Made by a program: the position numbers and the translations under genes. The notes under the pieces are model-generated. The model did no database searches and had not been told where the DNA came from. It saw nothing but the letters and a program-made list of their open reading frames with translations. Positions 1 through 64,000 of a stretch of 64,000 bases of DNA are shown here, piece after piece (position 1 is the stretch's first letter; each line of letters starts with the position of its first letter). This stretch comes from Methanobacteriota archaeon (GTDB taxonomy: Archaea; Methanobacteriota; Methanobacteria; Methanobacteriales; Methanobacteriaceae), in contig CAWBCJ010000029.1 of NCBI GenBank assembly GCA_963787255.1, forward strand, positions 864,001-928,000. Direction: 5' to 3'.

Positions 1-248
1 TTTCAAAATATTTAAAATTTTATAAAAAGTTAATCAGTTGATTAAAGACTTAGCACCATTTTTAGGAATAAAACTGCTTTTTAATAGTTAGATATTATAA
101 ATAAAAGATTGATATGCACTTAAATATTTAAATAGGATTTGAATTAAATAAATTCTAAAAAATAGTCATAAATAATTGCTTAAATTTTAAAATACAGAAA
201 ATTAATTTCTAATTTATATTTTTAAAAATAAAATTAAAGGGAGAATAT

Positions 249-1172
<924 letters not shown>

Positions 1173-1185
1173 TTTTAATTCCTCC

Positions 1186-2103
1186 TTATTCTAATTCCCC
1201 GGTTTCCCAGTTGTATCCAATTAAACTGTCAAATCCAGTTTTTTTGAGTACTGTTCGTACTTCTTCTAGCGCTTCTGGGTATTCGTGGGTTGTTGGTGGT
1301 AATTCGTTTAATCCAACTCTCTTTCGGAGAGCCATTGTAGCATCGTTTATAGGCACACCGTGTCCGGTTTTTAATACGTATGTTCCGGTCATTTTGTGTG
1401 CTTGTGCCATTTTTCCTGCCTGGGATTGCATGTTTCTTATTGTTTTAACAACATCTACAATTGCAACGCCTCTTGGGCATCTTTCCTGGCATGCGTAGCA
1501 TGTAACACATTCCCATATTGTATCGTCTTCCATTACTTCGTTTTTAAGTCCCATAAGGGATTTTCTTATGATACTTCTTATTCTGTAAGGGGTCCTCTTT
1601 CCAGATGGACATGATCCGGTACATGTTCCGCACTGGTAGCATAAAGCTACTGTTTCTGCACCAGCGTCTATGATGCTTTGTTTAAATGTTGGATCTACAT
1701 CTTCAGCAACTACTAGATTTTCATCTTTATTGAGTAAACTCATATTTACACTTCCTTTGGTTTTGGGTTCTTCTTTTTTGGCTTCTTCCACGACTTCGGT
1801 TTCAGGTTCTGCTTCTTCTGGAGCTTTGATTTCTTCGGTTTTCTCTTCTACAGCAGCTTCAGCCTTAACTTCATCTATTGCAGGTTTTTCTTCCACTGGA
1901 GCTTCAGTTTCAACTTCAGCTTCTGTGGCTGGTTTTTCTACAACAGGTTCTTCTTTAGCTTCTTCAACTGCAGGTGCGGCATCGGGGTTTGTCTCTGCTT
2001 CAAGGTTTCCTGATACTTCAGGGGTTCCTGTTTCAGTGGGTTTATCTTTTTTTTCTGCCTCTTCCCCAGTTAAAAAGTCTTTCAAACGTTTTAGTACACT
2101 CAT
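1186..2103 (-). CDS. hdrC: Heterodisulfide reductase subunit C with ~120-aa acidic N-terminal extension
   Basis: CYQCGTCTGSCP and CVTCYACQERCP ferredoxin motifs; canonical HdrC body starts at MSLL (ATG at 1743). Confidence 0.95.
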   Translation of the reverse strand: MSVLKRLKDFLTGEEAEKKDKPTETGTPEVSGNLEAETNPDAAPAVEEAKEEPVVEKPATEAEVETEAPVEEKPAIDEVKAEAAVEEKTEEIKAPEEAEPETEVVEEAKKEEPKTKGSVNMSLLNKDENLVVAEDVDPTFKQSIIDAGAETVALCYQCGTCTGSCPSGKRTPYRIRSIIRKSLMGLKNEVMEDDTIWECVTCYACQERCPRGVAIVDVVKTIRNMQSQAGKMAQAHKMTGTYVLKTGHGVPINDATMALRKRVGLNELPPTTHEYPEALEEVRTVLKKTGFDSLIGYNWETGELE

Positions 2104-2308
2104 TCTTTTTCACACCATTAAAAAACTGGTTTATGTGAAAACTTATACATTTTCATACCTAGGTTGATGATCTCATTATATATACATTGCGGAATTTTTG
2201 TCTAGTGTAACCTTTTTGATGACACATAATTTAATGAATATATAAACAATTTCAAAACTAAAGATATTGCGAACAATTACGTATTTAAAACTTAAAAAGT
2301 AAAGGGAA

Positions 2309-2872
2309 ATGCACATGAACAATAAAAAGGAAAATCAAAGTAAATCTAAGATAAAAGATATAAATAAGTATTTACCCTCTTTAATCACGTCATTACGCCT
2401 CATATTTTTGCCTTTGTTTTTATATGTATTCCTTCTTGATTTAAAAACACTATCATTTATAATATTTCTGTCTTTATCATTAACTGATGTGCTGGATGGT
2501 TATCTGGCAAGAAAAATGAATTTATCATCTTCCATGGGAGCATACTTTGATACTGCAGCTGATTTTATCCTTATTTTAGCTACCTTTACATCTTTTGTTA
2601 TAAAAGGAATTTATCCTTCATGGATATTATTTTTAATAATTTTAATGTTTTTACAGTTCATTTTAACTTCAAAAATGAGGATGCCAATGTATGATCCTAT
2701 CGGTAAATATTTTGGAACCATTTTATTCGGAGCAGCTTTAATAACACTAATCACTGAAAATATGCTATTATATAATTCCATAGCTTCATTTATCCTTTTA
2801 TTCGCAGTTATATCTTTATTAAGCCGTTATATATTTTTATTTCTTCAATGGAGAAAATCAAAAAAATACTAA
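2309..2872 (+). CDS. CDP-alcohol phosphatidyltransferase family protein
   Basis: DVLDGYLARK...GAYFDTAAD signature; several hydrophobic helices. Confidence 0.9.
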   Translation: MHMNNKKENQSKSKIKDINKYLPSLITSLRLIFLPLFLYVFLLDLKTLSFIIFLSLSLTDVLDGYLARKMNLSSSMGAYFDTAADFILILATFTSFVIKGIYPSWILFLIILMFLQFILTSKMRMPMYDPIGKYFGTILFGAALITLITENMLLYNSIASFILLFAVISLLSRYIFLFLQWRKSKKY

Positions 2873-2975
2873 ATCCAAAAAAAAGTTTATTAAACAGTTT
2901 TCAAACAATAACTGCGTTAATCAAAATATTAAATAGACTTTTATTCCATAAAATTTATAGATACTATTAATAATT

Positions 2976-3716
2976 GTGATTTTTATGATAGAGATAACAC
3001 TACATGAAGGCCCTGCAAGGCTTGGAAAATACAATGGAGTAATAACACCAGAAATTTTACCCTCTTCACATAACCTAGAAATTGTAAAGGACGAACCCAT
3101 GCCTTATGACGTTCCAGAGGAACTTGCAAAATGGTCAGTAGATAGAACGATTGAATTTGCAAAAAATAGTAATGGTGAAGGCATTGCAGTCATTCACGGC
3201 GGAAAATATGTGAACTTAAGGGTTAAATGCGCTCAAAAACTGGATGATCTTGGATTTACAACATTATTAATAGCTAATTCTGAAGAACTTTTAAGAAATC
3301 CAAAAGATCTTGTAAATATAGTTTTAAATATAAGAAAAACAGTTAATCCTAATGCAGCACTTTATTTCCCATTTGCAGACCTAAATTTCATTCCTTTACT
3401 TTCTTACATGGGCATGGACCTCTTTGGAGGATTTACAGCCGAATATTATTCATATTTGAACATAATGTTAACTCCTCATGCTAAATACGACCTTGAAAAA
3501 TATCATATATTCGATTTAAACCCCTCTGAGCTAAAAGACTATAATAAAAACAGCATGGACTTTGTAGTTAGGGAAGTGAGGGAAAATATAAAAAATGGAA
3601 CCCTCCGAAACTTAGTTGAAGAGCGTTGCTGCACTTCTCCAGAGGCTATGACCGCACTCAGGCTACTTGATAAAAATTATACTAAATTTTTAGACAATTT
3701 CACGCCTTTATATTAG
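2976..3716 (+). CDS. Archaeosine tRNA-ribosyltransferase/ArcS N-terminal-like protein
   Basis: HEGPARLGK N-terminus and VRENIKNGTLRNLVEER C-terminus of TGT/ArcS-like proteins; start may be a few codons downstream. Confidence 0.75.
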   Translation: MIFMIEITLHEGPARLGKYNGVITPEILPSSHNLEIVKDEPMPYDVPEELAKWSVDRTIEFAKNSNGEGIAVIHGGKYVNLRVKCAQKLDDLGFTTLLIANSEELLRNPKDLVNIVLNIRKTVNPNAALYFPFADLNFIPLLSYMGMDLFGGFTAEYYSYLNIMLTPHAKYDLEKYHIFDLNPSELKDYNKNSMDFVVREVRENIKNGTLRNLVEERCCTSPEAMTALRLLDKNYTKFLDNFTPLY

Positions 3717-3768
3717 ATTTGTCTAAATTATTTATTCAAAATAATAATTTTTTAAAATTAAAATATAA

Positions 3769-4344
3769 TTATTTTTTAACTGCAATAACTGCGTAATGAT
3801 AATCTCCTACTTCTTCTACACTTTTAAAATTCAAATAATGACTTTCAACTATTTCTTTAATTAGTTTTGGAGCTATTCTAACATTCATTGGTGGGCCCGG
3901 TGTATTTTCAATTTTTTTAAATTCAATAACTGCAAAAGTGCCTTCTGGCTTCAGTATTCTTTTAACTTCGCTCATTACTTTCTCTGTGTCATTATTCTGC
4001 ACAAAACCATGTAAAACGTTGGCCATGTAGCATATATCTACTGTTTCGTTTTTTATGGGGATTTTTTTGCTTATATCGGCAATAATTGGAGTTATATTTT
4101 CTATATTTTTACTTTCTATCTCTTTTTTGAGAATATCCATGGATTCTTCATAAATGTCCACAGCATATACTTTCCCCTTTTCTCCAACTATTGATGAAGC
4201 GGCAAGAGACATGTATCCATCGCCAGAACCCGCATCTAAAAATACATCTCCTTCCTTAAGTCCGATCGTGCTTAATACCCGTGAGGTATCCAGTATTTCC
4301 CTGCTGGAGCGCCCATGGTGGAAGTGTTTTCCTGATTTTTCCAT
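3769..4344 (-). CDS. Class I SAM-dependent methyltransferase
   Basis: LDAGSGDG motif I, VYAVD, RILKPEG; GGTGA RBS before ATG 4344. Confidence 0.9.
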   Translation of the reverse strand: MEKSGKHFHHGRSSREILDTSRVLSTIGLKEGDVFLDAGSGDGYMSLAASSIVGEKGKVYAVDIYEESMDILKKEIESKNIENITPIIADISKKIPIKNETVDICYMANVLHGFVQNNDTEKVMSEVKRILKPEGTFAVIEFKKIENTPGPPMNVRIAPKLIKEIVESHYLNFKSVEEVGDYHYAVIAVKK

Positions 4345-4485
4345 TTTATCACCTTTTAATAAAAATAATTTATGAGGACACATGATCCTTTAAAAATAGT
4401 ATTTGAACTTATTGGATATTAAATATTCCGTATTTTAAATTAAATAGATATTGTGATTTAATTGGGAAAAAAGAAAAAAAAAGAT

Positions 4486-4797
4486 TTATTTTTCCTGCCA
4501 TCTTACATTAATTCTTTCCTGTCCCTTGGAAATTACTTCTTCTGCTTTTCTTACAGTTTCCATACTAAAATTTGGGTTATTTGTTGCTCCAGGTAAGTGA
4601 TTTCTTGCCCCTGCTGCATTTTTAAGTAGTTTACCTCCGGCATCGGGAGGATTAACTGTTACATTACTTTCAAATTCTTTGATGTCTCCACTTGCTTTTT
4701 CCATTCTTTCCTCTTTATCTGTTACCCATACTTCTGAAGTTTTACCTTCTTCTCCATAATCTTTCTTTTCAGTACGTCTTTCTTCCATATTTATCAC
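4486..4797 (-). CDS. Hypothetical hydrophilic protein
   Basis: 103-aa ORF with GAGGTGA RBS near the start; no recognised motif. Confidence 0.6.
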   Translation of the reverse strand: MINMEERRTEKKDYGEEGKTSEVWVTDKEERMEKASGDIKEFESNVTVNPPDAGGKLLKNAAGARNHLPGATNNPNFSMETVRKAEEVISKGQERINVRWQEK

Positions 4798-5188
4798 CTC
4801 ATTTAATAATTAAAAAAATTTCAATCATGATATTATAAGTATATGTGGCGATTTGATTGTTATTAATACGTATATTGTAATTTTAAAGGATTAAATTGAA
4901 GTTATAACTTGAAAGTATGAATGTTAACTTCTAATTTTGATGTTTAAATTATAAATAATTTACTACAATTTTTCTTATTAGTATTATTTTTAGAAAAATA
5001 AAAAATTTATTCACTAAACCCATAAAAAAAATAAATTAGAAGTTTATTTAAAAATAAATTGTATTTGAAATCATTTTTACAATTTTCATATTGATAGATT
5101 TAAAAAATCTAGAAAGATATTGCAATACTCAAGTACTTGAATAATAATAAACAAAAAAAAGTAATATCAAGCTCAAAGGTGAAAAAAA

Positions 5189-5419
5189 ATGATAGAAAAG
5201 CTGGAAGTTAGTCTGATAAACGAAAATGTGCATAATTTTAAAAGAGGCGAGTTTGGGGTGCAAAAAATTGAGATTAACGAAGATAAAGGTTTAATTGAAA
5301 TAACGTATGAGCGTAAGGAGGATGGGATAAAAATGGTAATAATTCCTATGCAGAATATCGAAAAAGTTGATTATACAGAAAAAATGGTGAAAAAAGAACC
5401 ACCTGAAGAGAAAAAATAA
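5189..5419 (+). CDS. Hypothetical small protein
   Basis: 76-aa ORF preceded by AGGTGA RBS. Confidence 0.65.
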   Translation: MIEKLEVSLINENVHNFKRGEFGVQKIEINEDKGLIEITYERKEDGIKMVIIPMQNIEKVDYTEKMVKKEPPEEKK

Positions 5420-5439
5420 GTATATAATTAAATTTAAAA

Positions 5440-6375
5440 TTAAAGGTAATTTGTAATAATTAATTCGTTAATTCCACCCCTTTTTGAAATATCACTGTTA
5501 ATATGTCTTTTAGCAACAATTCTACCGATATTATAATTTTTATAGAGATCATCGAAAAAATTATCATTTTTATCCATATTTTTAGGGTCAGAATTACTCA
5601 ACATTAAATAGGCACCCTTTTCATTCATTTTATAAAAAAATTTGGCTAGTCTCACCTGATCTTCGTCCAAGAATCCATTTTTAGCATAGGTGGTAAAGTT
5701 TGAAGTTCTACTAAGTGGTCTGTAGGGAGGATCAAGGTACACAAGACTTTCTTTTTCTATACAATTGCACGAATCAGTGAAGTCAGCAAAGTAAATCTCT
5801 GTATTTTGCAGTGCTTTATTTACAGCAATAATGTTGCATTCATCAAGTATCTTAGGATTTTTATAACGTCCAAAGGGAACATTAAACTCTCCTTTTAAGT
5901 TTTGACGGAAAAGGCCGTTAAAACATGTTTTATTTAAGAATATTAAATAGCTCGTTCTTTCATTCCAGTTTTCATTATAGCTATTATAATCAAAATCATC
6001 CATTTGCTTGTTATATTCTCCTCTAATTTGATAATAGTGCTCTTTTCGATTATCCTCAGATTTTTGGATATGCTTATCTTCTATTTCTCTTAATTTATCA
6101 ATTAGTGCATTAGGATCAATTTGAATAGTTCTATAAGCAATTATAAGCTCTTTATTAATATCGAAAAGATAAGAATCTTTAATTTCGTATTTTCTTTTTA
6201 AATAGAAAAATAGGGCCCCTCCACCAACAAAAGGCTCAATGTATTTTTTAATTATTCCAGTTTCTAGGATAGATGATGGTAATCTTTTTTCAAACTCGTT
6301 TAAAAGTTGAGTTTTCCCACCAGCCCATTTAAGGAATGGTCTGGCATTTATGGATTTAATAGCATTTTTTTTCAT
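5440..6375 (-). CDS. Dam-family (D12 class) DNA adenine N6-methyltransferase
   Basis: PFLKWAGGK, EPFVGGGA, CFNGLFRQN..GEFNVPFG, YLDPPY, LSNS motifs. Confidence 0.93.
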   Translation of the reverse strand: MKKNAIKSINARPFLKWAGGKTQLLNEFEKRLPSSILETGIIKKYIEPFVGGGALFFYLKRKYEIKDSYLFDINKELIIAYRTIQIDPNALIDKLREIEDKHIQKSEDNRKEHYYQIRGEYNKQMDDFDYNSYNENWNERTSYLIFLNKTCFNGLFRQNLKGEFNVPFGRYKNPKILDECNIIAVNKALQNTEIYFADFTDSCNCIEKESLVYLDPPYRPLSRTSNFTTYAKNGFLDEDQVRLAKFFYKMNEKGAYLMLSNSDPKNMDKNDNFFDDLYKNYNIGRIVAKRHINSDISKRGGINELIITNYL

Positions 6376-6388
6376 ATTCCTCTAATTT

Positions 6389-7174
6389 TTATCCTTCTAG
6401 AAACTCTTTTGGCGCGCCGCAGATCCTGACAAGATATTCTGCTTCCATAAAATGCAGTTTGCTTGGAATAATTAAACAGTGAAGTGGCCCCCCGAAATCT
6501 TCACCAATAAGTGTTTTAATTCTATCTGCACGTACTAATGGTTTATCTGAGCCTGCTCGAGCAACTGCAACTGCAAGAGAATCTCCAGACAAAATATTTT
6601 CATTTCTTTCTTCTTCCACTTTTATAAGATAATCTAATCCTTCATTAGCAGTCATGTAACGGTTTTCATGGGCTCTTATATCTAAAAGAACCAGTGAATG
6701 CGCATCTAATTCCATATTTGCTTTTATTGCAAGGTAGGGAGAATGTGGAAAGTAATTTTTCTCGGGAAATGGAATGGTAGTAACTTTCCCAAACTTATAA
6801 GCCTGAAGGCCTGCAAGTCCGGGAGCAGCAGATAAAATTGAGGATGAATGGATTACTGTGGTTTCAATATTCATTTTCTTGGCTTCAATCATCATATCTG
6901 TATGCGTAGTCGCGATTAAGGGGTCTCCAGCTGCTAAAAAGGCAACATCTTTTTCCATGGCCGCATTTAACGGTATATTGTATTCTTCAACCTCTTCTCT
7001 GGTTAAAACTCTTATTTCTTTACTTATTATATCTTCAACAGCAGATAAAGTTGTTCCAAATAGATTAGCTGTGTAAAACTCGGCATAAATGTCATCAACT
7101 TTTTTAAGTACTTCAATTCCCTTTAGGGATATGTCTTTTTCGTCATAAAGACCTAAGCCGATAAAATAAAGCAT
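6389..7174 (-). CDS. dph5: Diphthine synthase
   Basis: MLYFIGLGL start, GDPLIATTH, YKFGKVTTIPF, GGPLHCLIIP. Confidence 0.95.
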   Translation of the reverse strand: MLYFIGLGLYDEKDISLKGIEVLKKVDDIYAEFYTANLFGTTLSAVEDIISKEIRVLTREEVEEYNIPLNAAMEKDVAFLAAGDPLIATTHTDMMIEAKKMNIETTVIHSSSILSAAPGLAGLQAYKFGKVTTIPFPEKNYFPHSPYLAIKANMELDAHSLVLLDIRAHENRYMTANEGLDYLIKVEEERNENILSGDSLAVAVARAGSDKPLVRADRIKTLIGEDFGGPLHCLIIPSKLHFMEAEYLVRICGAPKEFLEG

Positions 7175-7268
7175 AATTATCACCGTGTAATTTTTAAATA
7201 TCAATTATCAACAACTATTATATTTTAATCTAGATAATATTTAGTTATATCTTAAAGAACTTTATTTA

Positions 7269-8303
7269 ATGAGGATACTCATGATTGGCCTAAAAATCGA
7301 GAAAAAAAGAGCAAATGATGCACGTAAACTATTATTAAATCATTCAATTATTAATCTTGAAGCTAAAATAAAGCGTGAAAATGATTTTGTTATTATTCCA
7401 CTTATAATGGAGCCAGAAAAGGATTTATTAATAGAAATTGGGCAAGATAAAGCTGAAATTATTGATACTACCTTTGAAATACAAAAAAGAGGCCCCAAAA
7501 GTCTCAAGGATTATCTTAAAGGTAAAATTGAAGATGCAAAAATTGAAGAAATTAGAGGTTCGTTTGATATAATTGGAGATATTGTTATACTTGAAATCCC
7601 TGAGGATTTAGAAGGCTATAAAAACTTAATTGGGGAAGCTGCACTTAAATTCACCAAAAGAAAAGCTGTTTTTAGAAAAAAAAGTGAAATTAAAGGAATC
7701 ATTAGAACAAGAGAACTTGAACACATAGCAGGAGAAGAGATATCTGAAACAATTCATAAAGAATTTGGATGTAAACTGATGCTTGATGTTAAAAAAGTAT
7801 ATTTCAGCCCGAGATTGGCTACAGAGCGAAAAAGGGTAGCTGATAACGTAAAAGATAACGAGATAATAGTTGACATGTTTGCAGGAGTTGGGCCGTTCCC
7901 AATTCTCATAGCCAAAGATCATGATGTGCAGATTTATGCAATTGACATCAATCCAGAGGCTTACAAGTACATGCAGAAAAATATTGATCTTAATAAAGTT
8001 CAAGATAAAGTGATTCCAATTTTAGGGGATGTAAGGGAAGTTTTAGAAGATAAAAACTTAAAAGTGGATCGTATTGTAATGAATCTTCCGGGAACTGCAT
8101 TTGAATTTCTGGATTCTGCAATGAATTCCATTAAAGATGGGGGAATTATTCATTATTATGAGTTTTCTGAAGGTTTTGAAAAACCAGTTGAAAGGCTTAA
8201 AAAAGCAGCTTATCCGAGGAAAGTTGAAATTTTAAATAAAAGAAAAGTTCGGTCAAGAAGCCCTGGTAAATGGCATATTGGGATTGATGTAAGGGTTTTT
8301 TAA
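7269..8303 (+). CDS. trm5: tRNA (guanine37-N1)-methyltransferase, Trm5/Met-10 family
   Basis: FDIIGDI, VYFSPRLATER, DMFAGVGPF, RIVMNLP motifs. Confidence 0.9.
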   Translation: MRILMIGLKIEKKRANDARKLLLNHSIINLEAKIKRENDFVIIPLIMEPEKDLLIEIGQDKAEIIDTTFEIQKRGPKSLKDYLKGKIEDAKIEEIRGSFDIIGDIVILEIPEDLEGYKNLIGEAALKFTKRKAVFRKKSEIKGIIRTRELEHIAGEEISETIHKEFGCKLMLDVKKVYFSPRLATERKRVADNVKDNEIIVDMFAGVGPFPILIAKDHDVQIYAIDINPEAYKYMQKNIDLNKVQDKVIPILGDVREVLEDKNLKVDRIVMNLPGTAFEFLDSAMNSIKDGGIIHYYEFSEGFEKPVERLKKAAYPRKVEILNKRKVRSRSPGKWHIGIDVRVF

Positions 8304-8391
8304 GTTAATAAAATGGGAAATAGTGTGATGTTAAGTAAACATCATCTAAACTTAAGATAAATTTATTAATTTTATAATACTTATTATTACT

Positions 8392-8505
8392 ATGCAGATT
8401 AAAATAAATAGTATATTGATAGACGACAAGGACAAAGCCCTTAAACATACGGAGATTTTGAGCTTTATTAAAAAAGAATGCATAAATAAGGTGAACCCAA
8501 AATGA
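8392..8505 (+). pseudogene. Truncated VOC/glyoxalase N-terminal remnant
   Basis: My translation MQIKINSILIDDKDKALKHTEILSFIKK resembles the VOC N-terminus (VDDQDKALxFYTEILGF); stops after 37 codons. Confidence 0.55.
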
Positions 8506-8999
8506 CAAATCAAAGTAATAATGGGAATGAATTAATCATCACACGCATTTTCAATGCGCCGCCTAAGCTCGTGTGGAAGGCATGGACAAATCCTGACATG
8601 CTCATGCAGTGGTGGGGGCCAAAAGACTTTACATCACCCATCTCGAAGATAGATCTCCGAGTTGGAGGTGAATATTTCAACTGTATGCGTTCACCCGATG
8701 GCCAAGATTTTTGCAGCAAAGGCATTTATCGCGAAGTCGTAGAACTTGAAAGACTAGTCATGACCGATTCCTTCGCGGATAAGGAAGGCAACATGGTTCC
8801 AGCTTCATACTACGGGCTAGGTCCCGACTTCCCAATGGAAATGAAGATCACAGTAACATTCAAAGAAGAAGAAGGTAAGACAAAGCTCACCTTGAAACAT
8901 TCCGACGTCAAAAGCCTCAATGACACGGACCTTAATGATATGCGACAGGGTTGGAACGAATCCTTCGACAAACTCGCCGATGTCATGGCTAAGATTTGA
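8502..8999 (+). CDS. SRPBCC/AHSA1 domain protein
   Basis: ITRIFNAPPKLVWKAWTNP..WWGP, DLRVGG, GWNESFDKL. Confidence 0.9.
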   Translation: MTNQSNNGNELIITRIFNAPPKLVWKAWTNPDMLMQWWGPKDFTSPISKIDLRVGGEYFNCMRSPDGQDFCSKGIYREVVELERLVMTDSFADKEGNMVPASYYGLGPDFPMEMKITVTFKEEEGKTKLTLKHSDVKSLNDTDLNDMRQGWNESFDKLADVMAKI

Positions 9000-9054
9000 A
9001 ACTGAAGAGAATTAAACAATAAAAATTAATTTTATATTAATGAGGTGATTAATA

Positions 9055-9546
9055 ATGGCAAAAAATACTACAAAAATTACTGCAGAACCCGGAAAACAGG
9101 AAATTTTTATTATAAGGGAGTTTGATGCACCTCGAGAGCTTGTTTTTAAAGTATTCACGGATCCTGAGCTTTATGCACAATGGATTGGGCCAAGAGGACT
9201 CAAAACCACGATTGAGATATTTGAGCCGAAAAATGGGGGATCCTGGCGATACATTCAAAAAGATCAGGAAGGTAATGAGTTTGCATTTCATGGAGTGAAT
9301 CATGAAGTTCTAGCTCCTGAAAGAATTATCGACACATTTGAGTTTGAAGGACTTCCGGAAACTGGGCATGTTATTCTCGAAACGGCGAAATTTGAAGCAT
9401 TGCCAGGGAATAGAACAAAATTAACATCCCAATCTGTATTCCAGTCGGTTGAGGATCGTGATGGAATGATGCAGTCAGGCATGGAAGAAGGGGTAAATGA
9501 ATCCTACGAACGTCTTGATGAGCTGTTGGAAAAGATGCAAAAATAG
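9055..9546 (+). CDS. SRPBCC/AHSA1 domain protein
   Basis: [36 protein letters not shown]. Confidence 0.9.
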
Positions 9547-9582
9547 AGTTTAGATGTTTAAAAATAAAAGGAGAAATTATAC

Positions 9583-10056
9583 ATGCAAAAAATCATTCCA
9601 TTCTTGTGGTTTGATAACCAAGCCGAAGAGGCAGCGAATTTTTATACCTCGATTTTTAAAAATTCAAAGATAGTGAGTATTAATCATTATGGAGAAGCAG
9701 GACCTCAACCGAAGGGAACGGTAATGTCTGTAACATTCGAGCTCGAAGGACAAGAATTTTATGCACTAAATGGTGGTCCAGTATTCACTTTCTCACCGGC
9801 CATATCATTCTTCGTCAATTGCGAAACGCAGGAAGAAGTAGATGAGTTGTGGGAGAAACTATCCGCGGGTGGAGAAAAACAGGGGCCTGGTTGGATTAAA
9901 GACAAATATGGCTTGTCATGGCAAGTTGTCCCTACAGTTTTGGGGGAAATGTTAAATGATCCTGATCCAGAAAAATCGCAAAGAGTAATGCAGGCAATGA
10001 TGCAAATGAATAAAATTGACATAGAAAAATTAAAGCAGGCATATGAGGGCCAATAA
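9583..10056 (+). CDS. VOC family protein (PhnB/3-demethylubiquinone-9 3-methyltransferase-like)
   Basis: [42 protein letters not shown]. Confidence 0.92.
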
Positions 10057-10089
10057 TCCATATTGGGAAGAATTTTGCCACAGAATCAT

Positions 10090-10464
10090 ATGAAAACTAA
10101 GAACATTGAAATTGTTTTGCAATTCAACGACTACATTAACAATCAAGATGTTAACGGTTTAGGGTCGCTAATTACAGATGATCATACTTTCATTGACACG
10201 TCCAACAATTCATTTAGCGGTAAAGAGAAGGTTCTTGATGCATGGAAAGGATTTTTTCAGCAATTTCCCGATTATCGAAACACATTCGAACATATTAAAT
10301 CGAGAGAGGATTTAGTTTTGATAACTGGATATTCAACCTCTTCAGAAAAGCAACTGGAAGGACCAGCCATTTGGACGGTAAAAGTCACCGCAGACAGAGT
10401 GGCGGAGTGGCGCGTCTATGACGACACTCCAGAAAATAGAAAATTGCTCAACATATTTTTTTAG
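10090..10464 (+). CDS. SnoaL/NTF2-like protein
   Basis: FNDYINNQD...DDHTFID...WRVYDDT pattern; ATG at 10090 (TTG at 10063 is an alternative). Confidence 0.75.
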   Translation: MKTKNIEIVLQFNDYINNQDVNGLGSLITDDHTFIDTSNNSFSGKEKVLDAWKGFFQQFPDYRNTFEHIKSREDLVLITGYSTSSEKQLEGPAIWTVKVTADRVAEWRVYDDTPENRKLLNIFF

Positions 10465-10488
10465 ATAAACAAAAGGAGGAAAAAATGT

Positions 10489-10944
10489 ATGAACGAAATG
10501 CATTTTTCAATTATTATAAATGCGCCGAAAGAAAAAGTTTGGAACACCATGCTCAACGCGGATACCTATCGGCAATGGACAGAGGTATTTGCACCCGGTT
10601 CACACTATGTTGGTGACTGGAATGAAGGAAGTAAAATACTTTTCCTTGCACCGGATGAGATGTCTGGAATGGCAAGCCGAGTAAAAGAAAACCGACCATA
10701 TGAATATGTTTCTATTGAAAACATTGGTATTGTGCAAGACGGGAAAGAAGACACTTCGAGCAAAGAGGCTAAGGATTATGCTGGATCGCTTGAAAATTAC
10801 ACATTTAAAGAAATGGATGGTAAAACTGAAGTGCGGGTGGATTTGTTTTCAGATACGGATGTAGAAGATGAGTACAAGGAGATGTTTCAGGACACATGGC
10901 TTAAAGCACTGAAAAAGCTTAAAGAACTAGCGGAAAAATCATGA
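10489..10944 (+). CDS. SRPBCC domain protein
   Basis: IIINAPKEKVWNTM..YRQWT..F, WLKALKKLKELAE; GGAGG RBS. Confidence 0.88.
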   Translation: MNEMHFSIIINAPKEKVWNTMLNADTYRQWTEVFAPGSHYVGDWNEGSKILFLAPDEMSGMASRVKENRPYEYVSIENIGIVQDGKEDTSSKEAKDYAGSLENYTFKEMDGKTEVRVDLFSDTDVEDEYKEMFQDTWLKALKKLKELAEKS

Positions 10945-11102
10945 CTAAAAATATAGAACAATTACCAGAACCAGGCCCTGCGCTCAAAGCTCTGGAAGTA
11001 TTTGTCGGCAAATGGAATACAGAAGGAAAATCTAAAATGAGCCCGCACAGCCCAGCCGTCAAGATAAGTGCAGTTGATACATACGAATGGCTGGTACTCT
11101 GA
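10941..11102 (+). pseudogene. Truncated DUF1579-like protein (N-terminal 53 aa)
   Basis: ATGA overlap with the upstream stop; ALKALEVFVGKWNTEG...ISAVDTYEWL, then premature TGA. Confidence 0.6.
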
Positions 11103-11503
11103 AGTCCTGGAAGGCATGGCGCAGATGAATCCAGAGACCGCAAAAGCCATGAAGCAGACTCCACTATATCAGTTTTATCCCGATGTTGATTGGGCGGTAC
11201 TCTTCACCAAGCTCGGTGATCTACTTAAACAGGATCATAATTGGTCGAAAGATGTTGCTGCAATCAATTCACCTGTTATGATTGCTTTCGCGGATGCGGA
11301 TGCCATTCGTATGGAGCATATCAAAGAGTTTTTTCGTGCTACTTGGCGGTGGTCTTAGGGATGCAGGCTTGGACGGTTCAGGGAGGCCAACATCGCAGCT
11401 TGCTATTGTGCCCGGTGCGACACACTATAATATTCTCTCTTTTACTGTGCTGTCTGATTTTGTTGAGGATTTCCTTGATGTACCCATGTCAGAAACCAAA
11501 TGA
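11089..11503 (+). pseudogene. C-terminal fragment of an alpha/beta hydrolase, frameshifted
   Basis: GWYSEVLEGM...IAFADADAIRMEH continues after a shift in the T6 run (~11329-11334) as LLGGGLRDAGLDGSGRPTSQLAIVPGATHY; no N-terminal half or nucleophile motif. Confidence 0.7.
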
Positions 11504-11703
11504 TTGGCAATTGCTGGAAAGCCATAAAAAACATGACTGCAACTCGATGTGGACAGAAGATAATTCAGAGAGCCTTTATGAACACAACAGAGAATCCAGA
11601 AATGAGAGATCCAATAATAATTTTATGAAAAATCACAACAAATACGATTATAGATTCAAACACCACAATAAACTATTAAAATCTTTTTAGGAGATTCATT
11701 AAC

Positions 11704-12720
11704 ATGATTTTAGCCATTACAATCTTTTTAATTCTATTGATAGGCATTTTAATATATTTTTATCTATCAAGACCAAAATTACCTCCTGAAACGAATGAAA
11801 TAATTGAAAACGTCTTAAATAGTGAGTTACCTGAAGTTGTCAGGGGTAAGACGGGTTTTGTGTCATCTGACGGCTTGAATATTTGGTATGAATGTATTTC
11901 TCCCGAAGGTTCATCGAAAGGAACTGTTTTGCTTATTATGGCGCAAGCGGGTAATGCTCTGGATTGGCCTCCCAAATTCGTTCGAGCATTTGTTGATTCT
12001 GGCTACCAGGTAATTCGATACGATCACAGAGGAACAGGGATGTCTGATTGGGTTGAAGGATGGGATCGTAAGAACCCTTATTTGTTGGTAGATATGGCCG
12101 GTGACGCTGTTGCGGTATTAAATGCGCTTAATATTCAAAAGGTGCATATTGTAGGTCTTTCTATGGGAGGAATGATAGCGCAAGAAGTTGCTATTAATTA
12201 CCAGGATAGAGTTGCTTCTCTCACGTTAATTATGACATCTGGCTATATTGGAGATCCTGATATACCTAATTTATCGTCACGTTATTTCTTTAGCTCTATT
12301 TTGAAAGGCATTCCATTACTAAAGTATCGTCTAATTGGCGGCGAGAAAAACATGATAAAAGAACGTATCGCTAAAACAATTAGTGTGGTAGGATATGAAG
12401 GGTTGGATATTAAAGAAATAGCTGAAGTAGTTCTTTATGATGTTCGAAAACGAAGAGGCGTTAATATTAAGGCAATATTTCAACATCAAACTGCCGTTAG
12501 TATTTCAGGCTCAAGATATGAAAAATTAAAAACTCTCAATGTACCGACTTTGGTAATTCACGGAACGGATGATTCAATTATTCCGGTTGAGCATGGAAAG
12601 AAACTCGTAGAGGTGATACCAAATGCAGAGGGCTTGTGGTTAGGTGGTATTGGTCATATTTTTCCGTATCCTGACATGGACGATATTAATAAAACTATTA
12701 TTTCAAATTTTAAAAGATAA
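11704..12720 (+). CDS. Alpha/beta hydrolase with N-terminal membrane anchor
   Basis: YDHRGTG, GLSMGG nucleophile elbow, HGTDD, terminal GH; hydrophobic N-terminus. Confidence 0.92.
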   Translation: MILAITIFLILLIGILIYFYLSRPKLPPETNEIIENVLNSELPEVVRGKTGFVSSDGLNIWYECISPEGSSKGTVLLIMAQAGNALDWPPKFVRAFVDSGYQVIRYDHRGTGMSDWVEGWDRKNPYLLVDMAGDAVAVLNALNIQKVHIVGLSMGGMIAQEVAINYQDRVASLTLIMTSGYIGDPDIPNLSSRYFFSSILKGIPLLKYRLIGGEKNMIKERIAKTISVVGYEGLDIKEIAEVVLYDVRKRRGVNIKAIFQHQTAVSISGSRYEKLKTLNVPTLVIHGTDDSIIPVEHGKKLVEVIPNAEGLWLGGIGHIFPYPDMDDINKTIISNFKR

Positions 12721-12781
12721 AGGACTATTTCAATGAAAAAAGATATTACAGAGTTTAATTGTATGTTTTTCAGTAAATAAA

Positions 12782-13711
12782 TTAGAATGGTTCTAAAATC
12801 CCTTCTTCAGTAATTATTCCAGTAATTAAATCGCTTGGCACAATATCGAATGAAGGATTCTCTACTTCGGTTCCTTCAGGCGCGATGCGGCATTCTCCAA
12901 AATACAATACTTCATTAGGGTCACGTTCTTCTATTTCTGTGTCATAAATTGAATTTTTAAAATCAAATGTACTTTTTGGTGCTGCAACATAAAATGGAAC
13001 TCCAAATCTTTTTGCAGCAAGTGCAACCATTAATGTACCTATTTTATTGGCGATACCTCCTTTAGCAACTCTATCTGCTCCAACAACAACTTTATTTACT
13101 TTTCCCACTTGCATCATGCGTGCAGCAGCGTTGTCAACAATTAATTTCACCGGAATTTTTTCCTGTTGCATTTCAAAGACGGATAGTTTTGCTCCCTGGC
13201 AAAAAGGCCTTGTTTCATCGCATATAACTTTTATTTTTTTACCTTCATGGAATGCAGCTCTAATAACGCCTAGAGCTGTTCCGTAATCTACACATGCAAG
13301 TGCTCCAGCGTTACAATGGGTTAAAATAGTGTCTCCATCATCTATTACTTTTGCACCATGTTTTCCTATGGCTTTATTGGTTTCAATGTCTTCATCGTAC
13401 ATCTTTAAAGCTTCATCTAAAGCCGAATCAGCATTGAGTACTCTATCTACTGCCCAGAAGAGATTCACTGCAGTTGGTCTTGCAGCTTTAATTTCTTCAC
13501 CTGCTTTTTGTAGGTCTTCTCCTTCTAGTTCTGCAAGCGCCATCCCAAAAGCTGCAGCTACTCCTATTGCTGGAGCTCCTCTGACTTTCATAGTTTTTAT
13601 CCCGTGAATAACGTCATTATAGTTTTTACATTCAAAATAAGTGATTTCGTCAGGTAGTTTGGTTTGATCTAATAAAAACAGATGATTATCTTTCCAGTAC
13701 ATTGTCTTCAT
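12782..13711 (-). CDS. mtnA: S-methyl-5-thioribose-1-phosphate isomerase
   Basis: VRGAPAIG, RPTAVNL, THCNAGALA, ETRP, NKIGT. Confidence 0.93.
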   Translation of the reverse strand: MKTMYWKDNHLFLLDQTKLPDEITYFECKNYNDVIHGIKTMKVRGAPAIGVAAAFGMALAELEGEDLQKAGEEIKAARPTAVNLFWAVDRVLNADSALDEALKMYDEDIETNKAIGKHGAKVIDDGDTILTHCNAGALACVDYGTALGVIRAAFHEGKKIKVICDETRPFCQGAKLSVFEMQQEKIPVKLIVDNAAARMMQVGKVNKVVVGADRVAKGGIANKIGTLMVALAAKRFGVPFYVAAPKSTFDFKNSIYDTEIEERDPNEVLYFGECRIAPEGTEVENPSFDIVPSDLITGIITEEGILEPF

Positions 13712-13774
13712 GTTAATTACCCTAAAAAGCTATTTTTGCATTTAAAAATTTAAGAATTAAAAAAATAATAATAA

Positions 13775-14626
13775 TTAATAATGGCTCATTGGAGTCATAT
13801 CAAGGTGCTTATCTTCTTTACCGGGTACTCCGTATGCATCTGCCCTGCATTGTGTACATGCTCTAAATACGGGAATTATTTCTTCAACCTTATCCCTAAC
13901 CTGGCTTATTTGGGCGCATCCTGGTTTTTCAAGGTCTTTGAACTTATTAAGTGGAATAAGTGGAAGTACATTCATAAGAGAAGCGCCTCTTTTTTTAACT
14001 TCTCGGGCTATATCCACAATGTGATCTTCGTTTAACCCAGGAATCAGTACTGAATTGACTTTTACCACAATTCCTTTTTCTGATATTTTTTCAATACCTT
14101 CAAGCTGCTGCTTGGAGAGTAATTCGAACCCTTCTTTACCTTTATAGATTTTCCCGTCGTAGAAGACGCCGGAATATATTTCTTTTCCAATTTCGGGGTC
14201 AATTGCGTTTACGGTTACTGTAATGGTGTTAATCTTTATTTTTGCAAGTAAATCGGCTTTATCTGGTAATAACAGTCCGTTTGTGCTCATACATTTTATT
14301 AGGTCTGGAAATTCCTCATCAACTCTTTTAAAGAACTCGAAGGTTTCATCATTAAAAAGTGCGTCTCCTGGGCCTGCAACACCAACTACAGAAATTGGCA
14401 TTTCTCCTGTAACTTTTTTAACGTGTGCTATTGCATCATCCACTGTCATTACTCTTGAAGTGACTCCTGGTCGGACTTCACACTTGTTTATATCTCTTGT
14501 ACAGAAATTACATTGGATGTTACATTTAGGGGCGATTGGAACGTGGATTCTTCCAACTTTATCGTGCATTTTTTCATTAAAACAAGGATGTACCTTTGTC
14601 ATGTGGGCGAATTTTGACTCATTCAT
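13775..14626 (-). CDS. nifB: NifB-type radical SAM protein (single-domain, archaeal)
   Basis: HPC, CNIQCNFC, RPG, AGPGD, STNG and CxxCRADA NifB motifs. Confidence 0.9.
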   Translation of the reverse strand: MNESKFAHMTKVHPCFNEKMHDKVGRIHVPIAPKCNIQCNFCTRDINKCEVRPGVTSRVMTVDDAIAHVKKVTGEMPISVVGVAGPGDALFNDETFEFFKRVDEEFPDLIKCMSTNGLLLPDKADLLAKIKINTITVTVNAIDPEIGKEIYSGVFYDGKIYKGKEGFELLSKQQLEGIEKISEKGIVVKVNSVLIPGLNEDHIVDIAREVKKRGASLMNVLPLIPLNKFKDLEKPGCAQISQVRDKVEEIIPVFRACTQCRADAYGVPGKEDKHLDMTPMSHY

Positions 14627-14666
14627 TTTATTTCCTCCTTAATAAAGATATTAAATGAATTAAGGT

Positions 14667-15218
14667 TTATTTCAGCTCCTCAATCATTTCTTCTTCTTTT
14701 TTAATCCATTCATCTTTAATAATTTCGTCAGAACATACCATTGCAATGATATCTTCCTTAGAATAGTGTCTGATAACCTTAAAACCTTCAGGAATAATCC
14801 GGAATATAGCGTCGTATATCTTCTTTTTTAAGTCTTCTTTGGGATCATGGATGGCCATGCCTTTAAGTTCAGTTTCTGGATCATTAATAATTATTTCAAA
14901 CCTACTTGGCTGCTGTATTTTTTCTCTTCCTTCTGTTTTCCATAGTTTTTGAAGTAATTCTGGAAGATAGGTCTCATCTTTAACTCTTATATATGTTGCA
15001 TTTTCTTCTTTGTTGTATTTGTATTCTGTGAAGTCGTCAATGGTAATGGGTGATGCAGCTTTTTCTAATTTAACTACAATAATAAATACAGGCTCTCTAG
15101 GGTCTACAAAGACCTTCATATCCTTTATTGACCTATAAATCTGCACGTCCTGCAGTATTTGCCTAATGATCATCTCATAAACTTCTGCACCTTGCGGATC
15201 GTAACATTCAACTAACAT
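14667..15218 (-). CDS. Methanogenesis marker protein 17
   Basis: DPREPVFII, DETYLPELL, RIIPEGF; position in the marker operon. Confidence 0.85.
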   Translation of the reverse strand: MLVECYDPQGAEVYEMIIRQILQDVQIYRSIKDMKVFVDPREPVFIIVVKLEKAASPITIDDFTEYKYNKEENATYIRVKDETYLPELLQKLWKTEGREKIQQPSRFEIIINDPETELKGMAIHDPKEDLKKKIYDAIFRIIPEGFKVIRHYSKEDIIAMVCSDEIIKDEWIKKEEEMIEELK

Positions 15219-15232
15219 TTAACTCCTCAAAA

Positions 15233-16462
15233 CTATTTTTTACCAAGACCGGATACTAAAAGCGCAGCGCCAACAGCACCTATGTGTTGAGAATTTTCAG
15301 GTACGATGATTTCAATTCCTCCCAGTACGGTACTTACCGCTTCTACGAGTCCTTCTATGAGCGAAGTTCCACCAACCTGTATTAAAGGTTCTCGAACGTC
15401 AATTTCTTGAAGTTGCTGCTCGTAAACTTGTTCTGCCACAGAATGACATGCGGCAGCGGCCACATCTTCCCTTGTACCTCCAGCAGCAAGTGAAGTAACC
15501 AGATCTTGAATACCGAATACTATACAGTAACTATTCAAAAGAGCTTTTTTGTAATCTCCTTTTAAGGCAAGTCCGCCAAGCTCGCTTATATCAACTCCAA
15601 GTCTTCTTGCGGTTATTTCCAGGAATCTTCCAGATGCTCCTGCACAGATTCCTCCCATGGTGAAGTTGTCAGGGATTCCATTGTTAACTGTTATAACTTT
15701 ATTGTCCATTCCACCTATATCAAGAACTGTGGCTTCTCCTTTTTGCCGACCTGCTAAATATACAGCTCCTTTTGAGTTCACGCTTAATTCTTCTTGGGTT
15801 AAAGCTGCATTAAAGTGTTTTCCTATGGTTATTCTACCATAACCGGTGACTCCCATTCCATCAATGTCGTCTAATTTGTATCCGGTGTCTGCAAAGGCAA
15901 GATCCATTCCTTCCTGGGCAGATCCGATAACGTCGGTTGTTGGAACCCAGCCTGTTCCTAATATTTTATCATTTTCCATTAACACGGCTTTTGTGGTGGT
16001 TGAACCTGAATCTACTCCAAGGGTAAGGCCTTCCTGCTTTTCACGTGCAAGAAGACTCTTTCTATCCACGATGGTGGATAAAGCTTCCATTCTTATGAAT
16101 AGCTCGTCTGCTTTAGTTCTTTCTGTAAATGAATAAGTTACAACAGGTAAATCGGTGTTTTGCTGGATAAAACGCCTGATTTCATTCCTTACAAGTGCTC
16201 CTTCGGCACATCTAAAGCACGATGCAATGAAAACAGCATCAGCATCTGATTTTCCCTCTGCAAGGGACATGGCCCTTGCTATCATCAAACGTATACTTGA
16301 ACTGGCAGCATTAAAACCAAATTTTTTGTATGCTTCGTCAATATAATCCAGATCTGCTTCTGGAATAACTATTTCAGCGCCAAATGTTGAAGCGGCTTTC
16401 TCTATCTCCTTTTGAATACCGCTGTATTCTGTTCCACAGGATAATTGGGCTATTTTAACCAT
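15233..16462 (-). CDS. Methanogenesis marker protein 15 (BcrAD/BadFG-type ATPase)
   Basis: [46 protein letters not shown]. Confidence 0.93.
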
Positions 16463-16901
16463 TTTTTTCCTCCAGTTCGTCTAAGAACGTGTTAATGGTG
16501 TTTACCATTTCTATAGCTTCTTCTCTCGATGTTGGGTATTGAAGCTCTAAAATGGGAATGTCTCTCTTCCTCAAATAAAACATGGAAAGTTCATTTGTTC
16601 TGGCACATCCCACGCATCCAAATCCGTAGGGTGCTTCTTCCATTATTATTGCAGCATCTGCTTCATCAATTAAAGGGCCGAATATTGCCATTCTTCCTCT
16701 AACACCTGATGGAACTTCAATTGCAGCATATTTAAGGCCTTTTATTGGTTCTTCTTCAGTAATGTTAAATGGTGGTGAATCAATTTCAGGATCTATAACT
16801 TTTTTTCTTATTTCTTTTTGTATTGCCAGAGCTTCATGCCCTTTTCTTTCAACTAAATCTGCTAATATTAATGAATTTGGAGGAAATATAGCTATTTTCA
16901 A
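16455..16901 (-). CDS. Methanogenesis marker protein 5
   Basis: [34 protein letters not shown]. Confidence 0.92.
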
Positions 16902-17278
16902 TAAAACTCCCCCTTTGGGCTATTTTTAATTTTTGCCGGTCTTCTGGTGATTTCCATAAGATCACTAAATATTCCTTTGGTTATGTCAATAAGTCCTAAT
17001 GCACATATAACTTCTTTATTCTCCTTCAATGGTACAACAATAACTGGAATACCTTTATATGGTCCGTTTCCTGGAATTTCCCTGATCATTTTACCTTCCA
17101 AGAGAACTTTTTCCAGGATTGGACCTGTATAATCATAATCAATAATTTCTCCATCCTCAATTCTAACTCCAGTGGAGTTTTTTGTCCTCATTGTTGTGGG
17201 AAGTTTATTTACTAGCTGGTGAACAGCAAGCGCAAAGGGTGCTAGTTCTTTACCATTCGAGAAAGAAGTTATTTGCAT
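16898..17278 (-). CDS. DUF2111 domain protein
   Basis: [32 protein letters not shown]. Confidence 0.8.
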
Positions 17279-17337
17279 TTTATCAATCCTCTCTATTTTT
17301 AATTTTATTAAAGGATAAACATTATTTTAAATAATTA

Positions 17338-17766
17338 TTAACTTTCACATTCTTTTATGAGTTTTTTAAGGGATTCAGGATCAATTTTGCATTTTTTTTC
17401 CACATGCACTTCTCTTGGCTTTGCAAGTGCTTCACTTACACCTTCAAGGAGTTCAAATTCCTTTTCCAGCTGATGAAAACCTTCCCTTGCAGCTCCTCTT
17501 TTGGCCCTGCAGCGTCTTGGATCACCTGGAGGAAATCCTCTATCTTTTGTAAAGATATTATAAGGGTCTAATTTCCTTATTTTTTCTATAGCCTCCATTA
17601 CAACGTCTTCTTCACCGTTAACCATGGCTCCATAGCATGTTGACTTTATTGTAAGTGGAAGTTCCAGCATATGAAGTTTTTGGACAATTTCTGACTGACT
17701 TATTTGGGCAGAAGGTCCTAGAATTATCATTCTAGTTACATTGGAATTTTCAATTTTTGGCGACAT
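17338..17766 (-). CDS. Methanogenesis marker protein 6
   Basis: [30 protein letters not shown]; start approximate. Confidence 0.88.
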
Positions 17767-19283
17767 ATACCACATCTCCCTCTTTAAATTTTTCAAGATT
17801 CTCCAATCCTTCAACAACTTTCCCTACGATATTGGTACCGTCGAAAGGTTCTCCTGTAGGTCCGAATTCATCATTGTCTTCAAATCTTACTCCTACCATT
17901 CCAACGTGCCTTCTGGACATGTTAGTTATGCCAATTTGACCAGCAGTGACGCATTTTGGGGGGGTGTTTTCAGGAATTAGTCCCTTCGCGTCTTTAGATC
18001 TTCCTTCAAACATCATTACTTTCATTCCAGGAAATGCAAAATGTACTTTAAGCGAGCCTATTGGTGAATCTACAAGCCCTGTAAGTTTTTGGAAATACCA
18101 TGAAGATCTTGGGGCGGTATTGTTAATATCAATATAAATTATTTCATCTTTATTTATTCCCAGAGTTTTAACTTTTCCTTCTTTGATAATGTCCATTGTA
18201 AATTGTGGTTCCTGCCCTACAATTATTGCATCATCCTCTTTTAGACCTTCACGAATGTGTTCTACGCCTTTTGAAGATAAATATTCTTCAGCTTCTTTTT
18301 GGGTCATGGAAAGGGTCATTATTCTTTCAGGTTCGGATTTAAATGTGATATAATCTCCAGGATTGGCTATATCCATAAGTTGCATACCTTTTTCAACGTG
18401 TCCTATCACAGTATGGGATGGGGTTGAAACTCTATCTTCTCTATAGATATAAACACGTCCAACTCCTTTACCGCTATTTCTAAGGGTTAAGGTGCCTCTT
18501 TTACGTTGATCAATAAATTCAGTACTTTTTTGAAGACCTTGAAGTTTGTAAAATCCTACAAAAGTGTTTGAATCGTAGTCTACCTGAATTTTACCAGATT
18601 CGGATAATGCAAAGAAGTGTTCCACAGAATCAGGTGATTTGAATTCTGGTTTAACAAGAACATAGGTGAATATTTCGTTTCCTTCAGTGACTAAAGTGTC
18701 TAAATTAGTTATTGTAGCGCTTTTAACTGTACTACTTCTTTCTATAACTGGTTTAATTTCTTTTATTATATCGTCATCAGTAAGATGATTTAAAGTCCTT
18801 TTTCCACCGATAATCCTGGCAAATATCCCTTTATTCTGCTTCAGGGACTCCGTAAACTGCTTTATGTTTAGATTTACTGAAAATAATGTGAGTAGCGTCT
18901 GCAGTAAACCCGGAAAGACTTATGACAACGTCCCATTTTTTATATTGATTTTCATCCCTTGTTGGGGTAAGTTCAGATTTGATAGGGCCCATTGAGACTT
19001 CATTAGAGGTTGTCCAGCGTATTCTATGGCTTTCAAATTCTTTGTACATGTTTTTCCATGTTTTAACTAAATTTGAAGCTTCTTCTTCCAATAATTCAAT
19101 TATTATGCTTCCTCTGCTGGTTTTAATTTTGTATTTATTAACGTGCTTTTCAATTTCTTCTTTACCTTTAACAACACCAAGCACGCATCCTTCCATATAA
19201 GGTGCTTTTGCAGCTTCAATCGCATCTTTAATGGTAGAACCTTCAGGGAGTTCTATTTTTTCACCGTTAACCCTCACGAACAT
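17750..19283 (-). CDS. Methanogenesis marker protein 3 (one apparent frameshift near 18836)
   Basis: ORFs 18831-19283 and 17750-18625 join through [15 protein letters not shown] after a 1-nt shift; [10 protein letters not shown] and [11 protein letters not shown] motifs. Confidence 0.88.
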
Positions 19284-19669
19284 GGAATCTCCTCATGGGC
19301 ATTTAATAAATAATTTATTCAAACTAGTTGATTTCTTTATTTAAGTACATCTTATTCTCTACTATTAACGATATTATTTACAAATTAATATTAACTTTTT
19401 ACTATTTTTTAAATGCTCATTCTATTGATAAGCACCTGATTTTATCAGACTTAAAAATTGTATCGTTAAATAATTTAATCTAATATTTTAATTGGGATGG
19501 TTTATAAATTTAAGATAATAATATTATGCGTTATTCCAGTCATGAGCATTTCTAAAATTTTCAATTAGTTTTAATAAAAATTCAAGCTCTTTTACCCGGC
19601 ATTATTACTATAAAAATTTTTTTAAAGTGTTTTAAGTCTACAATTATTATTTAATGATCATAATTATAA

Positions 19670-20659
19670 TTATTTTGAGATTTCTTCTTTAATACCCATT
19701 ATTGCATCAATTTCAAAGTCAAAAAGAACTCCTTTTTGCTCTTTAAGAGTTAAATAGAGCTTTTTTTCTTCTATAATATCCCCACAAACAGAGGATGTTA
19801 TATTTACGTTTTCAAGTAATTCAATACATTTATCAGTTTTATCTTCTGGTGATGTTAAAACAAATCCTGCTCCGGGATACATTTTAAGCCATTGATCCCA
19901 TTCAACATTTTCGTTTCGGGGTATTTTTTCAAGCTCAACTGTTGCACCAACGTTTGATGTTTCAAGCAGCATTCCTAATGTTCCTAAAGTTCCAGGATTG
20001 CTTATGTCCTTACCTGCTGTCACGAGTTTTTCTTTACCTAACGTGTTCATTACCGCGATCTGGGATTGTACGAGTTCTGCACTTTTCATAGTGGTTGTAT
20101 CCCAATTTAAATCAAATTTGGGGTGTATTTCACCATCAATATCGATTGCAACTATAACTTTATCTCCAACAATAGATCCACAGCTTGTAATAATATCATT
20201 TTTGCCCACTAATCCTGTAATGGACACATCTAAAGCATTATATGGAGTATCTGGATGAAAATGCCCCCCTACCATGGGAACTCCGAATTTTTTCACGCCA
20301 TCTTTTATTCCATTCATTATTTCTCGGCGTATTTCATCATCAGGGGTAGATAAAACGTTAGTCATCCCAATGGGTTTACCTCCCATCGCAGCTATGTCAT
20401 TAACGTTTACAAGAACGGAACAATATCCTGCCCAGTATGGATCGGCATCCATTAACTTTCCCCACATTCCATCGGCTGCAAGTAGAACTAATTTTTCGTT
20501 CCCAATGTCAATGGCTGATGCATCATCGCCAAAACTTAAAACGGTTTTTCCGGCTATGTTATAGGTATCCTTTAAGATATCAGTTATGCCTTTTATTGGG
20601 TTTTTTCTTTTAATTCCTTCAAAATTCCTTATAGAATCAATAAGAGAGTTTAAATCCAA
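19670..20659 (-). CDS. Methanogenesis marker protein 2 (AIR synthase/PurM-like)
   Basis: [32 protein letters not shown]. Confidence 0.9.
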
Positions 20660-20668
20660 GTGTCCACC

Positions 20669-21766
20669 TCAGTTTTCTTTTATTTTATATTTGCTGGTGG
20701 TATTATTTATTATTTGTAGTATTTCATTTTTAAAACTTTCGATATTTTCTATTTCAATTATTTCATTCCCCTTAAAAAGTTTATTGTAGATTATTTCGCC
20801 GATAATATCGTCAAGACCGGCTTCAAGCTCTATTATAAGAGATTCACTTGATTTAAATCCATTTTCAACAACCTTATCAATATCACCATCAGTAATTCCA
20901 ATAATTGGAACACCGAATCTGTAGAGAATATCACCTGCAACGAGAGTTGTATCATCTCCAACTGTTACCACATAGTCAACATTTTTTAATTTGTAAACAT
21001 CTTCTGCTGCATGATTTATGAAGGCAACGCAAAATTTGTTGCTGTATTTACAAGGTTTAACAACTCTGGGAACTACTTCTGATCTTCTAAGGAGTCCAGT
21101 TTTAATTATGGCGGATTCTAAATCCACGTTTCCCAGTTTTTCAACCCCGTGTTCTTTAAGTTCTCCTCCGGTTATTTTAGTTATAATACCATTTTCAGCT
21201 ATCAAAGCGACATCTTGTGAATTTGATTTTCCCACAACAAGTCCATTAACGAATATGTTTTCTCCTTTACAAACTCCAGCAACTTTTCTCATGGTTTTAG
21301 AAACGTGATTAGGGTCTATTTTTGATTTGATTTCTTCAGGTTTTACCAGTTTCAACCCCATTCGCCTTGCGATAACTTCTGCAAATTCATTTAATGAATT
21401 CTGCCAGGGAATGACGCTTCCGTTTATTTCTCCAGGCCTTTCAATTTGTATAAGTGGAGGGTTGGTTTTAGATCTTCTAAATACCTTAAATCCAAAGGTA
21501 TGGCCGGTGATACTCGATTTTCCATAATTAATCAAAAAAATAACATCAAATTCTTCTTCTGCAAATTTGTCAATGGATTGACTGGGAAGCAGTTTCTGGC
21601 TTATGTCAATTAAATTTTCAAGCCCTGCATCATGCACGGCGGTTCTGCCCATTGTTCCGCCAAGACGTGCTTTTACTTCCCCATAATCTTCAAGTAACTT
21701 CAAAATTTCCTCTGCATGGCCCGAATCAACTATATAAGGGCCATGTACTACTACACCTATTTTCAT
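20669..21766 (-). CDS. DUF2117 domain protein
   Basis: [33 protein letters not shown]. Confidence 0.8.
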
Positions 21767-21849
21767 TATTGAATGTAGGAGTGAATTATCTATTAAAATT
21801 ATCGTTATTAAGTTGAAAAATTAGCAGTTTTTAATTAGTTGTAAATAAC

Positions 21850-22359
21850 TTATTTTTTAACTTTAATTCTCTTTTTAAAAACAAGGGAACCACAAATCTC
21901 ACAATCTTCAAAGCCATAATTAGAAGGATATTTTTTTTTACATCCCTTGCAGATTTTAACCCAGTTATATATTTCTTTAATTCCTTCAGTTAAAACACTT
22001 CTATAATGCATTTTAATGGTTTTTAATGCATTTTGCATGGAATAATCATCAGTTACTACAATGGGAATGCACTCTTTTCTTTTAAGTTTCAATGCAAGGG
22101 CTATGATATTTCGATCAACCTTAGAAAGTCTTAAAATATCTCCTGACGATTCAATGACTTCATTAGTTTTTTCTATATCTTCTTCTTCTGGTTCTTCTAC
22201 TTTTATATGTCCATCTTCTATGGCTGATTGAAGTAATAATGAAGATTTTAAGTCTTTTATCTCTAAAATAACCTCGCCAGTTATAAAATTTGCACTGCTC
22301 TTTGAATAGAAGCCGCCTATAATTGCGGAAGCATCCAGAACATAAATCTTTTTTTGCAT
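21850..22359 (-). CDS. nob1: NOB1-family PIN endonuclease with Zn ribbon
   Basis: VLDASA, LSKVD, VTDDYSMQN, CKGC...CEICG. Confidence 0.9.
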   Translation of the reverse strand: MQKKIYVLDASAIIGGFYSKSSANFITGEVILEIKDLKSSLLLQSAIEDGHIKVEEPEEEDIEKTNEVIESSGDILRLSKVDRNIIALALKLKRKECIPIVVTDDYSMQNALKTIKMHYRSVLTEGIKEIYNWVKICKGCKKKYPSNYGFEDCEICGSLVFKKRIKVKK

Positions 22360-22557
22360 GATATTATTTCCTTGTTTTTAAAAATAATAGATATTTCCTA
22401 TTTTTAGGTTTATCAAGGTAAAAAGAAGGGTTTTTAATATGACAATATATTACATTGCATAAAGTTTTTATTATATGAAATACAAAATTAAATATCAAGG
22501 GAGTGTGCAATTAGATTTCTTAATTTTTTTCCGCAAAAAAAATCAAACCGCCTCTGA

Positions 22558-22641
22558 TTTGGATCTAATGCCCTCCCCATATTTCCAAATTCTTCTTATT
22601 TATTTTACCGCAATTTAAAGCATTGTTTGGATCTAATGCCC
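22558..22641. repeat. Exact 16-bp direct repeat TTTGGATCTAATGCCC, two copies
   Basis: Copies at 22558-22573 and 22626-22641 in the nob1/moaB intergenic region. Confidence 0.85.
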
Positions 22642-22951
22642 ATTGATTATGGTTTGTTAAGATCATATATAAATCTTTTGTTTTTTAAATACCTTTAAAT
22701 TATCTTTAAAGATTATTTTAAGCTAATTAATTATTTTAACAGTGTAATTATTTATTATTTGCGGATTTGAACTTTAATTGAAGGCTTATTACTCTATTTT
22801 GCACAAGATTTCCTTCTTGATACTATAAAATATAAAAGAAATGAAAAATATAGTATTCTATGCATATTAGTTAATAATTAAAATCTTAAATTGGATATTA
22901 TGGTTTTAATACCTTTTTAATGAGAAATATCCATTATTTAACGGTGATTTT

Positions 22952-23476
22952 ATGAAAAGCGAAAGTATGAAGGAGCATAAAAAAAGAGCGCCTAAATCTG
23001 TTAATGGAGCGGTAATTACGCTAAGCGACTCTAAATACACGGATTTTTTAAAAAATGTAAATAGTGATGTATCTGGAAAATTGATTAAAGACGCTTTAAC
23101 GGAAAAAAATAACCTTATTTTTTATTCTGTTATACCAGACGATGCAGGTCTCCTTCTTTCAACAATTAACCATATTATAGAAACTCATGATGTTGATGTA
23201 ATTATTACCACTGGCGGAACAGGGATTGGGTCTAGAGATATAACCATAGAAACTTTGAAAGTTGTTTTTGAAAAGGAATTAAATGGTTTCGGTGAAATAT
23301 TTAGATATGAATCATATAAGGAGCTTGGAACTGGGGCTATTTTAAGTAGAGCTACAGCAGGTGTTTATAAAGGTAAATTAATCGTTTCAATGCCGGGTTC
23401 TCCTAATGCTGTTAGTTTGGGCCTAAAGATTATTTTACCCGAGCTTGGACATTTAGTAACACATTTAAAAGAGTAA
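22952..23476 (+). CDS. moaB: MogA/MoaB molybdopterin adenylyltransferase
   Basis: VITLSD, TTGGTGIGSRDIT, LSRATAG, MPGSPNAV. Confidence 0.92.
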   Translation: MKSESMKEHKKRAPKSVNGAVITLSDSKYTDFLKNVNSDVSGKLIKDALTEKNNLIFYSVIPDDAGLLLSTINHIIETHDVDVIITTGGTGIGSRDITIETLKVVFEKELNGFGEIFRYESYKELGTGAILSRATAGVYKGKLIVSMPGSPNAVSLGLKIILPELGHLVTHLKE

Positions 23477-23844
23477 CATCTTTAATAGACATTTATAAGT
23501 TTATTATTTCTCTTCTTTAAGTTTAAGGGGAAGCATAAAGTTTTTTTCTATTTTTAATGTGATTATCATCACTTAATTTTTTTTAAAACCTGTTATATTA
23601 GTTATTATTTTCACATAAGCCTTTAATTACCAGTACTGAATGCATTAATGGGAGGATCAATAGTTTTATTAAGAAAAAGGCCGCACTTGAGCATAAAGTT
23701 TCAATTAAACAGGTACTGCTCATTAAAATGGATGAAAAAGCTGATAATTCGCAATTAAAAGCAAAAATTAAAAAAGAACAGCCAAAAAAGGCAGAAAACA
23801 AATAATGGACAGAATAAATAATCCTTTATTTTTTAAATTTTTTT

Positions 23845-24375
23845 TTATTTATTAAAATCATTTATTGAAAGAAGCGGTTCTAAAAGGATTCCCTCATTTT
23901 TAAGATTTTCTATGGCTCCTTCATCACGATCAACAACCACTACGGCTCTTTTCACATTCCCTCCATTTTCTTTAATGGCTCTAATTGTCTTTAAAAGTGA
24001 ATTACCGGTAGTAGTAACGTCTTCTACAACAACTATAGAATCTCCTTCTTGTAAGGTTCCTTCAATGAGTTGGGAAGTACCATAACCTTTTTTTGCCTTT
24101 CTTATCATGAGCATTGGGATTTCTGATTCAAGAGAAATGGCAGTGGCGATAGGAACAGCTCCAAGTGCAGGTCCTGCTATTTTATCTATTCTTTCTTCAC
24201 GTATCTGGCTTGAAACAATTTTAGCTATTGTTTTTAGTATTTTAGGGTCTGTAATAGCCATTTTCATGTTAACATAGTAATCGCTTTCTTTCCCTGATGA
24301 GAGTATAAATTTGCCAAATTTTACGACTTCTTTGTTTATAAGAAGTTCTATGAGTTCTTTTTTCTCGTTATTCAT
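23845..24375 (-). CDS. pyrE: Orotate phosphoribosyltransferase
   Basis: [33 protein letters not shown] motif. Confidence 0.95.
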
Positions 24376-24423
24376 CTTGCATCACTATAATAGAATAGTT
24401 TTTTTCTGGATAAATTATGTTAT

Positions 24424-24573
24424 CTACATAATTTTCCTTGGATTTCTTTTACATGGTCTGCAGATGCCCTTTGAAATATCGTAACATTCCATACAAACTA
24501 TATTCCCACATAGAGAACATGTATACATTTTTCCAGGTTTCCCGCAAATGTTGCATATTCCTGTAACTTCCAA
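24424..24573 (-). CDS. Small Cys-rich zinc-finger protein (49 aa, not in ORF track)
   Basis: TTG start after GGTG RBS; MEVTGICNICGKPGKMYTCSLCGNIVCMECYDISKGICRPCKRNPRKIM has four CxxC pairs. Confidence 0.8.
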   Translation of the reverse strand: MEVTGICNICGKPGKMYTCSLCGNIVCMECYDISKGICRPCKRNPRKIM

Positions 24574-24625
24574 ATAAACACCACACTTTTATTTGGATTT
24601 TAAAATAAAAAATAAGTTGGGCTTA

Positions 24626-24892
24626 TTAAATCCCTAATTCTTGTGTTTCTAATCCTGGCTCGTCTATATTCTCTTTAAGGATTATTTTATCCCCAATTTG
24701 CTTAACCATGTCATATGGAATGACATTTTCCTCTTTGGATAAACCTATACTTTCAGATAATCCGCCTTTCCCTATTACAATTGCTTCAATTCTTTTGGTG
24801 CCTAGATTTACTTCAAGGTCTTTTACTTTACCTATTACAGTTGCAGAACTGTCTAAAACTTCTTTTCCAATAATTTGTTCGGCTACTCTCAT
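24626..24892 (-). CDS. PRC-barrel domain protein (CdpB-like)
   Basis: IIGKEVLDS...IGKVKDL, IPYDMVKQIGDKIIL; GGTGA RBS before ATG 24892. Confidence 0.85.
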   Translation of the reverse strand: MRVAEQIIGKEVLDSSATVIGKVKDLEVNLGTKRIEAIVIGKGGLSESIGLSKEENVIPYDMVKQIGDKIILKENIDEPGLETQELGI

Positions 24893-25132
24893 TATATCAC
24901 CATTTTTTTTACCCATGAATACAAATTTTTCAAAGTATGTTCTTTTCCATTTATGGTTATCAATAATTAAGTTTTACATGATACTTATACTTTCAGAATT
25001 TATTTTTAAATAGAATAATAGGAAAAAAATGATTTAAATTGTTTCATTTTTGTTTTATAACTTTAAATAGGCATTTAATTAACTTCTTATATTTAATCTT
25101 GCTTTTTGATAATTTATTTTCTATTAATGACC

Positions 25133-25187
25133 GAAAAGTATAAATACCAAAAATATAACATATAACATAAAGCATAAAACATATAAA
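25133..25187 (+). promoter_or_regulatory. BRE/TATA promoter followed by five tandem 7-bp repeats (putative operator)
   Basis: GAAAAG-TATAAATA (25133-25146), then ATATAAC ATATAAC ATAAAGC ATAAAAC ATATAAA (25153-25187), then GGTGA RBS. Confidence 0.6.
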
Positions 25188-25204
25188 ATAAAGGTGAGGA
25201 TTAA

Positions 25205-25390
25205 ATGGGAGCAATAACAGTATGCATTCCTGATGAACTAGAAATCGCATTTAGAAGGATCACAAGAGAGAAATACGGCGATAAACAGGGTAGATTATCT
25301 CGTGGAGCTACTGAAGCTCTCTTTGACTGGTGCAGAAAGGAAGGATTTGAGTATCAGTATACCGAAGATGATAATATCACTTGCGAGTAA
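25205..25390 (+). CDS. Ribbon-helix-helix (CopG/Arc-like) small DNA-binding protein
   Basis: AITVCIPDELEIAFRR...GRLSRGATEALFDW fits beta-strand/helix/helix; GGTGA RBS. Confidence 0.65.
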   Translation: MGAITVCIPDELEIAFRRITREKYGDKQGRLSRGATEALFDWCRKEGFEYQYTEDDNITCE

Positions 25391-25421
25391 CCCCTAATCC
25401 TCCAAAAAATGAGGTGATTAA

Positions 25422-25907
25422 ATGCTTGATTTAGGAATCCAGAAAGGAAATACAAGTTACGCAGATGAAGACTATGAAACTATCTATCTCTCTGATGTGG
25501 AAATAGGAAACGAAATAACTGGCGAAATATATGTATCAGAATTAAAAACAAAGGAATTCAAAGGAAACGAATTTCAGCAGTTTTATTTAATAATTAAAGA
25601 CCATGAAAACAAGCAGAAATGGGTTTGTAGTATAAATACTTCTGTATATACTAACGAGGACATTGTATCAATTTATGGTGCAAAAGGAGGTAGAGTTTAT
25701 CAGTTAATTGATACTTTAAACCATGCTTTAAATGATACAGAACTGGAGCAGCTTGAAAGTTATTCGGTGGTTTTTGACACATTCAGAGAAACAGTGAACG
25801 AAAAAGTAGATAAAGTAACTATAAAAGCAGTTCAGCCAAGTAATCCCAATGCCAAAACCCCTAATTTGATTGTAATTAAAGCTGAAGCTATCGAAGACGC
25901 TGAATAA
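25422..25907 (+). CDS. Hypothetical acidic beta-rich protein
   Basis: 161-aa ORF with GAGGTGA RBS, 31 bp after the RHH gene. Confidence 0.75.
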   Translation: MLDLGIQKGNTSYADEDYETIYLSDVEIGNEITGEIYVSELKTKEFKGNEFQQFYLIIKDHENKQKWVCSINTSVYTNEDIVSIYGAKGGRVYQLIDTLNHALNDTELEQLESYSVVFDTFRETVNEKVDKVTIKAVQPSNPNAKTPNLIVIKAEAIEDAE

Positions 25908-26023
25908 TTAGATTTTCTTATTTTTTTTAATAATTTTTTCTTGTATTTTCATTTTTAAAAACATTAATTTCAGTGAATCAAATTCTTAAATCCAATCTTA
26001 GACACAATTAGGACACTACTCTA

Positions 26024-26782
26024 ATGGAAAAATTCAAGGTTATAGAAAATCCCAGTATTAAAGAAACGGAAGAAATATTAGATGCAGGATTCAAAAATAA
26101 GGCGGTTTTAATAATTACGGCTTGTTGCAGGGTTTCTTATGAAGGTAGGGCCAAAAGTAATCTTGAATCAGGTGATAGAGTTATTATAATTAAACCAGAT
26201 GGTTCTTTCCTGGTTCATAAAAGTGAGAAGAGAAACCCTGTTAATTGGCAACCGCCAGGCTGTAAGGTTAAATTCCATTCTGAAAAAGGATTAATAATAC
26301 TAAAAAGCCTTAGAAATAAACCAAAGGAAATACTTGAAGTTGAAATTTCTAAAACACATGTTATAATGTATTTTATTCTCCAGGATGATAATGACTTAAA
26401 TCTGACGGGAAGTGAAGAGGAAATGTCCAATTACATCTTTTATGAAAATCCAGAAATCATTGAAAAAGGATTTAAACCACTTGCCCGGGAGAAATCCATC
26501 TCTAATGGGATAATTGATATTATGGGGAAGGATAAAAATGGAAATCTTGTAGTTTTAGAGCTTAAAAGAGGAAGGGCAACTTTAGATGCTGTAAGCCAGC
26601 TAAAGCGGTACATTGATAATTTAGGTGAGGAAAATGGAGATTTAAGGGGAATTTTAGTTGCCCCTTCTATAACTGAAAGTGCATTTAAACTTCTTTCAAG
26701 TTATGGACTTGAATTCAGGGAAGTACATCCCCCAATAAAATCTAAAATGCATAAAACGATTAATATGGATTTTTTTCCCTAA
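26024..26782 (+). CDS. nucS: Endonuclease NucS/EndoMS
   Basis: YEGRAKS, KPDGSFLVH, PVNWQPPG, D...ELKR, QLKRY, GILVAP. Confidence 0.95.
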   Translation: MEKFKVIENPSIKETEEILDAGFKNKAVLIITACCRVSYEGRAKSNLESGDRVIIIKPDGSFLVHKSEKRNPVNWQPPGCKVKFHSEKGLIILKSLRNKPKEILEVEISKTHVIMYFILQDDNDLNLTGSEEEMSNYIFYENPEIIEKGFKPLAREKSISNGIIDIMGKDKNGNLVVLELKRGRATLDAVSQLKRYIDNLGEENGDLRGILVAPSITESAFKLLSSYGLEFREVHPPIKSKMHKTINMDFFP

Positions 26783-27022
26783 TCAATTTAGTTAGTATTA
26801 AGTAACATAAAATTGAATACGTTAATTTAGTTTTCCAATATAGTTTCCTCGGCGCTTATATAAAAGGAAATTCAAAATAAAAAGTAAGAAAATTAATTTT
26901 TTTAATTTAAAAGCAATATAAAAAACAGTTTACTATTTAAATGGGTTATATTTTATTTTTCAATTAATTTAATATAGATATTACTACACTGTAAATAATT
27001 TAAAAAGATAGGAGGACTCTTT

Positions 27023-27430
27023 ATGCAAACAATAAAAATTAATAGAGATATTGAATTTGAAAAAAAAGTTCTTCTATGCATCTATTGAACCGCACGGAAG
27101 GCATCCACTACAGAAGGATGCGCGCCTTTTTACATAAGAAAAATAGCCACTACAAACAATATACATACTCCACCACCCAGAAAATTGCTTAAATTATCAA
27201 ATAGATTGTTTTCAGATATTCAAAAAGATCTGGAAGATTTTGAACATTTGGAAGTAGAAATGCACCTTGGAGAAGAAATATTAAACGCTAGTTTTAGGAA
27301 TGAAAACTTTTCAATTTCAACATCCAATAATAAAGAACTTGAAACTGAAATAACTGATGAAATTAATGAACAATTTAAAAAGAAATATCCAAGAACTTGT
27401 CCGCAGTTTTTACGCAGAGTCTACAAATAA
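27023..27430 (+). pseudogene. Hypothetical gene interrupted by an in-frame TGA
   Basis: GGAGG RBS and ATG 27023 are in frame with ORF 27185-27430; single TGA at 27086-27088. Confidence 0.6.
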
Positions 27431-27471
27431 AGAAAAATTAGTTAGTTTTTAAATAAAATAAATTAGGGGAA

Positions 27472-29081
<1,610 letters not shown>

Positions 29082-29084
29082 AAC

Positions 29085-29291
29085 CTATCCTTCTTCGTCC
29101 CATAATCCTAATTCTTCTTCTTCCATCTTTTTTTCTTTTTTATGCCATTCCATTTCTTCTTTAATTTGCTCTTCTTCGTCTTCTCCACCCTTATTCCAGT
29201 TAAGTATTCCATAAACTACGCACAAGAGCATGCTTAATACAGTAAGAATGTAAGCACTCCAAACCCAAGGGTCGGCAATTCCTAAGACCAC
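29085..29291 (-). CDS. Small accessory membrane protein of the symporter
   Basis: LGIADPWVWSAY..LCVVYGILNWN, one TM helix, directly upstream of the SSS gene. Confidence 0.85.
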   Translation of the reverse strand: MVLGIADPWVWSAYILTVLSMLLCVVYGILNWNKGGEDEEEQIKEEMEWHKKEKKMEEEELGLWDEEG

Positions 29292-29673
29292 ATTTTCACC
29301 TCCTTTTGATTATTGTTTTCTTTGAGAATAATACACGATTAATAATTAAAGATAGAAACCTTTTATATTTATCTATTTTAATTTATTGAGTATGGAGATG
29401 TTATTTGGTGGTAAATAAAGAACTTTAATATGGGAAGATTAATTGATATTATTTGTTAAAAACCAAAAAATTTCGATTTGGGGGTTAATATGGATTAAAT
29501 ATTGAAAATAAATGAATCTGGAGAGTAATTATTAAATTTATGGAAAAAATGGTTAAATATAACTCAGAGGTATTTTTTTATTTCTAAAATAACAGCAAAA
29601 TTAAAATATTAAATTTTAGAAAGGATAATAAAATCTAGTATTAATAATAAACTATGAAAATATTCTATTTAAG

Positions 29674-30033
29674 GTGAAGATTATGAAATTAACCAAAGAA
29701 GAAGTGCAAATACTTCAAGAACAGCTAATTTTGATTTATAAGGTCATACATCAAAATAGGATGGCAAATTCTTTTTATTTTCAGGGTATTGAAACTCAAA
29801 GTTCCTCAAGCGCATTAATCAACAGAATCAATGAACTTGAAAACCCTGAAGAAATACTAAAAACATGTATCGTGGAACTTGAAGAAATAAAAGAAGATAA
29901 GAGCTTGAAAAAGGAAATTTTCAATGAAATAATGGAAAGTTATGATATAAGTTTTATGAATAAAAAATATAACATAAAAAAAGTTGAAGATTTAGATAAA
30001 CTGGATATTAAGGAGTTACTGTGTTTATTATAA
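29674..30033 (+). CDS. Hypothetical protein
   Basis: 119-aa ORF with GGTGA RBS (likely start ATG 29683). Confidence 0.65.
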   Translation: MKIMKLTKEEVQILQEQLILIYKVIHQNRMANSFYFQGIETQSSSSALINRINELENPEEILKTCIVELEEIKEDKSLKKEIFNEIMESYDISFMNKKYNIKKVEDLDKLDIKELLCLL

Positions 30034-30064
30034 TATTATTAAAAAAAATAGGTTTTAAGTAGTT

Positions 30065-31495
30065 TCACTTAAAACTGAAAAGAGAAACCTGCTTTTCATT
30101 ATTTTCAGAATTCTCTTCTTTTTTAGTTGAATCTTCTTTAGATATATCTTTTTCACTATTTTTATCCTTAGATTTCTTCTTTTTGGTTACAGTTTTTTCA
30201 ACGCTACCTTCATTAGCCTTTTTCACCGTTTTAGATGGTTTAGATTTGGGATTTACCTTTTTCGCCTTAGCTTTTTTAGGTATTTTAACTTTTCTTGATC
30301 TAAAAAGCTTTACTTCGTCAGCTTCAAGTCCAAAGTAGGTCATCATGTTATAAGCTATTTCATCATCTTGAAACATAACTTCAAAATAGGGGAATTGAGA
30401 TATGGCAACTTTTTTGGATGTGTGAAGCTTTTCAGCAATTTTACTCGCAACTCTATCTTGTAAATCTCTTTTACCTCTGCTTTTAGAAAGCATGGTGTAA
30501 ACGGAGGAATTGGAATAACGTGCGAACTTTTTATAGGTTTCCTCTTTAGAAAGAGCAACTCCTAAACTCATGAGATCATAAGCATATTTCCAGTAAGTGT
30601 AAGCACGAGTTGAAAATGCTCTCCCCAGGTAAATATCAGCTTCAGAAACCATTTCGTAAGCTTTTTCTATCTCTTCTTTCTTTTCATATTCACGGGGGAT
30701 ATTTTCCGCCACAATTTCGAGTAAAAGGGATGGATCAGCTTCTACTTGTCGCAGCGCACCCTTAATTCTGGACGGATTTTTACTTTTTAAAATGGTTCTT
30801 ACAGCATCAAAAACTGTTGATCTTTCATCTTTTTGGGCTATTAGTTCAAGATCTTTAGATGTTATCTTTTCTTCGCCTTGGGCAATGATTTGAAGATCTC
30901 CTATTGCTGACCTTAAATCCCCTCGGGATCTTTTAGCAAGTTCTCTTATTACATGTTCTTCAAAATCTACTCCTTCTTTTATACATATCCGCTTTAAAAG
31001 AGAAACAATTGAGTTTGTATGGACCTTACGCAAATTAATAACGTGACATTTAGTTTTAAAGCTCTTAATTCTGTTACTGTAAGGATCATTAGCCATCATT
31101 ATAACTGGCTGGATTCCTTCCTTTATTATTTTGTTAATTGCCCTTGATCCGCCCCGGTCATCATTTCCATGAAGTCCATCAACTTCATCAAGAATTATTA
31201 ATTTTAATTTACCTCCGAATAAAGTCATTGAGGCTGATGCCTCACCTACCGTACTCATAATTGCATCATAGGATCGCTTATCACTTGCATTTAATTCTAT
31301 GGAATCTGAAAATTCCCCTGCAATTAAATGTGCAAATGTAGTTTTACCTGTGCCTGGAGGACCTAAAAGAAAGAGGCATTTTTGAGGATTACCCTCTTTC
31401 CAATTATCTAACCACTGAAGGATCTCTTTTTTCGCTTTTAAATTTCCTAAAACTTCATCAAAGTTTTTAGGGTGGTATTTTTCTGTCCACAACAT
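30065..31495 (-). CDS. rfcL: Replication factor C large subunit
   Basis: [32 protein letters not shown]; Lys-rich tail ending in PIP box QVSLFSF. Confidence 0.96.
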
Positions 31496-32461
31496 TTAAT
31501 CTGCCTTTGCTTTTAATAAGAACTTGGTTAGGAGCGCTTCAAGTTGTATTCGAGGATTTGAACCTTCTCTGATTCTGTAATCGTATTCTCCTATGCTTTG
31601 AATTAAATCTACATATGCATTGTCTTCAATGAGATTTTCCATGGACATTCTTGAAACTTCCTGATAAATTTGAGTGATCATATCCTCACCGCTGGTACCT
31701 TGAATAACCATAACTTCTCTTAGAAGGTCTCTTGCACCTAAAAAATCTCCATTTAAGGCCATTCTTACAATTTTCCTCACATCTTGAGGTTTTGCCTTGG
31801 AAACGATTTCGTGTATGCTGTCATCTGTGATTTCTTCAGTAGTGGATGCTGACGCTTGAAGTATGTTAATTGCCTTTCTTAGATCTCCTTCAGCAAAATA
31901 AACAATACTTTCAATCGCGCTTCTTGAAACTTTAAGATTTTCAGCTTCTGCTATTAATTCAAGTCGTTGGATTATATGATTGCCTTTTACAGGAGCAAAT
32001 CTGAATATGGCGCACCTTGATTGTATAGGGTCAATAATTTTTGATGAGTAATTACATGAAAGAATAAATGATGCAGTTTTGGTATACATCTCCATTTCTC
32101 TCCTTAATGCGTGCTGAGCATCCTTTGTCATGTTGTCTACTTCATCGAGGAACACAATCCTGAAAGGAGCACCTACTGCTTTTAAACGGCAGAAATTTTT
32201 GATGTTAGTTCTTACGGTATCTATTCCCCTTGCATCAGATGCGTTTAGTTCTAATAAGTTCTGTCTCCAGTATTCTCCTAGAATTGACTTTGCAAGTGCA
32301 ATTGCGGTTGTTGTTTTCCCAACGCCTGCAGGGCCTGTAAACATTAAATTTGGCATGCTCTGTTCTTCAACGTATTTTTTAAGTCGCGCTATTATATGAT
32401 CTTGACCTACAACTTCATCTAAATTGCCTGGTCTGTACTTTTCAACCCATGGGCCGTTCAT
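31496..32461 (-). CDS. rfcS: Replication factor C small subunit
   Basis: [27 protein letters not shown]; no intein. Confidence 0.97.
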
Positions 32462-32799
32462 TTAATCACCGTTTGTATTTTCCTGATTATCACATTAATT
32501 TAAGATTTTAGGCCTAAAAGTGTGATAAAATAAATTATAAAATTTCAATTTAAGTATAATTAGCAGTCTTTTTATCTGCATTATGGATTTGTCAGAAATA
32601 GATATAAAATTTATTGTTTATGAAAAGTGATTAAAAATTATAATTAGAAAAGCAGTTTTTGAAAATAACAGCTAAATAGTGATATTAGACTATTTTATCT
32701 AAAATCATTATATAATTTTGCCAATTAGGACGATTTTTTAAATTTCATTCCTTTTTATTTTAGTTAAATTATTATATTTAATTAAACTTATAATACTAC

Positions 32800-33153
32800 A
32801 TGAAATTAAAATATACTGGAATTGGAATCGTTATTTTAATATTGGGAATAGTTGCATTTTCTGGTTGTACTCAGAATCAGCAAACTACAACTGGGCAGAA
32901 TGCCCCAAATACTGTAATTATCCAAAATTTCGCATTTAATCCAGATACTCTTACTGTTCCTGTGGGAACAACAGTTACATGGATAAACCAGGAATCTGCA
33001 CCACATGATGTTGTAAGTGATACAGGAGCTTTCAAAAGCCCAAGTTTAAACACAGGAGCAAATTATACATACACTTTTAACCAGGCAGGCGAATATCCTT
33101 ATCACTGTGGAATACATCCATCAATGAAAGCTAAAGTAATCGTCAATAAATGA
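32800..33153 (+). CDS. Cupredoxin (plastocyanin/amicyanin-like) lipoprotein
   Basis: Signal peptide with lipobox FSGC; type-1 Cu ligands PHDV and YHCGIHPSM. Confidence 0.9.
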   Translation: MKLKYTGIGIVILILGIVAFSGCTQNQQTTTGQNAPNTVIIQNFAFNPDTLTVPVGTTVTWINQESAPHDVVSDTGAFKSPSLNTGANYTYTFNQAGEYPYHCGIHPSMKAKVIVNK

Positions 33154-33173
33154 ATTTTTTAAAGTAAGATAAA

Positions 33174-33563
33174 ATGTTAAGTGAGATAGCTTATTTTCCA
33201 ATATTTGGAAAGCCGTTGATACTTTATATGGGTGTTATCACTCTTCTTTCATTCGTTATCACGGCTTCTATCGGTTTGATGATTTTTAGAGGTAGATCAA
33301 TACCTTTTAAATGGCATCCAACAATGGCAGGTATTTCTATAACTATTGGGATAATTCACGGAATTTTGGGAATATCAACAGGAAGGCCATTTATAATTCT
33401 TCTGGGTATCATTACAATATCCCTATTTCTCAGCACTGCCTCAATAGGCTTAATGATTTTTAAAGGAAGGAATATACCATTTAAAATTCATCCTACAATG
33501 GCCAGTATTGCCATAATGGTAGGAATAATTCATGGAACTTTGGGAATATCAATTTATCTATAA
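33174..33563 (+). CDS. Four-TM membrane protein with internal duplication and paired histidines
   Basis: Two repeats of ASIGLMIFxGRxIPFKxHPTMAxIxIxxGIIHG. Confidence 0.8.
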   Translation: MLSEIAYFPIFGKPLILYMGVITLLSFVITASIGLMIFRGRSIPFKWHPTMAGISITIGIIHGILGISTGRPFIILLGIITISLFLSTASIGLMIFKGRNIPFKIHPTMASIAIMVGIIHGTLGISIYL

Positions 33564-33639
33564 TATTCGATCTAAAAATGAATTAAATCATTTAAATAAT
33601 TTAATTATATCAAACATATTTCTTTAATATTAAAAATAG

Positions 33640-34893
33640 TTATTTAAATAAATCATTTAGTTCCGGGTGGATTTTATCTTTAATTCCAAGCTCATCCATG
33701 GTTTTTCCATAAGAATTATTAATTACTTTAAATTCTGCACGTACTATTCCTCTAAAAGCACCGTATCCCATGACTTTACCGTAATTTTCTGTTATAATTT
33801 CAATAATCTTACTGAAATCAATGATAAGTGTTTTTTCTCTTTCATCTAAAGGAATATCTTCAACATTTTCTCTTATTTTATCAAAATCTATTGCAGAATT
33901 GCTTTTCACATCAACATCTTTAAGGATGGTTTTGCAGTCTTCTAATGGTAAAAATCTTTTTATTAGACCTCTTGCGGGGGATACACCCATGATTTTACTT
34001 GCTCCAATGGACATTGCCAAAAATATGGATTCATAAACATCTAAAATTAAATTAGCCTTTTCTTCTGGAGATTCAGGTATTTGAACATTTTCAGGTAGTT
34101 TAGGGAATGAAATTGGAGGTCTAATAACTGGAATATTGCTACCTGGTTCTTCAACTTCTTCTGGAACTTCAAGCTCTTCATCAGACATTTCTGCTTCTAT
34201 TTCGAGTTCATCTTCTACAATTGAAGGTGTTATTTCTTCATTTTCAGCACTGATCTCATCTTCTGATTTAATTTCTAAAATTTCTGTAAGTTTTTCTTTG
34301 GCCTCTTCAGAATCCAGTGATTTGAATTCTTGTGATTCAATTATTTCATCTAATTTTTCAGTTCCCACTACTTTTTCAAATGCTTCGGAAATATCTTCAG
34401 TTTCGGCAATTCTTTCAACCACTTCTTCTATTTCTGCAGGTTCTAAATCTGATGATTCAATGAGTTTATCAATTTCAGACTTTTCAGTTGATACTTCTTC
34501 TTCAACTGTTTCTGTGAAAACCATATTTTTTGTAAGTTCCATTATATTTTGTGCGGCTCTTTTTGCTGAAACCATAACAAGTCCAACATTTGCTGATACT
34601 TCCATGAGCAAGATAAAATGAACATTACCTAGATGCAAAAATAAAGCCTTTCCTTCCTTTGATTCAACTAGAACTCGCTCTATTTCACCCTGGTCTGCAG
34701 AACTAAGTAATCTTTTAGAGGAACTGGTGATTACATATGCCATTGGTCCAAAAAGAGAAGTATCTGTCCCCCTTGACATGCTATGGCATATCACATTTCC
34801 GTTGCTATCGGATATTAAACCACTTTCTACGCCATCAATTCTATTTAAATCAATCAGTATGCTCATTAGTTGGTTTTCAGTGCTTGAGTCCAT
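33640..34893 (-). CDS. Roadblock/LC7 domain protein with acidic linker and helical C-terminal domain
   Basis: LNRIDGVESGLISDSNG...ANVGLVMVSAKRAA roadblock pattern in the first ~120 aa; Glu-rich middle. Confidence 0.85.
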   Translation of the reverse strand: MDSSTENQLMSILIDLNRIDGVESGLISDSNGNVICHSMSRGTDTSLFGPMAYVITSSSKRLLSSADQGEIERVLVESKEGKALFLHLGNVHFILLMEVSANVGLVMVSAKRAAQNIMELTKNMVFTETVEEEVSTEKSEIDKLIESSDLEPAEIEEVVERIAETEDISEAFEKVVGTEKLDEIIESQEFKSLDSEEAKEKLTEILEIKSEDEISAENEEITPSIVEDELEIEAEMSDEELEVPEEVEEPGSNIPVIRPPISFPKLPENVQIPESPEEKANLILDVYESIFLAMSIGASKIMGVSPARGLIKRFLPLEDCKTILKDVDVKSNSAIDFDKIRENVEDIPLDEREKTLIIDFSKIIEIITENYGKVMGYGAFRGIVRAEFKVINNSYGKTMDELGIKDKIHPELNDLFK

Positions 34894-35113
34894 ATAACCA
34901 CTTGTATATTTGAAAGAAGTATATCCTATGTGTATGTAGAATGTTTATTAAAAAATTATCTCCAAAATACTATTGTTTTATGATATTTAAATTAATTACA
35001 ATATCATTTTAATGTTCTGAATTTAATTGGAAAATATTAAATAATAATGATTATTCAATTTCAAAAGAGTATTGTTTAGCTTCATTTTTTTTAAATCAAT
35101 GATATTGACATTC

Positions 35114-35146
35114 AAAAAAAAAATAAAATAAAAATAAAAAAAGAAA
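35114..35146 (-). terminator. Oligo-T tract after the hydrogenase operon
   Basis: Long A-runs on + (T-runs on -) just 3' of the large-subunit stop codon. Confidence 0.45.
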
Positions 35147-35157
35147 GAGATTATTCG

Positions 35158-36606
35158 TTACAATACATGCCGTTTAAGGAGTACACCTTCGCTGTCATGT
35201 ATATCTACAAGTAAAGGAGATTCTCCGTTTATCATGTGAGTAGCACATGAGAGACATGGATCATAAGCTCTTACAATCATTTCAAGCTGATTTTTAAGCC
35301 CTTCAGATACTTCTTCGCCTTTAATCATGGCCTTTGCAGTTTCTCTTACACCTATATCCATTGAAAGGTTGTTTTGACCTGTTGAAACTATGAGATTTGC
35401 GCGGTTTATGTAACCTGCAGCATCTGTTTCATAATCGTGAATCAGAATTCCTCTTGTAGCTTCAATCATTCCAACGCCTCTTCTTGTTTCGCTGGATCCT
35501 TTTGCTTCTTCCCGGGTCATGAGAGTTTCTGAAAGACCTTGCCTTAAATCTGTTCCAGTAATTGAACCATCTTCAAGAAGCTGTACAGACCTTTCAGCTG
35601 CAAACATCAACTCAATTAAACGGGCATAATGGTATAGTAGAGCATTTTGGGCAATTCCATACTTATCTTTGTATTCGCCGAATAATTGGGAAGCTTTTTC
35701 AGTTGGAATGTTCTGTGCGATGTTCAATCTTGCAAGAGGCCCAACTCTGTAATTTCCTTCAGGGAATCCAATCTGTTTCAGGTACGGGAATTTGAGATAA
35801 GACCATGGCTGAACCTTTTCTTCGATGTAGTCTAAGTAATCGCTTGCTTCGAATTCGTAAACCGAATTACCGCCTTTGTCAATGACTTTAACAGGTGCAT
35901 CATAAAATTCTATATTTCCATTATTGCTTAAAGCACCGAAATGAGATTCAACAGGGCCTAAAAGTTCTATTGCTTCACTGTACTGTTCAAATAATGGTTT
36001 AGCTACTTCAACGCCCTTTTCTATAAGTCCTACGGCATCTTTAGCTTGTGATAGTAACTTTGATCGTTCTTCTTCTGTAATTCCTTTGGATTGACCGCCA
36101 GGTATAGCAGTTACAGGGCTGATTGGTTTTCCTCCAACTACGCTTGTTATATACTGTCCAATTTTTCGAGTATCTATTGCCATTTTTGCAAGCGCTGGGT
36201 CTTTTTTAAGGATACCTACAACGTTTCTGAGTGCAGGATCTGATTCCGGACCCATTACAAGATCAGGCGCCCCTAGGAAATAGAAATGAAGTGAATGTGA
36301 ATGGATGTATTGGCCTAAAAGCATAAGTTCTCTTAATTTTTGGGCAGTTTCTGGGGGCTGTAATCCAAATACCTGATCTGTAGCCTTAGCAGAAGCTAAA
36401 TGGTGCGCTGTTTGACATATGCCACATATACGTGGGGTAATTCGCGGTGCTTCTTCTACAGCAGCTCCCTCTAGAAATTTTTCAAAACCTCTTATTTCCA
36501 TTACGTGAAAGTGAGCATCTGAAACACTTCCAGAGTCATCTAATTGAACTGTGATTTTTGCGTGTCCTTCAATTCTGGTTACAGGGCTTATTTCAATATT
36601 TTTCAT
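35158..36606 (-). CDS. [NiFe]-hydrogenase large subunit (MvhA/VhcA-like, group 3c-like)
   Basis: [15 protein letters not shown]1 PRICGIC, L2 [12 protein letters not shown] plus a cleavable C-terminal extension. Confidence 0.95.
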
Positions 36607-36621
36607 AAATATCACCTTTAT

Positions 36622-37533
36622 TTATTTCTTGACCAGTTGAGGGATCAATGAAACCTGTTTTTCCTCCATTATGGTACTTCCAATTACAAATCCGTATATA
36701 ACATGCCCTATGTCATAAATCTGTTTTTCAACATCTTTTTCAGGCATCTTGGAAAGGTGAGCAATTCTTTTGATTACTCCATTATATAGATCGTGGCTTG
36801 GTTCTCTTAAAACATCCAGTGAAGGTCCTCCACAGCCATGACAGGGAATTCCAGCATCAGTACAGAGTGCACCGCATCTTCCAAGGGTTACTGAGCCTAA
36901 ACAAACGTATCCCTGGCTTAAGAAGCACTGTTGAGAGTCAGGATTTCCTTCTACTCTTCTATGGATTTTATCGAATTCTACGTGATCCATCCATCTTTGA
37001 CAATCTGCACAAACACTCTTTTTGGGAACATTTGGAGCTTCACCATTAATTAAAGGCAATAATATGTCTCCGGTTAATCTTTCCTTTGGAGGACAGCCAG
37101 GAATATAATAATCTACTTCAGTAAAGTCTCCTGCGGGATGAACAATAGGTAGAAGTTTTGGAACAACTTCTGAAGGCACGTCAGCTGATTCTGTACTTGG
37201 ATTATCTGAATATGTACGTGATGTTACTTCTTCAGGGCTGTATAAATCTGCCATTCCAGTTATACCGCCGTAACATGCGCATGTTCCGTATGCAATCAAT
37301 GTTTTTGATTTTTTCCTTAATTCCTCTAATCTTTCCTTGTTTTCTTCATTTCGAACAGATCCAGATACTATTGCTATATCAACATCTTCAGGAATTACTT
37401 TAGCATCAACTAATACGGGGCCATAAACTATTTCGGATTTTTCCAGTATCTGTAATAACTCTTCGTGTAAATCAAGAATCGATATTTCACAACCTGCACA
37501 ACTTGCAAGTGCTTCCATTGCAATTTTAACCAT
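36622..37533 (-). CDS. [NiFe]-hydrogenase small subunit (MvhG/VhcG-like)
   Basis: [46 protein letters not shown]. Confidence 0.93.
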
Positions 37534-38087
37534 TATTTACCACCCCATTTTATAGTCAGGGTTTTAAGGCAAGCATTCGGACCAACATGGTTTATATCCA
37601 GTTTTCCTTTGATGCTCATAACTTCCTCAACTGCACCAACCATGTATCCGTATAAAAGATAACATAATGGTCCTTTTTGAGGTAATCCTGTCCTTCGCAA
37701 TGTCTGTCTTACAACACAATCCATAAATAATAGTTGCACTACTGTTTCATCGCCTTTTTCAATTGTATATCCTTCCTGATTGGTTGGTTTCCACATCTCA
37801 AAATAAAATTCAATTCCAAGTATTTCGCTCAGTTCTTTCATGGCCTTTTCCAGGTTGTCTGTTTTTTCCATGAGCTTACCAGCTTCGTGTCCCATTCTTT
37901 TCCCTGCTTGGTAAACAATAGCATTAGCTCCACGGCCGGAAACCTGTTCCAGTGCACTAGACATGGAACCTACAAATTTCATTAAAACATGCAGTGCTTC
38001 TTCGTAATCGTCGATGTCACCACCTGTTTCTTTAGGAATTAATTCAGGTTTAAAATCCCCTCTTACATCTTCCCTTTCAATTTCCAT
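37533..38087 (-). CDS. V4R (4-vinyl reductase/XylR-type) domain protein
   Basis: [11 protein letters not shown] helix, [23 protein letters not shown], terminal AC; TAATG overlap with the small-subunit gene. Confidence 0.78.
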
Positions 38088-38097
38088 TACAAATCCC

Positions 38098-38349
38098 TCA
38101 TATTATTTTACTTAAAGCCTTATTCACTTTTCTGTCAATGTAAAGCCTTTTAGCCACATGTATATCGTCATGTTCTAGCGCTTGGGAAGGGCAAATTTCG
38201 TGGCATGATAGACAACCCATGCAATCTGTTTCATTCACTACTACAGTTTTTCCATGTTCTTTATCCAGTTCATATACATCGTTTGGACAGTCTTCAACGC
38301 AAGATCCGCATCCTACACATGCATCTTCGTCAACTTTTATTTTTACCAT
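38098..38349 (-). CDS. 2x[4Fe-4S] ferredoxin
   Basis: [12 protein letters not shown] and [12 protein letters not shown]. Confidence 0.93.
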
Positions 38350-38621
38350 ATCAATCCCCCCGGATTTCCCTTTTTTCATTTTTTTGGAGGTTCTTAAAAT
38401 AATTGAACCTTTTTCTAAACATTACTTATATTAAATTCGGTAATCTCAAATTTTTAAAATCACCTTTAGGGTTATTTTTTAATATAAAATCTTTTTATTA
38501 TTAAGGATTTATATTGCTCTTTATACATTTTAATACATGATAATAAGAAATTATTACTTGATAACAAAATAAATAGATTATATTTACAAAAATAATATCA
38601 AATTAGTTAATTATATTAAAA

Positions 38622-39230
38622 TTAGTTTAGTGGTGTTGTTGATACCAGTTTACAATGAGTTATGTATGCTGCTTGTTTTTTCCCTGGAGGATAACAAGTT
38701 ACTAAAAATAATCTTGCATCACCGCTTTGATCAAATTGAATAGGATTTTCTTCATAATCCCAGCGGATATCGTTGCCATTAGAAGTTACTTTATATGTAT
38801 ATTTTTTATTGGATGAATAATCTTTCACTATTACTTCATCACCAACATTAAGGCTACCTAATTTACCAAACAATCCAGAAAATTTAGTCCTATGGCTTAA
38901 AAATCCACATTCTCCACCTTGACCAGGATTTACACTCTCCGGATAATGATAAACAGCATTATACGCATTTACAGTATCCGAACGAATAGTACAATCCACG
39001 CCGATTTTTGGAATTATAAGTCTGGATTTAGTTATTCCACTTGTAGAAGTAGATCTTGTAATTGTAGGATTCAATGCATTTGTGGGTTTACTTTTGTTTC
39101 CTTGAGCATGTAATGCAGCATTATAAGAATTTAATGAATTAGATTTCTCAAAAGCAGCCATTATAATAACTGAACAAATAAGAATACTTATCACAATAAT
39201 GGCTATGGATAAAATTTTATATTTCAGCAT
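38622..39230 (-). CDS. Sortase-like protein
   Basis: N-terminal TM helix, RLIIPKIG, catalytic His (SHRT), LNVGD, LVTCYP. Confidence 0.85.
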
Positions 39231-39324
39231 TAAAACACCTAAATTAATAAGAGACTATTTATTCATATGCTATATATTTTGTTTCGAAATAAAAATTATT
39301 TAATAATTTTTTTCCAAAAATTAA

Positions 39325-40110
39325 TTATTTAGAAGTTTTATCACATTGCTCTTCGTCGGATTGCATTTTGGTTAAAACTTTATTCACTTCTCTTGCAAGA
39401 TTAGATCTTGAACTTGTAACTCTCCATGGATCGTTTATCCAGGTACAGAGCTTCAATTTAACTCCAATATCCGACAATTCTTTAACAATAACCTTTGGCT
39501 TGGGCTTTTTTAAAACACCCTCACAAGTTGAAGCTATATTTTCAAGTGATTTTATGGTTTTATCTAGTTCAAGATCGTAGGGTACAGTAATGTTTAAATC
39601 AACCCTTCTAATTTCTGATACAGTGTAATTTATGTATGGACTTGAGGAAAATATGGTATTGGGAACTTTTATTATCCTTTCATCGTAAGTAAGCAGTGTT
39701 GTAATCCTAAAACCAAGTTTAACTACTTTTCCCTTTTGATTGGAAATTTCAATAACATCTCCGACCCGCACACTCTTATCTGCAAGTATGAAAATCCCTG
39801 AAATAAAGTTTGATATGGTATCACGTGCACCAAAACCTATTGCTACACCAAAAATACCTAAACTAACTGCAATTGCTGTTAAATCAAATCCTAATTCTTT
39901 AAATATTATAAGTAGAGCAATACCATAAATTGAATATTTTATAATTTCATGGAGGGCCTGAATTAACGTTACATCAATGTCCCATTTGTTCCTTGCGATT
40001 TTAAGGAAATATACGGCCCATTTATAGATTAAAGATGCTCCAAGCAATGTAACTACTATTACTATTATATCTTGAAACCATGGTGATGTGGTCACAGATT
40101 CAAAAGCCAT
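39325..40110 (-). CDS. mscS: Small-conductance mechanosensitive channel
   Basis: AIGFGARDTISNFISG, VGDVIEI, IKVPN. Confidence 0.92.
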   Translation of the reverse strand: MAFESVTTSPWFQDIIVIVVTLLGASLIYKWAVYFLKIARNKWDIDVTLIQALHEIIKYSIYGIALLIIFKELGFDLTAIAVSLGIFGVAIGFGARDTISNFISGIFILADKSVRVGDVIEISNQKGKVVKLGFRITTLLTYDERIIKVPNTIFSSSPYINYTVSEIRRVDLNITVPYDLELDKTIKSLENIASTCEGVLKKPKPKVIVKELSDIGVKLKLCTWINDPWRVTSSRSNLAREVNKVLTKMQSDEEQCDKTSK

Positions 40111-40239
40111 TTAATTTCACATCCAAAAGTTTTGTGTTCTTATTTCGGTTTGTAGTTTAAATATTTTGGTAAAGAATTTTTTGACTTTTCTAATTTAATA
40201 TCATAAAACAAATAATTTCATGCAAAAATGGCGACTTTA

Positions 40240-41139
40240 TCAACGTTTTATTTCAATACTCATTAAATCTTCAGCAACTACAGAATTATCAAAAACTTCC
40301 CTTGCTTCTGCTAAAAGCAAATCGGAATTTTTGTATCTGGTACTAACGTGGGTTAAAATCAACTTTTTCACATCCGCCCTTTTAGCGATTTCTGCAGCTT
40401 GAATTGATGTGGAATGACAAGCTTTAACTGCTTTATCTCCATATTTACCTTCAAAAGTTGATTCATGTATTAAAATGTCTGCATCTTTTGCAAAATTCAC
40501 CATTTGATCAACAGGGCTTGTATCGCCAGAATAAACAATTACGCGTCCCTTTCTTTCTTTTCCAAGAACATGTTCTGGTTTTATAATTCTACTATTTATT
40601 TCTACAGGAATACCTTGTTGTAATTTCCCGAAATCAGGCCCGGGCATGATTCCAAGTTCTATGGCTTTTTCTCTTATAAATTTTGGTCTTCTTTTTTCTT
40701 CAATTTTATATGCAATGTTTAAAATGCTGTGTTTCATTGGGCAGCAGCTTATTCTGTAATTCTCTTCTTCTAAAACAATTCCTTCATTAATTTCATGCAT
40801 ATATATTTCAAATGTTAAAGAGAAATATCCAAAGTTTCTCACGTTATCAATAAGTGGAACAAGTCCTTTAGGGCCAAATATATGTAACGGTTCTTTACGT
40901 CCTCTAAAAGCCATGGATTGTATTATTCCGGGAAGGCCAAGAATGTGATCCCCGTGAAAATGGGTTATAAATATTTTACTTATTTTCATAGGGCTTATTT
41001 TGGCTTTAGACATCTGGAGCTGTGTTCCTTCGCCACAATCAAAAAGCATTATCTCTCCAAATGCTTTAAGAGATATTGCTGAATGATTCCTATGACTTGT
41101 GGGTATTGCTGATGATGTTCCTAAAAATACGAGATCCAT
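40240..41139 (-). CDS. rnz: Ribonuclease Z
   Basis: [41 protein letters not shown]. Confidence 0.96.
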
Positions 41140-41220
41140 TTATTTCACCTAATAAAAAAAGTATACTTGATTGGGTTAATATTTATATCTTTTATCTTAT
41201 AAGTCTAAATAGGGATTATT

Positions 41221-42052
41221 ATGAGAGATATTTTAAGGCAAATGGTTTATGAAGATGTTGGTTTTGAGGATATAACCACAAATGCTTTAATTCCAGCGGG
41301 CATGAAATCTCGTGCAAGAATAATAGCTAAAGAAGATGGTATTATAGCAGGTATTAACACTTTAAGCGATTTATTCGATGAATTTGGCGTTAAAACTACT
41401 CTTAATAAGAAAGAAGGAAATGAAGTTAAAATAAATGATATTCTAATGGAACTTGAGGGAGATGCTAGATTAATTTTAAGTTTAGAGCGTACCGCACTCA
41501 ATTTACTCATGAGAATGAGCGGCATTGCCACATTAACGCTTAATACGTTGAAAAATATACGTGAAGTTAATGATAATGTTATTTTGGCATGTACTCGTAA
41601 AACAACCCCTGGTTTGCAGTTTTTTGAAAAAAGTGCAGTTAAAACCGGTGGGGGCGATACTCACAGGTTTAGATTAGATGACTGTGTTCTTATTAAAGAT
41701 AATCACATAGAAATAGTCGGCAGTGTTGAAGAAGCTATTACTAAGGCCAAAAATAATGTCAGTTTTACCAAAAAAATTGAAATAGAAGTTGAAAATCTTG
41801 AAGACGTTGTAACTGCAATTAAAAATGGAGCGGATATTGTCATGCTTGACAATATGAGTCCTGATGAAATAAAAGATATTTTATCATCTCTTGAATCTCT
41901 TGATTTAAGGAATAGCGCTTTAATTGAAGTTTCTGGTGGAATAAAGCCGGATAATATCGTTGAATATGCTAAAACTGGTGTGGATGTCATATCTGCTGGG
42001 TTATTTAATCCACTCTGCTAAAGCGCTTGATTTGAGTCTGGAAATATTTTAA
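41221..42052 (+). CDS. nadC: Quinolinate phosphoribosyltransferase (apparent +1 frameshift near 42000)
   Basis: ERTALN, TRKTTPG, HRFRLDD, IKDNH, MLDN, SGG; the conserved tail GYLIHSAKALDLSLEIF is in the next frame up to TAA 42052. Confidence 0.93.
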
Positions 42053-42306
42053 ATAATATTCTTCTTTTGTGTGTAATAATATCTGCTTCCAGATAATCTA
42101 ATTTTATATCTTATTTTTGTAAGTGGTAGTTATATTTCAAGTGAAAATAATTTCCGCCCATTAGATTTAATTGAAGGAATGGTTATAATTTACGCATAAA
42201 TTTATATGTGTCAATGTTTAAAATGAAACTAGGTATCAAATTCTTTAACGTGATATATAGTTTTGTATCATGTTAAATTTCTTTTATTTTATGGAGGTTT
42301 TTAGTT

Positions 42307-42786
42307 ATGAGCGATGAAGAAATACGCGAAAATGAAGAAATTGAAGATAACGAAGGTAATGAAGTAATTGAAGATAACGAAGGTAATGAAGTAATTGAAG
42401 GTAATGAAATAATTGAAGATAACGAAGAACTTCAAGAAGAAGAAACTGAAGATTTACCATTTGCTAAAGCTGAAGTTGTCAGATTAATGAAACAGAACTT
42501 AGACAGCGATAAAATGATAAGAGAACGTGTTAAAGTTGAAATGAACAAGTTCTTAGGCCAGATACTTGAAAATGTCTGCAATCAGCTTAACGAATATCCT
42601 TACACCACAATCGAATACGAAATGCTCAAAGAATCAATTTATCCTTACAAGAACATAGAAAGAATTAATGAAGAAAAAGAAAGGATTTTAAAGCATTTAG
42701 ATGCAATTAAAGCCGATTGTGACGCCTTAAGTCTTGATGTCAGAAGGACATTGAAGATTAAAGAAGTGGAAGATACAGTATATTAA
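42307..42786 (+). CDS. Histone-fold-like (NF-YB/HAP3-like) protein with acidic N-terminal repeats
   Basis: [14 protein letters not shown] resembles the histone-fold helix-1 motif; GGAGG RBS. Confidence 0.6.
42331..42427 (+). repeat. In-frame 27-bp tandem repeat (NEVIEDNEG), about 3.5 copies
   Basis: Unit AATGAAGTAATTGAAGATAACGAAGGT at 42331 and 42358, an 18-bp copy at 42385, a partial copy at 42403. Confidence 0.85.
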
Positions 42787-42855
42787 TTTCCACTTTTAAA
42801 ATTCTTATTTTTTGTATTTAATTAGACAATTAATCTTATCTTAATTTAAAGAACA

Positions 42856-42963
42856 TTATTTACTTTTTCTGGTTGCCTGCCGATAAAGCCGGCCGTATTT
42901 TACTATTATATAAATAATTATGATAATTAAGCCAATGATAAGGGATATAACTCCTATACTCAT
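42856..42963 (-). CDS. Small single-pass membrane protein (35 aa, not in ORF track)
   Basis: AGGTG RBS; MSIGVISLIIGLIIIIIYIIVKYGRLYRQATRKSK is one TM helix plus a basic tail. Confidence 0.6.
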   Translation of the reverse strand: MSIGVISLIIGLIIIIIYIIVKYGRLYRQATRKSK

Positions 42964-43184
42964 GGAAACACCTGTATATATGTTTTAATATTAAATTTAT
43001 CGTAAGGAACTAATTTTTTAATTTTAAGCCAATGTTTCTTGAAAAACTATTCATAGTATTTTTCAATTATTCTTCGAGTTTTTAACAACTAATCCGGTAA
43101 TTCTGTCATTATATCTACAATAATCAGTCATTACATAATTCTAATTATGTTTTTGCAGTATCTAAATAATCATTCTAAGTTATT

Positions 43185-45660
43185 TCACTTATTTAGAGTT
43201 TCTGTAGCCTTTTTAAGTTCAGTAATATCATAAATTATTGAAAAAACCTTTTTTTCTCCACCATAATCTATAAATTCAACAGTATACAATACTTGTACTG
43301 TTTTTCCACTTTTAGTTCGTATTTCCCGCTCTTCATTATAAATAGAATCTCCCTTAGTCAATATCTTAAGTACTGCATCTCGCTCTTCAACGCTAATAAT
43401 ATTTAAATCAGTAACTGCTTTTCCGAGTAATTCTTCTCGTTTATATTCTGTTATATTTGCATAAGCATCATTTACTTCAATTACTTCACCCTTTAAAGTC
43501 GTTATTACTATTCCTGCAGGATTAGAATAAAATGCCTTGGAATATTTCTCTTCACTCTCCTTGAGAAGTTCTTCAGCTTTTTTACGCTCAGTAATATCTG
43601 CGGCTATAACAACGCCTAAAATAATCTTTCCATTTTTATCTTTTATTGGTGTAGAACTGACACTTAGTACTTTTTCGGTTCCATTTTCAAACGAAACTGA
43701 GATTTCTTCATCTGTAACTACTTCTCCAGCAGCTATTGAACGTGATAATGGCCATTCTTTAGGTTTATAAGGACTACCATCTAGATGGAACCCTTTATAT
43801 GTACTATACTCTTCAATATCCTTTGAAAATGTAAAAGGTTGTCCCCACACTTTCTCAAACTGCTCATTAGCCCTTATTAACTTTCCTGAAGGAGCTTCAG
43901 CAACTGAAACTGCTACGGGGATATTATTTAAAACTGTATCTAAAAGGTTCTGTTCATTTCTTAACTGTTCTTCGGTTTTTTTCTGTTCTGTTATATCTCG
44001 AGTAATGCTTCCAATTATGGTTCCTCTTTCGGTTTTAATAGGATAAGTAACTGACTGTGTAAACCTTATTTCTCCATCAGGGCGTTGAATTTTACGATCT
44101 AACGGTTTATTCATCCAATTTGCATCTCCAGTTTGTAGAAATTGCAATATTGTGCCTTTTATGTAATCATATAGTTCGGGGGTTTTCTCTTCTTCTGGCA
44201 GTAGTTCATACTGTGAATCCCATATCTGCATATCAAGTTCTTCTTCTCGTTTATGGCCTGTTATTTTTTCCATTCCTTTGTTCCATTCAATAATAACGCC
44301 GTTTTCGTCTATTATGGAAATACCGTCAGTGGACTGTTCTATGGTGCTGCGGAATTTAATTTCACTTTCTAGTAAATCCATTTCTGCTTTTTTATATTCT
44401 GTAATGTCACGAATTGTTTCTATGGCGCCAACAAGATTTCCCTTATCGTCGTAAAGTGGGGAAATCTTTCCAAATAGATAACCTCCCTTTCCACCAAAGA
44501 TATTTTCTACAAAAGCTTCAGCAAATATAATATCTCCTTCTCGTTTTACGTAATCATATTTTGCATCTATTTCTTTTTCACTTTAAAAAAATCAAATCAA
44601 TTAAAATTGGTCTTTTATGTCCATAGAATGGTATGGAATAAGCGTAATCTCCTTTACCTAGTATTTCTTTCTTTGTGACTCCAGTCATTTCTTCAAGGGC
44701 TTTGTTCCATGCTATTACTTCTCTTTTTTCATTAATTACAAATGTAGCATCTGGTAAGAACTCTATAATATCTAAAAGTTTCTGACGTTCCTGATTTATT
44801 TTCTCTTCTGCTTTTTTGGGTTCGGTGATATCACGAACAGTTTCTATAGCACCAACAAGATTTCCTTTAGAGTCATATAGTGCAGAAGATTTTACAAATA
44901 CATAGGCCCCTTTTCCACCAAATAGATTATTTACATATACCTCAGCAAATAGAGTATCGTCTTCTCTTTTTACGTAACTGTATTTTGCTTCTATTTCTTC
45001 TTCCTTTAAAAAGATCAAATCAATTACTATTGGTCTTTTATGTCCATAGAATGGTATGGAATAAGCGTAATCTCCTTTACCTAGTATTTCTTTCTTTGTG
45101 ACTCCAGTCATTTCTTCAAGGGCTTTGTTCCATGCTATTACTTCTCTTTTTTCATTAATTACAAATGTAGCATCTGGTAAGAACTCTATAATATCTAAAA
45201 GTTTCTGACGTTCTTTATTTATTCTTTCTTCTGCTTTTTTCCTTTCAGTTATATCAGTTGTTAATGTTACACACAGGTCTTCTTTTGGTGAAAAGGCAGT
45301 AATGGTAAAATGTTTATCTAGTTTGGAACGATATATTTCGTATTTAGCCCCTCTTCCAGTATTTACTACTTCATTAGCTTTTTTAATATCTAATTTAACT
45401 TCTTCGGGAGTATAAATTTCTTTGATACTTTTTTCGATTAGGCCGTCCTTTAAATCTTTCCTCTGCTTGTAGGCAGCGAGATTAGCGTATTTTATTATTA
45501 GATCAACTACTTTTCCTGAATCGTCCCGTACTACAGCACTGACAATTACTCCTTCTTGCATATACTCAAAAAATCGATAATCTAAATCTAATAAAGGTCC
45601 ATATTCTTCTGACTCAATCCGAGATTCATCTATGTCATTTAAGTCTGGTTTTCGATCCAT
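43185..45660 (-). CDS. Multi-PAS/PAC sensor protein (~6 PAS; apparent frameshift at ~44580; no output domain)
   Basis: Repeated PAS cores with DITERKKAEE linkers; removing one base near 44582 joins ORFs 44578-45660 and 43185-44381. Confidence 0.85.
44606..45213. repeat. 185-bp identical direct repeat within the PAS gene
   Basis: 44606-44790 matches 45029-45213 (period 423 bp). Confidence 0.9.
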
Positions 45661-46020
45661 AAGGAAAAATCCGCTCCTTTCATCCTTTTTTAAGTAATAA
45701 TGGATTCTGAGGATAAGTATTATGTATAGTATGTTATTATGTTCATAAATAAATTTTCTTTAATAATACAAATTGGAAACAGATTTTTACATTCATTTTT
45801 ATTTTTACATTCTAAAAACACTATAATTTATATGGACACTTTTTATAAGTCATTAAATTAGATTATTAGCGCTAAAAGAGACAATACTCTGATTAATTAC
45901 ATAAAAAGTTGAGTATAATATAAAAATAGAAGATAATGCAAAAAATAGTAGTTAATTAGCACTTTTTATAAATTTAGAAAAAAATAGAATCATTTATTGA
46001 AAAAGAAATGAATAAAATGA

Positions 46021-46587
46021 TTATTCATTTTCAAACGTTATAAAACCAGTTTTTAAATCTTTAATTTCTTCAATGGTTAATTCACGTTTTTGAGCATCTT
46101 CATGAATTATTGTACTGTGTCCAAAGGGGTCTTCAATTATTATTTCAACTTCCCTTTCACCATTTTTAACTTTTTCTATCTCTTCAAGTATTTTATGAGC
46201 GTTATTCTTAGATTCATCGTCTTCAACAAATCTTAAGGCGGTATTAACTGCATCTTCAAATCTATTTATTATTCCTTCAATATTGGACACATATCCCTGA
46301 CATTTAGTGCCGGGCTCTACTTTTAAGCCCAATTCGGGTATGCGAACAGTCGCAGTTTGTGATTTAACAACCCGTGCATTTAAATTATCTTTTTTAATGA
46401 TCATAGAATATCTTACGGGTTCTTTTTGCTCAAGACATATGGTATCAGAATGTTTATATCCACATTGGGAACAGATAATTGTTGATTCCATAATTTCACC
46501 AAAATAGGGAATATTTTCAGTTTTTGATACAAATTCTACAGTTCCTTTTGATTGGCAAACAGGACAATCTCCTTTCATCTCATTCAA
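46021..46587 (-). CDS. ZPR1 zinc-finger domain protein
   Basis: CPVC...[25 protein letters not shown]. Confidence 0.93.
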
Positions 46588-46663
46588 TTTATTTACCCCT
46601 TTTATTTTAAATTAGGAAACACAATAAAAAAATAATTAATTCAGTAAAATAAACATTAATAAT

Positions 46664-47620
46664 TTATTCTCGGTTTTTAAGTATAAAGCCTTTCTTATCC
46701 AGTTCATCAATCATTTCATTAAGGCTCTCTTCATCGGGAGCGCATAAATTATGGCCATGAATATTATTTGATAATTCATAAAGCTTTTCCAGATCCTTTT
46801 TACGATCTTCATTAGTAGCTATACTGTTTAAAAAGCGTTTAACCTCATAGGGATCTGATATATTTACTTTCCTTGTTACAGGCTCTCTAAAGCCACGTAA
46901 ATAATAAGAAATATCTACCATTCGGCCTCCGTATTTCAGTATGGTTTCCATTACTGAACCAATGTCTTCAACAGTATTATTCAAAACTACTGATCTACAT
47001 ATCTTCCTGATTACAGTAAGCATTCTTTTAACTGTATTATCAATATCTAGGTTGTTTACCACACTTACATCATGTTCTTTAGCTCGATTGACTAAAAGGT
47101 TGTTAATTACCCTGTTTTCCTTGAAATATTCCAGATGCTTACCACCCCGTTTTATCTTCATGGCTCTTTTAACGAATCTTTCCTTATGAACTTCTTCGTC
47201 AGAGGTAAGTACAAAAAAATGGATAGATGCATCTTTCTCGAACTTTTTGATATTGACGAGGCCTGGAACGAGGTGAACGCCTTCAATTACTATATCGTCA
47301 AAATCGTCAACTGCTCTTCTAATAACTTTTTCAATTGCTGGAATTACAAAAGAAGCATGTTCTTCAAACCCTGCACTTATCAGGCTTTCATCATCGCCAG
47401 CATACCTGTCCTTATCTCTTATGGTAACATAAGCATCAAAAGAAGATTTATGGAGGGCTGGAGCAAATTCGGGCCCTATTATGCCTCTTACTATTTCCCT
47501 TATAAAATCAGTTTCTATTAAATGTTTGATTTCTAATGTTTTGGCCAGTTCTGAAGCTATTGTTGACTTACCAATTCCTGAAGCACTTCCTATCAAAATA
47601 ATATATGGTTTTCTTAGCAT
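46664..47620 (-). CDS. 2-phosphoglycerate kinase-like P-loop protein with C-terminal 3H-like domain
   Basis: [26 protein letters not shown]; C-terminal LSNNIHGH. Confidence 0.75.
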
Positions 47621-47735
47621 GATTAGTTTCACCAAATAGTAGTAAAAGGGTAATAATTTTAGTATCTATGTTAATATTATTCAACTTAATATTAAGAATT
47701 TATGATCACTATTTATAATGCCCTTTCACTTGAGT

Positions 47736-48083
47736 TTATCCCAGAAAATCAATCACACGTTCTGCACTTCTTCTCATCTCAATTCTGATTAACCCGAGAT
47801 TAATGGTTATATCAGTAATAACTACTAAAATACCTTCTCCTGCGTCAATCATCAGAGTTTTCCCTTTACTTCCTTCTATCATTACTTGCTGTAATGGATC
47901 ATGTTTCATTTCTTCAGCTGATCTTTCTGCTGTACCAAAAACAGCAGATGACATTGCTGCTACAAGTTCTGAGTCAATATCTCCCGGAACTTCTGATTCG
48001 ATGATCAAACCATCTTTTCCCACTACTAAAGAACCATTTACCCCGTTTATTCTGCCCAAATCTTTAAGTATTCTTTCTATCAT
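47736..48083 (-). CDS. Roadblock/LC7 (MglB-like) protein
   Basis: [32 protein letters not shown]; GGAGG RBS before ATG 48083. Confidence 0.92.
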
Positions 48084-48194
48084 ACTATGCCTCCAAATAG
48101 ATTGAGTATAGATACCTAAAATATATATCTTAAAGTATATATCTTGGTTTAACATTTATTAAATAAATAGGTAATGTAAAATTCTCATTAATTC

Positions 48195-49280
48195 ATGAAA
48201 ATTGTATATAAAATAGGAGTGATTATTCTGTATGATGTAACTTCTGTAGAGGAACTTCAAAAACTCAACCCGTTTATAGTCATTGGATGCGGTGGTGGGG
48301 GAGAAAAGTTCGCCAATTTTGAGGGAATTAAGACTGTTGGTTTTGTTGACGACAATATTAAGAAACAAGGAATGGAATTTTGCAACAAGGTAATATCTTC
48401 AAATTTAAATGAGTTAATTGCAGAAACAAATGCTAATAGCATCGCGATAATGCTTCCAATTGGTGCTGAAGGATCAGCGCTTAAATATGCTGTGCAAGCT
48501 GTAGATAATGGAAAAAATGTGGTAGTTTCTTTCAGATCATTGTCTCTTGTTGAGAATAAATCACTGATTAAGTTTGCAGAATCTAAAGGTGTAGTTTTAA
48601 AGGAAATTAGCCCCCGTTTGGATGTTATTAAAAAAATATTTGGAACTGCACCTCCTCAATGTACGGAAGTACTGCCCAAGATTTTTTATAAACCAAAGGC
48701 GCCTGTTGTTTTCATAGGGGGTACTTCTCAAGAATGTGGAAAAAGAACTACTACAAGAATTCTTGGAAAAACTGCCGAAGAGAAAGGTTTAAAGGTAGCA
48801 GTAATATCTACTGACGAGATGGGTCTTGAAAACCCTGTTGATATGAATTTCAGGGCAGGAAGTCTTTCAGTAATGGACGTAGCAGCTGCAGTTATGGGTT
48901 CCATGAGATACATGGAAGAAAAAAAGAATCCCGATATCATACTGGTTGAGGGGCAGTCCAGCCTCACTGAGAAAGGAAATCCACATCCAAGGGGGCTTTC
49001 TGGCGCTATACTCATAGGTGCAATGCCTGATGTTACTGTTGTTTGTCATAGGCCTAACCATCCTTTCAGGGAGCCACGTGGAATAAACAATGAGATTAGA
49101 GCAATTGAAGCAGTGGAACCTACAAAAGTTGTTGCTATTTCCTTGAATATGAGGAATGTTACTGACAAAAAGGATATATTAGAGTATGAGGAAAGATACA
49201 AATTACCAGCAGTAGATATTAAAAATGGTGGAGCGTCAAAATTGCTCGACGTTATAATGGATCATGTGGGGATGAATTAA
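48195..49280 (+). CDS. DUF1611 domain protein (Rossmann plus P-loop)
   Basis: GCGGGG Rossmann motif, [19 protein letters not shown]; real start probably near 48219. Confidence 0.8.
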
Positions 49281-49334
49281 CATGATAGCAAACTGTTTAA
49301 CCGCCATTAATTATTGTAAAGGGGATATTTTAAA

Positions 49335-49688
49335 ATGAAAGATGTCATGGATTATATTAAGAAAAATCTGGGAATGGAAGAGGAAAGAGAAGCAGAAGAA
49401 GATAAAGAACCTATTATAGTTCCGGAACATTCTTTTTATGAGATAATCCTGATGAAAGCCAATGACATTCCAGATATAGAAGACGCGCTGAACCAAATCA
49501 AAGAAGAAAAAAATCCAATCATATTAAACATGAGTTTTATAGAAGAAAGTCCGGAAGATTTCAAACTGGTTGGAGAAAAATTGAAGGAATTTAGAGACAC
49601 AGTAGGTGGGGAAGCTATTTTATTGTGTAAAAATGGTAAAAATGTGGTAATTATTACCCCCCCTGAGATTAAGCTTGTAAGAAAGTAA
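49335..49688 (+). CDS. sepF: SepF family cell division protein
   Basis: N-terminal amphipathic helix, acidic linker, core NPIILNM...VGGE...[10 protein letters not shown]. Confidence 0.8.
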
Positions 49689-49799
49689 GGATTAACTGTA
49701 AAATTAATTATTTCCACATACAAAAGAATAAAATAGAAAAATTAAATAGTAAATGATTTCATGTGGATACATCTACTGTAAATAGTTAGAGGAGTAAAA

Positions 49800-50948
49800 A
49801 TGGAGTTGCCAATCACTAGACCATCCCAAATGTCCTATGCGGATGAAATAAACTTCAGCGAACTTTTAGGTGAATTAAAATCAAAACGATTTAATGGATT
49901 TGTAAGGGTAACTTCCGGATCATCAGAAGGTTATATTCTTTTTAACGAAGGTATACAGTCAGCAGCATCATTTGACAATTATTCAAAGATAGAAGCAATT
50001 GAAAAGATAAAATCTGTAGTAGATGATAGTAAAACACTAATAGAATTATTTGATCTTAAAAAATCCCAGATGAATTATCTTATGGACTTAAACAAGTTTT
50101 TTATCATTGATTCTGGATCTAAGGTCGAAAATATCATTGATGAGCTTAAAAAAACTGAAAGAGCTAAAACTGAGATTAATAAAACCCCTTCTACAACTGT
50201 AAATGATGTTGAAGAAAATGAAATAGTCCAGAAAGTAATTGAAGCTGAGAACAAATCGGAAAGTGTTCCTGAAGAAAAAGAAAATAAAGATGATGTAGTA
50301 AAAGAGAAACTCCGGGCAATATCAGAAGCTCCTAAAGAATCTTCTGCCGATAAAAAGGATCCTGTAGAAGTTGTAGCTGAACCAGAACTTTCAAGCACCT
50401 CTAATCTAAAAAAATCTAAAAATATAAGATCTACAGTAGTTGAAACAATAACTAAAAAAGAGGATTCAGAACCTGAAATTGAAAAACCACAATATCCTGA
50501 AGAAAATGAATTTATTGAACCTGGTTTTGAAGCGGAAAGTGTAAACCGTGAGGATCTCATGAAAAAATACGGCTTAAAGGATGTTGGGGAAGAAGAAGTT
50601 GATAACATCCTTGAAACATATAAAGGCGGATCACTCAGTGACGAGGATGTTGAAAAGATTGAATTAACACTTATGAATAAGATTAAAAAGACAATACTGG
50701 GAATTCCTAAAATTAGAGGTACAGAAGTCATGGTATTTTTAGATAATACTTCAGAACTTTCTGGAACTATAAATATAATTACTGAATATGAAAGTAAAGG
50801 ATTTTTATCCCGAATTATGGGTGAATCTAAAGATCTTGAAAATTTAAGAAGGCAGATAATGAACATTACCCAAATGGAAGTAAAAAAGAGTTTTAGAGGG
50901 TATCCAGAGATTGTTAATGATTTTGAAATTAATGTAGAAATCAGCTAG
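49800..50948 (+). CDS. DUF2226-like protein
   Basis: MELP...FNGFVRVT...[10 protein letters not shown]-terminal domain, acidic linker, [11 protein letters not shown] motif. Confidence 0.7.
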
Positions 50949-50958
50949 GAGGTATCGA

Positions 50959-51741
50959 ATGACAAGAGTTATAACTGTCGCCTCAGGAAAAGGCGGAGTT
51001 GGAAAAACAACAATAACCGCAAATTTAGGTGTTGCTTTATCGACTTACGGAGAAGAAACAATAGTGCTTGATGCAGATGTTGCAATGGCCAATTTAGAGC
51101 TTATTCTTGGAATGGAAGGGAAATCTGTTACATTACATGATGTATTATCTGGAGAAGCCTCTATCGATGATGCAATTTATGAAGGTCCGGGCGGACTTAA
51201 AGTTATTCCTGCAGGAATTTCACTTGAAGGACTTCGTAAAATAAGATTGGATAGGTTAGAGGGGGCCTTAGAAGCTATTGTTGAAGATGCAGATATACTT
51301 TTGATAGATGCTCCTGCAGGGCTGGAAAAGGACGCTCTAGCAGCAATAGCAGCTGCACAGGAAATGATTTTGGTCACAACCCCTGAGGTTCCTTCAATTA
51401 GCGACGCTTTAAAGACTAAAATTGTTGCTAATAAACTTGGAGTAGAAATAATTGGGGTTGTTGTAAATAGAGAACAGCACGATAAAACATTTTTAACCAT
51501 AAATGAGATTGAAACTATTTTAGAGGTGCCAGTTATTGCAGTGGTTCCTGATGACCCTGAAGTAAGTAGAGCAGCGGCATTTGGTGAACCGCTTATAGTT
51601 AGGAACCCTAAATCTCCTACAAGTAATGCAATTATGCAATTAGGTGCAGATCTTATTGGAGAAGAGTATCATCCAATTGAACCAGATAAGAAAGGGGTTA
51701 TTTCTAAGCTAGTGGAAGGATTACTGGGAAGAAGGGGTTAA
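50959..51741 (+). CDS. minD: MinD/ParA family ATPase
   Basis: [24 protein letters not shown]; C-terminal amphipathic [13 protein letters not shown]. Confidence 0.93.
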
Positions 51742-51758
51742 ACTATTAACAGCAATGA

Positions 51759-52556
51759 ATGGTGGAAATGTCAAATTTTATAGCGATTGCTTCAGGAAAA
51801 GGAGGGGTTGGAAGAACTACCTTAACTTTTAATCTTGGAGTGGGAATGTCACTTTTTGGAAAGAATGTGGTAATGCTGGATTTAGATCTTGTAATGGCAA
51901 ATATGGACGTAATAACAGGTCTTCTTAATCCGGATGTAACTTTACATGATGTTCTTGCGAGGAATAAGTCTATAGATGATTGTGTTTATGAAATAGATCA
52001 CGGTATAAGGGTTATTCCAACAGGGATACACTTTGAAACTCTGAGGCACATAAATCCAAAATATATTTCATGGAATAAGATTCTAGAGGAGATTTCAGAG
52101 TATGGTGATATTTTCCTCATGGACCTGCCTGCTGGAATTAATTCAAGCATTTTTGAGGGGCTTCCTGAAGATTCACAGATGATTATTGTAACCAATTCAA
52201 CAATGACATCTGTTGCTGATGCGCTTAAAATTAGGATACTCAGTAACGAACTTAATATTCAAATAATTGGATTTGTATTGAACATGTGGTACGATGACGG
52301 ATTTTTACTTTCTGTAAATGAAATAGAATCCATTCTTGAAGTCCCCATGATTGGACTAATTCCTTATGACCGGGAAGTTGAAAGATCAATGGCACTTGGA
52401 AAATCTTTGGTTGAAATCAATCCTTCTTCACCTACAAGTAATGCAATCATGCAGCTTACAGCGCATTTACTTGGAGAGGAATATAATCCAATTGAACCAG
52501 ATAAAGAAGGTATTCTAAATAGATTGAAAAAATTCATAGGAATTCTACCCGATTAG
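51759..52556 (+). CDS. Second MinD-like protein with altered Walker A
   Basis: SGKGGVGRTT, DLDLVMANM, DLPAG; C-terminal GILNRLKKFIG. Confidence 0.88.
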   Translation: MVEMSNFIAIASGKGGVGRTTLTFNLGVGMSLFGKNVVMLDLDLVMANMDVITGLLNPDVTLHDVLARNKSIDDCVYEIDHGIRVIPTGIHFETLRHINPKYISWNKILEEISEYGDIFLMDLPAGINSSIFEGLPEDSQMIIVTNSTMTSVADALKIRILSNELNIQIIGFVLNMWYDDGFLLSVNEIESILEVPMIGLIPYDREVERSMALGKSLVEINPSSPTSNAIMQLTAHLLGEEYNPIEPDKEGILNRLKKFIGILPD

Positions 52557-52684
52557 AATGTTTTAAAACTGAAATACTGCATTAATTTTTAATTACTTCT
52601 AGATGTCTATTTTAACATAAATTTAATTAATTTACTTTAAAAAATAAGATTATATGAATTTTAAAATTAATGAGGACGATATAA

Positions 52685-53575
52685 TTGCCAGTTGACGTGG
52701 TAGGGCTGGGAGCGTGTAATATTGATTTTTTACAGAAAGTGCCGAGATTTGCTGCTCCTGACGATGAAGTGGAAATAAAAAACCTTCTTTTATCTGTTGG
52801 CGGATCTGCATCTAATTTTACAGTTGGGCTTTCCCGTTTAAATATTAATACTGGAATTATAGCAAGAGTTGGCAGGGATTATTTTGGTGAAGTCGTAGTA
52901 AACGAGTTTGAAAAAGAAAGAGTTAGTACTGAACGACTTTTAAAGACGGATCTTCAAACCGGTAAAGTTTTCATAGCTGTAGAGCCTAATGGTGAACGAT
53001 CCATGTACACATTTATAGGTGCAAATAAGAAATTTAAGCTTCAAAAAGAAGATATAAAATACATAAAAGGCTCAAAAATCCTTCATGTGACTCAAATGTA
53101 CAGGGACGTTGTTAAAGAGGCTTCAAAACATGCAAATATTCTTTCTTTCAATCCTGGTGCTATTTTGTCATCATTTGGTACCACTAAACTTGCAAAAATA
53201 ATTGGAAGAACTGATATTTTATTTTTAAATAAAAAAGAGGTAAAAGTTTTAACTGGTGAGAAAACTGAACATGGTGCCCCTATGCTTCTTGATATGGGGG
53301 CTAAAATTGTTATTGTAACCTGTGGAAAGCATGGTGCAAGTCTTTATACTGGAAAAGAAATAATTCATTCGCCTGCAAGGAAAGTTAAGGCGTTGGATAC
53401 AACAGGGGCAGGAGATTCATTTGCAGCAGGATTCATAGCTACTTTTCTTAAAGATAAAAACCTAAATTACTGTTTAGATTATGCAAATCTTGTTGCTTCT
53501 CACTGCGTTGAAAAATTTGGAGCTTTAAATACTCCACGTTCTTCCCAGTTAGATATTGACATTTTGAAACCTTGA
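52685..53575 (+). CDS. PfkB/ribokinase family kinase
   Basis: GGSASN, VGRDYFG, DTTGAGDSFAAGF. Confidence 0.92.
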   Translation: MPVDVVGLGACNIDFLQKVPRFAAPDDEVEIKNLLLSVGGSASNFTVGLSRLNINTGIIARVGRDYFGEVVVNEFEKERVSTERLLKTDLQTGKVFIAVEPNGERSMYTFIGANKKFKLQKEDIKYIKGSKILHVTQMYRDVVKEASKHANILSFNPGAILSSFGTTKLAKIIGRTDILFLNKKEVKVLTGEKTEHGAPMLLDMGAKIVIVTCGKHGASLYTGKEIIHSPARKVKALDTTGAGDSFAAGFIATFLKDKNLNYCLDYANLVASHCVEKFGALNTPRSSQLDIDILKP

Positions 53576-53583
53576 TAAAACTT

Positions 53584-54339
53584 TTAAATTCCGAAAAACT
53601 TTGAAGCATTTTCATTTGAAACTTTAGCAATGAATTTTTCCTCAAATCCTAATAATCTCATTTTATGAACAGTCTTGGGTACGGATAGCGGGTCTGAAGG
53701 CGAAGAACTCATATCGCTGTCTAAGGTAAATTTCTCAAAGCCGTATTCAGAGACTAATGAAACTGCTTCTTCAGGAGTCATTTTTAGGGGTTGTACTGTA
53801 ATTCCAAGCATTGATCCAAGTTCAATGACATCATCAATTATGCTTTTATCCACATGATCTATTATAACCATTTCTGGATCAATATTTTCTTCTATAATTG
53901 AAATTGTAATCTTTGTTATCTCTTTTTTGTTCCTGCGGGGTGTGTGAACAACTACTTTCATTTCCAGGCTTTGGGCAAGCTTTAATTGTCTTTTGAATAT
54001 TTCTTTTTCTGATTCTGATGCAGTTTCAAGACCTATTTCTCCAACAGCTACTACAATATCATTTTTTAGAAAGTTTGGTAGTTTTTCAAGAGCCCTTTCA
54101 AAATCGGCTGAAATGCTTCGAGGATGAATTCCAAGAGCTGCGTATAATTTTAATCCATTATCGGCGGCTCTTTTGACATCATTAGTTAATATTCTGTTCC
54201 AGTGGTCAAATACAACATCTGAAGTGCTCATTTTTAATGGATCATGGGCACAGGTCACTGATTTTTGTATTCCTGCTATTTTCATCAATTCAAAGTCTTC
54301 GTAAGGTCGTGTATCTGCATGTATGTGTGAATCTATCAT
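53584..54339 (-). CDS. TatD-family metal-dependent hydrolase
   Basis: IDSHIH, GIHP, VGEIGL, VHTP, DH, LDSD. Confidence 0.9.
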   Translation of the reverse strand: MIDSHIHADTRPYEDFELMKIAGIQKSVTCAHDPLKMSTSDVVFDHWNRILTNDVKRAADNGLKLYAALGIHPRSISADFERALEKLPNFLKNDIVVAVGEIGLETASESEKEIFKRQLKLAQSLEMKVVVHTPRRNKKEITKITISIIEENIDPEMVIIDHVDKSIIDDVIELGSMLGITVQPLKMTPEEAVSLVSEYGFEKFTLDSDMSSSPSDPLSVPKTVHKMRLLGFEEKFIAKVSNENASKFFGI

Positions 54340-54693
54340 ATAAACACCTTAAATAAGTTATTATAGTGAAGATAATGATTTATTAAACCTGTGGACAAAT
54401 CGAGGTAATGAACCTTCTAGTATATAATTATCTTTTTTTTGCATTTTTACCTTTAGACAGTTTAAAACATTGAAATTTCACTATTAGTATATAGAATTTT
54501 TTTAAATATTATTAAATATATTTATTTGATCGTTGTAATTAATTTTTAGCATGCCATGTGGGCTATTTAAAAAAAAAGGGATATTATCTTCAAATAGAAA
54601 TTTATGAATCTTTAAGAGAGATTTTAATGAATAAAAATGATATTTTATCTTTAAATAAATAATAAATTAAATATAAAATTGGAGGAATTGAAA

Positions 54694-54846
54694 ATGGATG
54701 TTGAAGAAATGGCTAAAAAAGCAAAACTCAAGGATCTTAAAGAAATTGCAAAAAAACATGAAATAACACTTGGAAGATGCCCAACGAAACTTGATATTGC
54801 TAAAAAGATACCAAAAGACGAGCTTGAAGCATTAGTATCTAAATAA
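54694..54846 (+). CDS. Small basic protein (50 aa, HeH/Rho-N-like; not in ORF track)
   Basis: GGAGG RBS; MDVEEMAKKAKLKDLKEIAKKHEITLGRCPTKLDIAKKIPKDELEALVSK. Confidence 0.7.
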   Translation: MDVEEMAKKAKLKDLKEIAKKHEITLGRCPTKLDIAKKIPKDELEALVSK

Positions 54847-54991
54847 ACAATAATAACATATTTTGTTATAAATTTTCATAAATTATTATTTTTTTTATTT
54901 AATTTAAGTTTAAGCCATGATTTTTAAATAAAAAGAATTAATAATTAAAAAGAAGATTAAAATTTATGAAAATACATTGAATAAACGCTTA

Positions 54992-56723
54992 TTATTCTAT
55001 ATTTTCAAATTTAATCCGGTATTTCATCAGATCTTCTATAATTTCACCGATACTTGAGATAGGGATTCTTTTTTGTTCTAGATTATCTCGGTTTCTTATA
55101 GTAACTTTATTGTCTTCCAATGAATCGTGGTCAACGGTTAGGGCGAAAGGAACCCCAATTTCATCAGCTCGAGCGTATCTTCTTCCAATGGTTCCTGAAG
55201 CGTCAAATTCGGCTATAAAACCTTTTTTCCTTAAATCATCCCTTATTTTAACTGCAATTTCTCTTAAACCGTCTTTGTTAACCAGAGGGAAAACGCTTAC
55301 ATCCACAGGAGCTATGTCTGCAGGAAGCTTGAAATATTCGCGCTTGTTTTCTTTATCCTCAGTAAAAGTATGTAAGAGCACTGAAAAGACTATACGGTCA
55401 ATACCGTATGATGGTTCGATGACGTGAGGAAATATCTTTTCTCCCCTTACACTTTCTTCTATATATTCAAAATTCACGTGTTCTGGGGTTAATTCGAAGG
55501 TTTTACCTTCTATTTCTATTTTGAACACACCTTCACTTTCAATAGCTTCTTTAACATCTTCTCCACTAATATCTTTAAGTTCTTTTAGTATTTTTGGAGC
55601 ATCGCTTTTAAATGATGGGCCGAATTTGCTCATGTTAGGTTTAACTGCCAGTTTTTTAATCTGTTTAGGTTCATCGTACTCAATAAAGACTCTCAAGTCT
55701 TCATTACTGTGCTCGGTGTGGGATTTAAGAATCGAAATCAGTTCTATCAGCAATACCAATTATTTCAACCCAGCCATATCTTTCGGTTTTTACCTCTACA
55801 TCCCAGCAATCAATTGCATAATGCGCCATTTCAGTAGGTAAATGCTGTCTGAACCTTATTACCTCATCAGGTATTCCCAGTTCCTTTAAAAACTTCCAAG
55901 CAAGGTACAGTTGATAAATAAGAACCTCACTTGAAACTGTTTTATTAGTTAATGCATCATTAACAGTTATTTCTATTGGTTCTCCTTCATCTATCTGAAT
56001 TTCAGCAGGATAAAGCTTGAGCACCTTATCTTGAATTTCAGAGAATTTTTGATGAGTTTTATCCTTTGGATCTACAAAAATCTCTGCTTCTGCTTGGGTA
56101 AATTCTCTGAGTCTTATAACTCCCTGTCTCGGTGAAATCTCATTTCTGTAAGCTTTACCGATTTGAACGACACCAAAGGGTAATTTACCTCTAAAGAATC
56201 TTAAAAGCCTCTTGAATGGTATAAATATTCCCTGTGCGGTTTCAGGTCGCATGTAACCTGTTTTTTTACCCTTTGCACCAATTAATGTTTGAAACATTAA
56301 ATTGTAATTCCATACACGGGTTAAACGGTTACCGCATTTAGGGCAGCATATTTTTTCAGAGTAAAGTATCTCTGTAAGCTCATCGTTGCTTAATCCTTCC
56401 ATATCTTTGTTTATCACTTCTTCAATGATGTGATCTGCCCTGTAAACTTCCAGACATTCTTTACATTCGGTCATTGGATCTGTAAAATGATCAACGTGTC
56501 CGGATGCTTTAAGTGCCTCTTCAGGCATTACTGTAGGTGATTCTATTTCGTAAAAGCCTTCTCTTACAATATAGTATTCTCTCCACTTGTTTATGATAGC
56601 ATTTTTTAGTATGGCACCAAGTGGGCCGTAATCATAAAATCCTGCAACACCTGCATAGATTTCAAATGAAGACCAGAGAAAACCTCTTTTTTTTGCAACA
56701 TTCATTACTTTATCATGTTTCAT
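54992..56723 (-). CDS. glyS: Glycine--tRNA ligase (apparent frameshift at ~55730)
   Basis: YDYGPLG, RPETAQG, RNEISPRQG, GIADRTDFD|LKSH, HVIEPSYGIDR, GRRYARADEIG. Confidence 0.95.
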
Positions 56724-56810
56724 TAATATCATCTCAAATAATTATTCTTAAATATGAAAAATATAGAGCAATTAACGCTCTAAAAATCGAATTAAAATTA
56801 TAAATAAAAT

Positions 56811-57431
56811 TTATTCTTTTCCATCAGCCTTTTTAACAGCTAATTTTTTTAAGAGTTCGTGATCGTGTTTGATTTTACTTGATTCCGGCCGATCCTGCCC
56901 CATGTATTTACTATCCCTTTCAGGATGCCCATAAGGCTTATCTGCAGGGGATGTCATGGTTTCAAATACAATCTGACACACCCTTTGACCTGTGTATAAT
57001 GCTACAGGCATTTTACCGATGTTTGAAATCTCAAGGGTTATTTTACCATGGAATCCGGGATCAATGTAACCTGCTGTAACGTGCATGGTTACTCCAAGTC
57101 TTCCCATTGAAGATCGTCCTTCAACCCTTGCAACAAGGTCATCGGGTAGTTTAACAGTTTCATAAGTTGTGGCAAGCGTAAATTCGCCAGGATGGATTAT
57201 AAAAGGCTCTCCTTCTTCTATAAAAAAGGATTGCATGTAAGAATCTATATCTGACCCGTCCATTGGATCTATACACGGCTTTCTAATTATCTTGAAGCCT
57301 TTAAATTCATTTCCTATTCTTAAATCAACTGATGATGGTTGTATCTGTATTTTGGGACTTTCAAGGGGATCAATAACAATTTTTCCTGATTCAAGGTATT
57401 CTTTAATGTGTTTATCGCTTAAAATGGCCAT
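56811..57431 (-). CDS. dcd: dCTP deaminase
   Basis: MAILSD start, QPSSVDLR, EGRSSMGRLG, AGYIDPGFHG, SKYMGQ. Confidence 0.95.
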   Translation of the reverse strand: MAILSDKHIKEYLESGKIVIDPLESPKIQIQPSSVDLRIGNEFKGFKIIRKPCIDPMDGSDIDSYMQSFFIEEGEPFIIHPGEFTLATTYETVKLPDDLVARVEGRSSMGRLGVTMHVTAGYIDPGFHGKITLEISNIGKMPVALYTGQRVCQIVFETMTSPADKPYGHPERDSKYMGQDRPESSKIKHDHELLKKLAVKKADGKE

Positions 57432-57432
57432 T

Positions 57433-58575
57433 TCATGTCCTCTTTTCTTCTTTTTCTTCTTTTTTAATTTTAATTTCCGATAAATCCTGCACGATGTTCT
57501 TGATGCCACAGCTGTTTCCAACACCAAGTACAAGAATATTAATGTCATCTGAAGAATTTAAAATTGATCTATTTACAACTTCAAGGGCTTTCTCTGCAGA
57601 ATCCAGGATTTTCTGGTTCATTGGGCTTATAGCTTCTTCAGGACTCATTTTCACAATAACTGCGTCAATATCCAGGTTTCTCTTGACAATTTCCTCTTCA
57701 ATTGCCCATTTATCTACTCCTAGGCCTCCAATTACAACTCCAATACCTTGCGCTACCTTTCCAGTTTCTTCTCCTTCAAGTTTAACTGCAGCATCAACTG
57801 TTATAATTTTATCTATATTTTCATTTTCAATAATTGATCTGACCACTTTTCCCACTTTTCCAACACGTGCTCCTGGACCTTTTGCACGTGCTATAATCAA
57901 TTTACGTTCATCCATACGTTTTCTAACAACGTACATGTCATCTATTACTTTAATTTCTTCACTTTTATAATCCTTCATAAGCATGCCTGCCACTAACGGC
58001 CCCAAACCATCCCCAATAGTCTTTCCTTCTGCAAATGCCTCTGTACCTTCAAACTGGGCCTTTACAATTCTCATAATCAGTGGAAGGCTCATTCGAAGAC
58101 TCAGTAATATCTGTAAGTTCCCTGTTTTTCTTGCAAGCTCTAAATTGTGCCTTACCTGTTTAGCAACACTATTAATTCCAAGAGTGGCTTTAAGGGTCAT
58201 TATAATATTTGCTTTGGTCTCTTCATCAGCCATGGGTGCTATAACATTTACCATTTGTTTAAATCTGTCTTCAGAGAGGTCTAAAATCTTTTCAAATTTA
58301 TTTACAATACCGTAAGGGTCAAGATTTACAGGAGGAACCACAAAAAAATCCATAAAATCTTCTATCGCTTCCGATTGGTCAAGAATAGGCTTTCCTTTTT
58401 CATTTGATAATTTTTTCAGGATTCCTTTTGATTCTTCAACCATATTTTCTAGTTCCAGCGTGGATTTTGTAACTCCGGATATGATTCGTATTCTTAAAAG
58501 CCATGGAAGAAGGAATATGAGCAAAACAAATACAAGTATTCCAATTATTTCCAGTGGACCTAAACCAAATAACAT
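57433..58575 (-). CDS. DUF1512 domain membrane protein
   Basis: N-terminal TM helix, PVNLDPYG, IGDGLGPLVA, VDAAVKLEGEETG, GVGN. Confidence 0.8.
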   Translation of the reverse strand: MLFGLGPLEIIGILVFVLLIFLLPWLLRIRIISGVTKSTLELENMVEESKGILKKLSNEKGKPILDQSEAIEDFMDFFVVPPVNLDPYGIVNKFEKILDLSEDRFKQMVNVIAPMADEETKANIIMTLKATLGINSVAKQVRHNLELARKTGNLQILLSLRMSLPLIMRIVKAQFEGTEAFAEGKTIGDGLGPLVAGMLMKDYKSEEIKVIDDMYVVRKRMDERKLIIARAKGPGARVGKVGKVVRSIIENENIDKIITVDAAVKLEGEETGKVAQGIGVVIGGLGVDKWAIEEEIVKRNLDIDAVIVKMSPEEAISPMNQKILDSAEKALEVVNRSILNSSDDINILVLGVGNSCGIKNIVQDLSEIKIKKEEKEEKRT

Positions 58576-58608
58576 TATGTTCCTCCAATTAACAAATAAT
58601 TTTAATAA

Positions 58609-59307
58609 TTATTCCTTTAATTTCCCTCTTATTCTTCTTAAAGTCCCTATTAAGCTATGCGCTTCCCTTCCAGCAATAAATGCCCTTCCAACTATCCTTT
58701 TAAAAACTATAGAGGACGTTTTCATTTTATGAGGAGGGTAACCAGTATATTTAATTAAATTATCCATTTCTTCAATTAAAAGTTCTTTCTCAGCCTTAGT
58801 AGCGGCTTCAAGCTCTTCTCTAGGATATTTCTTTTCTCTTTTAAATATTTCGTACAGTATAATGGCTGCTGCATGTGATATATTTAAAACGGGATAGTTT
58901 TCGTCTGTGGGAATAGTTACAATAACGTCACACAGCGAAACCTCCTCATTGGAAAGTCCATTACCTTCCCTTCCAAATACTATGGCTGTCTTTGAATTAA
59001 CATTTAATGACTCAGCAAAATCTTCAGGTGTAACAGCTATTCTCGAAACATTATAGGTTCCACCAGCCATTCGAGTGGTTCCAACCGTAAAATCTATATT
59101 TTCTGCTTCTATGAACTCTTCAAGTGAATTATAAGCTTTATGATTCCATATTATTTCTTTGGCATGCATTGCCTGATAATAAGCTTCGTTTTCTAACTCA
59201 CACGGATTTATTAGTACTAAATTATAGAATCCAAAGTTTTTCATAGTTCTTGAAAGAAAACCTATGTTACCTGGTGATTCGGGCTCTACAAAAACTACAT
59301 AAATCAT
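58609..59307 (-). CDS. trmJ: TrmJ/TrmH-family SPOUT RNA methyltransferase
   Basis: PGNIGFLSRTMKNFG, VFGREGNGLSNEE, YPVLNISHA. Confidence 0.88.
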   Translation of the reverse strand: MIYVVFVEPESPGNIGFLSRTMKNFGFYNLVLINPCELENEAYYQAMHAKEIIWNHKAYNSLEEFIEAENIDFTVGTTRMAGGTYNVSRIAVTPEDFAESLNVNSKTAIVFGREGNGLSNEEVSLCDVIVTIPTDENYPVLNISHAAAIILYEIFKREKKYPREELEAATKAEKELLIEEMDNLIKYTGYPPHKMKTSSIVFKRIVGRAFIAGREAHSLIGTLRRIRGKLKE

Positions 59308-59350
59308 TGTTATACTCTCATAAACTTAATATTTGAAACACAAAAAACGG

Positions 59351-60841
59351 CTATTTTTCATAAGCCATTTCAAGAAGTTGTAATATATTCAATACGGGAA
59401 TATCAATGCCTTCTTCTTTTAAAGAAGCAATAATATTGTTTTGACAGAATGGACAGATGGTCACTACTGCATCTACATTGAGTTCTTTTATCATTTCAGC
59501 TTTTTTCTTACCTAAAGCTGCTGCTATTTCTGGTTTTCCTGAACGTACACCCCCACCAGCACCGCAGCACTGATTAGGCTCATCCATTTCCACGAATTCA
59601 AGTCCTTTAATTTTATTTAAAATTTCACGCGGTTCTTTGGTTATTCCCTGACCTCTTGCCAGGTGACAGGGGTCATGATATGTTACTCTCATGTTTAAAG
59701 GTTTCATATCTTCAGTGTTTAAACTGTCAACCAGAAATTCGCTAATATCAACTACATTCAGCTTAACGCCATATCTTGGATAGTCATTCTTTAATGTAGC
59801 TCCGCAACCAGCACATACAGTAACTATTGTATCATAACCTTCAAAAACTTCCTTATTTTTAGCTACAAGCTTTTCTACAATATCTGTCTGCCCTGTTCTA
59901 ATTAATGGAGAACCACAGCACACCTGTTCTTCAGGTACGATTACATCAATATTGTTATCCTCCAAAACCTTAAGTAATGCAAACCCTATCTCAGAGTGCC
60001 TATAATCAACAAGACAACCTGTAAAAAACGCTACATTGGGTTTTACAGCTTTGGTTTTCCCTGAAACGGCTTTAATGAAGCCTTCTCCAAGAGGTTCAAC
60101 TGATCTTCCGGTTTTTGCTATTAATTCTTTTACTTCCTTATGGGCTGGAAGTGGTCCCACGCCTTCGCGGCATGCAATTTCCCTTAATTTTTCAATTGCA
60201 CCACCTACAGGACTTATTTCTTTTGGACATATATCTTTACATTTTCCACAAGTGGTGCAGCAGTAAAGTCCTTCATCAAATCCTATTTTTGCTCTGTCAG
60301 CCTTGTCACGGGGATCAAGTGCAAATTTGGATATATAACGCATAAAGTAAGGTCCTGCATATTCTTCGGCTTCTTTTATAACAGGACATGCGGATAAACA
60401 TGAAAAACATTCTATACAACTTCTTAATTTCTTTGAATCAGCATATTCTTCAGGTTTTAGTATTTGGAGGCACATTTCACTATCTTGAGGAACATCATTT
60501 TCTTCAAGGTAAAGATGCATTTCTTTTATTTTATTTTCAATTTCGCTTCTGTCAACAACAAGGTCTTTAATAGTATCAAAGTCAAGGGGTTCGATAACTG
60601 CATTATCTTCTATTTCTGCCTTGCAGGCAAGCACAACCTGGCCGTTTACCTTTAAAGCGCATGATCCACACTGTCCAGCTCTGCAAGAACATCTATAAGC
60701 GATGTTAGCGTTATATTTCTGGTTAATATAATTTAAAGCGTCCAGAACCTTCATCTTTTCAGTTTTTTCAACTGTATATGTTTCAAAATATGGTTCTTCG
60801 TCTTTATGAGGATCATATCTTAGTACTTTAATTTCTATCAT
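59351..60841 (-). CDS. tfrB: Thiol:fumarate reductase (CoM/CoB) subunit B
   Basis: [2Fe-2S] SCRAGQCGSC, two [4Fe-4S] motifs, two CCG domains. Confidence 0.93.
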   Translation of the reverse strand: MIEIKVLRYDPHKDEEPYFETYTVEKTEKMKVLDALNYINQKYNANIAYRCSCRAGQCGSCALKVNGQVVLACKAEIEDNAVIEPLDFDTIKDLVVDRSEIENKIKEMHLYLEENDVPQDSEMCLQILKPEEYADSKKLRSCIECFSCLSACPVIKEAEEYAGPYFMRYISKFALDPRDKADRAKIGFDEGLYCCTTCGKCKDICPKEISPVGGAIEKLREIACREGVGPLPAHKEVKELIAKTGRSVEPLGEGFIKAVSGKTKAVKPNVAFFTGCLVDYRHSEIGFALLKVLEDNNIDVIVPEEQVCCGSPLIRTGQTDIVEKLVAKNKEVFEGYDTIVTVCAGCGATLKNDYPRYGVKLNVVDISEFLVDSLNTEDMKPLNMRVTYHDPCHLARGQGITKEPREILNKIKGLEFVEMDEPNQCCGAGGGVRSGKPEIAAALGKKKAEMIKELNVDAVVTICPFCQNNIIASLKEEGIDIPVLNILQLLEMAYEK

Positions 60842-61116
60842 TTCTATCTCCGTATTTTCCCTTAAAAAATTGATTAAAACAATTTAAAGGTTGTATTTAA
60901 TTAATGTGAATATATAAAAAATGGTCTAATTTAAGATAATCATATTCAATTTATAATATCTAATATTTATAATTGATTTTAAAATATCAATGTAGTTAGA
61001 ATAAAGGCTTATTTTTCAAAAAGTTAGTTTATATTGATTTATTTTTGATTTAAGAGTATTTAAACCAAAATATATTATGATAACTTTCATATAATATTAA
61101 TTACTTAGATAATAGC

Positions 61117-61848
61117 ATGCTTTCATTTAAATTTTCAAGTAAACTGGGGAATTATTTGGAAAAAATAGAAAAAGAAACTGGGAAAGAAGTTAAAATACTT
61201 GAAAGCCCTCATCTTGGGTTAAAAGGCATGTGGGCAGGTTATAGATATCATCCCTATTTTATCATTGTTATCATCCGGTCGGGTATTCAAAAGACAAATG
61301 AAACTTTAGAACGTTCCATTGCACATGAAGCAACTCATGGATATATTTTGTTTAAAAAAAAGTATTGCATGGCAGAATTCAATGATTCAACCGCAGAAAA
61401 TGAGAAGAGAGATGTTCAGATGATATTTACAATGGTTGACGATATTGTTGTTAATAAAATCATCTTTGAAAATGGTTTCAGTCCTTTTGGGGCAGAATAT
61501 CTGGCCGTGGTTCAAAAAGAAGTTGATTCCATGCTTGCAGGAGTAGATTTTTACAGGCAGTTTTCTGACGACCTTCTTTTCGATGATTTATTGATGATAA
61601 CACGTTATATCATAGCATGGGGATTTTTAGAATATTTTGAACTTTCCGAAGATGCATTTGAAATTCTTAAAAAATATACTGATGTTTTTAAGGATACTTA
61701 TCCTTTACAATATGATATTGCAAGCAAAATAAAGGTTATAATTACTAATAATGATATTTTTTCAAGTCATGGTCATTGTAAAGCTATGATAGATATTTTA
61801 AAGCTTTTAAAATTTTATGATTTAGTTAAAATAGTAAATGAAAGCTAA
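61117..61848 (+). CDS. Hypothetical HEXXH-motif protein
   Basis: SIAHEATHG motif with downstream acidic DD. Confidence 0.65.
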   Translation: MLSFKFSSKLGNYLEKIEKETGKEVKILESPHLGLKGMWAGYRYHPYFIIVIIRSGIQKTNETLERSIAHEATHGYILFKKKYCMAEFNDSTAENEKRDVQMIFTMVDDIVVNKIIFENGFSPFGAEYLAVVQKEVDSMLAGVDFYRQFSDDLLFDDLLMITRYIIAWGFLEYFELSEDAFEILKKYTDVFKDTYPLQYDIASKIKVIITNNDIFSSHGHCKAMIDILKLLKFYDLVKIVNES

Positions 61849-61958
61849 TTTGCAAAAAAATGGATGGTAATAAAAAATTTAATGGAATAAAAGATAAAAA
61901 TCAGGATTTAGTAATATCATCAAAATTAAAGATAAAACGCTGGAAATTAATAATGCGT

Positions 61959-62240
61959 TTAATTTAGTTTTGGCATTTCTCCATTTTTTTCTTTAAATTC
62001 TTTTAACAGTATGGTTTGTCTTATCTTTGAACTCTTTTTACTGTCATTTTCACGGAATCTAAAGTAAGAAATACTTTCTGTTTTATCTGATAAATGTGTT
62101 AAAAGGTTATGTATTAGTTTTCCTTCCCCTATATATATTACTTCTTTGTTTTTATCTGCTAACTGATAAACACCGTATGCATTAGGTAGTTGTTTAATAT
62201 TTTCTTCATTGAAATCAATCCATCGTTTTGATGCTGGCAT
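61959..62240 (-). CDS. Small GIY-YIG-like protein
   Basis: LPNAYGVYQL...IYIGEG; GGAGG RBS before ATG 62240. Confidence 0.65.
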   Translation of the reverse strand: MPASKRWIDFNEENIKQLPNAYGVYQLADKNKEVIYIGEGKLIHNLLTHLSDKTESISYFRFRENDSKKSSKIRQTILLKEFKEKNGEMPKLN

Positions 62241-62316
62241 TCCATACCTCCAATCAATGTCTTTATTTTTAATCTTAGTTTTTTGATGTATATAAGCGCT
62301 TCTGCTTTTTTTTTTA

Positions 62317-62889
62317 TCATGATGATTTAATCGGAATGTCTTTAATTGCAAACCAGTAAACTGAAAGTTCATTTTCTAATTTTTTATAATTAGGGAATTT
62401 GGAGGAAATTATATTCCAGAACTTCTTGCTATGATTCAATTCAACAAGATGTGATATTTCATGAAAAACAACGTATTCAATGAGATTTTTTGGCAGGTAA
62501 CTAAGATAAACATTAATGCTTATGTTCTTCCTGCTACTGCAGCTTCCCCATCTGGACTTCATTTTCTTAAAATAAACCTTATTTACACATACATTAAGCT
62601 CTAATGAAAATTTTTGGACAGTAACGTTTATTAAATCTTTAAATTCTGATTCACTACGATTATAATCAAGCTTAATTCTCTCTGCATCATCTTTCTTGCT
62701 ATTTATTTCTTGAAATTTCTTGTAAATCCATTTTTTATTTTTTTCTATGATTTTTTCATGATCAATGCACCCTTGAGGTGCAATAAGAATCAATTTGTTA
62801 TCCTTGATCTCTAAACGCCAGTATTTGACGTTTCGAGTGATGATATCATATTCAACTACTAAATCCAGAATTGTAACACTTTGTGGCAT
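62317..62889 (-). CDS. YgjP/DUF45 (M48-like) metal-dependent hydrolase
   Basis: MKSRWGSCS, YVVFHEISHLVELNHSKKFW. Confidence 0.9.
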   Translation of the reverse strand: MPQSVTILDLVVEYDIITRNVKYWRLEIKDNKLILIAPQGCIDHEKIIEKNKKWIYKKFQEINSKKDDAERIKLDYNRSESEFKDLINVTVQKFSLELNVCVNKVYFKKMKSRWGSCSSRKNISINVYLSYLPKNLIEYVVFHEISHLVELNHSKKFWNIISSKFPNYKKLENELSVYWFAIKDIPIKSS

Positions 62890-63045
62890 GTTGTTTCCTT
62901 AAGTTTTATAGATATTTTTATATCAATTATACAAAAGCTTAATTTAGATAATTGCATAAATAAAAATTTAATCTCATTCTAGTTATATCCATTGATAAAT
63001 AATAAAAACTAATTTAATTGCTATTAATCATTACAGGACGATATT

Positions 63046-64000
63046 ATGAACATAAAAAACATTTCACAAGGTAAAGATAAGGAAAAACTATTTCTTCTAG
63101 GTAATGAAGCTGCAGTTCGAGGCGCGGTTGAATCTGGAGTTTCAGTTGCCGCAACATATCCTGGCACACCTTCATCTGAGATAGGGGATGTTTTATCGAA
63201 GATTGCAAAGGATGCAGACATCTATTTTGAATTTTCAACCAATGAAAAAGTCGCACTTGAAGTTGCAGCGGCTGCAGCAGCTTCCGGATTGCGTTCATTC
63301 ACATTCATGAAACATGTAGGATTAAACGTGGCTGCAGATTCATTCATGAGCGTTGTTTATACTGGAGTAAACGGGGGAATGATTGTACTTTCAGCAGACG
63401 ATCCATCAATGTTTTCATCTCAAAATGAGCAGGATAACCGTCATTATGCAAGATTAGCTAACATCCCAATGATGGAACCCTCAAATCCTCAAGAAGTCAA
63501 GGATTTAATGAAATACGGATATGAACTTTCTGAAGAGTATAAACTCCCAATTTTAATGCGTACAACCACAAGAGTCTCCCATATGAGGGGTATAGTGGAA
63601 TTAGGGCCAGTGAAAACCAATAAAAAGACTGGTTACTTTAAAAAAGACCCTAAAAGATTTGTACCAGTGCCTTCTAGTGCACGGATAATGCACCAAGAAT
63701 TAGTTTCCAAGATTGAAAAAATAGAAGAAGTCATGAATAAATCTCCATACAATCAGATTTTTGATAATCATGGTAAAATAGGAGTTATTACTAGTGGAAG
63801 CGCCTTCAATTATGTGATGGACGTAGTTGATGAAAATAACCTTCCCGTAAACGTATTAAAGGTTACATTATCTTATCCCTTCCCTGAAAAACGTGTTTTA
63901 GAATTTATTGAGGGACTTGAAAGTGTAATTGTAGTAGAAGAAGTAGATCCAGTAATGGAAAGAGATGTTCTCGCCGTTATTGGTATGCATGGACTGAAAA
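63046..64000 (+). CDS. iorA: Indolepyruvate:ferredoxin oxidoreductase alpha subunit (runs off the window end)
   Basis: My translation: LLGNEAAVRG, YPGTPSSEI, STNEKVALE, MKHVGLNVAAD, DDPSMFSSQNEQDNR. Confidence 0.95.
   Translation, partial: MNIKNISQGKDKEKLFLLGNEAAVRGAVESGVSVAATYPGTPSSEIGDVLSKIAKDADIYFEFSTNEKVALEVAAAAAASGLRSFTFMKHVGLNVAADSFMSVVYTGVNGGMIVLSADDPSMFSSQNEQDNRHYARLANIPMMEPSNPQEVKDLMKYGYELSEEYKLPILMRTTTRVSHMRGIVELGPVKTNKKTGYFKKDPKRFVPVPSSARIMHQELVSKIEKIEEVMNKSPYNQIFDNHGKIGVITSGSAFNYVMDVVDENNLPVNVLKVTLSYPFPEKRVLEFIEGLESVIVVEEVDPVMERDVLAVIGMHGLK

Follow-up and report, generated by a model that had tools for sequence, protein, structure and literature searches.

A widely conserved Mvh-like [NiFe]-hydrogenase gene cassette that encodes a ferredoxin and a V4R-fold protein instead of MvhD

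Introduction

Comparative papers regard methanogen hydrogenases of the Mvh type as a single enzyme, which supplies HdrABC via MvhD. The DNA studied here, from a Methanobacterium genome (a stretch of 64,000 nucleotides, hereafter the window) raises the question of what such a hydrogenase does when its genes are accompanied not by mvhD, but by genes for a ferredoxin and a V4R-like protein, with a Roadblock/LC7 gene downstream. An earlier note, made from the sequence alone, proposed that the enzyme may report H2 or the ferredoxin redox state to a signaling pathway instead of feeding HdrABC. Our comparative analyses lead us to favor a different answer, to which we assign a probability of roughly 55%: the cassette is a single operon of four genes and encodes a catalytic [NiFe]-hydrogenase of the cytoplasm, derived from group 3c but distinct, with ferredoxin and V4R-fold subunits.

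Organization of the locus

The five ORFs (window 33640-38379) are all on the minus strand (Table 1). As the earlier note described, four of them form a tight co-oriented run and the Roadblock gene follows on the same strand, its start lying 264 bp from the large-subunit stop. The stop codon of the V4R-like gene and the start codon of the small-subunit gene overlap in the sequence TAATG. The ferredoxin frame remains open back to a first ATG at 38379 (38098-38379, 93 aa), upstream of the likely start given in Table 1, and the large-subunit ORF (35158-36615) has its likely start at ATG 36606, behind GGTGA. The ferredoxin contains two CxxCxxCxxxCP motifs and matches Pfam Fer4 (52 bits) as well as the dicluster models Fer4_10 and Fer4_7. 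Archaeal transcription is terminated by oligo-T tracts and, as read from the sequence, the long T-rich tract after the large-subunit gene is probably the end of a four-gene transcription unit. Short contigs in a soil metatranscriptome run match the V4R-like, small-subunit, large-subunit and Roadblock genes (85-99% alike), which is weak evidence, as these are contigs, they stem from related organisms, and carried-over DNA may be their source.

Table 1. Features of the hydrogenase locus, in window coordinates
Feature	Position	Strand	Remarks
2x[4Fe-4S] ferredoxin	38098..38349	-	83 aa from likely start ATG 38349, behind GGGGG
V4R-fold protein	37533..38087	-	184 aa; Cys C124, C142, C173; AF2 and Foldseek
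MvhG-like [NiFe]-hydrogenase small subunit	36622..37533	-	303 aa; Oxidored_q6, VhuG
MvhA-like [NiFe]-hydrogenase large subunit	35158..36606	-	482 aa; NiFeSe_Hases, VhuA, motifs
T-rich tract	35114..35150	-	directly 3' of large-subunit stop codon; read from sequence
Roadblock/LC7 protein	33640..34893	-	417 aa; Robl_LC7 match

An Mvh-like hydrogenase distinct from canonical Mvh

The closest characterized relatives of the two hydrogenase subunits are MvhA and MvhG. The small subunit matches Pfam Oxidored_q6 (105.6 bits) and, over an alignment limited to residues 2-243, NCBIfam VhuG (260 bits). Aligned with canonical MvhG, it keeps all cluster-binding cysteine columns, and its C-terminal ~60 residues differ systematically from those of MvhD-linked MvhG proteins. 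The large subunit matches Pfam NiFeSe_Hases (126 bits) and NCBIfam VhuA (454 bits). Although VhuA and VhuG are the best NCBIfam models, both subunits score below the respective cut-offs (800 and 450 bits); since the canonical MvhA and MvhG of the same genome also do so (455.6 and 298 bits), these models do not discriminate. In line with what had been anticipated, databases label the subunits as “Ni/Fe hydrogenase subunit alpha” or “F420-non-reducing hydrogenase” and nothing more.

The Ni-Fe motifs RICGIC and DPCLSCATH, the all-cysteine L1 and L2 motifs of the earlier description, are indeed intact in the large subunit as well as in all 16 archaeal homologues checked, and the C-terminal pattern that we used had no match in three bacterial-like large subunits. 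DPCLSCATH is followed by a 25-aa C-terminal extension, and an extension is likewise present in all 16 archaeal sequences.

The same genome contains a canonical mvhD-G-A-B at G000:C29:56.6-60.7 kb, as the earlier note had expected, and the cassette thus does not encode its only MvhA; the two large subunits are 49% identical. MvhD genes are found at C29:60.3 kb, 187.5 kb and 697.5 kb; the second stand-alone one lies between FrhB-like genes, away from the V4R cluster. In a quick IQ-TREE phylogeny of 125 sequences with SH-aLRT support, the archaeal V4R-linked sequences (8 Methanobacteriaceae, 11 Methanomicrobiales-like and 1 Methanofollis representative) form their own clade (support 97), separate from that of nine MvhD-linked canonical MvhA (support 100), and both clades sit in a wider group (support 84). 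The large subunit thus falls in a clade apart from MvhA, the outcome that the earlier note had named as support for its proposal.

The V4R-fold protein

The protein encoded ahead of the small subunit had been called a V4R-type protein, with cysteines in the contexts DC, PLC and AC. The cysteines are as described (C124, C142 and C173, in this order); among 20 diverse homologues, C124 is invariant and the other two are kept in 90% or more, with E154 and H167 also conserved. The V4R assignment itself holds for the fold, but not for the Pfam V4R model (PF02830), which gave no match to the protein even at E≤10, its sole Pfam match being a sub-threshold one to ATC_hydrolase. Among 20 family members, V4R matched weakly in 4 (best E 0.0035) and in none at its cut-off, while ATC_hydrolase matched below cut-off in 6; no profile similarity to a Pfam-V4R protein of the same genome was seen. 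By contrast, an AF2 model of moderate confidence (pLDDT 71) retrieved 44 PDB matches with Foldseek at E≤0.001, the top ones being the sensor domains of MopR/PoxR/DmpR, Bet3/TRAPPC3 and the V4R protein MJ1460 (2osd), with E values from 4.5e-6 to 5e-4, a probability of 1.00 and TM scores of about 0.45-0.60. The predicted structure supports the placement of this protein in the V4R/Bet3 fold superfamily. The MopR sensor domain has a zinc site and, by analogy, the conserved cysteines suggest a metal site here as well.

Across 20 Methanobacteriaceae loci the V4R-like gene is the most conserved of the neighborhood (77-97% identity; small subunit, 75-94%; large subunit, 76-92%; ferredoxin, 65-91%; Roadblock protein, 42-79%). 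The V4R-fold protein is probably a hydrogenase subunit; its gene occupies the position that mvhD has in the canonical operon.

Conservation of the cassette

The four-gene cassette is common to Methanobacteriaceae, to Methanoculleus/Methanofollis-like loci and, reordered, to bacterial-like loci, and the order ferredoxin-V4R-small subunit-large subunit, proposed for a synteny check across methanogens, is kept far beyond the genus. The hydrogenase genes follow the V4R-like gene in all loci with room for them (20/20, 75/75 and 55/55) and the ferredoxin gene directly precedes it in 19/20, 78/79 and 66/69; in the three bacterial-like loci it comes after the large subunit instead. Gene overlaps recur, with 1 nt shared by the V4R-like and small-subunit genes in 14 of 20 Methanobacteriaceae loci and 4 nt shared by the two hydrogenase genes in 51 of 60 Methanomicrobiales-like loci. 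The reported absence of MvhD from the cluster holds across the loci compared: tblastn with the genome's own MvhD detected it in none of 180 cassette loci. Bacterial-like clusters encode a HycI protease, with a second V4R-like gene beside it, and no Roadblock gene.

The V4R-type enzyme was detected in 62 of 151 genomes and in 10 of 27 genera. The cassette occurs in soil and sediment Methanobacterium. In that genus, which keeps canonical MvhDGAB, the enzyme is accessory. Methanoculleus loci also carry the V4R-type cluster. Memar_1007-1008 is reported as the sole F420-non-reducing hydrogenase of Methanoculleus marisnigri, with mvhD beside hdr, and is assumed to feed MvhD/HdrABC (PMC2686161). We infer that Memar_1007-1008 is of the V4R-linked type. 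In Methanoculleus, the V4R-type enzyme is apparently the sole hydrogenase of the Mvh type and appears to be what has been called “Mvh” there. An enzyme that is its genome's only MvhA would, by the earlier note's own standard, speak against its proposal; this is not so in the present genome, but apparently is in Methanoculleus.

The Roadblock/LC7 neighbor

The Robl_LC7 match (PF03259, 30.2 bits; gathering cut-off 23) covers residues 15-94 of the downstream protein. Alignment of 19 orthologues delimits this N-terminal domain and a conserved C-terminal one (aa 254-417), with an acidic, variable linker between them. The C-terminal domain is helical, and its model (pLDDT 90.6) had no match in a fold search. 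As the whole genome contains only two Robl_LC7 genes, this one included, chance adjacency to a hydrogenase is unlikely. The linkage is strict in the Methanomicrobiales-like loci, where Roadblock genes, encoding proteins of 115 aa and ~220 aa, come directly after the large subunit in all 50 testable cases (median distance 29 bp), and frequent in Methanobacteriaceae (no more than 1 kb apart in 17/20 and 59/71 loci). However, the Methanobacteriales gene also exists without the hydrogenase: it was present in 17 of 17 genomes sampled from four genera that yielded no V4R protein, and in the five of these inspected it directly adjoins a sortase gene with no cassette. Conversely, the four genes moved as a unit in one lineage (g3/g12), leaving the Roadblock gene behind, now 300 kb away. 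No GTPase gene adjoins the Roadblock gene among the neighboring ORFs; a 181-aa ORF on contig C18 has weak Arf/Ras matches, and the same Pfam models match in 13-14 of 14 control genomes. The Roadblock/LC7 protein is a recurrent, non-obligate neighbor and a possible regulator or adaptor.

Function of the enzyme

We infer that the ferredoxin and the V4R-fold protein are physical subunits of an enzyme with a catalytic, non-sensory role. In favor of this reading are the gene order shared by three distant groups, the tight packing, the missing MvhD, the high conservation of the V4R-like gene, the separate clade, the kept cysteines and distinctive tail of the small subunit, the extension of the large subunit, the HycI gene of bacterial-like clusters and the joint move of the four genes in g3/g12. 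The Ni-Fe site in the large subunit would cleave H2, and the electrons would then travel along the small subunit's three Fe-S clusters and exit via the co-encoded 2x[4Fe-4S] ferredoxin, instead of via MvhD to HdrA. The V4R-fold protein, with its three cysteines, would act as a stoichiometric subunit in the place of MvhD, most likely binding a metal or small ligand and docking on the small subunit at its altered C-terminal tail. Against this proposal, reducing a ferredoxin directly with H2 is thermodynamically unfavorable when H2 is low, a purely catalytic role leaves the recurrent Roadblock neighbor in two archaeal orders unexplained, and for Methanoculleus the literature assumes a route to MvhD/HdrABC (PMC2686161).

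The strongest competitor, itself doubtful, is an ordinary Mvh isoenzyme that would borrow MvhD from elsewhere to feed HdrABC, with the ferredoxin in the role of MvhB and the V4R-fold protein as an accessory. The close kinship of both subunits with MvhA and MvhG, the additional MvhD domains of the genome and the separately encoded mvhD of M. marisnigri all fit this idea, although the last depends on Memar_1007-1008 being V4R-linked. Yet MvhD is consistently missing from the loci, the second stand-alone copy is not close to the cluster, the small-subunit tail and the large-subunit clade are both distinct from those of MvhD-linked enzymes, and a complete canonical mvhDGAB is also present in Methanobacterium. 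Less plausible is the earlier proposal, in which hydrogenase, V4R protein and ferredoxin would report H2 or the ferredoxin redox state, and Roadblock/LC7 proteins would pass the signal to an NTPase or other effector. The ligand-sensing function of the V4R-fold domains in MopR, PoxR and DmpR agrees with it, as do the recurrence of the Roadblock gene and the accessory occurrence of the enzyme beside canonical Mvh. However, the cluster contains no kinase, GTPase or DNA-binding gene and hence no signaling output; the large subunit retains its C-terminal extension, as in processed catalytic enzymes, whereas the sensor hydrogenases known to us lack one; bacterial-like versions have a maturation protease and no Roadblock gene; and Roadblock genes persist without the cassette and are separated from the operon here by a terminator-like tract. 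These observations weaken the sensor proposal.

A variant of this scheme, less plausible again, would have the group-3c-derived hydrogenase pass electrons to the V4R-fold subunit and Roadblock/LC7 proteins read its redox or ligand state. Bet3-like V4R and Roadblock/longin-like folds build eukaryotic GTPase regulators of the TRAPP/Ragulator type; were the variant true, a novel archaeal H2/redox sensor would pair the two and tie them to hydrogen metabolism. The least plausible of the alternatives makes the V4R-fold protein a dedicated assembly or maturation factor, delivering metal or clusters without being a stable subunit. Its (near-)invariant cysteines, E154 and H167, and the second V4R-like gene beside HycI in bacterial-like clusters are compatible with such a task, but a stoichiometric subunit accounts better for its very high conservation and for the coupling of its translation to that of the small subunit, and we know of no hydrogenase maturation factor with a V4R fold.

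The cassette is a second, widely conserved and uncharacterized architecture among Mvh-type hydrogenases, with a ferredoxin and a V4R-fold protein replacing MvhD. If the catalytic enzyme that we favor does not dock on MvhD/Hdr, the H2-electron donor to heterodisulfide reductase in Methanomicrobiales needs to be re-examined. A V4R-fold subunit would be a first among hydrogenases and would give this widespread, poorly understood archaeal fold a testable biochemical context, while the repeated Roadblock/LC7 neighbor offers a lead on the archaeal role of these proteins.

Comparison with known systems

Like the group 2b sensors (HoxBC/HupUV, with the kinases HoxJ/HupT), the cassette enzyme is a second, accessory hydrogenase, here beside signaling-type domains. 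Group 2b large subunits lack a C-terminal extension and have a partner histidine kinase; the cassette enzyme, by contrast, belongs to another hydrogenase group, has the extension and is encoded in a cluster without histidine kinase or response regulator. With the Roadblock/LC7/MglB regulators of small GTPases, the neighboring proteins share the Robl_LC7 domain; MglB-type regulators have a small Ras-like GTPase gene as partner. The protein studied here has no GTPase encoded next to it, and its Robl domain continues into an acidic linker and then a helical domain without fold match. The V4R protein has the same fold, according to Foldseek, as MopR/PoxR/DmpR, MJ1460 and TRAPP Bet3 but, unlike MopR-type proteins, it stands alone in a hydrogenase operon and is not part of a transcription activator. 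The nearest system is MvhAGD(B)/VhuAGD, the group 3c H2 donor of HdrABC, which has homologous subunits with the same Ni-Fe motifs and small-subunit cluster cysteines, a processed C-terminus and a cytoplasmic location, with neither signal peptide nor membrane subunit encoded in the cluster. The cassette differs from it in the separate clade of its large subunit, in the tail of its small subunit and in the replacement of mvhD and the mvhB polyferredoxin gene by upstream genes for a small 2x[4Fe-4S] ferredoxin and for the three-cysteine protein of V4R fold.

A hydrogenase gene cluster separate from the canonical mvhDGAB operon

Five co-oriented ORFs occupy the minus strand of the window at 33640-38379. 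Four of them form a unit coding for a ferredoxin (Fd), a V4R-like protein and the small (G) and large (A) subunits of a hydrogenase (Fd-V4R-G-A, hereafter the cassette), and the fifth, a Roadblock/LC7 gene, follows after 264 bp. The stop of the V4R-like gene overlaps the start of the small-subunit gene (TAATG), and the large subunit carries the motifs RICGIC and DPCLSCATH, with a C-terminal extension of 25 aa behind the latter. In one run of a soil metatranscriptome, short contigs 85-99% alike matched the V4R-like, small-subunit, large-subunit and Roadblock genes, which is weak evidence of expression; among the RNA runs, a single one contained 6% of the sampled words, and the gap in contigs at 33500-34000 and 38176-38500 (bins with the ferredoxin start) is uninformative.

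Features of the hydrogenase gene cluster and its surroundings in the window
Feature	Position	Strand	Remarks
Cupredoxin/plastocyanin-like protein	32800-33153	+	hydrophobic segment at N-terminus
Membrane protein, 129 aa	33174-33563	+	two similar halves; after cupredoxin-like gene
Roadblock/LC7 protein, 417 aa	33640-34893	-	Robl_LC7 (Pfam), 30.2 bits; cut-off 23
C-terminal domain of the 417-aa protein	33643-34134	-	
T-rich tract, 37 nt	35114-35150	-	directly behind large-subunit stop
Hydrogenase large subunit	35158-36615	-	NiFeSe_Hases, 126 bits (Pfam); VhuA, 454 bits, best NCBIfam model; probable start ATG 36606, GGTGA ahead of it
Hydrogenase small subunit	36622-37533	-	Oxidored_q6, 105.6 bits (Pfam); VhuG, 260 bits, best NCBIfam model
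V4R-like protein, 184 aa	37533-38087	-	
Ferredoxin	38098-38379	-	Fer4, 52 bits (Pfam); probable start ATG 38349 behind GGGGG
Sortase-domain protein (60 bits) and adjoining MscS channel	38622-39230 and 39325-40110	-	
Two PAS-only proteins	43185-44381 and 44578-45660	-	without recognised output domain
Second Roadblock/LC7 protein, 139 aa	47736-48155	-	72 bits
DUF1611 P-loop protein	48195-49280	+	
SepF-like protein	49335-49688	+	

A whole-genome search retrieved a second large subunit, 49% identical to that of the cassette, which forms part of an mvhD-G-A-B operon of the classical type (C29:56.6-60.7 kb), so that the canonical operon expected elsewhere in this genome is indeed present. A stand-alone MvhD (G000:C29:185977-189345) lies between two FrhB/FdhB-like genes with a ferredoxin-like ORF, in a locus resembling the F420-dependent electron-donating proteins named in the available part of PMC12350162; a third MvhD domain is part of a 794-aa open frame, and both are distant from the cluster in the window. 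Canonical MvhA is present in 119 of 121 genomes and, among the matches listed, a second one at ~50% identity is confined to V4R-positive genomes, where it adjoins the V4R gene.

Our tree comprised 125 large subunits: 94 full-length representatives obtained by searching 1.84 billion proteins (fragments below 420 aa removed), 22 V4R-linked sequences and nine MvhD-linked ones with confirmed mvhDGA(B) context. The V4R-linked large subunits of Methanobacteriaceae and of Methanomicrobiales-like loci, together with one Methanofollis representative, form one clade (SH-aLRT 97), and canonical MvhA forms another (SH-aLRT 100), a separation that the earlier note named as support for its reading; the bacterial V4R-linked sequences lie in a third, into which a Geobacter MAG falls; the tree is unrooted and its deep branches are poorly resolved. 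In the small subunits every cluster cysteine column is kept, but V4R-linked and MvhD-linked types show a systematic difference in the C-terminal ~60 residues. Such a difference would be consistent with another partner at the point where electrons leave the enzyme.

Conservation of the cassette

Of the 151 genomes of the order that were sampled, 62 gave a match to the V4R-like protein; they represent 10 of 27 genera and a single family. The order Fd-V4R-G-A is intact in all 20 Methanobacteriaceae loci fetched by coordinates and recurs, at 47-55% identity, in Methanomicrobiales-like loci of a metagenome scan seeded with distant homologues; three bacterial-like loci have the order V4R-G-A-Fd. Counting only loci with enough room, both subunits follow the V4R gene in 20/20 fetched loci, in 75/75 of 80 Methanobacteriaceae genome-contig loci and in 55/55 of 80 metagenome loci, and a ferredoxin lies directly upstream of it in 19/20, 78/79 and 66/69, respectively. 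MvhD was found in none of 180 cassette loci. Named carriers include Methanoculleus thermophilus, M. bourgensis and other Methanoculleus, Methanofollis formosanus and M. aquaemaris.

The surroundings of the cassette vary. In the bacterial-like loci, V4R-G-A-Fd is followed by a second V4R/ATC_hydrolase-like protein of 156-159 aa and by a HycI maturation protease (L217 11098-12026, L218 11289-12232, L219 5485-6443). In some close relatives another ferredoxin copy lies upstream of the cassette, and one of these genomes, G141, additionally has the degraded remains of a V4R-like gene with six stop codons (L042, from G141, 8603-9133; L040 6589-6855; L051 6594-6866). Some Methanoculleus-like loci have an ORF of comparable length (264-274 aa) and placement just upstream of the ferredoxin gene (L161 6743-7558, L148 6710-7504, L178 6564-7388), where other loci have unrelated genes; the one scanned, in L161, codes for a ParA/Mrp-type P-loop NTPase of the NUBPL iron-transfer family.

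The V4R-fold protein

The assignment of the 184-aa protein to V4R proved valid at the level of the fold, although the Pfam V4R model gives no match to it even at E≤10. Its sole Pfam match is ATC_hydrolase (24.3 bits, under the cut-off of 28.1), and among 20 family members weak matches are to ATC_hydrolase in six and to V4R in four (best E 0.0035). A PDB profile search with the family returned nothing under E 0.48, and hhalign detected no similarity to either a Pfam-V4R protein of the same genome or the Roadblock protein family. The fold call relies on an AlphaFold2 model (pLDDT 71, from a 20-sequence alignment), for which Foldseek returned 44 PDB matches at E≤0.001, with MopR, PoxR and DmpR (aromatic-sensor domains) ranking ahead of Bet3/TRAPPC3 and the MJ1460 “vinyl-4-reductase family” protein; the database name of this protein type, “hydrocarbon binding protein (contains V4R domain)”, agrees. 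C124 is invariant in the 20 sequences and C142, C173, E154 and H167 are each kept in at least 90% of them. Across the 20 Methanobacteriaceae loci no other gene in the vicinity is as well conserved, the V4R-like protein reaching 77-97% identity against 42-79% for the Roadblock protein. A complex prediction with both subunits scored 0.00 and, run without controls, weighs neither for nor against binding.

Roadblock proteins beside the cassette

In the 417-aa Roadblock protein, the Roadblock domain at the N-terminus (27% identity with a 115-aa Methanoculleus protein) is joined through an acidic linker, which is variable, to a conserved C-terminal domain of ~164 aa with 46 invariant columns in 19 sequences. 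The model of this last domain is a helical bundle of high confidence (pLDDT 90.6), for which Foldseek returned nothing from the PDB at E≤0.001, all ESM Atlas scores were ≤0.83 and the best Z of a wide VIA search was 5.8, within helical-bundle noise; the model thus has no convincing PDB or Atlas match, from which a new fold does not follow.

In Methanobacteriaceae the entire neighbourhood NadC-RNaseZ-MscS-sortase-cassette-Robl-RFC is syntenic, and tblastn with the Methanobacterium Roadblock protein gave no match in the other loci. A lack of specific Roadblock linkage, as these two observations seemed to indicate, was overturned by Pfam scans of the downstream ORFs, since tblastn misses the Methanomicrobiales genes. 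Methanomicrobiales-like loci code for a 113-130-aa Roadblock protein immediately after the large subunit and then for a second protein, of ~220 aa or, in at least eight loci (L155, L159, L165, L169, L175, L198, L204, L213), 624-675 aa, with the Roadblock domain C-terminal; the long N-terminal part of the latter has no Pfam hit. With a local profile, a Roadblock ORF was found within 1 kb downstream in 50 of 53 testable metagenome loci (median 29 bp), the other three being the bacterial-like ones, and in named Methanoculleus records the accession numbers run consecutively, in line with this gene order. The corresponding counts in Methanobacteriaceae are 17/20 and 59/71 (median 204-232 bp). Chance adjacency is unlikely given that the genome under study has just two Robl_LC7 genes; the other lies 13 kb away, divergent from the DUF1611 gene and next to the SepF-like one.

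Other observations speak against a link. In the window, the large-subunit stop is followed by the 37-nt T-rich tract. The Methanobacteriaceae misses fall into two classes. Some loci have one or two inserted genes, which place the Roadblock gene 1.2-2.9 kb off; extra same-strand ORFs of ~134 aa, ~293 aa or both occur between the large-subunit and Roadblock genes in L047, L073-L075, L077 and L091 (only one of 135 aa in L073, only one of 297 aa in L091). In lineage g3/g12 the cassette is elsewhere (300 kb away in genome G005) and the Roadblock gene is still beside the sortase. Furthermore, the Roadblock C-terminal domain occurs in 79/151 genomes and 14/27 genera, namely all ten V4R-positive genera and four without detected V4R protein (17/17 genomes), and five of five inspected genomes of the latter type have NadC-RNaseZ-MscS-sortase-Roadblock with nothing between. 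Three families of the order conserve the sortase and MscS pair next to the cassette or to the Roadblock gene. In Methanobacteriales the Roadblock protein therefore exists independently of the cassette, which either was inserted beside its gene or was lost from there several times.

Discussion

The best account of the four-gene unit is that it encodes a distinct cytoplasmic [NiFe]-hydrogenase, competent for catalysis, in which a small ferredoxin and a V4R-fold Cys3 subunit would constitute the electron-exit module, replacing MvhD (and MvhB). Several features agree better with an enzyme than with a dedicated sensor: the processed-type C-terminus of the large subunit, the HycI protease encoded with the bacterial versions, the very strong conservation seen in the V4R-fold protein, the translational coupling and the joint movement of the four genes. 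The idea that the cassette reports H2 or ferredoxin redox state, with Roadblock proteins as relay, is a less likely reading, kept up by the recurrence of these proteins beside the cassette in two orders, the strongest point for a functional link. Another less likely reading is an isoenzyme still docking on MvhD/Hdr: Methanoculleus loci carry the V4R-type cluster, so the Methanoculleus “Mvh” (Memar_1007-1008 of M. marisnigri, the sole F420-non-reducing hydrogenase reported in the available part of PMC2686161) is probably a V4R-type cassette enzyme.

In the portions of the literature covered, we found no hydrogenase with a V4R-fold or Roadblock partner, although supplementary hydrogenase tables (e.g. 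of PMC13135261 and PMC8115248) may list the second copy. The passages covered on the group 3c hydrogenase in Methanoculleus do not mention a second type. The comparative papers, in the sections available, handle the Mvh of Methanobacterium and that of Methanomicrobiales as a single type.
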